NCBI GenBank assembly: GCA_944372195.1 | Contig: CALVYK010000004.1 | Span: 9,342 to 73,341, forward strand | Source: an uncultured Bacilli bacterium | Lineage (GTDB): Bacteria > Bacillota_I > Bacilli_A > RF39 > UBA660 | Length of the DNA: 64,000 bases | Reading direction: 5' to 3' | Shown here: positions 1 to 64,000 of the stretch, piece by piece | Numbering within the stretch: the stretch's first letter is position 1 | How the letters are laid out: each line of letters starts with the position of its first letter | Made by a program: the position numbers and the translations under genes | The notes under the pieces: generated by a model | Told to the model about the DNA's origin: nothing | Seen by the model: only the letters and a program-made list of their open reading frames with translations | The model's database searches: none

Positions 1-2
1 TA

Positions 3-137
3 AAAAATATTATAGATAATACAAATTATTCTCAAAATATGAAAAATTTTATAAAAAAGATAAACAATTCTACACAAAATAGTAAAAGATTAATCGTCGG
101 ATTTAACGATGATACATATGCTACTTTGTTATTTTAA
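3..137 (+). CDS. 3' end of a gene running in from the left edge (hypothetical, possibly pilin-cluster protein)
   Basis: Open frame KNIIDNTNYSQNMKNF...RLIVGFNDDTYATLLF ending TAA at 135-137. Confidence 0.55.
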   Translation, partial: KNIIDNTNYSQNMKNFIKKINNSTQNSKRLIVGFNDDTYATLLF

Positions 138-287
138 TTAAACTTACCTTAATATTGGCAATATTATTAATTTGTTGAATTTAGAACTTTATTCTTATAT
201 ATTAAGTTTATATTAAGATTAAAAAATAATTATGATTTATAAAGTCTGTGTGATTAATATCTGACTTTATTATGGGAGGAGTAATTT

Positions 288-809
288 ATGAAAAAAGGAT
301 TTACAACGGTAGAATTGATTGTTTCTTTTTCTTTAACAATGGTTATAGTAGTATTTTTGTTTCAAATAGTTATTGATCTAAAAAAAATATATGATGTTGA
401 TTTGTTAAAAACAGAGTTACTTAATAAGCAATCTATTATTAGTGATAAAATCAATAGTAGTTTTAATGAAAAACAGCTTATTGACATATCAAATTGTGGG
501 GAAAATTGTTTAAATTTTATATATAGTGACAATTCAAGTGATATATTGAAAATAGATTATAATGAAAATTCGTTTCAATTTGGTTCATATAAGACCATTT
601 TGCCAGATGATAGTTATATATCTAATCCAAGAATCGAGACTGTTCATTCTGGAACCTTTTATCAATATTCAGATAATTCAATATTATTGATCAATATTCC
701 TATATATAATGATTATTTAAAAAATCAGAATTATGGAATTACAGTTATTTATCGGTACAATTCTAACGAATTTGATTTAAATGTTCCAGAATTTAACGAT
801 TCAAGTTAA
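288..809 (+). CDS. Prepilin-type N-terminal cleavage/methylation domain protein (minor pilin-like)
   Basis: MKKG|FTTVELIVSF class III signal followed by a hydrophobic helix; GGGAGG RBS. Confidence 0.85.
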   Translation: MKKGFTTVELIVSFSLTMVIVVFLFQIVIDLKKIYDVDLLKTELLNKQSIISDKINSSFNEKQLIDISNCGENCLNFIYSDNSSDILKIDYNENSFQFGSYKTILPDDSYISNPRIETVHSGTFYQYSDNSILLINIPIYNDYLKNQNYGITVIYRYNSNEFDLNVPEFNDSS

Positions 810-874
810 AATTTTAACTATCTTTATTGTTATAGAGAATTATTTTAAGTGTGGATAATAGTAGGAGAGATGTT

Positions 875-3800
875 ATGGAAAATATAACAAACAAATTTAA
901 AAAAATATGTGAGCAAAAAGGCTTTACCCTAATAGAATTATTAGGCGTAATAATAATATTAGCCGTAATAGCTTTAATAACATATCCAATAGTAGATAAA
1001 TCAATCCAAAGAAGTAGAGAGAGTGCTTTAGAAAGAACAATCGAAAATATCGAGGGAGCAGCCTATAATTATAGTGTTGAATATGATTTGGGTTATCCAA
1101 GAGAACAACAAATATTAGAATTAAAAGAATTGGCTAACAAGGGTTTTATAAGTGATAAAGAACATATCAATCCAGTAACCAATAATGAATTGGAAGGATG
1201 TGTGTTATATAGATGGAATGAGGCAACTAGTCAATATTATTTTAAATATGCTGAACCATGCGTAAGAACAGAAATCGCACCAACAATGACATTAGTTTAT
1301 GATAAAGAAAATATAAATGAAAATGACTGGCTAAATAAAAATATAATGGTAAATATAAATGGGACAGGCACAAAATATTATTATTGTATAGGAAATACAG
1401 AATGTGAGCCAAACATAGAAGAAAATAAAACAAATGGAACAAAAATAATAATAAATGAAGGAACAAATGTATTGTGTGCCAAAGCAGAAAATGCATATGG
1501 CGAAAGTAAAGTAGTATGTACAGAGGAATTAAATTTAGATAAGACAGCGCCAAATATAGAAGGAATAGGGGATAAAACAGTTCAAAGGAATACGAATGTA
1601 GATTTAATAACAGGAGTAACATATAACGATGCATTATCAGGAATATCAGGCGAATTAATAATCGAGCCAACAATTGTAGATACATCAGTAACTGGAACAA
1701 AAGTAGTAAAATATAAAATAACAGATAAAGCAGGAAATACAAAAGAAGCAACAAGAAATATCATAGTGGATGCCCCAGCGCCAACAATAACATACAATTT
1801 AGTTGATAGCAGTTCAATAAATAGTAACGGTTGGGCAAAGAGTAATTTCTTTGTAAGAGCAACTATTACAGATAATAGTGGAAGTGGAATCAATATTGCC
1901 AAAAGTTGTTCAAGTAATAGTTCGAGTGAATGTACGCCAAGTGCAAGCTTTACATCAACAACAAAAGACTTCTATATTCAAACTGAAGGAAATAATAGAA
2001 TGTGTATCGAAGTAACAGATAATAATAATAAGACATCAAAAGTATGTAGTGATACATATAAACTAGATAAGACATTACCAACGATTTCAGGCTTAACAAC
2101 ACAAACAGTTCAAAGACATTCAAGTGTAGACTTAAAGACAGGAGTAACATATAACGATGCGTTATCAGGAATCTCAGGCGAATTAATAATTGAGCCAGCA
2201 AGTGTAGATACATCAGTAACAGGAACAAAGACAGTAAAATATAAAGTAACAGATAAAGCAGGAAATACAAAGGAAGCAACAAGAAGTATTATCGTAGATG
2301 CTCCATCACCAACGATAACATATACTTTAGCAGATAGTAATTCTATAAATGGTAATGGCTGGGCAAAGAGTGATTTCTTTGTAAGAGCGACGATTACAGA
2401 TAATAGTGGAAGTGGAATAAAATCGACTAAAAGTTGTTCAAGTAATAGTTCTAACGAATGTACACCAAGTGCAAGCTTTACTGGTACAACAAAAGACTTT
2501 TATATTCAAGCTGAAGGAGACAATAAATTATGTATCGAAGTAACCGATAATAATAATAAGACATCAAAGATTTGTAGTGATACGTATAAACTAGATAAGA
2601 CATTGCCAACGATTTCAGGATTAACCACACAAACAGTACAAAGACATGCAAGTGTGGATTTAAAGACAGGAGTAACATATAACGATGCGTTATCAGGAAT
2701 CTCAGGCGAATTGATAATTGAGCCATCAGTTTTAGATACATCGGTAGCAGGAACAAAGACAGTAAAATACAAAATAAGAGATAAAGCAGGAAATACAAAA
2801 GAAGCAACAAGAAGTATTATAGTAGATGCCCCAGCGCCAACAATAACATACAATTTAGTAAATAGTAGTTCTGTAAATAGCAACGGTTGGGCAAAGAGTA
2901 ATTTCTTTGTAAGAGCGACAATCACAGATAATAGTGGAACTGGAATAAAGACAGCTAAAAACTGTTCAACTAATAGTTCCAATGAATGTACACCAAGCGC
3001 AAGTTTTACAGGAACAACTAAGGAATTCTCTATTCAAACAGAAGGAGATAATAAATTGTGTATCGAAGTAACGGATAATAATAATAAAACATCAAAAGTA
3101 TGTAGTGATACATACAAACTAGATAAGACATTACCAAACATAGCTGGAGTAGCTGATAAGACAGTACAAAGAAATACAACAGTAGACTTGAAAGCAGGAG
3201 TAACATATAGTGATGCATTATCAGGAATCTCAGGAGAATTGATAATCGAGCCAGCAAGTGTAGATACATCAGTAACTGGAACAAAGACAGTAAAATATAA
3301 AGTAACAGATAAAGCAGGAAATACAAGAGAAGTTACAAGAAATATTATTGTCGATGCAGCTGCACCAACAATAACATATAAATTAGTTGATAGTAGTTCT
3401 GTAAATAGTAATGGTTGGGCAAAGAGTAATTTCTTTGTAAGAGCGACGATTACAGATAATAGTGGAAGCGGAATCAAGACTGCAAAAAGTTGTTCAAGTA
3501 ATAGTTCAAGTGAATGTACGCCAGTAGCAAGCTTTACCGGAACAACCAAAGATTTCTATATAGAAGTAGAAGGAAATAATAGGTTATGTATCGAAGTAGC
3601 CGATAATAATAATAAGACATCAAAGATTTGTAGTGATACTTACAAATTAGATAAGACAGCACCAACAGCCGGAACTGCAACATTTACAGGAACATTAGGA
3701 AGTAATAGTTGGTATACAAGTAATGTAACAGTAAATAAAGTAAATGGAAGTGATAGTTTATCAGGACATTCAAGTACAACAAGTAATATAAGCAGTATAA

Positions 3801-5404
3801 CATCAAATACAAGTGGAACAAAAGTAACAATAACAACAACAGATTTAGCCGGAAATAGTTCAACTAGAAATTATACAATAAAGATTGATAAAAATAGTCC
3901 AACGATAACAGCAAAAAGTGGAACAGTAAGTATCACAGAGGGTGATAGCAATGCAACAAGTAATTACTTTACGGTAAGTTATGGAATAAGTGGCGGAAGT
4001 TTAAGTTGTAGTCCAACTAATACAAGCAGTTTATCACCAGGAACAAGAACAGTTACATGTACAGCAACTGGAGGTAATGGCAAGAAATCAACTGCTACAA
4101 AACAAATTGAAGTTAAACCAAAAACATTAATTTCGGCGTTACTACAACAATATAATCCAAATAATACAACAGGTTTGGTTAAAGATGAAACCAATGAAAA
4201 TTTGTATTATTATACTGGCAACAACGAACAGGTAAATAGCAATTTCCTATGGTATGGTGGGCATCAATGGCGAATAATGGAATTTGATACAAGTGCAAAA
4301 ACATTAACTTTAATAACACAACAGCCATTGACAGCAATCCAACCATCTAGCGTAGTATGGGCAACGAAACAACAATATGAATCAAGCTATGTAAACACAT
4401 GGCTAAACGAGTATTTTTGGAATAGTTTAGATAGTAGTATTAAAAATAATATATTAAATAATACATTTAATGTAGGAATATATACCAATGTTAGTGAGAT
4501 AACAACAACACAAAAAGTTGGTTTATTAGATGAAGCACAATATGTAAGAGCAGGATATAGTAATTCTTATTTAAATATTAAGGACGATTGGTGGTTAGGA
4601 AACAGATATAGTTCGACACATATGGGGTATATTACAAGTGCAGGAGTAATTTATAATGATTATACTACGACCGCTGCAGGAATACGTGTAGTTATTAAAA
4701 TTTCTAATATTGACATTGTTGAAGGAAATGGTACACTTAAAGATAGTTATCGTGGCAATAGTGATACTACGAGTACATCTGACGTACAAGTTGGAGAATA
4801 TATAAATGTTCCTTACAGTGGAAGCGATGGTGCTTGCGGAAATGATAATATTTGTACATTTAGAGTTGTAAGTAAGGATAATGATAGCATTAAGGTAATA
4901 TTGAATGGCCTAATTTCAAAAACAAGTTCATATGGCACTTCTACCAAAATAAATACTTATAGTACAATATATACTGTTTTAAATCAATATGCTCAGCAAA
5001 TAAGTTCCACATATCGATATACAAATAATAAAGTATTTAATATAGGAAGCTATGTAAGTTATATTCCAAATTCAACAACAAATTACAAAGATGTTGCTAA
5101 TGAGCAACTTTCAGCTAATGTTGGATTACCAACAATTGGGGAAATGTTTAGTGGTAATGATGTAGATTTAGTAACAGGAAATTTTGTTGATCCTGATACA
5201 GTAGAGAATTTTAGCTTAAGTAGTGCATTTTGGACGATGAATAGATATGATTCATCTAGTGTAAGGTATGTTAATGGTCTTGGATCTTTATATTATCTTC
5301 CACCAAATAATTTATATGGTGTGCGTCCTGTAATCTTTTTAAAGAATAATTTGAAATTTACTGGTGGTGAAGGAACTGCGCAAAATCCTTATACGTTACA
5401 ATAA
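875..5404 (+). CDS. Giant type IV pilin-like surface protein: prepilin N-terminus, Ig-like (DUF5011-type) repeats, two C-terminal DUF6273-like modules
   Basis: KG|FTLIELLGVIIILAVIALI; ATG at 875 follows AGGAGA; 176-aa repeats; C-terminal WW/FW...G(I/V)R(V/P)VI motifs. Confidence 0.85.
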   Translation: MENITNKFKKICEQKGFTLIELLGVIIILAVIALITYPIVDKSIQRSRESALERTIENIEGAAYNYSVEYDLGYPREQQILELKELANKGFISDKEHINPVTNNELEGCVLYRWNEATSQYYFKYAEPCVRTEIAPTMTLVYDKENINENDWLNKNIMVNINGTGTKYYYCIGNTECEPNIEENKTNGTKIIINEGTNVLCAKAENAYGESKVVCTEELNLDKTAPNIEGIGDKTVQRNTNVDLITGVTYNDALSGISGELIIEPTIVDTSVTGTKVVKYKITDKAGNTKEATRNIIVDAPAPTITYNLVDSSSINSNGWAKSNFFVRATITDNSGSGINIAKSCSSNSSSECTPSASFTSTTKDFYIQTEGNNRMCIEVTDNNNKTSKVCSDTYKLDKTLPTISGLTTQTVQRHSSVDLKTGVTYNDALSGISGELIIEPASVDTSVTGTKTVKYKVTDKAGNTKEATRSIIVDAPSPTITYTLADSNSINGNGWAKSDFFVRATITDNSGSGIKSTKSCSSNSSNECTPSASFTGTTKDFYIQAEGDNKLCIEVTDNNNKTSKICSDTYKLDKTLPTISGLTTQTVQRHASVDLKTGVTYNDALSGISGELIIEPSVLDTSVAGTKTVKYKIRDKAGNTKEATRSIIVDAPAPTITYNLVNSSSVNSNGWAKSNFFVRATITDNSGTGIKTAKNCSTNSSNECTPSASFTGTTKEFSIQTEGDNKLCIEVTDNNNKTSKVCSDTYKLDKTLPNIAGVADKTVQRNTTVDLKAGVTYSDALSGISGELIIEPASVDTSVTGTKTVKYKVTDKAGNTREVTRNIIVDAAAPTITYKLVDSSSVNSNGWAKSNFFVRATITDNSGSGIKTAKSCSSNSSSECTPVASFTGTTKDFYIEVEGNNRLCIEVADNNNKTSKICSDTYKLDKTAPTAGTATFTGTLGSNSWYTSNVTVNKVNGSDSLSGHSSTTSNISSITSNTSGTKVTITTTDLAGNSSTRNYTIKIDKNSPTITAKSGTVSITEGDSNATSNYFTVSYGISGGSLSCSPTNTSSLSPGTRTVTCTATGGNGKKSTATKQIEVKPKTLISALLQQYNPNNTTGLVKDETNENLYYYTGNNEQVNSNFLWYGGHQWRIMEFDTSAKTLTLITQQPLTAIQPSSVVWATKQQYESSYVNTWLNEYFWNSLDSSIKNNILNNTFNVGIYTNVSEITTTQKVGLLDEAQYVRAGYSNSYLNIKDDWWLGNRYSSTHMGYITSAGVIYNDYTTTAAGIRVVIKISNIDIVEGNGTLKDSYRGNSDTTSTSDVQVGEYINVPYSGSDGACGNDNICTFRVVSKDNDSIKVILNGLISKTSSYGTSTKINTYSTIYTVLNQYAQQISSTYRYTNNKVFNIGSYVSYIPNSTTNYKDVANEQLSANVGLPTIGEMFSGNDVDLVTGNFVDPDTVENFSLSSAFWTMNRYDSSSVRYVNGLGSLYYLPPNNLYGVRPVIFLKNNLKFTGGEGTAQNPYTLQ
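1535..3646 (+). repeat. Four tandem 528-bp (176-aa) intragenic repeats
   Basis: LDKT codons (ttagataagac/ctagataagac) recur at 1535, 2063, 2591, 3119 and 3647. Confidence 0.95.
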
Positions 5405-5504
5405 ACAAATAACATAGTTAATTAAAATTTTATAAAATAGTATTTATAGAAAAACAAAATTCCATGTTTGTTAAACACAAAATATATTCGTAACTATTTC
5501 GTCG

Positions 5505-5568
5505 TGCATAACTAATTATTTAATTCCATAATTTTGATTATTCAAAGTTATGGAATTAATGTTATGCA
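5505..5568. terminator. Long inverted repeat between convergent genes, probable bidirectional terminator
   Basis: TGCATAAC..TTAATTCCATAATTTTGA-ttat-TCAAAGTTATGGAATTAA..GTTATGCA. Confidence 0.55.
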
Positions 5569-5593
5569 TGTGTAATATTTATAATAGTTAAAT

Positions 5594-6562
5594 TTAATAA
5601 AATAACAGTATAATAGTTAAACAAATAATTACCGAAATAATTAAATGAATTATTCTAGCTAATAAAAAAGGTTTATATTTAATTTTGGTATCACTGATAA
5701 TGCTTAATGTTTGAGTATGAACAGATAACCCACCAAATGATATTATCATGCATATTATAATTGCTTTATAAGTTTTTGGAATGTTTAATAAACTAGCGTG
5801 TTTTAATCCTTGTGTCATTTCCAAAAAACCACTTATAAATGTCTTGTTTAATAAAGATAAATGGAAGTTATTATCTATAATTGTTGTTATAATTAAAAAT
5901 GTTGTAATTACTCCTAGTATCAATAATAATGTATTTATTGTATTTATAATTGAATTTGTGATAATAATTCCAAATCTTTTATTATTATTAATTCTTTTAT
6001 TGTGCATACTTAAAATAGCTTTTTTAAAGGAAAATTTGTCATTTGTAACTTTGCTTGGGCAATAATTTCTAAATATTAATCCAATAATGATATTAGTTAT
6101 ATAATGTGAGAACATGACAATTAGGCCTAATTTTTTATCTTTTAAAAATGTAATAGAAATTGTACCTAAAATAAATAGTGGATTTGAGAAATGTGAGAAC
6201 ATTAGAATTTTAGATGCTTCATTTTCATTTAGTTTATTTTGTAAATATAATTCTTTTGTATATTTTGCATTGCTTGGAAATCCGGATAACATACTCATTA
6301 TAAAGACAAAAGAAGCATTACCATTTATTTTAAATAATTTTTCAAATATTGGTTTAAATAGTTCACCAACCAATTCTATGAAACCATAATTTATTAATAT
6401 TTCTGATAACACAAAAAAAGGAAATAATGAAGGAAAAACATTATTTATCCATATATTAAATGAATATGATACTGCATTCATTATTGTTTCTGATTCACTT
6501 AATATTTCATAACCACAAATTATCAGACATATTATTATTAATATACTAGTTAACTTATTCAT
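5594..6562 (-). CDS. ylbJ: Sporulation integral membrane protein YlbJ
   Basis: VFPSLFPFF, SGFP, SNPLFILGTI, GFLEMTQG and SFGGLSVHTQ motifs; divergent from a ylbL-like gene. Confidence 0.85.
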   Translation of the reverse strand: MNKLTSILIIICLIICGYEILSESETIMNAVSYSFNIWINNVFPSLFPFFVLSEILINYGFIELVGELFKPIFEKLFKINGNASFVFIMSMLSGFPSNAKYTKELYLQNKLNENEASKILMFSHFSNPLFILGTISITFLKDKKLGLIVMFSHYITNIIIGLIFRNYCPSKVTNDKFSFKKAILSMHNKRINNNKRFGIIITNSIINTINTLLLILGVITTFLIITTIIDNNFHLSLLNKTFISGFLEMTQGLKHASLLNIPKTYKAIIICMIISFGGLSVHTQTLSIISDTKIKYKPFLLARIIHLIISVIICLTIILLFY

Positions 6563-6593
6563 TCAATCACTCATTTTCTAAAGGAGGAACATA

Positions 6594-7607
6594 ATGTTTA
6601 ATAAAATATATGATAAAATATATAAATTTATAAAACAAAATTATATTTATTTAATAATTTTAGTAATTGCTGGTTTTCTTTTCCATTTTCCTTTACCTTA
6701 CTATATTGATGCTTCAGGCGGATTAATAAATGTGTCTGAAAGATTGGAGGTAGAAGATGGTTATTCGATTAATGGCTCTTTAAATTTAGCATATATTTCC
6801 GAATTTAAAGCTAATATACCTATTTTAATATATGCTTATTTTAATAAAGATTGGGAAATTGTAAAAAAAGAAGATGTCGTCGCTTCTAATGAAACTATAG
6901 AAGAAAATGATTATCGTAATCATTTATTATTAGAGGAGGCTAATCAAAATGCAATAATGGTTGCATTTGATAAGGCTAATTTGGAATATGAAGTTAAAAA
7001 TAGGGTAGTAAATATTATTTATATATATGAAAATTCAGATACGGATTTAAAAATAGGTGATCAAATTATTGAAGTAAATGGAGTTAGAGTAAATAGTAAA
7101 GAGGAAGTTTTAAACGAGATAAATAAATCTAATAATATTATTTTTAAGGTTATAAATAATGGAATTGAATATGAAAGATATGCTAACAAAGTTGATATTG
7201 ACGGAGAAAATTTAATTGGAATAATGGTGTGTGAGACTAAAGAAGTAATACCGTCCAAAAAAGTTAGTATTAATTTTGAAAAATCTGAATCAGGACCTTC
7301 TGGCGGTTTTATGATGGCTTTATCTATATATGATCTTTTGACAAAAGAAGATTTAACAAAAGGATTAAAAATAGTTGGAACAGGAACTATTGATGAATAT
7401 GGTAATGTAGGAGTAATTGGTGGCGTTGAACATAAAATAAAGGCTGCCGTTAAAGAAAAAGCTGATATATTTTTTGTGCCAACAGGAAATTATGATGAAG
7501 CAAAAAAGACGGTTTTAGAAGAAAATTTAGACACAGAATTAGTTGAAGTAAAACATATTGATGATGCAATAAATTATTTAAGACAATTAGAAAATATTGA
7601 CAAATAA
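6594..7607 (+). CDS. ylbL: YlbL/SepM-like PDZ and Lon-type protease
   Basis: N-terminal TM helix, PDZ (LKIGDQIIEVNG), GPSGG Lon serine motif, GTGTID..VG.IGG..K. Confidence 0.8.
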   Translation: MFNKIYDKIYKFIKQNYIYLIILVIAGFLFHFPLPYYIDASGGLINVSERLEVEDGYSINGSLNLAYISEFKANIPILIYAYFNKDWEIVKKEDVVASNETIEENDYRNHLLLEEANQNAIMVAFDKANLEYEVKNRVVNIIYIYENSDTDLKIGDQIIEVNGVRVNSKEEVLNEINKSNNIIFKVINNGIEYERYANKVDIDGENLIGIMVCETKEVIPSKKVSINFEKSESGPSGGFMMALSIYDLLTKEDLTKGLKIVGTGTIDEYGNVGVIGGVEHKIKAAVKEKADIFFVPTGNYDEAKKTVLEENLDTELVEVKHIDDAINYLRQLENIDK

Positions 7608-7654
7608 TTATTTTAAATGTAAAATATATAGCACATTTGGAAAAGAGGAATTTT

Positions 7655-8335
7655 ATGGATAAATATCTTATGTTAATAAATCAATTGGAAAAAAAAATAT
7701 CAAGTTTAGAAAACAAATTAAAAAACATCCAAAGTGATGTCTTAGAAAAAAAACAATTAGTTGTAAGTTTAAAATCAAAAAATACTATAGATGATAATAG
7801 AATTTCAGTTAACAATTCAAAAATTAATTATAAAAATGATATCAAAAATCATTATAAAAAGATTTTAAAAAATTTCATGATTACATTTTTAATACTATTT
7901 TCATTAACTGCAATTATTTTAGCTTTACCAAATTTAGTAACTGGCACATTAACAGGTCTTGCTGTTAAATTGATTGCATCTTTTGGAGTTTGGGCAAGTT
8001 TAGTTGGAGGTACTTATATCGGTGTTAAAAATAGTGAAAAAAAATATTTCGATAGTATTGATTTTGAAAGCTTGACTAAAGATAATAAAGATTTAAATAC
8101 TAATATAAACTTAAGAAATATGGAAATTAAAACATTAACTAAAAAAATAGAACAATTAGAAAATTTATTAGATAGAATACAAAACATTATTAAAGAAAAA
8201 CGTACTGAATTAAGTGAAATTGAATCTAAACGTAGAACAATTGTTAATGATATTTTAAGCGAACTAGTTGAACAAAGAATTGCTGAAACAGAACATCTAA
8301 GTGAAAAACCTAAACAAATGATAATAAATAAATGA
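7655..8335 (+). CDS. Hypothetical coiled-coil protein with two TM helices
   Basis: Long ORF, GAGG RBS before ATG 7655, central hydrophobic hairpin. Confidence 0.7.
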   Translation: MDKYLMLINQLEKKISSLENKLKNIQSDVLEKKQLVVSLKSKNTIDDNRISVNNSKINYKNDIKNHYKKILKNFMITFLILFSLTAIILALPNLVTGTLTGLAVKLIASFGVWASLVGGTYIGVKNSEKKYFDSIDFESLTKDNKDLNTNINLRNMEIKTLTKKIEQLENLLDRIQNIIKEKRTELSEIESKRRTIVNDILSELVEQRIAETEHLSEKPKQMIINK

Positions 8336-8403
8336 ATTTTATAAAGCATAAAATGCTTTTTTTTCTTGTTATTTTTTGGTAAAATATTAAATGTGGTGAT
8401 TAT

Positions 8404-10935
8404 ATGACATTAGATAGTGTAGATATAAATAAAGTAACGCCGATGATGAGGCAATATATAGAAACTAAAAAGCAAAATAAAGATATTATTTTATTTTATC
8501 GATTGGGAGATTTTTATGAAATGTTTTTTGAGGATGCAATCACAGCTTCTCATGAACTAGAACTTACTTTAACTGGTAAATCAGCTGGTTTAGAAGAAAG
8601 AATACCGATGTGTGGTGTCCCTTTTCATTCGGCTAATATCTATATAGATAAATTAGTAGCTAAAGGTTATAAAGTTGGTATTTGTGAACAATTAGAAGAT
8701 CCTAAAAATGCTAAAGGTATTGTTAAAAGAGGAATGGTTCAAATTGTAAGTAGTGGTACTTTATTTAATGAATCTTTAAACGAAAAAGAAAATAATTATA
8801 TTGGAGCAATTATTGATTTTAATTATGAATATGCTGTCAGTTATGGAGATATAACGACTGGTTCAATTTATACTTTTTTATTAGAACATAATCCTTCTAA
8901 ATTAGTAAGTGAAATAGTAAGTATTGGAATTAAAGAAGTGGTTGTTAGTGAGTCTTTCAATAAAGATATTTACTCATTATTTAAAAATAACTTTAAAATA
9001 ACTGTTTCTTTATTTGATAAAAAGACAGATTTAATCAAATATGATTATATTTATGAAGATATATCAGATGCAAGATTAGTTGAAGTAATAAAATATTTAT
9101 TAAGTTATATTGATTATACTCAGTTTAGAGATTTATCTCACTTACAAAAAGCTATTTTAAGAGAAACTAAAAATTATTTAAAAATGGACATTCATACTAA
9201 ACGTAATTTAGAACTAACTGAAACTTTAAGATTAAAACAAAGAAATCATTCTTTAATTTGGTTATTAGATAAAACTAAAACAGCAATGGGTTCAAGATTA
9301 CTTAAAAATTTTATTGAAAATCCATTAATTGATAAAAAAGAAATTGAAAAAAGATACGATTGTATTGAAAAATTATTAGAAGAATTTATTTTAACTAATG
9401 ATTTGGAAAAATATTTATTAGAAGTATATGATTTAGAAAGATTATCGGGTCGTATTGCTTTTGGCTCAGCTAATGCAAGAGACATGTTACAACTTAAAAA
9501 CTCATTAAAAGTTTTACCTAATATTAAAGATATATTAACTAAAATTGATTTTTATAAAAATATTGAAGATTTAAATGATTTATATGAATTATTAGATAGA
9601 AGTATTTATGAAAATCCACCTATGACTATTAAAGAAGGATATATAATTAAAGAAGGATATAATAGTGAATTGGATGAATTAAAAGATTTAAGAAAAGGTG
9701 GAAAAGATTTTGTTGCTAAGTTTGAAAATGAAGAACGAGAAAGAACAGGCATTAAAAATCTAAAGGTTGGTTACAATAAAGTATTTGGTTACTATATTGA
9801 AATATCTAAAGGAAATATAAACTTAGTAAAAGATGAATATGGTTACGAAAGAAAACAAACTTTATCTAATTGTGAAAGATATATAAGTCCAATTTTAAAA
9901 GAAAAAGAAAACTTAATATTAAATGCGGAAGAAAAGATTATCGATTTAGAATATCAATTGTTTGTTGAAATAAGAGATAAAGTTAAAGAATATATTCCAA
10001 GATTACAAGAAATTTCTAAAGTAATTAGTGAAATAGATTGCCTACAATCATTTGCTAATGTTTCATCTTGCAATAATTATGTAAGGCCTAAATTAGTTGA
10101 TGAAAGAGTTATCAAATTAATTGATGATCGGCATCCTGTAGTTGAACAAGTAATTGATTCTGAATATGTTCCAAATGATATTATTATGGATGAAAACACT
10201 AATATTTTATTGATTACAGGACCTAATATGGCTGGTAAATCAACATACATGCGTCAATTAGCAATAACTGTTATTATGTCTCAAATAGGCTGTTTTGTTC
10301 CTGCCAGTGAAGCTACATTACCAATATTTGATGCTATATTTACTCGTATTGGTGCATCTGATGATTTAGTAAGTGGTGAATCAACATTTATGGTTGAAAT
10401 GAATGAAGCAAATAATGCTATTAGTAATGCAACTTCTAATTCATTAATATTATTTGATGAATTGGGTAGGGGAACAGCAACATTTGATGGTATGGCTTTA
10501 GCTCAATCTATAATTGAATATATACATGATAATATTAAATGTAAAACTTTATTTTCAACTCATTATCACGAATTAACTGATTTAGAAAATAATCTAAAAA
10601 ATCTTAAAAATATTCATGTATCTGCTATTGAAGAAGATGGTAATATTACGTTTTTGCATAAAATTAAAAATGGTAGTATCGATAAAAGTTATGGTATCCA
10701 TGTTGCTAAATTAGCAAATTTACCTGATTCATTAATTAAAAGAGCTAATCAAATATTAAGTGTCTATGAAAATAAAGAGAAAAAAAGAGATGTTATTATT
10801 CAAGAATCTTTACCATTAGATGATTTAATAAAAGAAGAATCAGTTGTAGAAAAAGAACTTAAAAAAATAAATCCTTTAGAAATGACTCCTATTGAAGCAA
10901 TTAACTTTTTATATGAATTAAAGAAAAAGATTTGA
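8404..10935 (+). CDS. mutS: DNA mismatch repair protein MutS
   Basis: TPMMRQY, GDFYEMF, TGPNMAGKSTYMRQ, STFMVEM, DELGRGT, SYGIHVA. Confidence 0.98.
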   Translation: MTLDSVDINKVTPMMRQYIETKKQNKDIILFYRLGDFYEMFFEDAITASHELELTLTGKSAGLEERIPMCGVPFHSANIYIDKLVAKGYKVGICEQLEDPKNAKGIVKRGMVQIVSSGTLFNESLNEKENNYIGAIIDFNYEYAVSYGDITTGSIYTFLLEHNPSKLVSEIVSIGIKEVVVSESFNKDIYSLFKNNFKITVSLFDKKTDLIKYDYIYEDISDARLVEVIKYLLSYIDYTQFRDLSHLQKAILRETKNYLKMDIHTKRNLELTETLRLKQRNHSLIWLLDKTKTAMGSRLLKNFIENPLIDKKEIEKRYDCIEKLLEEFILTNDLEKYLLEVYDLERLSGRIAFGSANARDMLQLKNSLKVLPNIKDILTKIDFYKNIEDLNDLYELLDRSIYENPPMTIKEGYIIKEGYNSELDELKDLRKGGKDFVAKFENEERERTGIKNLKVGYNKVFGYYIEISKGNINLVKDEYGYERKQTLSNCERYISPILKEKENLILNAEEKIIDLEYQLFVEIRDKVKEYIPRLQEISKVISEIDCLQSFANVSSCNNYVRPKLVDERVIKLIDDRHPVVEQVIDSEYVPNDIIMDENTNILLITGPNMAGKSTYMRQLAITVIMSQIGCFVPASEATLPIFDAIFTRIGASDDLVSGESTFMVEMNEANNAISNATSNSLILFDELGRGTATFDGMALAQSIIEYIHDNIKCKTLFSTHYHELTDLENNLKNLKNIHVSAIEEDGNITFLHKIKNGSIDKSYGIHVAKLANLPDSLIKRANQILSVYENKEKKRDVIIQESLPLDDLIKEESVVEKELKKINPLEMTPIEAINFLYELKKKI

Positions 10936-10954
10936 TAAAATTCAAATCTTTTTG
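10925..10954 (+). terminator. Rho-independent terminator after mutS
   Basis: AAAAGATTTGA-taaaat-TCAAATCTTTT. Confidence 0.7.
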
Positions 10955-11055
10955 TTAATTTATTGTTATATGAGTTAATTTATAGTATAATTATATATAG
11001 GGAATATTAACTGTTGGGTACTTGCCGAGTTCTACAAGAAGGAGGCTTGATAATT

Positions 11056-11145
11056 ATGAAGAAAAAAGATTTATTAATCTCATATCTAATATTAATTATC
11101 ATTTTATTAACAATATCTTTATTGATATTATGTATAAAAAAATAG
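11056..11145 (+). CDS. Putative type I toxin, 29-aa single-TM peptide MKKKDLLISYLILIIILLTISLLILCIKK
   Basis: AAGGAGG RBS; promoter TTGTTA-17-TATAAT (10963-10991); hydrophobic core with basic ends; mRNA 5' and 3' ends complementary. Confidence 0.75.
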   Translation: MKKKDLLISYLILIIILLTISLLILCIKK

Positions 11146-11254
11146 TACTCAATCTAACGGATTAAGTACTTTTCTAAAATTAAAATAATAGGTGAGTACT
11201 CAACATAGGAAAGTTAAGTATTCCCTTTTTTATTATATTCAAGTTTCCTTGACA
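11135..11254 (-). ncRNA. Putative antisense antitoxin RNA, copy 1
   Basis: Minus-strand promoter TTGACA(11288-83)-17-TACAAT(11265-60) with a TG extension; 5' GAAA-loop hairpin; terminator AGTACTTAATC..GATTGAGTACT plus T-run at the toxin stop. Confidence 0.65.
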
Positions 11255-11410
11255 AATACATTGTATCATAAAATGATATGTTTGTCAAAACAAATTAATT
11301 AAAAATTAACAAAATTATTGTATATAAAGTTAATTTATAGTATAATTACTTATAGGGAATATTAACTGTTGGGTACTTGCCGAGTTCTTAACGAAGGAGG
11401 CTTGATGATT

Positions 11411-11499
11411 ATGAAGAAAAAAGATTATTAATCTCATATCTAATATTAATTATCATTTTATTAACAATATCTTTATTGATATTATGTATAAAAAAATAG
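11411..11499 (+). pseudogene. Frameshifted second copy of the putative toxin
   Basis: 1-nt deletion (gatttatta to gattatta) gives MKKKDY*; the rest of the ORF is identical to copy 1. Confidence 0.7.
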
Positions 11500-11604
11500 T
11501 ACTCAATCAAATTGATTAAGTACTTACCAAAACAAATTATAGGCGAGTACTCAACATAGCAAAGTTAAGCATTCCCTTTTTATTATACGCAAGTTTCCTT
11601 GACA
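11489..11604 (-). ncRNA. Putative antisense antitoxin RNA, copy 2
   Basis: Minus-strand promoter (-35 at 11633-38, -10 at 11610-15) and terminator hairpin as in copy 1. Confidence 0.6.
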
Positions 11605-11783
11605 AATACATTGTATCATAAAATAATATGTTTGTCAAAACAAATTAATTTTTAATTAATTTTATATTTCTAATTACTATAAATATTTTTATAAAATAAT
11701 TTTCAATTTAACATAATTTGTTTTTTGCCTATAATAATAGTCATTATTTATACTTTTATTAATAAATTTTGGGTGATGATTAT

Positions 11784-12746
11784 ATGAACAAAAATAGAGA
11801 AATATTAATTAAACAAAAAATATTAAATACAAGACTTGCAAAGTTTTTGAAAGAAAATAAAATTAAAAATTTAAGAATGATAAGTATGGGCAATTCTATT
11901 GCTTCTGGATATTCAGTTGTTAGAGTGACTATACCTTTGTTATTGAGAAATGAATCTTTATTTAATATTATGCAAAAAAATGGAATAAATGTTGATCTAC
12001 ATCATTTTGCTCGTGCACAAAATAATTATGACGAACATATTTTTGAATGGATAGAAAATAATATCAAAGAATCCATAATACATAAAATGAATAGAAGCGA
12101 TTACGAAAGTGATATTGTTGGTATGGGTACTCATGGATTATCTAAACAAAAAATAGAGGAGTATTATCCAACTGAAATTGAAAATGATAATGGCCTACAA
12201 AAAGTAATAACGGAATCAAATGATAATTTAGCAAATGTTATTATATATAATGGTGCTACTGGATCTTTAATTGATGGCTTAACTAGACACGGTACTATTT
12301 TTCAGCAATTTCTACATGGTGTAAAAAGAGATATTAACAGCATTGAATCTATTTTAAAAGTAATTCAAACATATAATAGAGAAAAGAATAGTAATACTCA
12401 AGTATATTTGTGTGGTGTTCCTAATTTTTTAGGTTTAAATTTATCAGAATTAATTAATGCTAAACTAAAAAAAATAGCTAGCAAATATGCAAACGTTACA
12501 TATGTCGAACCTGTAAAATCAAAACTTTTTTATCAAAAGATGAATAAAAAAAATAATTTTTTGGAATTTAAAGGAATAGATGTTCATTATGATGAAGACG
12601 AATATATTGAATTTAACAATAATATAATAAAATCTATTGTTGATAATTATCAAATTTTACAATCATTAATTAATGTTGATAGATTATTTTACAAATTAAA
12701 TAGACAAATTGAACTAGAAAAAAAATTATTTAATATCAGATCTTGA
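11784..12746 (+). CDS. SGNH/GDSL-like hypothetical protein, probably frameshifted near its 3' end (alternative frame open to 12936)
   Basis: ISMGNSIASGY block-I-like motif and DVH near the C-terminus; A8 run at 12718-12725. Confidence 0.6.
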   Translation: MNKNREILIKQKILNTRLAKFLKENKIKNLRMISMGNSIASGYSVVRVTIPLLLRNESLFNIMQKNGINVDLHHFARAQNNYDEHIFEWIENNIKESIIHKMNRSDYESDIVGMGTHGLSKQKIEEYYPTEIENDNGLQKVITESNDNLANVIIYNGATGSLIDGLTRHGTIFQQFLHGVKRDINSIESILKVIQTYNREKNSNTQVYLCGVPNFLGLNLSELINAKLKKIASKYANVTYVEPVKSKLFYQKMNKKNNFLEFKGIDVHYDEDEYIEFNNNIIKSIVDNYQILQSLINVDRLFYKLNRQIELEKKLFNIRS

Positions 12747-13069
12747 AACAAAAAATCAAATTATTTTTCAAGTAATCTATAATGGAATGAACAAGATAAA
12801 TAATTTGAAAAAAAGATGCATATTTTTAAGACGATTAAAAAAGTATATAATAGAGAGATTTCCATATGATTTTGCTTATTTAGGCAAGAGTGAAATAAAT
12901 GAAACTATGAATAAATTAAAAATACATAATAAATAAATATGTATTTTTAATTATGCTTATTATATTGTGATTAAATCTATTAAATTACGCAATATAAATT
13001 TGTTAAAATAGTCTTTTTAAATATTGCATTTCGTGATATAATTAATATTATGAAAAAGAGGTTATATGC

Positions 13070-13483
13070 ATGGAACAATTAAATAGAAGTGAAGCAAGAA
13101 AAATTATTATGACCATTCTTTATCAAATGGTTGTTTATGATAAAAATAAAATGATTTATGAAGTAGATGATGTTATAAAAGAAAATTTAGAAATCGATAA
13201 TGAATTTGTTAAAGATATTGTATATGGTGTTATAACGTATCAAAATGATTTAGATAAAATTGCTAATAAATATTTAAATAATTGGACAATTGATCGTTTG
13301 GGTAGTACCGATATTGCTATTTTAAGAATGGGTATTTATGAATTATTGTATACTAAAACGCCAAGTATAGTTTCTATTAACGAAGCTGTTGAACTAGCTA
13401 AAACATATAGTGATGAAAGTGTTGCTAAAATGATTAATGCCGTTTTAGATAAAGTATATCATGAGATGGTGGAACATGAATGA
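13070..13483 (+). CDS. nusB: Transcription antitermination factor NusB
   Basis: RSEAR, WTIDRL, ILRMGIYEL, SINEAVELAK, INAVLDK. Confidence 0.95.
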   Translation: MEQLNRSEARKIIMTILYQMVVYDKNKMIYEVDDVIKENLEIDNEFVKDIVYGVITYQNDLDKIANKYLNNWTIDRLGSTDIAILRMGIYELLYTKTPSIVSINEAVELAKTYSDESVAKMINAVLDKVYHEMVEHE

Positions 13484-14813
13484 TAAGTATTTAAGTGTAA
13501 GTGTTATAAATAGATATATTAAACATGTAATAGATACTGATGCTAATTTACAAAGAGTCTTTATTAAAGGTGAAATATCTAATTTTAAAGCTCATTCAAC
13601 AGGGCATTTATATTTTTCAATTAAAGATGAAACTAGTAAAATAAATGCTATTATGTTTAGTGGTAATGCACGCAAATTAAATTTTAATCCGACTGATGGA
13701 ACTAAAGTTTTAATAACAGGAAGAATTAGTGTATATGAAGCTACCGGTAATTATCAAATTTATGTTGATGAAATGATCGAAGATGGAGTCGGCAATTTAT
13801 ATATCGCTTTTGAAAAATTAAAAAAGAAATTAGCCGCTGAAGGATTATTTGATAGCAAATATAAAAAGCCAATACCTAAATATCCTACTAAAATAGGAGT
13901 GGTTACGGCAAATACCGGGGCTGCTATTAAGGATATTTTATCAACAATTAAAAGAAGATTTCCGATTGCACAAGTTATATTATTTCCGAGTTTAGTCCAA
14001 GGAGATAATGCGGCTAAAGATATTGTTAAAAATATTAAATTAGCAAATACTTATGATTTAGATGTTTTAATAGTTGGTCGTGGTGGTGGATCTATTGAAG
14101 ATTTGTGGCCTTTTAATGAAGAGATTGTAGCTAGAGCTATATTTGATTCTAAAATACCAGTTATTAGTGCAGTAGGTCATGAAGTTGATTTTACAATAGC
14201 TGATTTTGTAGCTGATTTAAGGGCCCCAACTCCAACTGGTGCTGCTGAAATGGCTGTTCCTAATTTAGTTGATTTAAATAAATATATCGAACAATTAAAA
14301 ATAAGATTAAGTTCTGATATAATTAAAAAAATAAATATTCTTAAATTAAATTTAGATAGTTTAAGAAATTCTTATATACTTAAAAATCCATCAATTTTAT
14401 TTGAAAACAAAAAACAAAATTTAGATTTAATAAGTAATAAAATAAATGAATTATTGTTAAAAAAATTAGAACTAAAAAAACTGCATTTGGATAGTTTAAG
14501 AAATTCATATATTTTAAAAAATCCTAATATGTTGTTTGAAAATAAAAAGCAAAATTTAATTTTATTAACTAAAGAATTAAATAAAACAATTAATTTAAAA
14601 ATAGATAATAATGTTAATAAATTAAATACTATTATTGAAAAACTAGAACTTATTAATCCTTTAAATGTTATGAAAAGAGGTTTTAGTTTAACTTATAAAG
14701 ATAATAAATTAATTAGAAGTGTTAAAAAAATTAAGAAAGATGATGAATTAAATATTAAATTTAATGATGGTAATATAATAGTAAATGTAAAGGAGATAAA
14801 TAATGAAATTTGA
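13476..14813 (+). CDS. xseA: Exodeoxyribonuclease VII large subunit
   Basis: GEISN, GHLYFSIKD, GRGGGSIEDLW, SAVGHEVD, TPTGAAE; ATG 13476 overlaps the nusB end. Confidence 0.97.
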   Translation: MNDKYLSVSVINRYIKHVIDTDANLQRVFIKGEISNFKAHSTGHLYFSIKDETSKINAIMFSGNARKLNFNPTDGTKVLITGRISVYEATGNYQIYVDEMIEDGVGNLYIAFEKLKKKLAAEGLFDSKYKKPIPKYPTKIGVVTANTGAAIKDILSTIKRRFPIAQVILFPSLVQGDNAAKDIVKNIKLANTYDLDVLIVGRGGGSIEDLWPFNEEIVARAIFDSKIPVISAVGHEVDFTIADFVADLRAPTPTGAAEMAVPNLVDLNKYIEQLKIRLSSDIIKKINILKLNLDSLRNSYILKNPSILFENKKQNLDLISNKINELLLKKLELKKLHLDSLRNSYILKNPNMLFENKKQNLILLTKELNKTINLKIDNNVNKLNTIIEKLELINPLNVMKRGFSLTYKDNKLIRSVKKIKKDDELNIKFNDGNIIVNVKEINNEI

Positions 14814-15012
14814 AGAAAAAATTAAAAAATTAGAAGATATTGTTGCTACTTTAGAAAGTGATACAAATGATTTAGAAGATTCAATTAATAAATATAGTGA
14901 AGCAATGAAATTAGTTAAAGAATGTGATGAACAATTAAAAAATGTCGAAGAAAGTGTTAATAAAATAGTTAGTGAAAACGGTGAATTAGAAGACTTAAAT
15001 ATCGAAGAATAA
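14803..15012 (+). CDS. xseB: Exodeoxyribonuclease VII small subunit
   Basis: KFEEKIKKLEDIV..LE..LEDSI; follows xseA. Confidence 0.95.
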   Translation: MKFEEKIKKLEDIVATLESDTNDLEDSINKYSEAMKLVKECDEQLKNVEESVNKIVSENGELEDLNIEE

Positions 15013-15108
15013 GTCTTTTTTTCTTGCTAAAAATAAATAAATAATGTATACTTTTTATAGAAAAAAATCTATATAAAATGATAAGACGTTATAATAATGA
15101 GGTGAAAA

Positions 15109-16128
15109 ATGAAAGATAAATTAATTGGAAATGAAAAAAATATTTTATTTTATAATGATAATGAAGGAAACATAAAAGTTGAAGTTCTTCTAGAAAATGA
15201 AGATGTTTGGTTAAATACAGAAGCACTTGCTACACTTTTTAATATTGATAGAAGTGGTATTGCAAGACATATTAATAATATCTATAAAGATGAAGAATTA
15301 GAAGAAAATATCACATGTGCAAAAATTGCACATGTGGGTAATGATGGAAAGCAATCATATAATACAAAATATTATAATTTAGATATGATTATTTCTATTG
15401 GCTTTAGAGTTAATTCTAAAAAGGCAATAAAATTTAGGACTTGGGCTAATAAAATAATAAAAGATTATATGGTACAAGGCTTTGTTTTAAATGATGAAAG
15501 ATTTATGAAAGCAAAGAAAACGGATCAAGAATATTTTAAAAGATTACTTGAAAGAATAAAATTAATTCGTACAAGTGAAAGAATGTTTTATCAGAAAATT
15601 ACTGATATTTTTGCTGAGTGTTCAATTGATTATGATAGAAATAGTGATATGGCAATAACATTTTATAAAACAATTCAAAATAAATTTCACTATGCTATTA
15701 CAGGCCAAACTGCAGCCGAAATAGTTTATAATAGAGTAGATTCTAACAAGAAAAATATGGGTCTTACTACTTGGGAAAATTCTCCTGATGGTAAGATATT
15801 AAAATCTGATTGTATAATTGCTAAAAATTATTTAGATGAAAAAGAAATAAAAAATTTAAATAATTTGGTAAACTTATTTTTAGATATTGCTGAGAATAAT
15901 GCTGAAAGAAATATACCGATGTATATGAATGATTGGACCAACGAGGTAGAAAATGCTTTGAAATTATTTCATTATGAAGTATTAGAAGGAAAAGGAAAGA
16001 TTTCACATAAGCAAGCAGTAGAAAAGGCAGAAAGTGAATATGAAAAATACAAAGTGATTCAAGATAAAAATTATATTTCTGATTTTGATAAATTATTAAA
16101 TGAAGCAAAACAAATAGAAAATAATTAA
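15109..16128 (+). CDS. RhuM-family DNA-binding protein
   Basis: YYNLDMIISIGFRVNS, FRTWA, IRTSERMFYQKITD, QNKFHYAITGQTAAE, IAKNYL. Confidence 0.9.
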   Translation: MKDKLIGNEKNILFYNDNEGNIKVEVLLENEDVWLNTEALATLFNIDRSGIARHINNIYKDEELEENITCAKIAHVGNDGKQSYNTKYYNLDMIISIGFRVNSKKAIKFRTWANKIIKDYMVQGFVLNDERFMKAKKTDQEYFKRLLERIKLIRTSERMFYQKITDIFAECSIDYDRNSDMAITFYKTIQNKFHYAITGQTAAEIVYNRVDSNKKNMGLTTWENSPDGKILKSDCIIAKNYLDEKEIKNLNNLVNLFLDIAENNAERNIPMYMNDWTNEVENALKLFHYEVLEGKGKISHKQAVEKAESEYEKYKVIQDKNYISDFDKLLNEAKQIENN

Positions 16129-16192
16129 AATTGTAATCAAAACTAATAAAAATTGATAGAGTTTAAAAATATTTTATTTTTAGGAGAAATAT

Positions 16193-16729
16193 ATGGATGT
16201 TATAATAGAAGTTAAAGAAAAATTAAAAAGAAAACATCAAATATTATTTGATAAAAAAAGTCTTTTTTTACAAGATTTGATGTTTTTAATAAGTGAACAA
16301 AATCATAAAGTATTAACACTATGGGCTTTAGATTTAGCACTTGAATTAGTTAATTATTTAGAAGAAAAATATCCAAATGAAGATAGATTTAGAATAGCTT
16401 TAGATAAAACTAAGTTATGGGCGCAAGGTGAAATTAAAATGCCAGAAGCTAAAAGAGCAATTTTAAATTGTCATGCTGTAGCTAAAGAATTAACTAATAA
16501 AGAAGATATCGCTTTATGTCATGCCATTGGTCAAGCCTGTGGCGTTGTTCATACGGTTGGTCACGCAATTGGACTTCCTATTTATGAACTAACAGCTATT
16601 GTTTATAAATATGGTATTGGTAATTGCAAAGATAAATTAATAAATAGAAAAAATGAATATATTGATAAAATATATTATTATCAAGAACATTATAAAGAAT
16701 ATCAAAAATGGGCTAAATTTTATAATTAA
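16193..16729 (+). CDS. Imm5-like putative immunity protein
   Basis: LTLWAL, WAQGEIKM..AKRAIL..HA, HAIGQACGVVHT..HA. Confidence 0.7.
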   Translation: MDVIIEVKEKLKRKHQILFDKKSLFLQDLMFLISEQNHKVLTLWALDLALELVNYLEEKYPNEDRFRIALDKTKLWAQGEIKMPEAKRAILNCHAVAKELTNKEDIALCHAIGQACGVVHTVGHAIGLPIYELTAIVYKYGIGNCKDKLINRKNEYIDKIYYYQEHYKEYQKWAKFYN

Positions 16730-17022
16730 TGGAAAATATAATGATGATGACAAATTTTTTATTTGAAAAATATATTTTAATATATTTAATTATAATAAAT
16801 TCGACAACTTTTATAGTGTTTGCTCTTGATAAAATTTGTGCAATAAAGAAAAAATGGCGATATAAGGAAGCTTCTTTATTAGGAATGTGTTTAGTTGGTG
16901 GAGCAATTGGTGGCTTTTTAGCAATGCATTTATTTCATCACAAAACTAAGAAAAAAGTTTTTGTAATTGGAGTTCCATTAATGTTAATAATTCAAATAAT
17001 GATTTTGTTGTTTATTAAATGA
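16729..17022 (+). CDS. DUF1294 membrane protein
   Basis: DK..A.KKKWR..E..L, GGAIG, FHHKTKK. Confidence 0.85.
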   Translation: MENIMMMTNFLFEKYILIYLIIINSTTFIVFALDKICAIKKKWRYKEASLLGMCLVGGAIGGFLAMHLFHHKTKKKVFVIGVPLMLIIQIMILLFIK

Positions 17023-17145
17023 TATTAAATTTATTAAAGAAGTGTTTTTTATTTCAATTTTATTACAAAACCATAATATTAAATGTGTAATATAAAAATT
17101 AATGATATAACAATTGTTATATATAATAATTAAAGGAGAATATGG

Positions 17146-17655
17146 ATGAAAAAAATAATAATTATAATTTTAATATTTTTAGTTATTGGTGTATGTACTT
17201 TGTTATATTTAAAAATGAAATCTAATGAAAGTGGCAATTTAAATGAAGTAGATAATCAATTGAATAATAAAAATGATAAAGTTGGAGGTGAAAGTGTGAA
17301 TGAGTTTGTAAATAAAATTAATATAAATATCAATGGTGTAACTTATACGGCTACTTTAGAAGATAATGATACAGCAAAAGAATTAGTTAGTAGAATGCCT
17401 TTTACAATTGAAATGAATGAATTAAATAGTAATGAAAAATATTATTATTTTGATAAATCATTTCCAACCAATTCATCACGAATAAATAGAATTAATAATG
17501 GTGATATTATGCTTTATGGAAGTGATTGTTTAGTTTTATTTTATGAATCTTTTAATACCAGTTATTCATATACAAGAATTGGTAAAATAGATAATCCAAA
17601 TAATTTAAAAAATGTTGTTGGTAATGGTAACATAACAATTACATTTACAAAATAG
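17146..17655 (+). CDS. Cyclophilin-like fold protein with N-terminal membrane anchor
   Basis: ATLEDNDTA, MNELNSNEKYY, GDIMLYGSDCLVLFY, YTRIGKI. Confidence 0.8.
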   Translation: MKKIIIIILIFLVIGVCTLLYLKMKSNESGNLNEVDNQLNNKNDKVGGESVNEFVNKINININGVTYTATLEDNDTAKELVSRMPFTIEMNELNSNEKYYYFDKSFPTNSSRINRINNGDIMLYGSDCLVLFYESFNTSYSYTRIGKIDNPNNLKNVVGNGNITITFTK

Positions 17656-17678
17656 AAAGAAGGAATATTTAATGAAAA

Positions 17679-17774
17679 ATGATAATGGCAACTGGTGGGG
17701 GAATAAGTATTATAATAATTATCATTTCATTATTTATGATTATTAAAGCAATTGAATATTTAAATAAAGAATAA
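17679..17774 (+). pseudogene. Short remnant resembling the C-terminus of a membrane protein (MIMATGGGISIIIIIISLFMIIKAIEYLNKE)
   Basis: The RBS plus ATGAAAA at 17672 is out of frame with this hydrophobic tail; possible deletion scar. Confidence 0.35.
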
Positions 17775-17856
17775 TAAACCAGAACTATTAAGTTTTGTTT
17801 TTTTTATGATATAATGCTTTTAATAGATAAGTAATAATTTTAAAATGAGGCGTTAT

Positions 17857-18270
17857 ATGAAAAATAAATTATTGTATATAGTAATTGCAATATTAAGTTT
17901 TATTTTTATATTCGTTGATAAATTTATTATAAAATCAGAATATGGTTGGTTAGAAATAATTCTTTTTATAATATGTATTATATTATTAATTTTTAGCATA
18001 ATAAAATTGTTTCAATTATCAAAATTCTCAAAACCAGTAAAAATAATATTAGAAATAGTAACTATTTTAATTGTTATATGGTTTTCTTTATTAAGTATTG
18101 ATTATAAAAGACATATAAATTTATATTCACCATTATTTAGTATTGGTTATAAAGTGGTTCAAGATTACGACATGAATATAGAAAATGGTAGAGTAAATAC
18201 AATTAAAAGTACATTTTATTTGTTTGGTATTAAAATAAATGAAGTTTATGTTGTAGTAGATTACTACTAA
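17857..18270 (+). CDS. Hypothetical membrane protein
   Basis: ORF with three TM segments; GAGG RBS. Confidence 0.7.
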   Translation: MKNKLLYIVIAILSFIFIFVDKFIIKSEYGWLEIILFIICIILLIFSIIKLFQLSKFSKPVKIILEIVTILIVIWFSLLSIDYKRHINLYSPLFSIGYKVVQDYDMNIENGRVNTIKSTFYLFGIKINEVYVVVDYY

Positions 18271-18373
18271 ATTATAATTTTGTGATTTATTATAAGTATT
18301 ATATGACTAAATTGTAAGATTAATATAATTTCTTTTGTGATATAATTAAAGATAAATAAAAGGAGTTGATAAA

Positions 18374-19474
18374 ATGGGTTATATTGAAGCTATTAAAACA
18401 GCAGTTGTTATTTTTCCTTTTATTGCTTTTTTATTTACACTACCATTTATACTACACCAATATCACAAATATGGATCAATTCATAAATTTCGAACATTAA
18501 TTATTTACTCGTTTATTTTATACATGATTACTATTTATTTTTTAGTTATTTTACCGCTTCCGGCAATTGATTCGGTAACTAAGCCAGATAGATTAATGAA
18601 TTTAGTACCATTTTCTTTTGTTGATGATTTTATCAATAAAAGTTCATTTATTATAAATGATCCTGATACTTATTTAAAAACATTAACTAGTTCAAGTTTT
18701 TATGTAGCGGCTTTTAATATTTTAATGACTATACCATTTGGTATGTATTTAAGATATTATTTTAAATGTAGTTTAAAAAAAGTATTTTTATTTAGTTTTT
18801 GTTTAAGTTTATTTTTTGAGTTAACGCAACTAACAGGATTATATTTTATTTATCCTTATCCATATCGCTTATTTGATGTTGATGATTTAATATTAAATAC
18901 TTTAGGTGGAATATTAGGTTATTTTATAATGGGGTTAGTTGATAACTTTTTACCAACTCGTGATGAAATAGATAAGCAATCAAAAGAATTAGGCAAAACG
19001 GTATCTGGGTTAAGAAGAGTTGTATTATTCTTTTTAGATATGTTTATTTATTTTATATTATTTATTTTAGTAAGCATATTTACTGATAAATCTTTATATA
19101 TTGTATTTATAATATATTATATTTTAATACCATATTTTAAAAACAATCAAACATTAGGTGGGATGTTTTTAAATGTTAAATTAGAATTTCCAAATAAAAG
19201 ATTAATTAGATTAATATTTAGATCAATATTTATTTTTCTATATTATTTTGTATTAGTTTATTTTTTAATAATAGGTTCTATTTTTATAGTAAATTATTTA
19301 AATTTAAATCAATTTATATCTTTTGCTTTATATATTTTAGTTTTGTTAGGAATATTTATTTTCTATTTAACAAACATAATAATAATTTTAAAAGATAAGA
19401 AAATATTTTATGATAAGTTATTTAAAGTTACATATGAAAGCACAATTGTAATTGAAGAAGTAAGTCAAGAATGA
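18374..19474 (+). CDS. VanZ family protein with RDD-like C-terminus
   Basis: FNILMTIPFG, SLFFELTQL, RLFDVDDLILNTLGG, RRVVLFFLD. Confidence 0.88.
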   Translation: MGYIEAIKTAVVIFPFIAFLFTLPFILHQYHKYGSIHKFRTLIIYSFILYMITIYFLVILPLPAIDSVTKPDRLMNLVPFSFVDDFINKSSFIINDPDTYLKTLTSSSFYVAAFNILMTIPFGMYLRYYFKCSLKKVFLFSFCLSLFFELTQLTGLYFIYPYPYRLFDVDDLILNTLGGILGYFIMGLVDNFLPTRDEIDKQSKELGKTVSGLRRVVLFFLDMFIYFILFILVSIFTDKSLYIVFIIYYILIPYFKNNQTLGGMFLNVKLEFPNKRLIRLIFRSIFIFLYYFVLVYFLIIGSIFIVNYLNLNQFISFALYILVLLGIFIFYLTNIIIILKDKKIFYDKLFKVTYESTIVIEEVSQE

Positions 19475-19499
19475 TTTACTTTTTTCATATACCCCCTTA

Positions 19500-19528
19500 T
19501 TTACAATATACCTAGTAGGGTATATAAT
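19500..19528 (+). promoter_or_regulatory. SigA promoter containing a CsoR-type operator
   Basis: TTTACA-17-TATAAT with the palindrome ATATACC-tagtag-GGTATAT (19506-19525), upstream of csoR. Confidence 0.75.
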
Positions 19529-19544
19529 GGTAGTGGTGATATAA

Positions 19545-19838
19545 ATGGAATTAGAAAATCAAAAGAAAACAGTAAGAAGCGAGGAAGAAAAGAAAAAAAT
19601 AATAAATCGCCTAAATAGAATAAAAGGGCAAATTACAGGAATTGAAAAAATGGTTAATAATGATTCATATTGTAATGATATATTAATACAAGTTGTTGCT
19701 GTTGAAAAATCAATGAAAAGTTTAGCTAATTTTATATTACAGGATCACTTATATAAATGCATAGCAAATGATTTAGAAAATGGCAATTTTGAAGTAATAG
19801 ATGAATTAATTAGTTTGTTTAAAAGATTTAATAATTAA
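19545..19838 (+). CDS. csoR: CsoR-family metal-sensing repressor
   Basis: RLNRIKGQI.GI..M, YC.DILIQ, HL..C. Confidence 0.9.
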   Translation: MELENQKKTVRSEEEKKKIINRLNRIKGQITGIEKMVNNDSYCNDILIQVVAVEKSMKSLANFILQDHLYKCIANDLENGNFEVIDELISLFKRFNN

Positions 19839-19849
19839 AGGAGGTTTTT

Positions 19850-20737
19850 ATGAAAACAGAAAGAAATATTTTAGTAGCATTTATTTTAAATATATCATTT
19901 TCTTTATTTGAATTAATAGGAGGATTTTTTACTAATAGTATATCGATAATATCAGATGCTATTCATGATTTTGCTGATGCTTTAAGTATAGGCATATCAT
20001 TAATATTAGAAAAAATAAGTAAAAGAAAACCAGATGAAAAATATACATATGGTTATATAAGATATTCGGTATTAGGGGCATTAATAACAACTGTAATTTT
20101 AACCGTTGGTTCTATCTTTGTAATAATAGGTGGAATTAAAAGAATTTTAAATCCTGTTACAATCAATTATAATGGTATGATTATTTTTGCAATATTTGGT
20201 GTAATAATTAACTTTTTAGCGGCTTATTTTACTAAAGAAGGTAATTCGATAAATCAAAAAGCCGTTAATTTACATATGCTTGAAGATGTTTTAGGCTGGG
20301 TTGTTGTATTGATAGGATCTATTTTAATGAAATTTACAAACATTTCATTAATAGATTCAATTATGTCAATTGCTATAGCTATATTTATATTTGTAAATGC
20401 ATTTAAAAACTTAAAAAACATTTTATTTTTATTCTTAGAAAAGACTCCGATTGGAATTGATTTAAATGAAATAAAAAAACATTTATTAAAAATAGCTGGT
20501 GTTATTGATGTTCATCATATTCATGTTTGGAGTATGGATGGATTTAGTAATTATTCAACTATGCATGTTGTAACAGATAAACAAAATATTAATAAAATAA
20601 AGCATGAAATAAAAGAAGAAATGAAAGAGTTTAATATATGTCATACTACAATTGAAATTGAAAATAAAAATGATTTATGTGATGAAAGAAATTGTGAAAT
20701 TAAAGTTTCTCCTAGTTCTCATCATCATCATCATTAA
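19850..20737 (+). CDS. Cation diffusion facilitator (CzcD-like)
   Basis: SDAIHD, LHMLED, HHIHVWSMDG, His-rich tail. Confidence 0.9.
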   Translation: MKTERNILVAFILNISFSLFELIGGFFTNSISIISDAIHDFADALSIGISLILEKISKRKPDEKYTYGYIRYSVLGALITTVILTVGSIFVIIGGIKRILNPVTINYNGMIIFAIFGVIINFLAAYFTKEGNSINQKAVNLHMLEDVLGWVVVLIGSILMKFTNISLIDSIMSIAIAIFIFVNAFKNLKNILFLFLEKTPIGIDLNEIKKHLLKIAGVIDVHHIHVWSMDGFSNYSTMHVVTDKQNINKIKHEIKEEMKEFNICHTTIEIENKNDLCDERNCEIKVSPSSHHHHH

Positions 20738-20754
20738 ATAGAAAGGAAATTAAA

Positions 20755-20964
20755 ATGAAAGAAGAAAAAATAATTGTCGTTGGTATGCATTGTGAAGGAT
20801 GCCAAAATAGAATTGAAAATTCATTAAAATTAATCGATGGAATTGTTGATGTAAAAGCTGATTATAAAACTGGTTTAGTTACAATTAAAACAAATAAAAA
20901 AATTGATTTAAATGAAGTTATAACTACTATAAATGACATTGGCTTTGAAATAAAGGAAAATTAA
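20755..20964 (+). CDS. copZ: Copper chaperone (HMA domain)
   Basis: GMHCEGC motif in a 69-aa protein next to a P1B ATPase. Confidence 0.85.
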   Translation: MKEEKIIVVGMHCEGCQNRIENSLKLIDGIVDVKADYKTGLVTIKTNKKIDLNEVITTINDIGFEIKEN

Positions 20965-20965
20965 T

Positions 20966-23167
20966 ATGAAGAAAATTATTTTAGAAGTTGAAGGAATGAC
21001 ATGCAGTGCTTGTTCAACGGGATTAGAAAAATATTTAAATAAACAAAATGGAATCATAAATGCTAGTGTAAATCTAGTAATGGCAAATGTTAGTGTCGAT
21101 TATGATGAAAAAATATTAAATCAAGAAAAGATAGAAAAATATATTAAACAAGCGGGATTTAAAAGTGGCGGAATTTTTAAAGAAGTTGATATTGTTAAAA
21201 GTAAAAAACATGAAAAAATAGAAGTTTTAATATTTTCTATTTTAGTAGTATTAATGATGTTTATATCACTAGTAAATATGTTTAAAATAAAAATACCATT
21301 AATATTTAATTTAGTTAGTAATCCTTTGATTTATACATTATTATTATTTGGCTTTGCAATATTATTTTTGATTTATGGCTTTGATATTTTAAAAAATGGA
21401 TATAAAAATTTAATTCACAAAATACCAAACATGGATACATTAGTTACATTGGGTGTAATCAGTAGTTTTATTTATAGTTTATATGGAATGTATAAAATTA
21501 TAGTAGGTGATTATAGTTATTTAGAAAATTTATATTTTGAATCATCTGTTATGGTTATTTATTTTGTTAAATTGGGTAGATTTTTAGAAGGAATTAACAA
21601 AGATAAAACTAAAGAAGCAATAAAAAAGTTAGTTGAAATAACGCCTAATCAAGCCGTTATTGAAATTGATGGCAAAGAAAAAATAATAACTTTAGATGAA
21701 ATAAAAAAAGGTAATATATTAATAAGTAAGCCTGGAGAAAAAATAGCAGTTGATGGGAAGATAATTGAAGGTAAGGCTCATTTTGATGAATCATTTATAA
21801 CAGGAGAAAGTAAGCCAGTAATGAAAGAAAATGGTCAAAATATTATTGCTGGAAGTTTTAACTATGATGGTTTTATAAAATACGAGGCGGAAAAAATTGG
21901 TAAAGAATCGACTATTTCTGAAATAGTGCGATTAGTAATTGAAGCAAGCAATTCAAAACCTAAAATTGCTAAAACAGTAGATAAAATATCAGGATTTTTT
22001 GTTCCGATTGTTTTAATTATTGCTTTTGTAACATTTTTAGTTTATTTGTTATTAGGATATGATTTATCAGATGCTATTGAACCATTTATTACGATATTAG
22101 TAGTTGCTTGTCCTTGTAGTTTAGGGCTTGCTACACCACTTGCTATTGTAGTAAGTGAAGGTGTATGCATTAATAATGGAATATTAGTTAAGAAAAGTGA
22201 AGTTCTTGAAACAGCATCAAAAATTGATACAATAGTTTTTGATAAAACTGGAACACTTACTTATGGAAAACTAAAAATATCTAAAATGTATAATTATAGT
22301 AATTTAAGTGATGAAAAACTTTTACAAATTGTAGGAAGTATTGAAGCAAAATCAACTCATCCGATTAAAGAAGCATTTGTTGATTTTATGAAAAATAAAA
22401 AATTAAATAATTTGCAAGTAAAAGAATTTAAAAATATATCCGGATATGGAGTAAGTGGTAAAATAGAAAATCAAGAATATTTGTTAGGCAGTAGAAGTTT
22501 AGTAGAAAAATATAATATTCCTAATTCTTATATTAAAGATGAAGAAAAATTAACTGCTTTAGGAAATAGTATTGTCTATGTAATTAAAAATAAAAAAATA
22601 ATAGCTTTAATCGGGACTAATGATATTATAAGAACTAATGCTCATCAAATTATAGAAGAATTAAACAAAATGAATATTCAAACTATAATGCTAACAGGTG
22701 ATAATAAAAAAACGGCTGAAATTATTGGTAAAAAAATAGAAATTAGAAAAATAATTTCTAATGCTTTACCAAAAGAAAAAGTTAATATCATTAAACAACT
22801 TAAAGAAGAAAATAAAATTGTAATGATGTGTGGCGACGGTATAAACGATAGTCCTGCTTTAGCGAATAGTGATATAGGTGTTAGTGTAAAAAGTGGTACC
22901 GATATTGCAATAGATTCTTCGGATGTAATATTAATAAAAAATGATTTAAATTCTATTTTAAAACTAATAAATATAAGTGAAAAAACGATAAAAAATATAA
23001 AGCAAAATTTATTCTGGGCCTTTTTTTACAATGTTTTAATGATACCGATTGCTATGGGATTATTAAAGCCAATAGGTATTTCAATAAATCCGATGATCGC
23101 AAGTTTAGCAATGGTACTTAGTAGTTTAATAGTGGTTGCTAATACGTTAAGATTAAGAAAAATATAA
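20966..23167 (+). CDS. copA: Copper-exporting P1B-type ATPase
   Basis: GMTCSAC, TGES, CPC, DKTGT, HP, GDGIND, YN..MxxSS. Confidence 0.92.
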   Translation: MKKIILEVEGMTCSACSTGLEKYLNKQNGIINASVNLVMANVSVDYDEKILNQEKIEKYIKQAGFKSGGIFKEVDIVKSKKHEKIEVLIFSILVVLMMFISLVNMFKIKIPLIFNLVSNPLIYTLLLFGFAILFLIYGFDILKNGYKNLIHKIPNMDTLVTLGVISSFIYSLYGMYKIIVGDYSYLENLYFESSVMVIYFVKLGRFLEGINKDKTKEAIKKLVEITPNQAVIEIDGKEKIITLDEIKKGNILISKPGEKIAVDGKIIEGKAHFDESFITGESKPVMKENGQNIIAGSFNYDGFIKYEAEKIGKESTISEIVRLVIEASNSKPKIAKTVDKISGFFVPIVLIIAFVTFLVYLLLGYDLSDAIEPFITILVVACPCSLGLATPLAIVVSEGVCINNGILVKKSEVLETASKIDTIVFDKTGTLTYGKLKISKMYNYSNLSDEKLLQIVGSIEAKSTHPIKEAFVDFMKNKKLNNLQVKEFKNISGYGVSGKIENQEYLLGSRSLVEKYNIPNSYIKDEEKLTALGNSIVYVIKNKKIIALIGTNDIIRTNAHQIIEELNKMNIQTIMLTGDNKKTAEIIGKKIEIRKIISNALPKEKVNIIKQLKEENKIVMMCGDGINDSPALANSDIGVSVKSGTDIAIDSSDVILIKNDLNSILKLINISEKTIKNIKQNLFWAFFYNVLMIPIAMGLLKPIGISINPMIASLAMVLSSLIVVANTLRLRKI

Positions 23168-23179
23168 AAAGGTGCGATA

Positions 23180-23479
23180 ATGTTAAAAGAAAAAGTATAT
23201 AATTATTTACTTACAATTCCTAAAGGAAAAGTTGTGACTTATAAACAAATTGCTGAACACTTAGGTAATACTAAATTAGCGCGAGTAGTAGGAAATATAT
23301 TACATAAAAACCCTAACGAAAAAAAATATCCTTGTTATAAAGTAGTAAACAGTAAAGGATATTTATCAAAAAATTTTGCTTTTGGCGGAATTGAAAAACA
23401 AAAAGAAAAATTAGAAAAAGAAAATATTGAAGTTTCTGATTATAAAGTTAATTTAGAAAAATATCAGTATAAAGATTAA
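23180..23479 (+). CDS. MGMT/alkyltransferase-like DNA-binding protein
   Basis: IPKGKVVTYKQIA, ARVVG, PCYKVV. Confidence 0.85.
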   Translation: MLKEKVYNYLLTIPKGKVVTYKQIAEHLGNTKLARVVGNILHKNPNEKKYPCYKVVNSKGYLSKNFAFGGIEKQKEKLEKENIEVSDYKVNLEKYQYKD

Positions 23480-23492
23480 TATAAAAACAAAT

Positions 23493-23828
23493 CTAATTAG
23501 GTTTGTTTTTTTCTCCCCAGTCACATAATTGATCTAAAATAGGCATCAAAGATTTACCTTTTTGAGATAAAAAATATTCTACTTTAGGGGGAATTTTTTG
23601 ATATTCTTTTCTTATAATTAATCCGCAATCTTCTAATTCTTTTAAATTTGAAGTTAATGTTTTAAAAGAAATAGGATCTATAAACCTTTTTAGTTCGTTA
23701 TATCTAAATGTTCCATAAAAAGCTAAAGCATATAAAATAGGTAACTTATATTTTCCTGATATTAGAGACATGCTATATGAAAAACCAGTATTTTGAAAAT
23801 TCATTCCTTTTTTTATACAATTATTCAT
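23493..23828 (-). CDS. HxlR-family winged-helix regulator
   Basis: ISGKYK..IL, RYNEL, LKELE, PPKVEYFLS. Confidence 0.9.
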   Translation of the reverse strand: MNNCIKKGMNFQNTGFSYSMSLISGKYKLPILYALAFYGTFRYNELKRFIDPISFKTLTSNLKELEDCGLIIRKEYQKIPPKVEYFLSQKGKSLMPILDQLCDWGEKNKPN

Positions 23829-23920
23829 TTCACACTCTCCTTTAAGTAAGTACTTTAACTTCTTTTTTAATTTACTTATTAAATTATAAATGATATAATT
23901 ATATTAATAAGGAGTGTCAT

Positions 23921-24418
23921 ATGAAAATAGCAATTATTTATTCAAGTATTACAGGTAATACTAAATTATTAGCTGAGACTATAAAAAATGAATTAAAAGA
24001 AGATGCAGTTTATTTTGGAAAACCAAATGATGATATTGATGCTGATATCTATTTTATTGGATCTTGGACTAATAAAGGTGATGCATCTATTGATATTATA
24101 AATTATTTAAAGAAATTGAAAAACAAAAAAATAGCCTACTTTGCAACAGCTGGATATGGTGGTAGTAGTGAATATTACAATACTTTATTTAATCGTGTAA
24201 AGCAATATATTGATTCTTCTAATACTATTTTAGGTAGTTTTTATTGTCAGGGTAAAATGCCTATTCAAGTAAAAGAACGTTACGTAAAAATGATAACTGA
24301 ACATCCAGAAGACAAAAATTTAGAAGTAAGTCTTAAGAATTTTGAAGATGCTCTTACACATCCAGATAAAAAAGATTTAGAAAATGTTAAAAAATGGGTA
24401 AATAAAATATTAAAATAA
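23921..24418 (+). CDS. Flavodoxin family protein
   Basis: YSSITGNT, GSWTNKG, CQGKM, THPD. Confidence 0.88.
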   Translation: MKIAIIYSSITGNTKLLAETIKNELKEDAVYFGKPNDDIDADIYFIGSWTNKGDASIDIINYLKKLKNKKIAYFATAGYGGSSEYYNTLFNRVKQYIDSSNTILGSFYCQGKMPIQVKERYVKMITEHPEDKNLEVSLKNFEDALTHPDKKDLENVKKWVNKILK

Positions 24419-24444
24419 ATATTATATTAAAAAGGAGAGATAAA

Positions 24445-25464
24445 ATGAAAAATATTTTAAAATTTATTTTGTTCTTAATAATAAGTTTTGCTTTGATTAG
24501 TCCTATTAAAGCTGCTACTAATCCTTATGCTCAATCAGGTACTTATGATATTAATTGTACTTGGTATGCATGGAAGATGGCTTATGAAAAAGGCAAAGTT
24601 GCACTACCCAGTTGGGGAAATGCAAATCAGTGGTATAATGAAGCTAAAAATGATGGTTATAAGGTAGGTAAAACACCTAAAGCTAATTCAATTGTGGTAT
24701 GGAACAATTGGACAAAATATGGTCATGTTGGCTATGTAGAAAAGGTCGCAGGAGAAAGTATTTATGTTTGGGATTCAACCGGCCCTTGTCTTGATGAAGA
24801 AGATCCGGAATTTATTGAATGTATTGCTAATAGTATAAATCAAGATACTGAAAAAATTTGTTATCAAAATGCCAAAAGAATTGCATGCGAATATGATGTT
24901 AATGATCCTTATTATATTATAACAGGTTTTATATATTTAGATGAAATACCAAAAAAAGAAAATACATCATCAAATAATACATCTAACAATACATCTAATA
25001 AAACCGAGAAGCCTACTGTTGTTACAAAATCAAATAATAACAATTTAAGTAATATTGAATTAAGTGTGGGAAATTTAACCTTTGATAAAAACATTTTAGA
25101 ATATAATGTCGAAGTTTTAAATGATTTAGATACAATAACAATAAATGCAACTAAAGAAGATGAAAAATCAACTATTGAAGGAACTGGTGAATATGAATTA
25201 AATGTCGGTTTAAATGAATTTAAATTAATTGTGACAGCCGAAGATAATAGTAAGAAAGAATATGTTATTAATATAACAAGAAAAGAACCAGAAATAATGG
25301 ATGAAATTGAAGAAGGTAAACAAGAAAATATTGTAGAGAATGTCGAAGAAGTTAATGAAAATAATAGCAAAATAGACATTTATGCAATAGTTATTCCTAC
25401 AATTGCTGTTTTGGTAATTATTTTAATATTTGTTTTAAAAAAGAGATTAGGTAAAAATGAATAA
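24445..25464 (+). CDS. Secreted CHAP-domain peptidoglycan hydrolase with cadherin-like beta-sandwich and C-terminal TM anchor
   Basis: Signal peptide; NCTWYA..WGNA..W, GHVGYVE; SNNNNLSNI..VTAEDNS; C-terminal TM plus basic tail. Confidence 0.85.
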   Translation: MKNILKFILFLIISFALISPIKAATNPYAQSGTYDINCTWYAWKMAYEKGKVALPSWGNANQWYNEAKNDGYKVGKTPKANSIVVWNNWTKYGHVGYVEKVAGESIYVWDSTGPCLDEEDPEFIECIANSINQDTEKICYQNAKRIACEYDVNDPYYIITGFIYLDEIPKKENTSSNNTSNNTSNKTEKPTVVTKSNNNNLSNIELSVGNLTFDKNILEYNVEVLNDLDTITINATKEDEKSTIEGTGEYELNVGLNEFKLIVTAEDNSKKEYVINITRKEPEIMDEIEEGKQENIVENVEEVNENNSKIDIYAIVIPTIAVLVIILIFVLKKRLGKNE

Positions 25465-26458
25465 AAAGTTTAGATTAATTTATAAACTGATAATTGAATT
25501 AATTTTTATAATAATGTTGTTTTACACTTTTTTAAGAAATAATATTTTGATTAATTTACTATTTTTACCTTTTATAATTTGTATAGCTGGTAGTTTTGTA
25601 AAAATAATATTTTTATTAAAAGGTGAAAATGTGAATAATAGTATTCTTGGAAAAATATCTATTGTTGGCTATTTCTCTTTTGTATTTCTATTTTTAATAA
25701 TATGGGCAGTTTTATCTATATTAAGTAAAGATTATTTCTTAATAATTTTATCTATTCCATTTTGGTTAATTTGTGTTTTTTCTGTAAAAAAAAGATTGTT
25801 TGAAAAAGATGTAAAAATATTTAAAAATATTAATTTTAAACAAATGTTTCCTTATATATTTTTGAGTTTGTTTATCTTAATTGGTATTATTATGTTATAT
25901 TTTGGAGCAAGTAGTTTATTAAAAAAAGTTATTAAAACAAGTAATTATGTTGACATTGTTGGTTACTTTGTTGATTATGAAATATATGATAGTGATGAAG
26001 ATGGAGCAACTTATAAATTGATTTATTCTTATACAATTAATGATAATGAATATACTGTTTCAACTGATTATGGAACTAGTATAATTCCGAAAGAAGGTAG
26101 TACTAGAAATATTAAATATAATCCAAATGATCCTAGCCAAGCAATTATAGCTGGTGGTAGTAGAGAAATTATATTATTATTGATTGGATTTATGTTTACA
26201 ATGATTCCGTTTATTATGATTATAAATATATCGCCTAAAATAAAAGAAAAAGTAGTTAATTTAAACTTTAATTTAACAAATTTATTAATAGGTATTATAT
26301 TTTTAATGATTGGTCTTATGGCTTTATATATGATGACTGGTACATTGTCAATTATAAAAATATATAAATCATTTAGTTTAAACTATTTAATACCATATTT
26401 AATTTTAATAATATTTATTATAGTTGGCATTATATTAATTAAAAAAAGTTTTAAATGA
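25457..26458 (+). CDS. DUF3592-like membrane protein
   Basis: Multi-TM with a soluble insert YSYTIND.EY...IKYNPNDP. Confidence 0.7.
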   Translation: MNKKFRLIYKLIIELIFIIMLFYTFLRNNILINLLFLPFIICIAGSFVKIIFLLKGENVNNSILGKISIVGYFSFVFLFLIIWAVLSILSKDYFLIILSIPFWLICVFSVKKRLFEKDVKIFKNINFKQMFPYIFLSLFILIGIIMLYFGASSLLKKVIKTSNYVDIVGYFVDYEIYDSDEDGATYKLIYSYTINDNEYTVSTDYGTSIIPKEGSTRNIKYNPNDPSQAIIAGGSREIILLLIGFMFTMIPFIMIINISPKIKEKVVNLNFNLTNLLIGIIFLMIGLMALYMMTGTLSIIKIYKSFSLNYLIPYLILIIFIIVGIILIKKSFK

Positions 26459-26756
26459 ACAATATGAAAAATATAAATCTATATCTACTAAAATAAATGA
26501 ATTTTATCCGGGTGAACCTCATGAAACAAATGCAATTAATAAAGCTTTAACATGGTATGGTGTTGAAATGAAAACACTTATGGATAACAGTTCTTCTAAA
26601 ATTGCTGAATTATTGCTTCAAGTAACTAATATGGGAATTATTGAAGGTAGAAAATTATTAAATCATAAGGAAACTGATGAAAAAGTTCACAAATTAATTC
26701 AAGAATATGTCGATATGCAAGAAGAGATGATCGAAAAATTAAAGCAATTTTTATAG
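26439..26756 (+). pseudogene. 5'-truncated gene (KKVLNEQYEKY...EPHETN...SKIAELLLQ.TNMGIIEGRKLLN)
   Basis: Frame open from 26439 with no RBS or start; its 5' end is overlapped by the upstream gene. Confidence 0.55.
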
Positions 26757-26799
26757 AATAAGTTTATATTAAAAGTAATAAAATAATAATGGTGATATA

Positions 26800-27255
26800 A
26801 TGAAAATTAATTTTAAATCATTATTATTATGTATCGTTATTACTTTTTTTATTGGTAGTTTTTTTGCTCTATTTATTAATAGTAATTCATATGTTGATTT
26901 AAATAAAGCAATTGATGTTCCAGGTTATATTTTTCCAATTGTTTGGATTATTTTATATCTAATAATGGGAATATCATTATATATTATTTATGAAAGTTTT
27001 GGTTATAATAAAAAAGATGCTATAAAAACTTATTTTTTACAATTATTAGTTAATTCTTTTTGGACTTTAATATTTTTTGGATTTAAATTATATTTATTTG
27101 GTTTTATTTGGATTTTATTATTAATAGTATTAGTTATTATGATGATTATTAAATTTTATAATATTAATAAATTTGCTGGATTGATGAATATTCCATATTT
27201 ATTTTGGTTATTTTTTGCTGCTTTTTTAAATTTATCTATTGTTATTTTAAATTAG
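26800..27255 (+). CDS. tspO: TspO/MBR family protein
   Basis: PGYIFPIVWIILY..MG, QL.VN..W..IFF, IPYLFWL.FA. Confidence 0.88.
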   Translation: MKINFKSLLLCIVITFFIGSFFALFINSNSYVDLNKAIDVPGYIFPIVWIILYLIMGISLYIIYESFGYNKKDAIKTYFLQLLVNSFWTLIFFGFKLYLFGFIWILLLIVLVIMMIIKFYNINKFAGLMNIPYLFWLFFAAFLNLSIVILN

Positions 27256-27331
27256 AAATTATTGTAAATCATAAATGATTAAATTAAGCTAATAATATAA
27301 ATGTAGTCTATGTTAGAAAAGGAGATGTCTG

Positions 27332-28294
27332 ATGTTTAAAAAAGCACTTCTTTTCCTTCTTCTATTTGTTCCTTCTATTGCTTTAGCTTATTCAGACTAC
27401 GTTTATGTTGGTGGTGAAAACATCGGTATTGAATTAAAAGCAGATGGTGTTTTAATAGTCGGTTTTTACAAAGTAAATGATTCTTATATTGCTAGTGATG
27501 CTGGATTACAAATTGGTGATAGAATAGTTTCAGTTAACAATCAAAAAATCAATTCTATTTATGATTTAACTAATCAAATTAAAGCAAGTAATGGTAATAT
27601 AAATGTTACTTATGTAAGAGATAATCAAACTAAAACAACAGCTTTAACTTTGCCAAAAGAAAACAATACCTACAAAACAGGTATTTATGTAAAAGATAGT
27701 ATTACAGGTATTGGGACATTGACTTATGTTGATCCAAATACAAAATTGTTTGGAGCATTAGGACACGAAATAATCGATAGTAGAACTGGTCAAATTTTAG
27801 ATATTTCTGGTGGCAGTATTTATGATTCAACTGTTACAGGTATTGAACCAAGTTCTAATGGAACACCTGGCGAAAAGAATGCTCAAATAAATACAGAAAA
27901 TATCAATGGCACAATATTTGAAAATACTATAAAAGGTATATTTGGCAATTATACAAGCAATTTCGATGATTCAAAACTTTATAAAGTTGCTAAGCCTGAT
28001 GAAATAAAAAAAGGTAGTGCTAAAATTTTAACTGTTTTAGAAGATGATGTAGTAAAAGAATATGAAATTGAAATTACTAAAATAAGTAAAAATCAAGATA
28101 CTAAAAACATATCATTTAAGATAACAGATTCTGAATTACTTCAAAAAACAAATGGTATAGTGCAGGGGATGAGTGGTTCACCTATTATTCAGGATGACTA
28201 CATAATAGGTGCGGTTACCCATGTCGTTGTTGATAATCCACATAAAGGTTATGGTATATTTATTACTAGTATGTTAGAAGAAGGAGAAAACTAA
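27332..28294 (+). CDS. spoIVB: SpoIVB peptidase (S55) with PDZ domain
   Basis: GIGTLTY, FGALGH, GIVQGMSGSPIIQ, GAVTHV. Confidence 0.93.
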   Translation: MFKKALLFLLLFVPSIALAYSDYVYVGGENIGIELKADGVLIVGFYKVNDSYIASDAGLQIGDRIVSVNNQKINSIYDLTNQIKASNGNINVTYVRDNQTKTTALTLPKENNTYKTGIYVKDSITGIGTLTYVDPNTKLFGALGHEIIDSRTGQILDISGGSIYDSTVTGIEPSSNGTPGEKNAQINTENINGTIFENTIKGIFGNYTSNFDDSKLYKVAKPDEIKKGSAKILTVLEDDVVKEYEIEITKISKNQDTKNISFKITDSELLQKTNGIVQGMSGSPIIQDDYIIGAVTHVVVDNPHKGYGIFITSMLEEGEN

Positions 28295-28316
28295 GAGGAT
28301 ATTTCCTCTTTTTTTA
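28293..28316 (+). terminator. Rho-independent terminator after spoIVB
   Basis: AAGAGGA-tatt-TCCTCTT plus T-run. Confidence 0.75.
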
Positions 28317-28416
28317 TTATAAATAATTAAATAACTTGATTTTTTTTAAAATATAGGTTATAAATATTTATATATAATTTTTAGTTTTTGTACTAAAATA
28401 TAAGGAGAATTTAATT

Positions 28417-28743
28417 ATGGATATAAAAGAATTTTATGGCATTGGTATTATAGAAGTTTTTTGGAGATATGATGAATTTACTGAAGATTGGAAAAAAGCT
28501 TTTATAGAAATATATATTCCAAAAAATGAAGGATTTAATTATGGAGAGCAATATTGTATTAAATATTCTTTTTTAAATAATAATATTGTTGTTAATGAGG
28601 AAATATTTGAATCATCAAAATTAAATTTATCTTATAAAAAAATAAATGAAAATTTATATGATGTTTATATTTTATGTGAAAAACACAGATTTAATAAAGC
28701 TCAATTATTATATTTAATAGATATTATAAATAAGAAAAATTAA
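28417..28743 (+). CDS. Hypothetical protein
   Basis: ORF with AAGGAG RBS. Confidence 0.65.
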   Translation: MDIKEFYGIGIIEVFWRYDEFTEDWKKAFIEIYIPKNEGFNYGEQYCIKYSFLNNNIVVNEEIFESSKLNLSYKKINENLYDVYILCEKHRFNKAQLLYLIDIINKKN

Positions 28744-28918
28744 TAATATTTTTCATTATGTTATAATAAGATTGTAGAGATTTTATAAAAAAATAAAATA
28801 AGAAATATAATAATGTCAGAACTGGTTGGAAAATAATTAAAATATTGAATTTGTGCTTATGAAAAAAATATATAAGTGAAGAAAAACACAATAAATTAAA
28901 AAGAGGATTATCCTCTTT

Positions 28919-29008
28919 TTAAATTAATACTAATGATGCTAATGTTGATATTACCATAATTGCTAACATAACAATAGCCATTACTTTTCCTATTTTCTCG
29001 TTTTTCAA
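28919..29008 (-). CDS. Small membrane protein, DUF4044/Prli42-like (MKNEKIGKVMAIVMLAIMVISTLASLVLI)
   Basis: TTG start after AAGGTGA; basic N-terminus plus TM helix; terminator hairpin AAAAGAGGA-t-TATCCTCTTTT adjacent; absent from the ORF track. Confidence 0.65.
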   Translation of the reverse strand: MKNEKIGKVMAIVMLAIMVISTLASLVLI

Positions 29009-29094
29009 TTTAATCACCTTAGTTAATTATACTATATTTTTTAAAAAAAAGGAATATTTTTATTTAATTTTAATATCTTTAATTAGGTGAAAAT

Positions 29095-29706
29095 ATGGAC
29101 AAACTAAAAATAAAAATAAATAAAAAAATATTCGTATTCTTATTTGTATTAATGTTAATTGGAATAATTGCTGGATCTATTTTTACAACAATTTTAAATA
29201 ATTCTGATAAAGAATTGGTAATTAATCATTTAAACAATTTTATTGATAATATAAATAATGATAAATTAGATTATTTATTTGCTTTAAAAAACAATTTAAT
29301 TACCAATATCAGCTATGTAATATTAATATGGTTATTAGGTATATCAGTTATTGGATTACCTATTATAATTATTATGTTTTTTACAAAATGTTTTATTTTA
29401 GGTTTTAGTGTAGGATCTGTTTTAACAACTTTTAAATTAAAAGGAATATTAGTAAGTTTAGTATATGTTTTTCCAGGTCAAGTGATTAGCTTATTATTTT
29501 TGTTATTACTAATGATGTATTCGATGAGTTTTACTTTTAAATTGATATATGCAATATTAAAAAAGAAATCAATTGATTTTAAACTGATTATGAATAAATA
29601 TTTTAAAATTTTATTAATTGTTTTAGTAGTTATTATATTAATGAGTTTATACGACACTTATTTAATGCTAAGATTAATAAAACTTTTAATTCCTTTCATT
29701 ATGTGA
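29095..29706 (+). CDS. spoIIM: Stage II sporulation protein M
   Basis: IWLLGISVIGLP..K.F..GF..G; multi-TM. Confidence 0.85.
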   Translation: MDKLKIKINKKIFVFLFVLMLIGIIAGSIFTTILNNSDKELVINHLNNFIDNINNDKLDYLFALKNNLITNISYVILIWLLGISVIGLPIIIIMFFTKCFILGFSVGSVLTTFKLKGILVSLVYVFPGQVISLLFLLLLMMYSMSFTFKLIYAILKKKSIDFKLIMNKYFKILLIVLVVIILMSLYDTYLMLRLIKLLIPFIM

Positions 29707-29729
29707 TATAATGTTTTCGGTGAAGACGT

Positions 29730-30830
29730 ATGAAAAAAGTTGTAGTTGGTATGTCAGGCGGTGTTGATAGTAGTGTAGCTGCTATTTTACTTAAAGAACA
29801 AGGCTATGAAGTAATAGGATTATTTATGCGTAATTGGGATGCTTCTTTAAATAATGATATTTTAGGTAATCCAACATTAAATAATAATATTTGTCCCCAA
29901 GAACAAGATTATAATGATGCTATAGAAGTTTGTAAAAAAATAGGTATTCCATTACATAGAGTAGATTTTGTTAAAGAATATTGGGATTATGTATTTACTT
30001 ATTTTTTAGATGAATTAAAAAAAGGAAGAACTCCTAATCCTGACATAATGTGTAATAAATATATTAAATTTGATATGTTCGCTAAAGAAGCAATTAAATT
30101 AGGTGCTGATTATATTGCTACTGGTCATTATGCTAGAATGGTTGATGGCAAATTATTAAGAGGAGTGGACGATAATAAAGATCAAACTTATTTTTTATCT
30201 CAAGTATCTAAAGAACAATTAAAAAATGTATTATTTCCTGTTGGACATTTAAATAAAAAAGAAGTAAGAGAAATAGCTAATAAATATGATTTGATTACAG
30301 CAAATAAAAAAGATTCAACTGGTATTTGTTTTATTGGTGAAAGAAATATTACTAAATTTTTGGAAAACTATTTACCTAATACTCCAGGTGATATTGTTAA
30401 TATTGAAAATAATGAAGTTATAGGTAAACACATTGGTTTGATGTATTATACAATTGGTCAAAGAAGAGGATTAAATATTGGTGGTTATGAAGATAGAATG
30501 TTTGTTGTTGGTAAAGATTTAAATAAAAATATTTTATATATATCTTTAGGTAATAGTGAATATCTATATAGTGATTCATGTATCGTTACTGATATTAATT
30601 GGTTAGGTGATGAAAAAGTTAGTAAATGTACAGCTAAGTTTAGATATCGACAACCTGATAATGATGTTGAATTAGAGTTTATTGATGATTATATTTTAGT
30701 TAAATATCCTCAAAAAGTTAAATCTGTAACACCAGGTCAAGCATGTGTATTTTATTTAGGTGAACAATGCTTAGGTGGTGGCATAATTAAAGAAGTAAGG
30801 AAAAATAATGAAAAACTTTGGTATCTCTAA
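29730..30830 (+). CDS. mnmA: tRNA 2-thiouridylase MnmA
   Basis: [44 protein letters not shown]. Confidence 0.98.
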
Positions 30831-30908
30831 AGTTTTTTTCATATACTTTTACTTTACGCTTGACAATTGACAATAATGTGGTAAAATTATTGTAGGAGGG
30901 TTAACAAA

Positions 30909-31679
30909 ATGAATAAATTAAACGAATTGTTACATGAACTTGGCATATCTAAAGTCAAATTAGCAAAATTTTTAGGAGTATCTAGACAAATGATATACAA
31001 TTATTTGGAATTAGATAATATCAATAAATGGCCAAAAGATAAGAAAGTATTATTATTAAATTTATTAGGAGTAAAATCAGCTGAAGAAATTAATAAAATA
31101 AAAATTACTACTGATTATATATATGAAGTAGATGATAGACTTAATTCTTTAGCAAAATCTAATGATGGAGAAAATAATTTAGCATTAGACGGCTTAGGTA
31201 AAAAACAAAAAATATTATTACAAGATATTATAGAATTATTAAAAGAAAAAGTAGAAGACGAAAATGATAGTGATGGATATTACACATTATTGTATTTGTA
31301 TCATTATCTACAATCAATTGATAATTCTAAAGAATTGAAATATATTTTAGGTTATGTATCTAAAGCAGCAGGTTTTACAAAACCAATGGAATTTGTTTTT
31401 GATGAAGAACAACAATTTACTTTTGAAAGTATTTTATTTTCAGCATTTTCATTGTATAACGGTGGTGGAGCTTCTAAAACTAAGTTAGCTGCATCTCACG
31501 AAAGATTTGTAGCTCAAATTGAACATAAAATTGAAGAAAAGATGAGTAGAACAATGGAATTAAATACTGTTAAAGTACAAGCTTTAAAAGAATTAGGATA
31601 TACTGAAATAAATGAAAATAATGCTACTGAAGTATTTGAAAAAATAGCCGAAATACAATCAAGAAAAGTAACTAATTAA
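30909..31679 (+). CDS. XRE-like helix-turn-helix protein
   Basis: LAKFLGVSRQMIYNY N-terminal HTH. Confidence 0.75.
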   Translation: MNKLNELLHELGISKVKLAKFLGVSRQMIYNYLELDNINKWPKDKKVLLLNLLGVKSAEEINKIKITTDYIYEVDDRLNSLAKSNDGENNLALDGLGKKQKILLQDIIELLKEKVEDENDSDGYYTLLYLYHYLQSIDNSKELKYILGYVSKAAGFTKPMEFVFDEEQQFTFESILFSAFSLYNGGGASKTKLAASHERFVAQIEHKIEEKMSRTMELNTVKVQALKELGYTEINENNATEVFEKIAEIQSRKVTN

Positions 31680-31769
31680 GTTGGTGATGTGTATGAAAAA
31701 AAGTAATATAATATAAATTTAAGAGCAATAGGTTTATTGTCTCTTTTTTTGTGGATAGGAGTATTTTAA

Positions 31770-40740: not shown

Positions 40741-41602
40741 AGAATTAATAATAAATAATGAAAGCATATTAATTGATTTGTATAATAATTTAATTTATGA
40801 AAAATATACAGATATATTAAATTTGTATAAATATTTTGATGAATGCATAAATGAAAAAAATAAAGATTTAAATGTAAAAATAGGAGATAAGAACATTAAC
40901 AATAAAGATTATATATTATATAATTTTATGGATATACAAACTATTTTGGAAAGTATAAAATATAAAAAGAATTCATTATTATTTGATTATTTAAATTCTT
41001 ATTTACTAGATAACATTACTGATATCGATGATTTAAATGAATATGTGAAAAAATATTTCTTAAAGTATTTAAAAAATTGTAATATTGATTTAAATGTTAA
41101 TTCTATTGACAATACTTTGAAGATCTTTTCAAATTGTTTGGAAATAATTCCAAATGTAGATAATCCTATAGAAAAAATAAATTATATGTTAAAATACATT
41201 ATTAATAATAATTTAAATAAAACGGTAATTATATTTTTAAATTCGGATAATTTTTATATTCCTTATAATTTTGAAAATATCATATTTTTTGACATTTCTA
41301 AAAAAATTAATATAAATGACAATAATATTTTAATAACTGATAATTTTTATAAAAATTTAGATTTTCAAATTATTTTAGAATATTTAGAAATAAATTGGCC
41401 AATTCAATTTAACAAAGAATCTACTTTATATTGGTTAAAATATTATTTTATAAATTGTTTTTCATTGTCTAAAATTAAAATTACTAATGATGAATTATTG
41501 ATAATTGCATTTTTATTAAAAAAAATGTATAAATTAAATCAAAATATTTATTATTCTAATAAAATAAACGATATTATTAAATCTTTTATTGCCAATTTAT
41601 AA
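40727..41602 (+). CDS. Csn2-like protein (divergent, long form)
   Basis: Lies between cas2 and the array, coupled to cas2; family assigned mainly from context. Confidence 0.55.
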   Translation: MILIKELIINNESILIDLYNNLIYEKYTDILNLYKYFDECINEKNKDLNVKIGDKNINNKDYILYNFMDIQTILESIKYKKNSLLFDYLNSYLLDNITDIDDLNEYVKKYFLKYLKNCNIDLNVNSIDNTLKIFSNCLEIIPNVDNPIEKINYMLKYIINNNLNKTVIIFLNSDNFYIPYNFENIIFFDISKKININDNNILITDNFYKNLDFQIILEYLEINWPIQFNKESTLYWLKYYFINCFSLSKIKITNDELLIIAFLLKKMYKLNQNIYYSNKINDIIKSFIANL

Positions 41603-41627
41603 TTATAATGGTATAATCAATTTATAG
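41589..41627 (+). promoter_or_regulatory. Array promoter and very short leader
   Basis: TTGCCA-17-TATAAT with a TG extension, overlapping the csn2-like stop; ATTTATAG before repeat 1 resembles the II-A leader anchor ATTTGAG. Confidence 0.75.
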
Positions 41628-44169
41628 GTTTTAGGATACTGTAAAATTTGAATAATATAAAACTCGTCATATTGATATTTTTCTGGATTATCTGTTTTAG
41701 GATACTGTAAAATTTGAATAATATAAAACGTTACTACTGTTTTTAAGACGTCTAATACTGTTTTAGGATACTGTAAAATTTGAATAATATAAAACAGGAT
41801 ATCCACTTGTTAAAAATTCTTTTTCGTTTTAGGATACTGTAAAATTTGAATAATATAAAACCCCATATAGTGATGTGTGACAAGTGTCGTCGTTTTAGGA
41901 TACTGTAAAATTTGAATAATATAAAACAATATAAATCCCTAAAATTAAAATTATATTGTTTTAGGATACTGTAAAATTTGAATAATATAAAACGAATGCA
42001 AATGATACACATAAGAAAAATTGGTTTTAGGATACTGTAAAATTTGAATAATATAAAACTCTTTTGTTAAAAAAGAAACAGCAACTAATGTTTTAGGATA
42101 CTGTAAAATTTGAATAATATAAAACAATTTCCTCCTATTAAAGTGATACATTGCCGTTTTAGGATACTGTAAAATTTGAATAATATAAAACTAGTATTTG
42201 AGATATTGTATTATTCAATGTGTTTTAGGATACTGTAAAATTTGAATAATATAAAACTATTTTTTTTATAAGTTTTACTAACTCTATGTTTTAGGATACT
42301 GTAAAATTTGAATAATATAAAACTGCTTAAATATGGATAATGAAGAATTAAAAGTTTTAGGATACTGTAAAATTTGAATAATATAAAACACCTTGAGCGT
42401 CTGTTGTTAATCCAACACTGTTTTAGGATACTGTAAAATTTGAATAATATAAAACAAAATCATAAATTTAAAAATAACAATGAATGTTTTAGGATACTGT
42501 AAAATTTGAATAATATAAAACAGAATATGGGCTGAATGCTAACCATAGATGGTTTTAGGATACTGTAAAATTTGAATAATATAAAACATTAGAATATTCT
42601 TTTAAATACACTAATAGGTTTTAGGATACTGTAAAATTTGAATAATATAAAACATGTTCGTATAACCAACTATCACATATACAGTTTTAGGATACTGTAA
42701 AATTTGAATAATATAAAACTATTCATTACTTTATTATAAACATTTCCTGTTTTAGGATACTGTAAAATTTGAATAATATAAAACTATAATAGATGGATAA
42801 TCTTTATATGATATGTTTTAGGATACTGTAAAATTTGAATAATATAAAACATATTTATTAGTTAGTAATAATGCAGGTAGGTTTTAGGATACTGTAAAAT
42901 TTGAATAATATAAAACTAATACTTCATGGGGTAGTCCAATTTGGTCGTTTTAGGATACTGTAAAATTTGAATAATATAAAACATTTCTCGTAATTCATAT
43001 CCATCTTTTCTTGTTTTAGGATACTGTAAAATTTGAATAATATAAAACAACTATATTATTATCATTTTCATAATTATAGTTTTAGGATACTGTAAAATTT
43101 GAATAATATAAAACTATAATAGATGGATAATCTTTATATGATATGTTTTAGGATACTGTAAAATTTGAATAATATAAAACTTCTGATAATTTATAGGTTA
43201 ATGATGTTTCGTTTTAGGATACTGTAAAATTTGAATAATATAAAACCCTGTATAACTATACCATTGTCCTATATTCGTTTTAGGATACTGTAAAATTTGA
43301 ATAATATAAAACATATTTATTAGTTAGTAATAATGCAGGTAGGTTTTAGGATACTGTAAAATTTGAATAATATAAAACTAATACTTCATGGGGTAGTCCA
43401 ATTTGGTCGTTTTAGGATACTGTAAAATTTGAATAATATAAAACATTTCTCGTAATTCATATCCATCTTTTCTTGTTTTAGGATACTGTAAAATTTGAAT
43501 AATATAAAACAACTATATTATTATCATTTTCATAATTATAGTTTTAGGATACTGTAAAATTTGAATAATATAAAACTAATTCGTTTAATTTCCTTTTTAA
43601 TTCTGTGTTTTAGGATACTGTAAAATTTGAATAATATAAAACTCAACTATTTCGTTATAATAATTATCTATTGTTTTAGGATACTGTAAAATTTGAATAA
43701 TATAAAACTTTGCAATACTTTATAGAGAAAATATGACAGTTTTAGGATACTGTAAAATTTGAATAATATAAAACTGGAAAAAATGTATTCCAATCTTTAT
43801 TTGAGTTTTAGGATACTGTAAAATTTGAATAATATAAAACTGGCTTTCATCTACTTCTCCAAAGTAAGCAGTTTTAGGATACTGTAAAATTTGAATAATA
43901 TAAAACCTCCATGGTCTACGCACAACTTGATAAAAAGTTTTAGGATACTGTAAAATTTGAATAATATAAAACAACAAAAGTTTGAGAAGCATTAATGGTT
44001 GTGTTTTAGGATACTGTAAAATTTGAATAATATAAAACGATATTTGAAGTATATTACTATCTATTCCGTTTTAGGATACTGTAAAATTTGAATAATATAA
44101 AACAAGCACGAATGTGTGTAAGGTAGTGTTCAAGTTTTAGGATACTGTAAAATTTGAATAATGTAAAAC
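41628..44169 (+). CRISPR. Type II CRISPR array: 39 repeats GTTTTAGGATACTGTAAAATTTGAATAATATAAAAC (36 bp), 38 spacers of 29-30 bp (33 unique)
   Basis: Counted by hand at a 66-bp period; the terminal repeat (44134-44169) has an A>G change, supporting + orientation. Confidence 0.98.
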
Positions 44170-44239
44170 ACTATATATATTATTTTTGGTATAAATACAT
44201 ATATTAATATATTTTTATTAAAAAGGTAGTAGATGATAA

Positions 44240-44455
44240 ATGAACGAAAAAATAATGAATATAAATACAATTGATGATTTGTTAGAAATAGAATCAAAAA
44301 TAATCAAACAATATAGAAATGATTTTTATAATCAATTATTGAAAGATGAAGAAATAAAAAAACACATATGTGAAATCTTTAAAATTGATGAAAATGTTAT
44401 ACAAAATGTGCTTATGATAAACGGTCATCCACCATTAGATTATTTTGAAGAATAA
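44240..44455 (+). CDS. Hypothetical 71-aa protein inside the repeat-bracketed CRISPR segment
   Basis: ORF with an AAAGGT upstream element. Confidence 0.5.
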   Translation: MNEKIMNINTIDDLLEIESKIIKQYRNDFYNQLLKDEEIKKHICEIFKIDENVIQNVLMINGHPPLDYFEE

Positions 44456-44489
44456 TTGTTATATATTTTGTAACAATTGTCAAATTTAA

Positions 44490-44528
44490 TGTAAAAATAC
44501 ATAGAAATAATAGAAGAATATTGATTAT
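44490..44528 (+). repeat. Right copy of the 39-bp direct repeat; forms the upstream part of the deacetylase promoter
   Basis: Identical to 36003-36041; continues as TTGATT..TGaTATACT. Confidence 0.9.
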
Positions 44529-44600
44529 GTTTTATTTTTTGATATACTAGGAAATAGTATTGTTTTAAGAAACATATTATTAAGTAGTTGGAGGTATTGT

Positions 44601-45962
44601 ATGAAAAGACATTTAAATAGAAGAGGCAAAATATTAGTTTTAAGTTTAAGTTTAATTATTTTAATAAGTGGTATATTTGTAATAAAAGGTTTAAATAAAA
44701 AAGAAGAATTACATATATTGGAAAGTACAGATAATTATGATTTAAAAATTGATTATCCTGATGTAGAAAATAAAGAAATAAAGAAAAAAATTGATGAATA
44801 TGTAAAAAAACAAAAAGATGATTTTCTTAATAATGTTAAAGCTGTAGAAGATATTGAACAACCAAAATATGATTTTAATTTGAGTGTTAATGTAAATGAT
44901 TATAAAGATATTACTCATGTTTATATGTTAACATTTGCCTACACTGGAGGAGCACATTATACTAGAGATGATACAAGCTTATATTATGATAATAAAACAA
45001 AAGAATTTGTTGATTTAAAATATTTTTTTAAAGATGAAGAATCATTTAAAAAATTATCTAGTATCGCTTATTATTATGTTTTAAAATTAGAAGATAAAAC
45101 ATTTGATGAATTATGGGTTAAAAGAGGAACTGATCCAACAATAGATAATTATAGACATTTTAATTTTAAAGATGAAGGTTTAGAAATATTATTTCCACCT
45201 TATCAAATTGCTTCATGGGCTGATGGAGAAATAAAAATTACTATACCTTATGAAGAAATAAACGATTTATTAAAAGAAGAATATAGAAATACAAGTAAAG
45301 AAGAAGAAGTTGTAAGTATCATTCCTGAAGTAAGAGATTTAACTAAATATCAAGATAAAAAATTAATTGCTTTTACTTTTGATGATGGACCTAGTGAAAC
45401 TAACACTAATTATTTATTAGATAATTTAGACAAATATGATGCTAAAGTTACTTTCTTTGTTTTAGGTAGTAGGGTGAATAGTAATAAAGAAACAATTAAA
45501 AGAGCTTATTTAGAAGGGAATGCTATTGGCAGTCATACTTATAATCATAGAAATTTAAATTTATTAAGTGATGTTGCTTTAATGGATGAAGTTAAGAAAA
45601 CTAATGAAGCAATTAAAGATATAATTGGTACGAGTCCAACTTTATTAAGACCACCTTATGGTAACTTAACTGATTATGGTAAAGAACTTGCCAATATGAG
45701 TATTGTTTTATGGAATATTGATCCTTTAGATTGGAAATATAAAGATAAAAACAGAGTGGCTCAAGAAATAATTGAACATGCTCATGATGGAGCTATTGTA
45801 TTAGTTCACGATATATATAAATCATCAGTAGATGGTGCTTTACTTGCTATGGAAGAATTACAAAAACAAGGTTATGCTTTTGTAACAATTAATGAAATGG
45901 CACAATTAAGGGGCATTAAATTAGATACAACAACATCATATTTCAGTATGAAAAAACAGTAA
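44601..45962 (+). CDS. Membrane-anchored peptidoglycan/polysaccharide deacetylase (PgdA/PdaC-like)
   Basis: N-terminal TM; DUF3298-like YTGGAH/PPYQIA; NodB motifs TFDDGP, HTYNH, RPPYG, DPLDW, LVHD. Confidence 0.9.
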   Translation: MKRHLNRRGKILVLSLSLIILISGIFVIKGLNKKEELHILESTDNYDLKIDYPDVENKEIKKKIDEYVKKQKDDFLNNVKAVEDIEQPKYDFNLSVNVNDYKDITHVYMLTFAYTGGAHYTRDDTSLYYDNKTKEFVDLKYFFKDEESFKKLSSIAYYYVLKLEDKTFDELWVKRGTDPTIDNYRHFNFKDEGLEILFPPYQIASWADGEIKITIPYEEINDLLKEEYRNTSKEEEVVSIIPEVRDLTKYQDKKLIAFTFDDGPSETNTNYLLDNLDKYDAKVTFFVLGSRVNSNKETIKRAYLEGNAIGSHTYNHRNLNLLSDVALMDEVKKTNEAIKDIIGTSPTLLRPPYGNLTDYGKELANMSIVLWNIDPLDWKYKDKNRVAQEIIEHAHDGAIVLVHDIYKSSVDGALLAMEELQKQGYAFVTINEMAQLRGIKLDTTTSYFSMKKQ

Positions 45963-45966
45963 AATT

Positions 45967-47343
45967 TTACTGTTTTTTGTATGTTATATTATAACAACTT
46001 GGTCCCATAATACAATTACCATCAATGTCAAATCTTGAGCCATGACAAGGACAATCCCAGGTTAATTCTACATCATTAAATAATAAATTACATTTTAAAT
46101 GAGGACATTTATTATATACTATATGTTTTTTATTATCTTTATCAATATAAATACCTACATTATCATTATTAATTTTAGTAAATATAACATTTTTAGAATT
46201 CCATTTTTTATTAGGTATTAATTTATTTTCAATAAGTGTTTTAGAAGTTGATAATAAATTATTAATATTATTTATTCTAAATATTAAGTTTCTTTTTGGA
46301 GAAAATAATTCATATTCTTTATCATATAAAATGATATCACTTAATATTTTACCTGCTATCGTACCATTAGTCATACCCCATGTATTATAACCAGTTCCAA
46401 TTAATAAATTGTTTTTTAGTTTTCCGATAATAGGTAAGTGATCCGTGGTAATAATATCGTGATTAGACCATATATATTCTATATCACCATAAATACTTGC
46501 TTCTTTAATTAAGTTGTTAAAATTTTTATTTTCATTATAGTTGTCAGTAATCTTATGAGAACCATTTAAATAAATTAAATTATCTTTATAATATCGTATT
46601 GATATAGTTGGTATTTTTGATGTGATTGAAGATATTTTTTTATTTGTAACATTTTTAACACTACATAAATAAGATCTTTCTAAATAACAATGAATTGGAA
46701 TTAATAATGGAAATAAGAAAAAAGGATAGTGGCAAGCTAAAATAATTTTTTTAGCTTTTATTTTATATTTATCTGTATAAACTAAATCATGGATTTTAAT
46801 AACATTTGTTTTTTCATATATTTCAATATTGTTTTTTAATAATATTTCTTTTAATTTTAACAAATATTTAATTGGATGGAATACATATGTATCATTAACT
46901 GAAATAGAATTTTCATTCATATTTACTTTTATCTTAAATGATTCTAATATTTCTTTTTCTTTAATTAAATTTTCTTTATTATTATCATAAACAAATGATT
47001 CTACTTGTTCTAAATCACAATCAATATTTTCTTTTTCTATTATATATTTAAGAATGTTAATAGCTTGCAATTGATATTTTAAATATGGTAGTGCTTTATC
47101 TTTTAATTTTGAATATATTAACTCTTGCAAATAGGTTATTTTAGCAGTTGATTTAGAAGTAGCTCCGCATCCTATTTGATTTTTTTCTACTATAACTACT
47201 TTTAAGTTTTTATTCATTAGATGATAAGCGGTAGTTAAACCTGTTATCCCACCACCAATTATTAAAACATCACATTCTATATCTTTATCTAATTTATTTA
47301 CTTTATTTTGATAATCTTTCATCCAAATACTTTGCTTTTTCAT
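45967..47343 (-). CDS. FAD-dependent oxidoreductase with Rieske domain (YhfW-like)
   Basis: IIGGGITG; CPHLKC..WDCPCHGSRF. Confidence 0.9.
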   Translation of the reverse strand: MKKQSIWMKDYQNKVNKLDKDIECDVLIIGGGITGLTTAYHLMNKNLKVVIVEKNQIGCGATSKSTAKITYLQELIYSKLKDKALPYLKYQLQAINILKYIIEKENIDCDLEQVESFVYDNNKENLIKEKEILESFKIKVNMNENSISVNDTYVFHPIKYLLKLKEILLKNNIEIYEKTNVIKIHDLVYTDKYKIKAKKIILACHYPFFLFPLLIPIHCYLERSYLCSVKNVTNKKISSITSKIPTISIRYYKDNLIYLNGSHKITDNYNENKNFNNLIKEASIYGDIEYIWSNHDIITTDHLPIIGKLKNNLLIGTGYNTWGMTNGTIAGKILSDIILYDKEYELFSPKRNLIFRINNINNLLSTSKTLIENKLIPNKKWNSKNVIFTKINNDNVGIYIDKDNKKHIVYNKCPHLKCNLLFNDVELTWDCPCHGSRFDIDGNCIMGPSCYNITYKKQ

Positions 47344-47416
47344 ACAATCACCAATATTAATATGGACAATATTATTATTTGTATGTTATAATTAATACAA
47401 GGATATAGGTGAGTTT

Positions 47417-47824
47417 ATGAAAATATTGAAAAATATTATAGCAATTATTTTATCAATAGTAATAACATTTTTGTTTTTTGAAATTACTAATTGGTATCAT
47501 TTAGGCGATGAATTAACACCATTTATTATATTTAGATTATTAACATTTTTTATATTGTTAACTTCTGTATTTATAGTATTAATTAATAAACTAGTCAAAA
47601 CTTCATTAATAATTGGTTTAATTCCATTTATATTTGCTTTATTTGTAGGTGTTTATTTTGCGATAACAGGATTCTCTGGATTATGTTTTTGTGGTGATTT
47701 TTATGGATTTAAAGCGTTTATAGAAAGTATAATTTTATATTCTCAGAACTTTTATCAAAACTATATTTTAGGATTTATTTTAATAATTTTTTTCATTATA
47801 AAAACTATTAACAAAAAAAGTTAA
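47417..47824 (+). CDS. Hypothetical membrane protein
   Basis: Four TM segments; AGGTGA RBS. Confidence 0.7.
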   Translation: MKILKNIIAIILSIVITFLFFEITNWYHLGDELTPFIIFRLLTFFILLTSVFIVLINKLVKTSLIIGLIPFIFALFVGVYFAITGFSGLCFCGDFYGFKAFIESIILYSQNFYQNYILGFILIIFFIIKTINKKS

Positions 47825-47885
47825 TAGCCTTAATTTGACAAATATATTAAATTTATTATAATAAAATATATTAAGGTGAATTTAT

Positions 47886-48434
47886 ATGAAAAACATTTTA
47901 AATGAAAATTATTTTGAAAAAATGAAAGAAAAACTTGCTGTTGAAAAAATAACAGTAGAAGAATATAAAGAATATTATATGCAATTAAAAGAAGCAATAA
48001 ATAATAAGTCACTAAAACAACCATTAACATATATAAACTCATTGATGTGTGCTTTTGTTTGCCCAATAAATAATTTTTACGAAGAAGAATTATTTATTAC
48101 AATTTCAAGTAGATTGAATAATTTAATAACAATTTTTGCTAAAGAAAAACTTAAAAATATTGATTTTCCAAAATATTATAATAAAATTAGAAATATTCTA
48201 AATTCACAAATATTATCTGGTAAATTTTTTTTAGATAATTGTAATTTAATTACATTAGCACATCTTGCAAAAATAGATAATGTTGATTTAAAAGAATGGA
48301 TTTGTCTTATGCTTGATGCAAAAGTAATTGCAGAAACATATGATGAATATATCAAAATTAATTCAGAAAGAAAAAAATTAAACGTGCTATTGCATCATCT
48401 TGAACATATAAATGGCTTTCAAAAAAAGATCTAA
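47886..48434 (+). CDS. Hypothetical protein
   Basis: ORF with AAGGTGA RBS and an upstream TTGACA..TATAAT promoter. Confidence 0.7.
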   Translation: MKNILNENYFEKMKEKLAVEKITVEEYKEYYMQLKEAINNKSLKQPLTYINSLMCAFVCPINNFYEEELFITISSRLNNLITIFAKEKLKNIDFPKYYNKIRNILNSQILSGKFFLDNCNLITLAHLAKIDNVDLKEWICLMLDAKVIAETYDEYIKINSERKKLNVLLHHLEHINGFQKKI

Positions 48435-48452
48435 AAAATGATTGAAATTTAC

Positions 48453-49667
48453 TCAATCATTTTCATTTTGCAATTTTTCTAATTTTTCATATATACTTTT
48501 TAAAGTAGTTTCATATTTACTTGTAGTTTTAGGAATGTAATATTTACGATTTCTAATTTTATCTGGTAGATATTGCTGCTTAACAAAAGCATTAGGGTAA
48601 TCATGAGGATATTTATAGTCTTTAGAATTTGTTTTAATATGATCAGGAACATTTCCAGTATTACCATTTCTAATATCTGATAATGCATTGTCTAAGGCAA
48701 TATGAGCCGAATTTGATTTAGGAGATAGGGCTAACTCAACTACAACTGTAGCTAGTGGAATTCTTGCTTCTGGTAGTCCTAATCGTTCACACGCATTAAT
48801 ACAAGCATCAACTTTTGGTCCCATCGATGGATTAGCTAATCCAATATCTTCGTAAGCAATAACTGTCATTCTTCGGTAGATACTATCTAGATCTTCAGCT
48901 TCAATTAACCTAGCTAGATAATGTAGACTAGCATTAACATCACTACCTCTAATTGATTTCTGAAAAGCTGATAATACATCATAGTGACCATCTTCATTTT
49001 TATCATGAAAGAATACTGGCTTACTGTTTATTTTTTTAATATGTTCGACATTAACTATTTTGTCACTACTAGAATAGTAAGCTACCTCTAATAAATTATA
49101 AGCAAATCTTAAGTCACCACCAGACAATTTAACAATATAATTAATTGCTTCATCATCTATTTGAATATTTTCTAAATATTTAATACCTTTTTGTAATGCT
49201 TCTTTGATATCTTCATCATTTAATTCTTTTAATTCAAATATTTGACATCTACTTCTAATAGCAGGATTTATTTTGTGATAAGGGTTAGATGTTGTCATAC
49301 CTATTAAAGTAATCAAACCATTTTCTAAATATGGTAATAATAAATCTTGTTTATCTTTATTTAACCTATGAATTTCATCCATAATGATAATATATTCATT
49401 ATTATATTTAGCTTCGGCAATTGCATCATCAAAGTCTTTTTTATTATTTATAACCGCATTTAATAAAATATATTTATATCCTAATTCATTTACAATAGCT
49501 GTTGCAATACTAGTTTTACCAATACCAGGTTTACCATATAAAATCATTGAGAATAATTTTTTATTTTTAACTAAATTAGTTAATATTTTATCTTTACCAA
49601 TTAAATGTTTCTGACCAACTATATCATCTAATTTAGTTGGCCTTAGTATGTGCGCTAAAGGTTCCAT
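48453..49667 (-). CDS. rarA: Replication-associated recombination protein A (RarA/MgsA)
   Basis: PLA..LRP..LDDIVGQ.HL, GKPGIGKT, DEIHR, SAFQKSIRGSD, YKYPHDY. Confidence 0.95.
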   Translation of the reverse strand: MEPLAHILRPTKLDDIVGQKHLIGKDKILTNLVKNKKLFSMILYGKPGIGKTSIATAIVNELGYKYILLNAVINNKKDFDDAIAEAKYNNEYIIIMDEIHRLNKDKQDLLLPYLENGLITLIGMTTSNPYHKINPAIRSRCQIFELKELNDEDIKEALQKGIKYLENIQIDDEAINYIVKLSGGDLRFAYNLLEVAYYSSSDKIVNVEHIKKINSKPVFFHDKNEDGHYDVLSAFQKSIRGSDVNASLHYLARLIEAEDLDSIYRRMTVIAYEDIGLANPSMGPKVDACINACERLGLPEARIPLATVVVELALSPKSNSAHIALDNALSDIRNGNTGNVPDHIKTNSKDYKYPHDYPNAFVKQQYLPDKIRNRKYYIPKTTSKYETTLKSIYEKLEKLQNEND

Positions 49668-49742
49668 ATATATCACCACATATTATTTTATCAAAATTAT
49701 TAAAAAATTAATAGAGTGTGATATAATTATATAGGTGATAAT

Positions 49743-50648
49743 ATGAATTTTATACCAAATAAAGATGAATTTAATAATAAAGCATTGGAATTTAAAACAT
49801 ATTTATTAATAGATAAAAAATATAGTAATGAAACTATTAGTTCTTATATGAATGACTTATATAAATATTATAAATATATTAGTAAAAAAAACTTAAATAT
49901 TAATAATATCAAAAGAAAAGATATAATGGACTATACTAAATATTTAAGAGAACAGCAATTATCTACTAGTTCGATTAATCATAATGTATCAGTTTTAAGA
50001 ACATTTTATAAATTTCTAGTATTATCTAATAGATTTGTAACTGATCCAATGGATTATTTAGAAGTCCCAAAATTAAGGAAAACTTTACCTAAAGTTTTAT
50101 CGATAGATGAAGTTAAAAAATTATTAGATATTGATTTGGTTGATAAATATAGTTATCGAAATAAAGCTATGTTAGAATTAATGTATGCTACAGGACTTAG
50201 AGTAAGCGAATTAGTTAATTTAAAATTAAATGATATTGATTTAGATAGCGATTTAATTAGAACTTTAGGTAAAGGTAGTAAAGAAAGAATAATTCCAATC
50301 GGTGATTATGCTATATACTATTTAAAAAAATACATATTAGAATATCGAAAAGAACTACTTAAAACTAATACTGATTATATATTTTTAAATAACCATGGTA
50401 AAAAATTATCAAGACAAAGTTTTTATAAATTAGTAAAAGAACTAGCAATTAAAAAAAATATAAAAACAGAATTTTCTCCTCATACTTTAAGACATTCATT
50501 TGCTACTCATTTACTTGATAGAGGCGCTGATATAGTAAGTATTAAAGAAATGTTAGGTCATAGTTCATTATCTACTACACAAATATATACACATATATCC
50601 AATCAAAAATTAAAAGATGAATATACCAAATTCCATCCTCACGGATAA
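49743..50648 (+). CDS. xerD: Site-specific tyrosine recombinase XerD
   Basis: YATGLRVSEL, GKGSKER, PHTLRHSFATHLL, LGH..STTQIYTH, HP end. Confidence 0.85.
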   Translation: MNFIPNKDEFNNKALEFKTYLLIDKKYSNETISSYMNDLYKYYKYISKKNLNINNIKRKDIMDYTKYLREQQLSTSSINHNVSVLRTFYKFLVLSNRFVTDPMDYLEVPKLRKTLPKVLSIDEVKKLLDIDLVDKYSYRNKAMLELMYATGLRVSELVNLKLNDIDLDSDLIRTLGKGSKERIIPIGDYAIYYLKKYILEYRKELLKTNTDYIFLNNHGKKLSRQSFYKLVKELAIKKNIKTEFSPHTLRHSFATHLLDRGADIVSIKEMLGHSSLSTTQIYTHISNQKLKDEYTKFHPHG

Positions 50649-51312
50649 TAAAGAATTAATTAAATATTTGTGTAGTATTAAAGATGAGGAATATAGAAAA
50701 TTTAATGAAAAAATTATAAAAACTAATAATATAATTGGAGTTAGGATTCCTATTTTAAAGAAAATAGCTAAAGAAATATCTAAAAATGATTACTTAACTT
50801 TTATTAAGAATAATAAGCATAAATATTATGAAGAAATAATGTTGTATGGTTTAGTTATTACTTATTTAAAAGATTATAATGAATCTATTAAATTATTTGA
50901 TATTTATATTAATTACATTGATTCTTGGGCGACTTGTGATTCAATTGTTTTAAATTACAAAATTATTACTAAAAATTTAGATGATTATTTAATCAAAGTT
51001 AAGCAATATTTAAAAAATAATAGACCATTTATAAAAAGAGTAGGGGTAGTATCGTTATTTTATTATTTAAATGACGATTATATCGATGAAGTGTTTAATA
51101 TGGTAAATTCTATTAGAACTAGTGAATATTACGTTAAAATGGCTATTGCATGGCTTATATCGATATGTTTAGTAAAATATTACGACAAAACATTAAACTT
51201 CTTAAAAACTTGCAATTTAGATGATTGGACTTACAATAAAACATTACAAAAAGCAATTGAATCATATAAAATAAAAAATAAAGATTATTTAAGAAAATTA
51301 AAACGAATTTAA
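50617..51312 (+). CDS. DNA alkylation repair protein (AlkD-like)
   Basis: IGVRIP.LKK, IDSWATCD, YYVKMAIAW, QKAIES. Confidence 0.85.
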   Translation: MNIPNSILTDNKELIKYLCSIKDEEYRKFNEKIIKTNNIIGVRIPILKKIAKEISKNDYLTFIKNNKHKYYEEIMLYGLVITYLKDYNESIKLFDIYINYIDSWATCDSIVLNYKIITKNLDDYLIKVKQYLKNNRPFIKRVGVVSLFYYLNDDYIDEVFNMVNSIRTSEYYVKMAIAWLISICLVKYYDKTLNFLKTCNLDDWTYNKTLQKAIESYKIKNKDYLRKLKRI

Positions 51313-51390
51313 AAATAAAACATTAAATTTATATAGTTAATATAAGTTATTAAGTTTTTGTTTATTCATATAATTTTATAGGTGATATCG

Positions 51391-52125
51391 ATGAATAATG
51401 TATCATTTGCTTTTGTTTTAACTATATTAGCAGGATTATCGACAATGATTGGATCAATATTTATATTTAAGAAAAAAAATGAGAATGTAATAATTGGTTC
51501 TCTTTCTTTTGCATCAGGTGTAATGTTTACAGTATCAATTACTGACTTAATACCTGAATCATATAATTTGTTAATTAATATTTTCCCTAAATTTCCTGCT
51601 ATTTTATATATGTTAATATTTGTTGTAAGTGGTATCATATTTTCTATGCTAATTGATAAATATATACCAACAAATAATAATCTATATAGAGTAGGGGTAT
51701 TCGCTATGTTAGCTATTATTATTCATAATATTCCTGAAGGAATAGCAACATTTATGGCTACTAATACTAATATAATGTTAGGAATATCCTTAACTATAGC
51801 TATAGCATTGCATAATATACCAGAAGGTATTAGTATATCTATACCAATTTATTACGCTACTAATAGCAAATTAAAAGCATTATTTTACACATTTATATCA
51901 GCTATATCCGAACCATTTGGGGCATTATTAACTTATTTATTTTTAAGTAATTATATTAATGATCGAATTATGGGATTTTTATTTGGAATTATAGCAGGAA
52001 TTATGATTCATATTTCAATGTATGAATTACTTCCAACTTCTAAAAGCTATAATAAATTAAGTATAACCTATTTATTTTTTGCTTTAGGAGTAATAATTAT
52101 GTTAATAAATCATTTTGCTTTTTAA
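51391..52125 (+). CDS. ZIP family metal transporter (ZupT-like)
   Basis: HNIPEG twice, EPFGA, GIM..IS..ELLP. Confidence 0.9.
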   Translation: MNNVSFAFVLTILAGLSTMIGSIFIFKKKNENVIIGSLSFASGVMFTVSITDLIPESYNLLINIFPKFPAILYMLIFVVSGIIFSMLIDKYIPTNNNLYRVGVFAMLAIIIHNIPEGIATFMATNTNIMLGISLTIAIALHNIPEGISISIPIYYATNSKLKALFYTFISAISEPFGALLTYLFLSNYINDRIMGFLFGIIAGIMIHISMYELLPTSKSYNKLSITYLFFALGVIIMLINHFAF

Positions 52126-52189
52126 AATGAAATAGGGGATTTCAAAAGAAAAAAGACCTTAAAATCGTCTTTTTTTCTTGGGTTAAAAC

Positions 52190-52321
52190 TTATTCAAAAT
52201 CATAATTTGAAGAAGTATTAGCACTTGTAGTTTCTTGTTTGTTCATGTTAGATTCCATTTTTTTGTTATCTTTGCATGACTTATTAGAATTACAATTTTT
52301 TGCTTGTTTATTCTTTTTCAT
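52190..52321 (-). CDS. Small hydrophilic 43-aa protein (MKKNKQAKNCNSNKSCKDNKK...NYDFE)
   Basis: GGGTGA RBS; terminator hairpin at 52146-52179; absent from the ORF track. Confidence 0.6.
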   Translation of the reverse strand: MKKNKQAKNCNSNKSCKDNKKMESNMNKQETTSANTSSNYDFE

Positions 52322-52571
52322 TTTATCACCCATTAATATTATTAACATTTTATTTAAATTTATTTATTAATATTATTGTTAAAATATGGAATTAATTAAA
52401 ATATACAATACAAATAAATATTACTTATTTTTACATTTATAGTCTTATTTATGTTATAATAAATATATAAATAACATATTATTATAGTATTTATTTAAAA
52501 ATACGTTAGTTAACATAATATATATTATCGGAAGTTAAATAATTATTAAAAAGACATATAATAGTGTCTTT

Positions 52572-53510
52572 TTATAATGCCAAAATAAATAATTCTAATC
52601 CTAATTGTTTATCTATTTTACCAGTTTTAATAGATATATCTAAATCAGCTAATTGTTTTAAATAATTTAATAATATATTTGAATCATATTTTTTTGAATT
52701 TTGATTTGCTAATTTAACTCTATATGGATGTATTTTTAAAATACTAGCAATATTATTTTCCGTATATCCGTTTAAATATAGTTGTTTTACTTGATACATT
52801 ATCCTTATCTGATTTGCTAAAGCAATTATAATAGCAATTGGTTCTTCATTTAATTTAATTCGATCTTGATATAATGTAAATGCATCATTTTTATTTTTAT
52901 TTATAATAGCATCAATCAATTTAAAATTATTTACTTCTAATGATTTTGATACTAAATTAGTTATATCTTCTTTAGTTATTTTTTTGTCTTTATCCTTATA
53001 TATTTTTATTTTATCAATTTCCGTAGCAAGTAGGGTGGTATCATCCCCTACTCGTTCTAACAAATATTTTATATTATCAGTTGATATATTATATTCACCA
53101 AATAATTCTTTTACTAGTGAAATATTATCAATATTATTAAATTCTTTAACAATACCTATTTTTTTAATTAATTTAGTTATTTTTTTTCTTTCATCTAATT
53201 TATCATTATTAACAATGAAAATTAAAATTGTATTATCATTTATATTATTTAAATAATTTTCTAAAATTGTTGAATCTTGTTCTAAAGATTTTTTAGTTGT
53301 TCCAGTAAATATATAACTATTATTAACAATAATAATTTTTTTATCATCAAATAATGACATACTACTAGCATCATTAATTATATCTGTTAAATATGTATTA
53401 GTTAAATCATATTTATTTATATTTATTTCATCAATTTTATTATCTTTAATTATTTTATCTATTTCTTTATTTATTAAATAATTAATTGATCCATATAATA
53501 TATATACCAT
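52572..53510 (-). CDS. holA: DNA polymerase III delta subunit
   Basis: VYILYG, SLF.DKK, LDERKK..K, EIDKI, HPYRVK, K.GKID..L.LELF. Confidence 0.92.
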   Translation of the reverse strand: MVYILYGSINYLINKEIDKIIKDNKIDEININKYDLTNTYLTDIINDASSMSLFDDKKIIIVNNSYIFTGTTKKSLEQDSTILENYLNNINDNTILIFIVNNDKLDERKKITKLIKKIGIVKEFNNIDNISLVKELFGEYNISTDNIKYLLERVGDDTTLLATEIDKIKIYKDKDKKITKEDITNLVSKSLEVNNFKLIDAIINKNKNDAFTLYQDRIKLNEEPIAIIIALANQIRIMYQVKQLYLNGYTENNIASILKIHPYRVKLANQNSKKYDSNILLNYLKQLADLDISIKTGKIDKQLGLELFILAL

Positions 53511-53567
53511 ACCACTCACCTACTTCATTATACTATAAATTTAGTAAAAATAAAAGTAAATTTGTAG

Positions 53568-53848
53568 TTGACAAAATATAATAATTAATTTATAATTAAT
53601 ATTGAGATATATTTAATAGTTAGGTGTTTTGCTCCGTATGAAACGGAGGTGATCTTTATGAATTTTAAATTAAACGAAAGGAATAAAGATGCAATTAATT
53701 ATTGTATTTGCAATAATTGTGTTTTATACAGTTGTTGCTTTAAATAACAAAAATTAAAATTTAAAACACCGAATCATCATCGAAACGGTGTTTTCCCAAA
53801 AATTTTGAGCAAACATCTAATACAGGAATATTAAATGTATCTCTTTTT
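53568..53848 (+). other. Third type I toxin-antitoxin-like mRNA unit
   Basis: TTGACA-17-TATAAT (53568-53596); 5' end 53604-53634 pairs with 53807-53843; SD-sequestering hairpin CTCCGT..ACGGAG. Confidence 0.7.
53689..53757 (+). CDS. Putative type I toxin peptide MQLIIVFAIIVFYTVVALNNKN, or the 3' part of a frameshifted 32-aa toxin starting at 53658
   Basis: GAAAGGA upstream; single TM helix; overlapped by an out-of-frame ORF 53658-53747 that has a GGAGGTG RBS. Confidence 0.55.
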   Translation: MQLIIVFAIIVFYTVVALNNKN

Positions 53849-53872
53849 ATTGTATGAAATTTCTTTCATCTA
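53750..53872 (-). ncRNA. Putative antisense antitoxin RNA
   Basis: Minus-strand consensus promoter TTGACA(53906-01)-17-TATAAT(53883-78); 5' GAAA-loop hairpin; terminator AAAACACCG..CGGTGTTTT. Confidence 0.65.
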
Positions 53873-53907
53873 TATACATTATATAACATATAATTAATTT
53901 TGTCAAA

Positions 53908-53950
53908 TAATTACAAAAATGTTAATTACAAAAATGTTAATTACAAAAAT
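53908..53950 (+). repeat. 15-bp tandem repeat TAATTACAAAAATGT, about 2.9 copies
   Basis: Seen directly. Confidence 0.85.
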
Positions 53951-54007
53951 TTATTTACATAAACATATTAAAAAACACCAATTGTTATTAATTGATGTTT
54001 TTTTTAA

Positions 54008-54649
54008 TTAATTTTTTCTTTTTCCAAATAAACTTAATAATTTTAAGAATAAGTTAATAAAATCTAAATATAATTCTAATGCTCCATAAATGGCCAAATT
54101 ATCTTGCGGGAATGTATCTAAATTATATTTTACTTTTTGAATATCGTAAGCTGTATAACCTAAAAATATAACAATTCCTACTATAGTAAGTATTAAATCA
54201 AAAGTTTCATTACCAATAAACATATTGATTAAGCTGCAAATTACAATTGCCAATAAGCCCATAAATAAAAATGTACTAAATTTGCTTAAATCAATTTTAG
54301 TAAAATGTCCTATTAGTGCAAAAATCCCAAACAATAATGCAGTAATTCCAAAAATATAAATCATTGAATATAATTCATAAGCTAAAAATAAATAAGAAAA
54401 TGTAAGCCCTGTTACGAATGAATAAAGTAAAAAACACATTTTAGCAGCAGTACTGCTCATAGTACGTATTTTAAGCGAAAAAAATATAACTAATCCTATT
54501 TCAATTATTGCATAGATAATAAATGGTACTTGAGCCACTAACAATAAAACATCATAACTATTAGATACCACATATCCTGTTAAAAATGTTACTAATAATC
54601 CCATGAACATCCAGCCAAACATTTTAGAATAAACTTCTCTTAATTCCAT
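54008..54649 (-). CDS. Bax inhibitor-1/YccA family membrane protein
   Basis: YTAYDIQK, GALELYLDFINLF. Confidence 0.92.
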   Translation of the reverse strand: MELREVYSKMFGWMFMGLLVTFLTGYVVSNSYDVLLLVAQVPFIIYAIIEIGLVIFFSLKIRTMSSTAAKMCFLLYSFVTGLTFSYLFLAYELYSMIYIFGITALLFGIFALIGHFTKIDLSKFSTFLFMGLLAIVICSLINMFIGNETFDLILTIVGIVIFLGYTAYDIQKVKYNLDTFPQDNLAIYGALELYLDFINLFLKLLSLFGKRKN

Positions 54650-54709
54650 ATAAATTCCTCCTACTATTAATTATATCATAATATAAATAAAAAAGCATCC
54701 AAAATTCTT

Positions 54710-56071
54710 TTATATTTCAAAATAGAAAGTTGTACCTTTATCTAGTTTACTTTCTACACCATATTTAAATTTATGGCTTTCTAATATCGTTTTAACAATC
54801 GATAAACCAATACCAGTACCAATAACATTTCTTTTATGTTTCTTCTTAGAATGATAGTATTTTTCCCAAATATGAGGTAAATCTTCTTTCTTAATTCCTT
54901 TACCAGTATCTTTAATTTCAACTCTTATTTTTTCACCTTTAATTACATTAATAATTACCTTATTATCTTCGCCGGTATAATTGATTGCATTATTAATTAA
55001 ATTATAAATAACCTGCTCTATTTTCTTTTTATCGGCATTAATAATTACTTCTTTAGGAGTATTTACTTCAAATATATATCCTTCAGTTTCTTTATAAATA
55101 CTATATCTTTTAATAATATTATTAATTAACGTAACTAAATCAAATTCTTCTTTATTAATAGTGTCTTTATTAGCTTGAATTTTAGATAAAGTTAAAAGAT
55201 CTTCAACTAGTATATTTAAACGTTCTGATTCTTCTATTATAACATTTAAATTAGCATTTCTTTTTTCCTCATTATTATAATTTAAATCTCTAATCATTTC
55301 AGCATAACCTTTAATCATAGTAAGCGGTGTTTTAAGATCATGTGATACATTAGCTAATAAATCTCTTCGTAGTTCATCAGTATGTTCTAGTTCATTTTTA
55401 GCATAATTTAAAGTATCAGCAAGTTCATCAATTTCAGATATTTTAGAATTATTATCAAATTTAAAATTATAATTACCATTAGCTAATTTTAAAGCATTTT
55501 CATTCATTTTTTCAATCGGTTTACTAATTCTTTTAGATATAAAATAACCAATAATAAGAGCAAGAATTGAAACTATAATTGTAACAATTATTAACTGATT
55601 AGATAATATAGAAATAGTATTATCTAATGGTTCTAACGAAGCATTGACAAATATAGTAATATCATCATTATATTTTTGGGCATATATCAGTGTTTTTGTA
55701 TCAAATAATGGATTAATTAATTTATATGTTTTTTCGTTTACATCACTATTATAAAAATCATTTTTATATTGATAATTACTAATTAAGCATCCCCTATTTG
55801 ATTCATTAGAACTATAGATAGTCATCCTCTTTTTAACTATTTCAATACATACATTATCTTCATAAGATATTTTATCTAAATATGTGACATCTTCATCATA
55901 ATTTCTAATAATTTCCAAAGTTGTTTTTTTTATTTGATCTGCTTTACTAAGTTCATAATATTTATTTATAAGAATTACTTGAAATAACCATAAAAATAAA
56001 ACTATTATAAACGTAAAAATAATCAAATAAAACCAAATATGTTTTTTTAAAGAATTTTTATTTAATTTCAA
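54710..56071 (-). CDS. HAMP-domain sensor histidine kinase
   Basis: NVSHDLKTPL, NLINNAINY, DTGKGI, GTGIGL. Confidence 0.95.
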   Translation of the reverse strand: MKLNKNSLKKHIWFYLIIFTFIIVLFLWLFQVILINKYYELSKADQIKKTTLEIIRNYDEDVTYLDKISYEDNVCIEIVKKRMTIYSSNESNRGCLISNYQYKNDFYNSDVNEKTYKLINPLFDTKTLIYAQKYNDDITIFVNASLEPLDNTISILSNQLIIVTIIVSILALIIGYFISKRISKPIEKMNENALKLANGNYNFKFDNNSKISEIDELADTLNYAKNELEHTDELRRDLLANVSHDLKTPLTMIKGYAEMIRDLNYNNEEKRNANLNVIIEESERLNILVEDLLTLSKIQANKDTINKEEFDLVTLINNIIKRYSIYKETEGYIFEVNTPKEVIINADKKKIEQVIYNLINNAINYTGEDNKVIINVIKGEKIRVEIKDTGKGIKKEDLPHIWEKYYHSKKKHKRNVIGTGIGLSIVKTILESHKFKYGVESKLDKGTTFYFEI

Positions 56072-56714
56072 ATTTATAACCCATTCCTCTTACAGTTTGA
56101 ATTAAATCACGATAATCGCCCAAATTATTTCTTAACATTTTAATATGCGTATCGATAGTACGATCGTCGCCATAAAAATCATAACCCCATATTTTAGATA
56201 ACAACTCTTCTCTAGATAATGCAATGTTTTTATTATTTATAAAATAAACTAATAAATCATATTCTTTAGGAGTTAATTTTACTTCTTCATCTTTTATATA
56301 AACAACATGTCCTTTAAAATCAACTTTTAAATCTTGATATATATAAATATCGGTTAAATTATTAAATCTTTTCGTAACAGCTTTTATTCTAGCCATTAGT
56401 TCTTTAGGGCTAAATGGTTTAGTGACATAATCATCAACCCCCATATCGAACCCAATTAATTTATCATATTCTTCATTTCGAGCAGATAAAATTATAGTTG
56501 GAATATTATATTTTTTAAATTCATTATAAGCTGTTAGACCGTCCATATTAGGCATCATTATATCTAATACTAAAATATCAACTTTATTATCTTTTATTAT
56601 ATCTAAAGCTTCTTTACCATCTGAAGCTTCTAAAACATTATAGCCTTCATTTAAACAATATTCTTTTATTAAAATTCTAATTCTTTCCTCATCATCTACT
56701 ATTAATACGGTCAT
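56058..56714 (-). CDS. OmpR-family response regulator
   Basis: VDDE, LDIMMP, KPF, LTPKEYDLL, RTIDTHIK, TVRG.GY. Confidence 0.95.
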   Translation of the reverse strand: MTVLIVDDEERIRILIKEYCLNEGYNVLEASDGKEALDIIKDNKVDILVLDIMMPNMDGLTAYNEFKKYNIPTIILSARNEEYDKLIGFDMGVDDYVTKPFSPKELMARIKAVTKRFNNLTDIYIYQDLKVDFKGHVVYIKDEEVKLTPKEYDLLVYFINNKNIALSREELLSKIWGYDFYGDDRTIDTHIKMLRNNLGDYRDLIQTVRGMGYKFEIK

Positions 56715-56786
56715 AAAATCACCTCTATTTAATTATACACTAAAAATGTGAAATATAAATGAAAAAATAGATTTGAAAAATCAAAT

Positions 56787-57233
56787 CTATTTAGCTTTAT
56801 TTAATGCATCTTCTAATGCTGCATATAATGCATCTACTCTAATTGTACAAGTACTTACTGCATCTGTATAACCATCTTCATCAACGTTTAAGAAATCAAT
56901 TCCTTGATTATCAATTACAGCTTGTTCTAATGCTTCAACTTGTTCATACCATTCGTATTCAGCCTCACCATAACTACTATTACCTTTTTTCATTCCATAT
57001 TCATTTCCTAATGTTTTTTTAGTAGTTTCTACTCCATCTTTTGTATATGTAGTATCTAAATATACATCAGTAATTTTACCTTCAGCATCAATAGTAACTT
57101 TAGCAGTTGCGGTATTTTCTTCACCACCATAATTATCTACCGCGCTACCTTCATATGTTCCTTCTTTTAACGATTTAGATCCACATCCGGTAAGTAAAAC
57201 TGTAACCAATAATAAACTTAAAAACTTTTTCAT
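56787..57233 (-). CDS. FMN-binding lipoprotein (PplA-like)
   Basis: Lipobox LTGC; EGTYEG; EWYEQ; DAVSTCT flavinylation-like motif. Confidence 0.75.
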   Translation of the reverse strand: MKKFLSLLLVTVLLTGCGSKSLKEGTYEGSAVDNYGGEENTATAKVTIDAEGKITDVYLDTTYTKDGVETTKKTLGNEYGMKKGNSSYGEAEYEWYEQVEALEQAVIDNQGIDFLNVDEDGYTDAVSTCTIRVDALYAALEDALNKAK

Positions 57234-57268
57234 ATATAATCCTCCTATAATTAAATTATATATTAAAA

Positions 57269-57772
57269 CTATTCAAAAGACAACACTTCATCATAAAATT
57301 TTATCAATTGTTTACAAATCAAACCTACTAATATACCTGTTGGAATTGAAAATAATAGTAACCAAGGTAAATAATATATCATCGAACTCATTTGTAATAA
57401 TAAAATAGATGTTAAGACTTGACCTGTACTATGAGCAATAGATCCCATAATACTAACACCAACAATAGATAATTTTAAAAATTTTTTAGTTAAATACATA
57501 CAAATTATGCTTAATAATACTCCACCTAAACTAAAGAAAAAAGTTGTACTAAATAAACCAGTTCTTAAAATACCAACTAAAAATACTCTTAAAATACCAA
57601 TATAAAAAGCATCTTTTAAGCTAAATTGATAAATTATAAACAATGTCACAATATTAGCTAGTCCTAGTTTCAATCCTGGTATATAACCATTAAACAAAGG
57701 TAAGCTAGCTTCTATTACATTTAAAGCAACAGATAATGCTAATAACATTGATAGTCTTGTAAATTTTTTCAA
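57269..57772 (-). CDS. Gx transporter family / EetB-like membrane protein
   Basis: PGLKLGLAN, GVSI.G...H..GQ, YYLP.L. Confidence 0.88.
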   Translation of the reverse strand: MKKFTRLSMLLALSVALNVIEASLPLFNGYIPGLKLGLANIVTLFIIYQFSLKDAFYIGILRVFLVGILRTGLFSTTFFFSLGGVLLSIICMYLTKKFLKLSIVGVSIMGSIAHSTGQVLTSILLLQMSSMIYYLPWLLLFSIPTGILVGLICKQLIKFYDEVLSFE

Positions 57773-57773
57773 G

Positions 57774-58124
57774 TTAACTCACCTCAGTATCTAATTCATT
57801 ATTTGGTAATTCAATTATTATTTTATTTGGTAGGCAAACAATCGATTCACCACTTTTAGAGATAAACCCTTGTTTAGAACATAAATGATATGGACTATTT
57901 TCTTCTACTACTCTTATTTGATTATTCAAAACTTCGATTACTACTTTACCATTTTCACCATCTACTTCATATGTTTTATCAACACTTAAATCGATTTCTA
58001 ATAGTAGTTCATTTTCAAAATACACATTAGCTATATTAGCTTTTTTTCTAAACAAAGAAAAAGAAAATAATATAATAATTACCATTAAAACAATAACTAT
58101 TAATTTTATATCATTTTTATTCAT
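57774..58124 (-). CDS. NusG domain II / EetA-like protein
   Basis: SPYHLCSKQG.I....ESIVCLPN. Confidence 0.88.
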   Translation of the reverse strand: MNKNDIKLIVIVLMVIIILFSFSLFRKKANIANVYFENELLLEIDLSVDKTYEVDGENGKVVIEVLNNQIRVVEENSPYHLCSKQGFISKSGESIVCLPNKIIIELPNNELDTEVS

Positions 58125-59028
58125 AATTATCACTTTTTATAATTTGATCATCATTAGTAAACCAAATAGCTTTAACATCATAGTCTTTTATAAATTCTTT
58201 TCCTTTATCGATATCCATTAAAAATAAAGTAGTTGATAAAATATCACATAGTCCACTATCTTTACCTATAACAGTTACACTTTTCATATTGTTAGCAGGA
58301 TATAAAGTGTTAGGATCAATAATATGGTGATACATTACACCATTATACTCATAAAATCTTTCATAGCCGCCAGAAGTTACAACACTAATATTTTCACCTT
58401 TAACAATTTCAAATGTTTCATTACTTATTGGACTAGCAATACCAATATTATAATATCCTTTATTACTTTTTCCTGCTTTTACATTACCTCCAGCATTAAT
58501 TAAATAATAATCAATACCAACGCTTTCTAAATAATTACCGGCTTTTTCCGTAACGTAACCTTTAACAATAGAACCTAAATCAATATTAACTTTATCATTT
58601 AATATTTTATCATCTTCCATTTTTAAATGTTCTATTTTTACATCATCTAAATTAGGTAAACTAACTGGATTTTCTCTAAAATCGTGCCATATTTTAGTTA
58701 AATTACCAATATTAATATTTAATAATCCATCGGTTTTAATATCCCATTCATAACCAATTTTAATTAATTCTAATAATTCATTCGATATTTCATAATTAAC
58801 ATCATCATTTAATTTAGATAACTCACTATTAGGATCATAAAAATCAGTTAATTCTTCATATTTTTGATATAATTTATCTAAATAATCAAATACTTCATTA
58901 GCTTTTGTTTCACTTACATTATATAATTTAATATTTATAATAGTGTCCATATAAAATAAATTTTTACTATATTCTTGTTTGCTACAACCAGTTAATAATA
59001 GCAAAAAAATTAATAATACTTTCTTCAT
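58117..59028 (-). CDS. apbE: FAD:protein FMN transferase (ApbE/FmnB) lipoprotein
   Basis: Lipobox LTGC; MDT; DLGSIVKGY; NAGGNV; TSGGYER; HHIIDP. Confidence 0.93.
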   Translation of the reverse strand: MKKVLLIFLLLLTGCSKQEYSKNLFYMDTIINIKLYNVSETKANEVFDYLDKLYQKYEELTDFYDPNSELSKLNDDVNYEISNELLELIKIGYEWDIKTDGLLNINIGNLTKIWHDFRENPVSLPNLDDVKIEHLKMEDDKILNDKVNIDLGSIVKGYVTEKAGNYLESVGIDYYLINAGGNVKAGKSNKGYYNIGIASPISNETFEIVKGENISVVTSGGYERFYEYNGVMYHHIIDPNTLYPANNMKSVTVIGKDSGLCDILSTTLFLMDIDKGKEFIKDYDVKAIWFTNDDQIIKSDNYE

Positions 59029-59069
59029 ATTCATCACTATCTAATTATAACAAAAAAAGACAAAATTTT

Positions 59070-60260
59070 CTAGATAATTTCATCTTTAATATTTTTATTA
59101 TTTAAAACATTTACTAAATAATCTATTTCTTCTTTAGTATTATAAAAATATAAACTTATTCTGCATGTATTTTTTATACCTAATTCGTCTTTTAATATTT
59201 TAGCGCAGTGATTACCAGCTCTTACACAAATATTATATTTATTTAAATAAATGGCTAAATCTTGAGCAAATATATCTTTAATATTAAAAGCTATGATCCC
59301 ACTTTCACTATTTTCATTATAAATAATAATATCTTTTACGTTTTTTAATTTATTGACAGCATATTTTTTTAAATCTTTTTCATAATTTGATATATTATCC
59401 ATTCCAATATTATTTAAATATTTAATAGCTTCACCTAATCCTATTACACCAGCAATATTAGGAGTACCTGCTTCTAATAAAGAAGGAATTTCATTATATA
59501 CTCTAGTTCCATCAAATTGAAAACTAGCATTCATCCCACCGCCAAATATAATTGGTTTAATATTATTTAATAATTCTTCTTTACCATATAAAACACCAAC
59601 ACCTGTTGGACCTAACATTTTATGAGCCGAAAAAGCTAAAAAGTCGATATCTAAATCTTGGACATCTATCTTAGTATGCGCTACACTTTGAGCTCCGTCA
59701 ATAATAACTAATATGTTTTTACTATGGGCATATTTTATTATCTCTTTAATAGGTCGAATATCCCCTACTACATTAGTAATATGCGCTATGCTAATTACTT
59801 TAGTTTTATCAGTAATACTATTTTTAACATTATCTAAAGTAACTTCTAAATTAGTTAAAGGAATATAATTTACTTTAATATTTTTTTCATCTTTTAATTC
59901 AAACCAAGGTAGTACATTAGAAGCATGTTCACTTTTAGTAATTAAAACTTCATCATTTTCTTTTAAATAATTTCTAAAAAATCCAAATATTATTTTATTT
60001 AACGAATCAGTAGCTCCACTAGTAAATATAATTTCTTTATTTTTTTTAGCATTTATAAACTCTTTTACTAATGTTCTAGTACCTTCATATTTATTATCAA
60101 CTTCAAGTGATAAATCATAGTCACCACGATGAGCATTAGCACTATAATTATTATAATAATCTGATATACTATTAGCTATACATCTTGGCTTTAATGAAGT
60201 AGCTCCATTATCGAAATATATTATATTTTTAGTTAAAATATTGAAATCATCACGATTCAT
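59070..60260 (-). CDS. sufS: Cysteine desulfurase SufS
   Basis: YFDNGAT, EHASN, DGAQ, SAHKMLGPTG, EAGTP, RAGNHCA. Confidence 0.93.
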   Translation of the reverse strand: MNRDDFNILTKNIIYFDNGATSLKPRCIANSISDYYNNYSANAHRGDYDLSLEVDNKYEGTRTLVKEFINAKKNKEIIFTSGATDSLNKIIFGFFRNYLKENDEVLITKSEHASNVLPWFELKDEKNIKVNYIPLTNLEVTLDNVKNSITDKTKVISIAHITNVVGDIRPIKEIIKYAHSKNILVIIDGAQSVAHTKIDVQDLDIDFLAFSAHKMLGPTGVGVLYGKEELLNNIKPIIFGGGMNASFQFDGTRVYNEIPSLLEAGTPNIAGVIGLGEAIKYLNNIGMDNISNYEKDLKKYAVNKLKNVKDIIIYNENSESGIIAFNIKDIFAQDLAIYLNKYNICVRAGNHCAKILKDELGIKNTCRISLYFYNTKEEIDYLVNVLNNKNIKDEII

Positions 60261-60264
60261 TTTT

Positions 60265-61014
60265 TCACCTCCAATACTTTTTAAAATAATTAGCTAAAGT
60301 TTTATTTAATTTATTTTTAATAAAACCTTCTATTAATAATTTATTTGCACTTTCTTTATCAATACCTAATCTTTGCATATAAAATAATTCTTCATCTTTA
60401 AACGAACCAATTAAAGCACTATGATTAGCAATTGTATCTACTTCATCAATTAATAAATTAGGTCTTATTAAACATTCTTTATCTGTTAAATTGATTATTC
60501 TGTTTTGTTGGTTAACTACACAATTTTTATTGCCATTTAAAACATAAGAAGTAACTGTAAAATATAAATTACCACTTATATTAACACCATTAGTTATAAT
60601 GTCACTTGTAGTGTTTTTATTATTATGGTTAACGACAACATCATATTTTTCATTATTTTTACAAACAGTTTTTAAAATAAAATTAACTTTAGAATTTATA
60701 CCATTTAAATCAATTATATTTCGTTCGTTTATAATATCACTATCACTTATTTCCGTAATATTTAATATACTATTTTCATTTAATTTATATTTAGTTAATA
60801 TTTTAGTTTTGTTTTTTTTAATTACAACCAAATCCAATTTAACATTATCTAATAATTCAACATTTACATCTAATTTAATTTCTTTATCAATTATTAATTC
60901 TAGTTTAGTGTTTTTGATTACTATTAATTTTAATTTGTTTATTATATCTTCTTTATATTTGTATTCGATATTTTTTAAATCAAATTGATTATTAGATATT
61001 ATTATTCTATTCAT
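60265..61014 (-). CDS. sufD: SufD family Fe-S assembly protein
   Basis: PNLLIDE....ANHSA.IG..ELFYM..GI; lies between sufC and sufS. Confidence 0.85.
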   Translation of the reverse strand: MNRIIISNNQFDLKNIEYKYKEDIINKLKLIVIKNTKLELIIDKEIKLDVNVELLDNVKLDLVVIKKNKTKILTKYKLNENSILNITEISDSDIINERNIIDLNGINSKVNFILKTVCKNNEKYDVVVNHNNKNTTSDIITNGVNISGNLYFTVTSYVLNGNKNCVVNQQNRIINLTDKECLIRPNLLIDEVDTIANHSALIGSFKDEELFYMQRLGIDKESANKLLIEGFIKNKLNKTLANYFKKYWR

Positions 61015-61771
61015 TTTTAGTATTTTCCTTTATAGCAAATTCACTAGAATTATAACCATTTGTTTCAATTTCTTTAACTAAACTACTATCACCACTTTTA
61101 ACAACATTACCATTTTTTAATATATGAACATAATCAGGTTTTATATAATCTAATAACCTTTGATAATGAGTAATAACAATTAAAATAGGTTTATATTCTT
61201 TAAAATAATCCATAACATTATTTCCAACTATTCTTAAACTATCAACATCAAGTCCAGAATCTATTTCATCTAAAATAACTAAAGAAGGTTCTAACATATA
61301 CATTTGTAATATTTCATTTTTCTTTCTTTCCCCACCAGAAAATCCAACATTAACACTTCGATGAATCATTTCTTTATCCATCTTTAATTTTGAGACAGTG
61401 TTTTCTAATTTTTTAATAAAATCAAATAATTTAAAATTAGTTCCTTCTTTTATATGACAAGCTGTTCTAAGTAAATCTGCATTTGTAACACCTTCAATTT
61501 CTAAAGGCATCTGCATACTTAAAAATAGACCTAATCGAGCTCTTTCATCAGTCGTATATTCATTTATTATAGTATCGTCATATTTAATAGTTCCTTCGAC
61601 TATTTTATAATTTGGATCACCCATTATAACTTTTGATAGAGTTGATTTACCAGTTCCATTAGGTCCCATGATAGCGTGAATTTCTCCAGATTTAACTTCT
61701 AAATTAAAGTTTTTTAAAATTATTTTATTTTCTATTTCAACAGTTAAATTTTCGATTTTTAATATATGCAT
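61007..61771 (-). CDS. sufC: Fe-S assembly ATPase SufC
   Basis: GPNGTGKST, GFSGGERKKNE, DEIDSGLD, ITHYQRLL. Confidence 0.96.
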   Translation of the reverse strand: MHILKIENLTVEIENKIILKNFNLEVKSGEIHAIMGPNGTGKSTLSKVIMGDPNYKIVEGTIKYDDTIINEYTTDERARLGLFLSMQMPLEIEGVTNADLLRTACHIKEGTNFKLFDFIKKLENTVSKLKMDKEMIHRSVNVGFSGGERKKNEILQMYMLEPSLVILDEIDSGLDVDSLRIVGNNVMDYFKEYKPILIVITHYQRLLDYIKPDYVHILKNGNVVKSGDSSLVKEIETNGYNSSEFAIKENTKNE

Positions 61772-61932
61772 AATATCACCAATACAATTATACACTAAAA
61801 AAAATTATTTTTTAAGTAAAACTGCATAATTTTATCAATATTTAATCAATATTAATATAGAATATTCGCAGATATTCACAAAATCTAGATAAACTAGATT
61901 TTTTTTGCTATAATTATAATGGAGGTAATAAT

Positions 61933-62292
61933 ATGGAGTGTTTATTTTGTAAAATTATTAATAAGGAAGTTCCATCATATAAAATATATGAAGATGAAGT
62001 AGTATATGCATTTTTAGACATTAATCCCGATAGTGTTGGTCATACTTTAATCATACCTAAAAAACATTATTTAGATTTAGATGATATCGACATTGATACT
62101 TTAAAACATATAATGGAGATAGCTAAAATGCTTAAAAAAAGAACCGAAGAAAGATTAAATTGTGATGGAATGACTTTGATTCAAAATAGTGGTGATATTC
62201 AAATTGTTAAACATTTTCACCTTCATTTAAAACCTTTTTACAAAAATAAAAAAGATAAAACTTTAGAAGAAGTATATAATTTATTAAAATAA
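61933..62292 (+). CDS. HIT family hydrolase
   Basis: CLFCKI, GHTLIIPKKH, HFHLH. Confidence 0.92.
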   Translation: MECLFCKIINKEVPSYKIYEDEVVYAFLDINPDSVGHTLIIPKKHYLDLDDIDIDTLKHIMEIAKMLKKRTEERLNCDGMTLIQNSGDIQIVKHFHLHLKPFYKNKKDKTLEEVYNLLK

Positions 62293-63138
62293 TTATACTT
62301 CTTTTAATTTTATCTTAATTTCTTTAGAAACAAGTTTATTATACAATTCCTCAATTTCTTCTTTAAAAAGCATATCGTTTGTTTCGTAAAATATAAAACT
62401 CTTAACAATATTTTCAATCAAATCAAAATTATAAGATATTTTATAAATAACATCATCAATGTCATTATTTTCAATAAGATTCATCAATTCAATTTCGTCA
62501 GGAAATATTAGTTCTGGATATTTTAATAAAATAACTTTTTTCCATTTATAAAAGGTCCTAATCATAAATAATAATACTTTTGAAAAACCTTTTATGTTTC
62601 CTAAATATAAAGCATCAACTACATTTAAAATATCTTGATAATCTTTAGTTTCCATATATAGATTAATAATTTCTTCTTTTGTTCTTTCTTTAAAAGTACT
62701 CATCATCTCTAAATAATAAAATTTGTTAAACTCATAAGCATATTCTTTAGATGTTGTAAGTAATATTGTTGCTTTTCCTTTAATATTTAAACGATTAAAT
62801 TTAAATGGTCCATTTATTATTATACCTAATAAATTAGGATTTTCTTCTATAGCAAAAAGTAAATCATCAATAGTTTTAAATTCACTTAAATATTGTAAAA
62901 TTGTTTTTTCTTCGTTTGTTATAAATTTTTTATTATCTTTATCAATTAATAATCTTATAGTATCTAAAAACATTAGACTTATTATTGTTTCATATACATT
63001 TGGCTTATTTTCTTTTAATTCATCCATTAATTCATAATATTTAAGCCCAGCACTATCACCATATTTATCTTGTAAAATAATATAAATATCTTCTAAATCA
63101 TTTCTAATATTTTCGTTTACATTTTCTATATTCAACAT
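62293..63138 (-). CDS. Hypothetical protein
   Basis: 281-aa ORF directly downstream of pnp. Confidence 0.7.
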   Translation of the reverse strand: MLNIENVNENIRNDLEDIYIILQDKYGDSAGLKYYELMDELKENKPNVYETIISLMFLDTIRLLIDKDNKKFITNEEKTILQYLSEFKTIDDLLFAIEENPNLLGIIINGPFKFNRLNIKGKATILLTTSKEYAYEFNKFYYLEMMSTFKERTKEEIINLYMETKDYQDILNVVDALYLGNIKGFSKVLLFMIRTFYKWKKVILLKYPELIFPDEIELMNLIENNDIDDVIYKISYNFDLIENIVKSFIFYETNDMLFKEEIEELYNKLVSKEIKIKLKEV

Positions 63139-63148
63139 TTTCTTTATC

Positions 63149-64000
63149 CTATTTTAAAGCTTCCTTACGAGATAAATTAAGTCTACCTTTTTTGTCATAT
63201 CCTAATGATTTAACAATTATTTCGTCTCCTACTTTGACTACATCGCTAGGTTTTTCAACTCTTTCTTTAGCTAAATGAGAAACGTGAACTAAACCTTCAA
63301 CTCCAGGCCATAATTCAACAAAACATCCAAAATCTTCAACTTTTACAACTTTACCAGTATAAATTTTACCTGTTTCAACTTCTCTAACAACATCTTTTAT
63401 CATATTAGCTGTTTTTTCAATTATATCTTTATCAGTATGATAAATTATTACTCTTCCATCATCTTCTAAATCAACTTTAACAGCATTGATATCAGTTACT
63501 GCATTTACGTTACTAGCTTCTAAAATGATTTTAGTAATCATTTCGCCACCTTTACCAATAACATCTTTAATTTTGTTTGGATCAATTGTAAATGTCATCA
63601 TTTTAGGTGCGTATTTACTTACTTCTTTACGAGGCTCTTTAATTTGTTTAGTAATTACTTTTAATATTTCTAATCTTGCTTTATGAGCTTGGTCTAAAGC
63701 TTCTTTTAATATTTGTTTAGTTATACCTTTAATTTTAATATCCATCTGTAATGCACAAATACCATTTTTAGTACCAGCCACTTTAAAATCCATATCGCCT
63801 AAATGATCTTCTAATCCTTGAATATCAGTTAAAATAGTATAATCATCACCACTAGTAATTAATCCCATGGCAATACCAGCTACAGGAGCTTTAATGGGAA
63901 CACCAGCCGCCATTAAACTCATACAACCCGCACAAATACTTGCTTGACTGCTACTACCGTTAGATTCCAATATTTCAGATACAACTCTTATTGTATAAGG
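63149..64000 (-). CDS. pnp: Polyribonucleotide nucleotidyltransferase (3' part; runs off the window)
   Basis: [21 protein letters not shown] domain IGKGG, S1 domain GLVHVS. Confidence 0.97.

Follow-up and report, generated by a model that had tools for sequence, protein, structure and literature searches.

The locus and the question it raises

What is encoded by the two repeats that lie behind the DNA-repair gene mutS in this low-G+C DNA (25% G+C)? The window, that is the whole 64,000-nt stretch of DNA that was analysed, holds at 10950–11660 two tandem units of ~354 nt (unit 1, 10950–11305; unit 2, 11305–11660) with a mean column identity of 94%. An earlier note had interpreted them as two modules resembling type I toxin–antitoxin systems. 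This interpretation is supported: the structural elements it listed were found, most of them with comparative backing. The picture of the locus itself held in part, since unit 1 is complete and unit 2 lacks an intact peptide. The units probably represent a new chromosomal, lineage-restricted type I toxin–antitoxin family, in which the antitoxin RNA overlaps the 3′ end of the toxin mRNA.

A conserved membrane peptide

Unit 1 contains an open reading frame on the + strand (11056–11145, stop codon TAG at 11143–11145), the translation of which is a 29-aa hydrophobic peptide, MKKKDLLISYLILIIILLTISLLILCIKK, with a GRAVY of 1.66, a net charge of +4 and about 20 hydrophobic residues in an unbroken run. 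The peptides of the family are 27–30 aa long and lead from a basic N-terminus through about 20 hydrophobic residues to a KK at the C-terminus; in an alignment of 69 peptides K29 is invariant and K30 is conserved in at least 90%. With a predicted mRNA of ~232 nt and an ORF of 29 aa, unit 1 falls within the T1TAdb definition of a type I system, an mRNA of 150–400 nt encoding a protein of 20–60 aa (given in an extract of PMC8594479).

Besides its hydrophobicity, the peptide carries the marks of a true coding sequence. Of 59 homologous units in which the start could be located, 53 retain an intact ORF (27–31 aa), even though stop codons are frequent at a G+C content of 25%; the other six are either frameshifted (three) or truncated close to a contig end (three). 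Among 24 distinct coding sequences of type A the pN/pS ratio is 0.14, showing purifying selection on the peptide; the ratios of type B (0.41, 15 distinct coding sequences) and type C (0.38, five), at ~0.4, suggest moderate constraint only. Variable columns number 12, 5 and 16 at the three codon positions, the third position dominating.

These figures bear on the idea that the units are a non-coding repeat (a structured RNA, or an element of the REP or MITE kind) with an incidental ORF. A multi-copy, strongly structured sequence of about 350 nt would fit such an element, as would the finding, in the alignment of 52 units, that nucleotide-invariant parts of the ORF pair with the start region (helix 4). 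Set against this are the open reading frames, the pN/pS of 0.14 and the excess of third-position changes. In addition, each chromosomal locus retains its own subtype across species, so that there is no sign of transposition, and repeat analysis of the window stretch found no terminal inverted repeats around the units. A non-coding repeat is highly improbable.

Unit 2 holds a remnant of the ORF (+ strand, 11411–11499, with TAG at 11497–11499), recognised by translation and by alignment with unit 1. One T is missing in codon 6, at about 11424–11426 (GATTTA to GATTA). Because of this 1-nt deletion the frame stops after six codons, reading MKKKDY-stop with the stop codon at 11429–11431, and the remainder of the peptide continues in another frame. 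The 29-aa peptide previously ascribed to each unit is thus present in unit 1 (11056–11145) and absent from unit 2, which is apparently a decayed toxin copy that has kept an apparently intact antisense gene.

The toxin mRNA is predicted to close end to end

The sense promoter of unit 1, TTGTTA-17-TATAAT (+ strand, 10963–10991), matches the consensus at 10/12 positions. The corresponding sequence of unit 2, TTGTAT-17-TATAAT (+ strand, 11318–11346), was read from the sequence and alignment; it falls under the promoter-scan threshold and its −35 element is weaker (3/6). The −10 element and the TTG of the −35 element are conserved in an alignment of 52 units (A2). Another promoter-like sequence on the + strand, TTGACA-17-AATGAT at 11249–11277, near the 3′ end of unit 1, was rejected as a conserved feature, as its −35 element is absent in subtypes B2 and C.

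With its ends set by the positions of the promoter and the T-run, the predicted toxin mRNA of unit 1 is ~232 nt long (+ strand, 11000–11231), running from a GGG ~7 nt past the −10 element to the end of the T-run. It folds at −58.6 kcal/mol (z −5.27), and the predicted mRNA of unit 2 (+ strand, 11355–11581), which has the same closing helix, folds at −59.8 kcal/mol (z −6.48); no shuffle out of 200 folded as well as the real units 1 and 2. In the minimum-free-energy fold of unit 1 the leader (+ strand, 11000–11026) forms the 5′ arm of a 27-bp closing helix with a 3′ arm that, together with the T-run, spans 11191–11231. In unit 2, the leader from 11355 pairs in the same way with the 3′ segment and T-run at 11542–11581. 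The duplex of the two arms in unit 1 is worth −34.1 kcal/mol. On its own, the 3′ arm of unit 1 forms a local hairpin of −12.1 kcal/mol followed by UUUUUU, which is likely to be the mRNA terminator. The 5′ arm resembles stem-loop 1 of the antisense RNA described below.

Comparison of 52 distinct homologous units, from the sequences of which the structure was itself derived, showed that 95.9% of cells pair, against 39.0–49.3% when partners are slid. Of 38 pairs scored, 11 are changed on both sides; such changes cover 145 cells against 50.1 ± 5.8 after shuffling (0/500 shuffles as high), a statistic that overstates independence because the units are related by descent, much of the covariation separating three or four subtypes. 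The closing helix (helices 1 and 2) contributes 27 pairs, nine of them with changes on both sides. The earlier proposal that the 5′ leader pairs with the 3′ end and its T-run, enclosing the ORF, is therefore borne out by both the fold z-scores and the covariation.

At the base of the closing helix lies a small hairpin (helix 3; + strand, 11031–11045) in which UUCU pairs with AGGA, part of the Shine–Dalgarno region; two of its three pairs covary (UA:32 CG:15; CG:30 UA:14). The Shine–Dalgarno sequence, GAAGGAGG, occupies 11038–11045, with the ATG at 11056 coming 10 nt later. Its GG stays unpaired in the closed fold of unit 1 mRNA, and the fold by itself therefore does not show that the closing helix would silence translation.

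A predicted convergent antisense RNA gene

On the − strand, both units carry the promoter TTGACA-17-TACAAT with the TG of an extended −10 element (unit 1, 11260–11288; unit 2, 11610–11638), each matching 11/12 consensus positions. In DNA of 25% G+C, promoter-like hexamers occur at chance density (13 found, 11.4 expected); since the hexamers alone are not above chance, the case for this promoter rests on its conservation across relatives. Of 149 distinct units, 129 contain the strict motif and another three a looser version of it. Within TTGnnA-N17-TGnTAnnAT only the consensus-critical positions are conserved at 0.9 or above, the others lying at 0.4–0.5.

The antisense RNA predicted to start here, the putative antitoxin, is ~117 nt long in unit 1 (− strand, 11137–11253; fold z −4.85; 111 bits with the antisense covariance model R1) and ~113 nt and apparently intact in unit 2 (− strand, 11491–11603; 109.5 bits with R1). 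In unit 1 it consists, in order, of a 5′ hairpin (SL0), an A-rich linker, SL1, a terminator hairpin (SL2) and a U-run. The terminator scan placed SL2 at 11144–11170, where covariation also supports it, and its unit 2 counterpart at 11498–11524, both on the − strand; two terminators were found on this strand against 0.0 expected. Each hairpin (11170–11144 and 11524–11498 in the direction of transcription) thus lies at the toxin stop, and the T-run complements the last codons of the ORF; in unit 1 the U-run of SL2 is the complement of the AAAAAAA encoding the C-terminal lysines. Promoter, three hairpins and terminator together make up, in silico, the gene for a complementary RNA. The convergent near-consensus promoter for an antisense RNA of ~120 nt and the terminator at the toxin stop were both anticipated by the earlier note.

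The predicted antisense RNA overlaps the unit 1 mRNA over ~11137–11231, which covers the 3′ UTR along with the stop and the final two codons, and is complementary throughout to the terminal ~95 nt of the toxin mRNA. On the + strand, most units have no T-run past the antisense terminator hairpin, and the mRNA ends 60–80 nt further on.

Covariation is seen in SL1 and SL2: in an alignment of 100 sequences (A4), 11 of their 20 pairs show changes on both sides; the covarying pairs of SL2 are AU:55 GC:39, CG:61 UA:37 and CG:61 UA:31. Non-Watson–Crick cells are G-U when read on the antisense strand by 308 to 2 in SL1 and 92 to 3 in SL2 (400 to 5 in total), a count to be read with the fact that the structure was predicted from the same sequences taken as antisense RNA, an orientation that gives G-U an advantage over A-C. 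The 5′ hairpin SL0, which lies outside the mRNA, was found in 122 of the 139 sequences compared with 33% of shuffles, and many of its stems are compensated. The comparison of sequences thus indicates hairpins that are specific to the antisense strand.

Ten RNA-library runs matched, none with half of the sampled words; the four that were aligned consist of assembled contigs of relatives, mostly <95% alike, that come without strand, ends or expression level. Among them, one 692-nt metatranscriptome contig spans the tandem unit of a relative, as a strand-less record from a kind of library in which DNA may be present.

Copies, distribution and genomic context

Searched with model R1, the 1.28-Mb genome holds 10 such loci. 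Homologous units were also found on checking related genomes: of 150 genera sampled within the same family, 79 gave matches, with up to 15 matches per genome and tandem arrays of up to 4–5 units, and 137 genomes representing 25 other families in the class gave none. No match was found in phage, viral or plasmid records (IMG/VR viral contigs searched by pattern, plasmid and phage records by blastn), and neither these records nor the locus flanks revealed any linkage to prophages or CRISPR arrays. The loci are stable, syntenic and chromosomal, and lie beside housekeeping genes. Their flanks vary (mutS, mutL/proS, a sigma-factor-like gene, miaA) and hold no conserved partner gene. This genome also contains diverged modules, here called type E, in which a leader-like upstream ORF overlaps a 22-aa hydrophobic ORF.

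The same context could be read as that of a non-toxic small membrane protein, for example a regulatory or accessory subunit of a membrane complex, whose level is tuned by the antisense RNA. A conserved peptide, an antisense gene and stable syntenic loci beside housekeeping genes fit this equally well, and the absence of the modules from plasmid, phage and viral records gives no sign of an addiction role on behalf of a mobile element. Such a protein would not be expected to occupy 10 paralogous loci with tandem amplification in a reduced genome of 1.28 Mb, to suffer recurrent frameshifts with the antisense gene kept, or to lack a conserved partner gene at flanks that differ among loci; these patterns of copies, frameshifts and flanks are what type I toxin–antitoxin families typically show and unusual for a structural subunit. 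A non-toxin role is on this evidence unlikely.

Tandem copies of a short, cationic, hydrophobic peptide with no signal sequence might also suggest that the product is released, as a leaderless bacteriocin or a cytolysin resembling phenol-soluble modulins. Among the flanks examined, however, the loci share no immunity, transporter or modification genes, and the hydrophobic stretch of type A is continuous rather than amphipathic. Every copy, moreover, is faced by a convergent antisense RNA of its own and has an mRNA whose two ends pair with each other, an arrangement that suggests silencing rather than production. A released peptide is very unlikely. The tandem arrays, the 10 loci, the occasional broken toxin ORFs, the C-terminal cationic pair and the layout are all typical features in type I toxin–antitoxin families; a C-terminal cationic pair occurs in other type I toxins too (noted in part of PMC8309996).

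Comparison with known type I systems

In the Gram-positive families with 3′ overlap, the antisense RNA is encoded on the 3′ side and overlaps part of the mRNA, the end of the ORF included (as described in an extract of PMC8594479). The convergent antisense RNA on the 3′ side of the window units, overlapping over ~11137–11231, has the arrangement of TxpA/RatA, BsrG/SR4, BsrE/SR5, YonT/SR6 and SprG/SprF, in agreement with the earlier view that the layout typifies type I systems of Firmicutes; Pfam, NCBIfam and Rfam gave no sign of membership in any of these families by sequence. The closest likeness in B. subtilis is to bsrG/SR4 and txpA/RatA, which combine a convergent, 3′-overlapping antisense RNA with a small hydrophobic peptide and for which duplex cleavage by RNase III, and possibly an effect on Shine–Dalgarno access, would be the shared expectation (parts of PMC8594479 and PMC8309996). 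BsrG has 38 aa, compared with 27–30 aa in the window family (extract of PMC8309996). The two B. subtilis systems show no sequence relation to the window modules by Pfam, NCBIfam or Rfam, and are carried on prophage-like elements, whereas the window family occupies core syntenic intergenic regions. TxpA is longer still than BsrG, at about 59 aa, and we know of no 27-bp 5′–3′ closure with an antisense-targeted 3′ arm in either system.

The par locus of E. faecalis plasmid pAD1 (Fst, RNA I–RNA II) is alike in its toxin RNA of ~230 nt, its ~30-aa peptide with charged N-terminal residues, its convergent promoters, a small hairpin that sequesters the Shine–Dalgarno sequence, and an intramolecular helix in which the very 5′ end of that RNA is sequestered (extract of PMC7472228). 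The 27-bp covarying helix of the window family matches the last of these as a functional analogy, not as membership. The features that mark Fst/Ldr toxins in that extract of PMC7472228 are absent: none of the 69 aligned peptides has a W before a charged tail or anywhere else, the C-terminus being only (I/V)KK, and neither the window peptide nor the family consensus contains the proline or glycine of the transmembrane motif P/D/S/T-XXX-G(C). Nor do the window units have the direct repeats DRa/DRb or a shared bidirectional terminator; the mRNA would read through the antisense terminator to its own 3′ hairpin, so that the two RNAs do not share one. The antisense RNA is also longer, ~115 nt compared with ~40 nt in par.

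Long-distance 5′–3′ closure, giving a stable full-length toxin mRNA, is known from H. pylori aapA/IsoA and from hok/Sok of enterobacteria, which also have local hairpins near the Shine–Dalgarno sequence and several chromosomal copies, some of them inactivated (parts of PMC6733600 and PMC8309996). The antisense RNA of aapA/IsoA and hok/Sok binds the 5′ part of a 3′-processed mRNA, whereas in the window family its gene overlaps the 3′ end and its target is the 3′ arm of the closure; the window host is moreover of Gram-positive type and there is no sequence relationship. With their overlapping upstream ORF, the type E modules are reminiscent of mok/hok, in which a mok leader ORF overlaps hok; a leader ORF is lacking in both unit 1 and unit 2.

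The type I toxins of C. difficile are about 50 aa long and linked to prophages or CRISPR arrays, a linkage not seen for the window family. The C. difficile modules are otherwise similar in belonging to a low-G+C gut Firmicute and in combining small membrane peptides, convergent antisense RNAs and multiple copies (extracts of PMC5961336 and PMC6563280).

A proposed mechanism

On the preferred reading, that of a type I toxin–antitoxin family, the + strand would produce an mRNA of ~230 nt for a membrane peptide of 27–30 aa, and the − strand a structured RNA of ~115 nt from the convergent extended −10 promoter. The mRNA would first terminate at its local 3′ hairpin and U-run. The leader, a degenerate copy of antisense stem-loop 1, would then invade this hairpin to form the 27-bp 5′–3′ helix, protecting both ends of the mRNA, while small hairpins at its base would hold the Shine–Dalgarno sequence and the region of the start codon; the closed mRNA would be stable and poorly translated. 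Antisense RNA and leader would finally compete for the same 3′ segment, and by computed energy the antisense:mRNA duplex is by far the stronger, at −65.5 kcal/mol against −34.1 for leader and 3′ arm. The resulting duplex of ~95 bp would be cut by RNase III, so that the peptide would not be made while antisense RNA is in supply. The genome encodes an RNase III gene (235.6 bits, above cut-off).

A wider reading, which we regard as a doubtful possibility, is that of a lineage-specific superfamily of type I modules built on one RNA scaffold, in which the leader is a degenerate copy of the mRNA's own antitoxin, the RNA acts as a three-state switch (terminator hairpin; self-closed, stable and silent mRNA; antitoxin-bound, degraded mRNA) and the payload has been exchanged. 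The scaffold would have been re-used in type E, with its mok-like leader ORF overlapping the 22-aa hydrophobic ORF. If so, ~10 copies in ~1.3 Mb would imply that reduced gut Bacilli depend on these modules, for instance for phage exclusion or for holding core regions (mutS, mutL) in place.

Novelty and significance

As the earlier note had supposed, the peptide belongs to no recognised family. For the four peptides of this genome, Pfam and NCBIfam gave nothing better than E 2.3 (noise at 2.3 and 2.9), and all four are absent from a collection of 15 billion proteins; the ESM Atlas gave no usable match for the peptide. In relatives, called peptides are often mis-called, with a TGA read through or the N-terminus extended. 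Rfam, searched up to E 10, returned only rli37 (19 bits, gathering score 90) and U3 (13.6 bits, gathering score 34), both taken as chance matches far under their gathering scores. The family thus looks new relative to Pfam, NCBIfam and Rfam, with some overlap possible with the candidates of Fozo et al. 2010 (PMC2887945), whose supplements reportedly list about 2000 candidate ORFs.

Uncultured, small-genome gut Bacilli of low G+C content form a large group in which the family is abundant, and it could be annotated systematically with the antisense covariance model and the peptide profile from this analysis. Its natural variation includes many compensatory changes in a 5′–3′ closing helix one arm of which would be targeted by the antisense RNA, making it a good system for the study of toxin mRNA silencing, if not a new principle. 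Full-text literature on type I toxin–antitoxin systems yielded nothing on this lineage, type I terms not being combined with its name, and the literature naming Ventrenecus yielded nothing on toxin–antitoxin systems. NCBI lists the genus Ventrenecus as Bacteria incertae sedis.

Organisation of the two units downstream of mutS

The mutS gene (window 8404-10935; five MutS Pfam domains) is directly followed by two head-to-tail units of ~354 nt each, which are 94% identical. In unit 1, the sense promoter (TTGTTA-17-TATAAT; 10963-10991, + strand) is predicted to start transcription near the GGG at 11000, the start of a 27-nt leader. Next comes a small hairpin in which UUCU is paired to AGGA, part of the Shine-Dalgarno sequence GAAGGAGG (11038-11045), and then a 29-codon ORF from an ATG at 11056 to a TAG stop at 11143-11145, encoding the peptide MKKKDLLISYLILIIILLTISLLILCIKK (net charge +4, GRAVY 1.66). 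Beyond the ORF, a hairpin directly adjoins the stop on the + strand; a spacer separates it from a 3' segment (11191-11225), which is followed by TTTTTT. On the − strand, an antisense promoter (TTGACA-17-TACAAT with an upstream TG; 11288-11260) is directed toward the ORF, and the post-stop hairpin read on this strand, followed by a T-run (11170-11144 plus tail), constitutes the predicted antisense terminator; a scan detected two − strand terminators against 0.0 in shuffles. Predicted folds of both RNAs are also more stable than those of shuffles, with z of -5.27 and -6.48 for the mRNAs of the two units and -4.85 for the antisense RNA.

The antisense terminator T-run is the complement of the AAAAAAA encoding the C-terminal lysines. 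The codons ATA AAA AAA plus stop (11135-11145, and homologous positions) also template the terminator U-run, a role which may account for the near-invariance of the (I/V)KK end and its nucleotides across subtypes (groups of homologous units).

The earlier note placed a 29-aa peptide in each unit. This holds for unit 1; in unit 2 the frame ends at MKKKDY-stop, one T being missing in codon 6 and the other 23 codons being recognisable in a different frame. The leader, Shine-Dalgarno, closing helix (between leader and 3' arm) and antisense gene of unit 2 are apparently intact, and its sense -35 is weaker. The window thus appears to hold one intact module and, if the deletion is real rather than an assembly error, one toxin-dead module. 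Unit 2 may still supply antisense RNA. Downstream of the array, a 320-aa ORF (11784-12746) matches nothing in Pfam at E up to 0.001; among the loci compared for synteny it matched only the window's own locus.

Homologous units in the source genome and its relatives

The source genome (1.28 Mb, 50 contigs, 25% G+C, 87% complete) carries additional diverged copies between mutL and proS, downstream of a sigma-factor-like gene, and between miaA and a 288-aa ORF. By BLAST, 15 of the 25 same-genus genomes searched held strong matches to unit 1 (E below 1e-20), and beyond the genus the matches were all short and AT-rich; in other species the arrays reach four to five units. The alignment set comprised 75 nhmmer hits from genus loci, 52 of them distinct full-length units. 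A degenerate 3'-arm pattern, scanned over one-genome-per-species contigs, yielded at least 121 loci, and these contributed 98 further near-full units. Among the matches listed, these were gut MAGs throughout, with records titled uncultured Bacilli, Tenericutes, Erysipelotrichaceae, Mycoplasma, Candidatus Ventrenecus and Firmicutes bacterium CAG:582, and a few under other labels.

Coding potential of the peptide

An ORF of 27-31 aa is kept in 53 of the 59 units with a locatable start; of the other six, three are frameshifted and three, from one genome, end near contig ends. Subtype A has a pN/pS of 0.14 (pairwise Nei-Gojobori, 24 distinct coding sequences), with 12, 5 and 16 variable columns at codon positions 1, 2 and 3. 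The same method gave 0.41 for subtype B (15 sequences) and 0.38 for subtype C (5 sequences). The further 98 units hold a hydrophobic ORF of 26-41 aa in 82 cases and ORFs of 2-12 aa in four; the remaining 12 did not match the SD-ATG regular expression and so fall outside this tally. The peptides of subtypes A, B and D fit the consensus MKKKxFxIKxLxLIxIILxLLIxMIxVIKK with no internal gap; K29 is invariant and K30 is at least 90% conserved. On these data, the ORF is judged to be coding.

Evidence for an antisense gene

Sequence evidence of four kinds favours a functional − strand RNA. Firstly, of 149 distinct units, 129 carry the strict promoter motif (TTG-n-n-A, 14-16 nt, TG-n-TA-n-n-n-T) and three more a looser form. 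Secondly, conservation across the 149 reaches 0.9 or above only at consensus-critical positions (in the -35, T, T, G and the last A; in the -10, T, A, A and T; and the TG between them), compared with 0.4-0.5 at other hexamer positions and 0.3-0.8 over most of the 17-nt spacer. Thirdly, RNAalifold, run on 100 of 139 distinct antisense sequences, returned a hairpin, SL1, and the terminator hairpin, SL2, with both sides changed in 11 of 20 pairs (for example CG:57/UA:43 and AU:55/GC:39). Non-Watson-Crick cells of these hairpins, read on the antisense strand, are G-U rather than A-C by 308 to 2 in SL1, and G-U by 92 to 3 in SL2; these G-U cells would become A-C mismatches on the sense strand. Prediction in the antisense orientation biases this count, yet the reverse type is strikingly near-absent. 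Finally, the 5'-terminal 20 nt of the antisense RNA extend past the mRNA T-run; 122 of 139 sequences form a 5' hairpin of at least 4 bp there, compared with 33% of shuffles. Its stems are compensated (CAAG/CUUG, GAAG/CUUC, GAGA/UCUC, CAGGA/UCCUG, GUA/UAC), often enclosing GAAA, and no sense-strand feature accounts for it.

Sense RNA structure and a proposed leader-antitoxin competition

The sense structure scored in the 52 units consists of the two-part closing helix, the anti-SD hairpin and a GAUAA..AUG / CAU.UUUAU helix whose latter arm lies within the ORF. Standard pairs occupy 95.9% of cells, compared with 39.0-49.3% once the 3' partners have been displaced by 1-3 columns. Both sides have changed in 11 of 38 pairs (for example AU:35/GC:16, CG:30/UA:21, CG:29/UA:20 and UA:29/CG:20), and double-sided changes number 145 cells against 50.1 +/- 5.8 in shuffles, none of 500 reaching 145; the 52 units share kinship and much of their variation divides three or four subtypes, so that independent events are far fewer than the cell counts imply. 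The start-codon helix is nearly invariant and hence shows no covariation, which counts neither for it nor against it.

The mRNA 3' segment alone forms a local hairpin (-12.1 kcal/mol) with UUUUUU directly after it, plausibly an intrinsic terminator. The 5' leader resembles antisense SL1 minus its loop, and is computed to be able to open this hairpin by pairing with both arms (-34.1 kcal/mol); the antisense RNA, perfectly complementary to that 3' segment, gives -65.5 kcal/mol. The leader thus competes with the antisense RNA for one site, from which we infer an order of steps. The mRNA would first terminate at the local 3' hairpin. The leader would then close the mRNA and protect its ends; at the foot of the long helix, small hairpins would hold the Shine-Dalgarno and the start region. 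Lastly, the antisense RNA would displace the leader to form a ~95-bp duplex. For bsrG/SR4, such duplexes are described as degraded by RNase III (PMC8309996); an RNase III gene is present in the source genome (235.6 bits).

Type E modules

A third, diverged module on the same RNA scaffold, termed type E, lies at window 53568-53906. Its sense (53568-53596, + strand) and antisense (53906-53878, − strand) promoters each match the consensus at 12 of 12 positions, its leader and 3' arm can close the RNA, and an anti-SD hairpin, CUCCGU/ACGGAG, spans 53632-53648. R1, a covariance model of the antisense RNA, matches at 53752-53870 (− strand, 58.5 bits). The Shine-Dalgarno-led ORF, MNFKLNERNK... (53649/53658-53747), shares sequence in a different frame with a hydrophobic ORF of 22 aa, MQLIIVFAIIVFYTVVALNNKN (53689-53757), a pairing reminiscent of the mok/hok arrangement. 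Additional type E modules occur elsewhere in the source genome (a tandem pair at C1:61150-61950, and C9:31810-32230) and at loci L028, L029 and L031 of related genomes G016, G017 and G005. Between L028 and L031, from two species, five differences were counted by eye within the ORF overlap. All five alter a residue in the Shine-Dalgarno-led frame, whereas the hydrophobic frame, MELIVIFITIVLYTI(I/V)VLKK(G/D), has three synonymous differences and one I/V exchange, which argues that the short hydrophobic ORF is the constrained one.

Relation to named systems

No model in Pfam, NCBIfam or Rfam matches the module family, and the source genome's four peptides are absent from a collection of 15 billion proteins. 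A peptide profile search of 1.84 billion representatives returned 83 proteins at E up to 0.001; the family peptide was present in all 19 inspected, several of which are gene-calling artefacts with a TGA stop read as W or an N-terminal extension. Public calls of relatives P0001-P0003, P0008, P0018 and P0029 read the subtype B TGA as tryptophan (...IKKWH...) or use an upstream start. TGA is a stop codon in the source genome, since table 11 leaves its long housekeeping ORFs open, though some MAGs of the lineage were probably annotated with genetic code 4.

Full-text searches of the type I toxin-antitoxin literature, with terms not combined with the lineage name and with the supplements of Fozo et al. 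2010 outside their scope, returned nothing on this lineage. The defining features of Fst/Ldr (PMC7472228) are a tryptophan, PXXXG, direct repeats and a shared terminator, together with a helix sequestering the 5' end; the module family shares this helix alone and lacks the other four. It resembles B. subtilis 3'-overlap systems in layout but not in sequence. The end-to-end mRNA closure described for aapA/IsoA and hok/Sok (PMC6733600) is a common feature, but the antisense target is different. By its conserved sequence and structure, this appears to be a real, well-conserved two-RNA module, with transcription and toxicity predicted. The kind is already known; new, as far as checked, are the family itself, how abundant it is in reduced genomes, and the leader-antitoxin mimicry.

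Distribution and synteny

R1 (118 positions, 20 pairs) has 10 matches in the source genome. With one genome per genus, it matched 80 of 151 genomes of the same family at E up to 0.001 (79 of 150 genera, source genome counted), including 63 of 118 good-quality genomes, with up to 14 matches per genome. Across the order, at E up to 1e-5, matches were found in 81 of the 149 genomes from the family (up to 15 per genome), and the single genome of the one further family sampled had none. Across the class, at E up to 0.001, it matched 4 of 13 in the family and 0 of 137 genomes across 25 other families. In all these counts, absence means not found among the genomes searched, under stricter filters.

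Viral contigs and plasmid and phage records gave no match for the module family. Loci are syntenic within the genus, each retaining its own subtype; arrays lie downstream of mutS in five further species, and the mutL, sigma-factor and 288-aa-ORF loci are conserved likewise. This pattern suggests vertical descent, with tandem units gained and lost locally, rather than transposition.

In the source genome mutS (window 8404-10935) and mutL (C1:18290-20074) are not adjacent; the module directly behind mutS is of subtype A and the one directly behind mutL of subtype B2, and related species conserve both positions. Upstream of mutL, a 226-aa ORF (C1:17497-18177) contains a collagen-like GPT repeat run, GPTGPTGPTGPTGPTGP.
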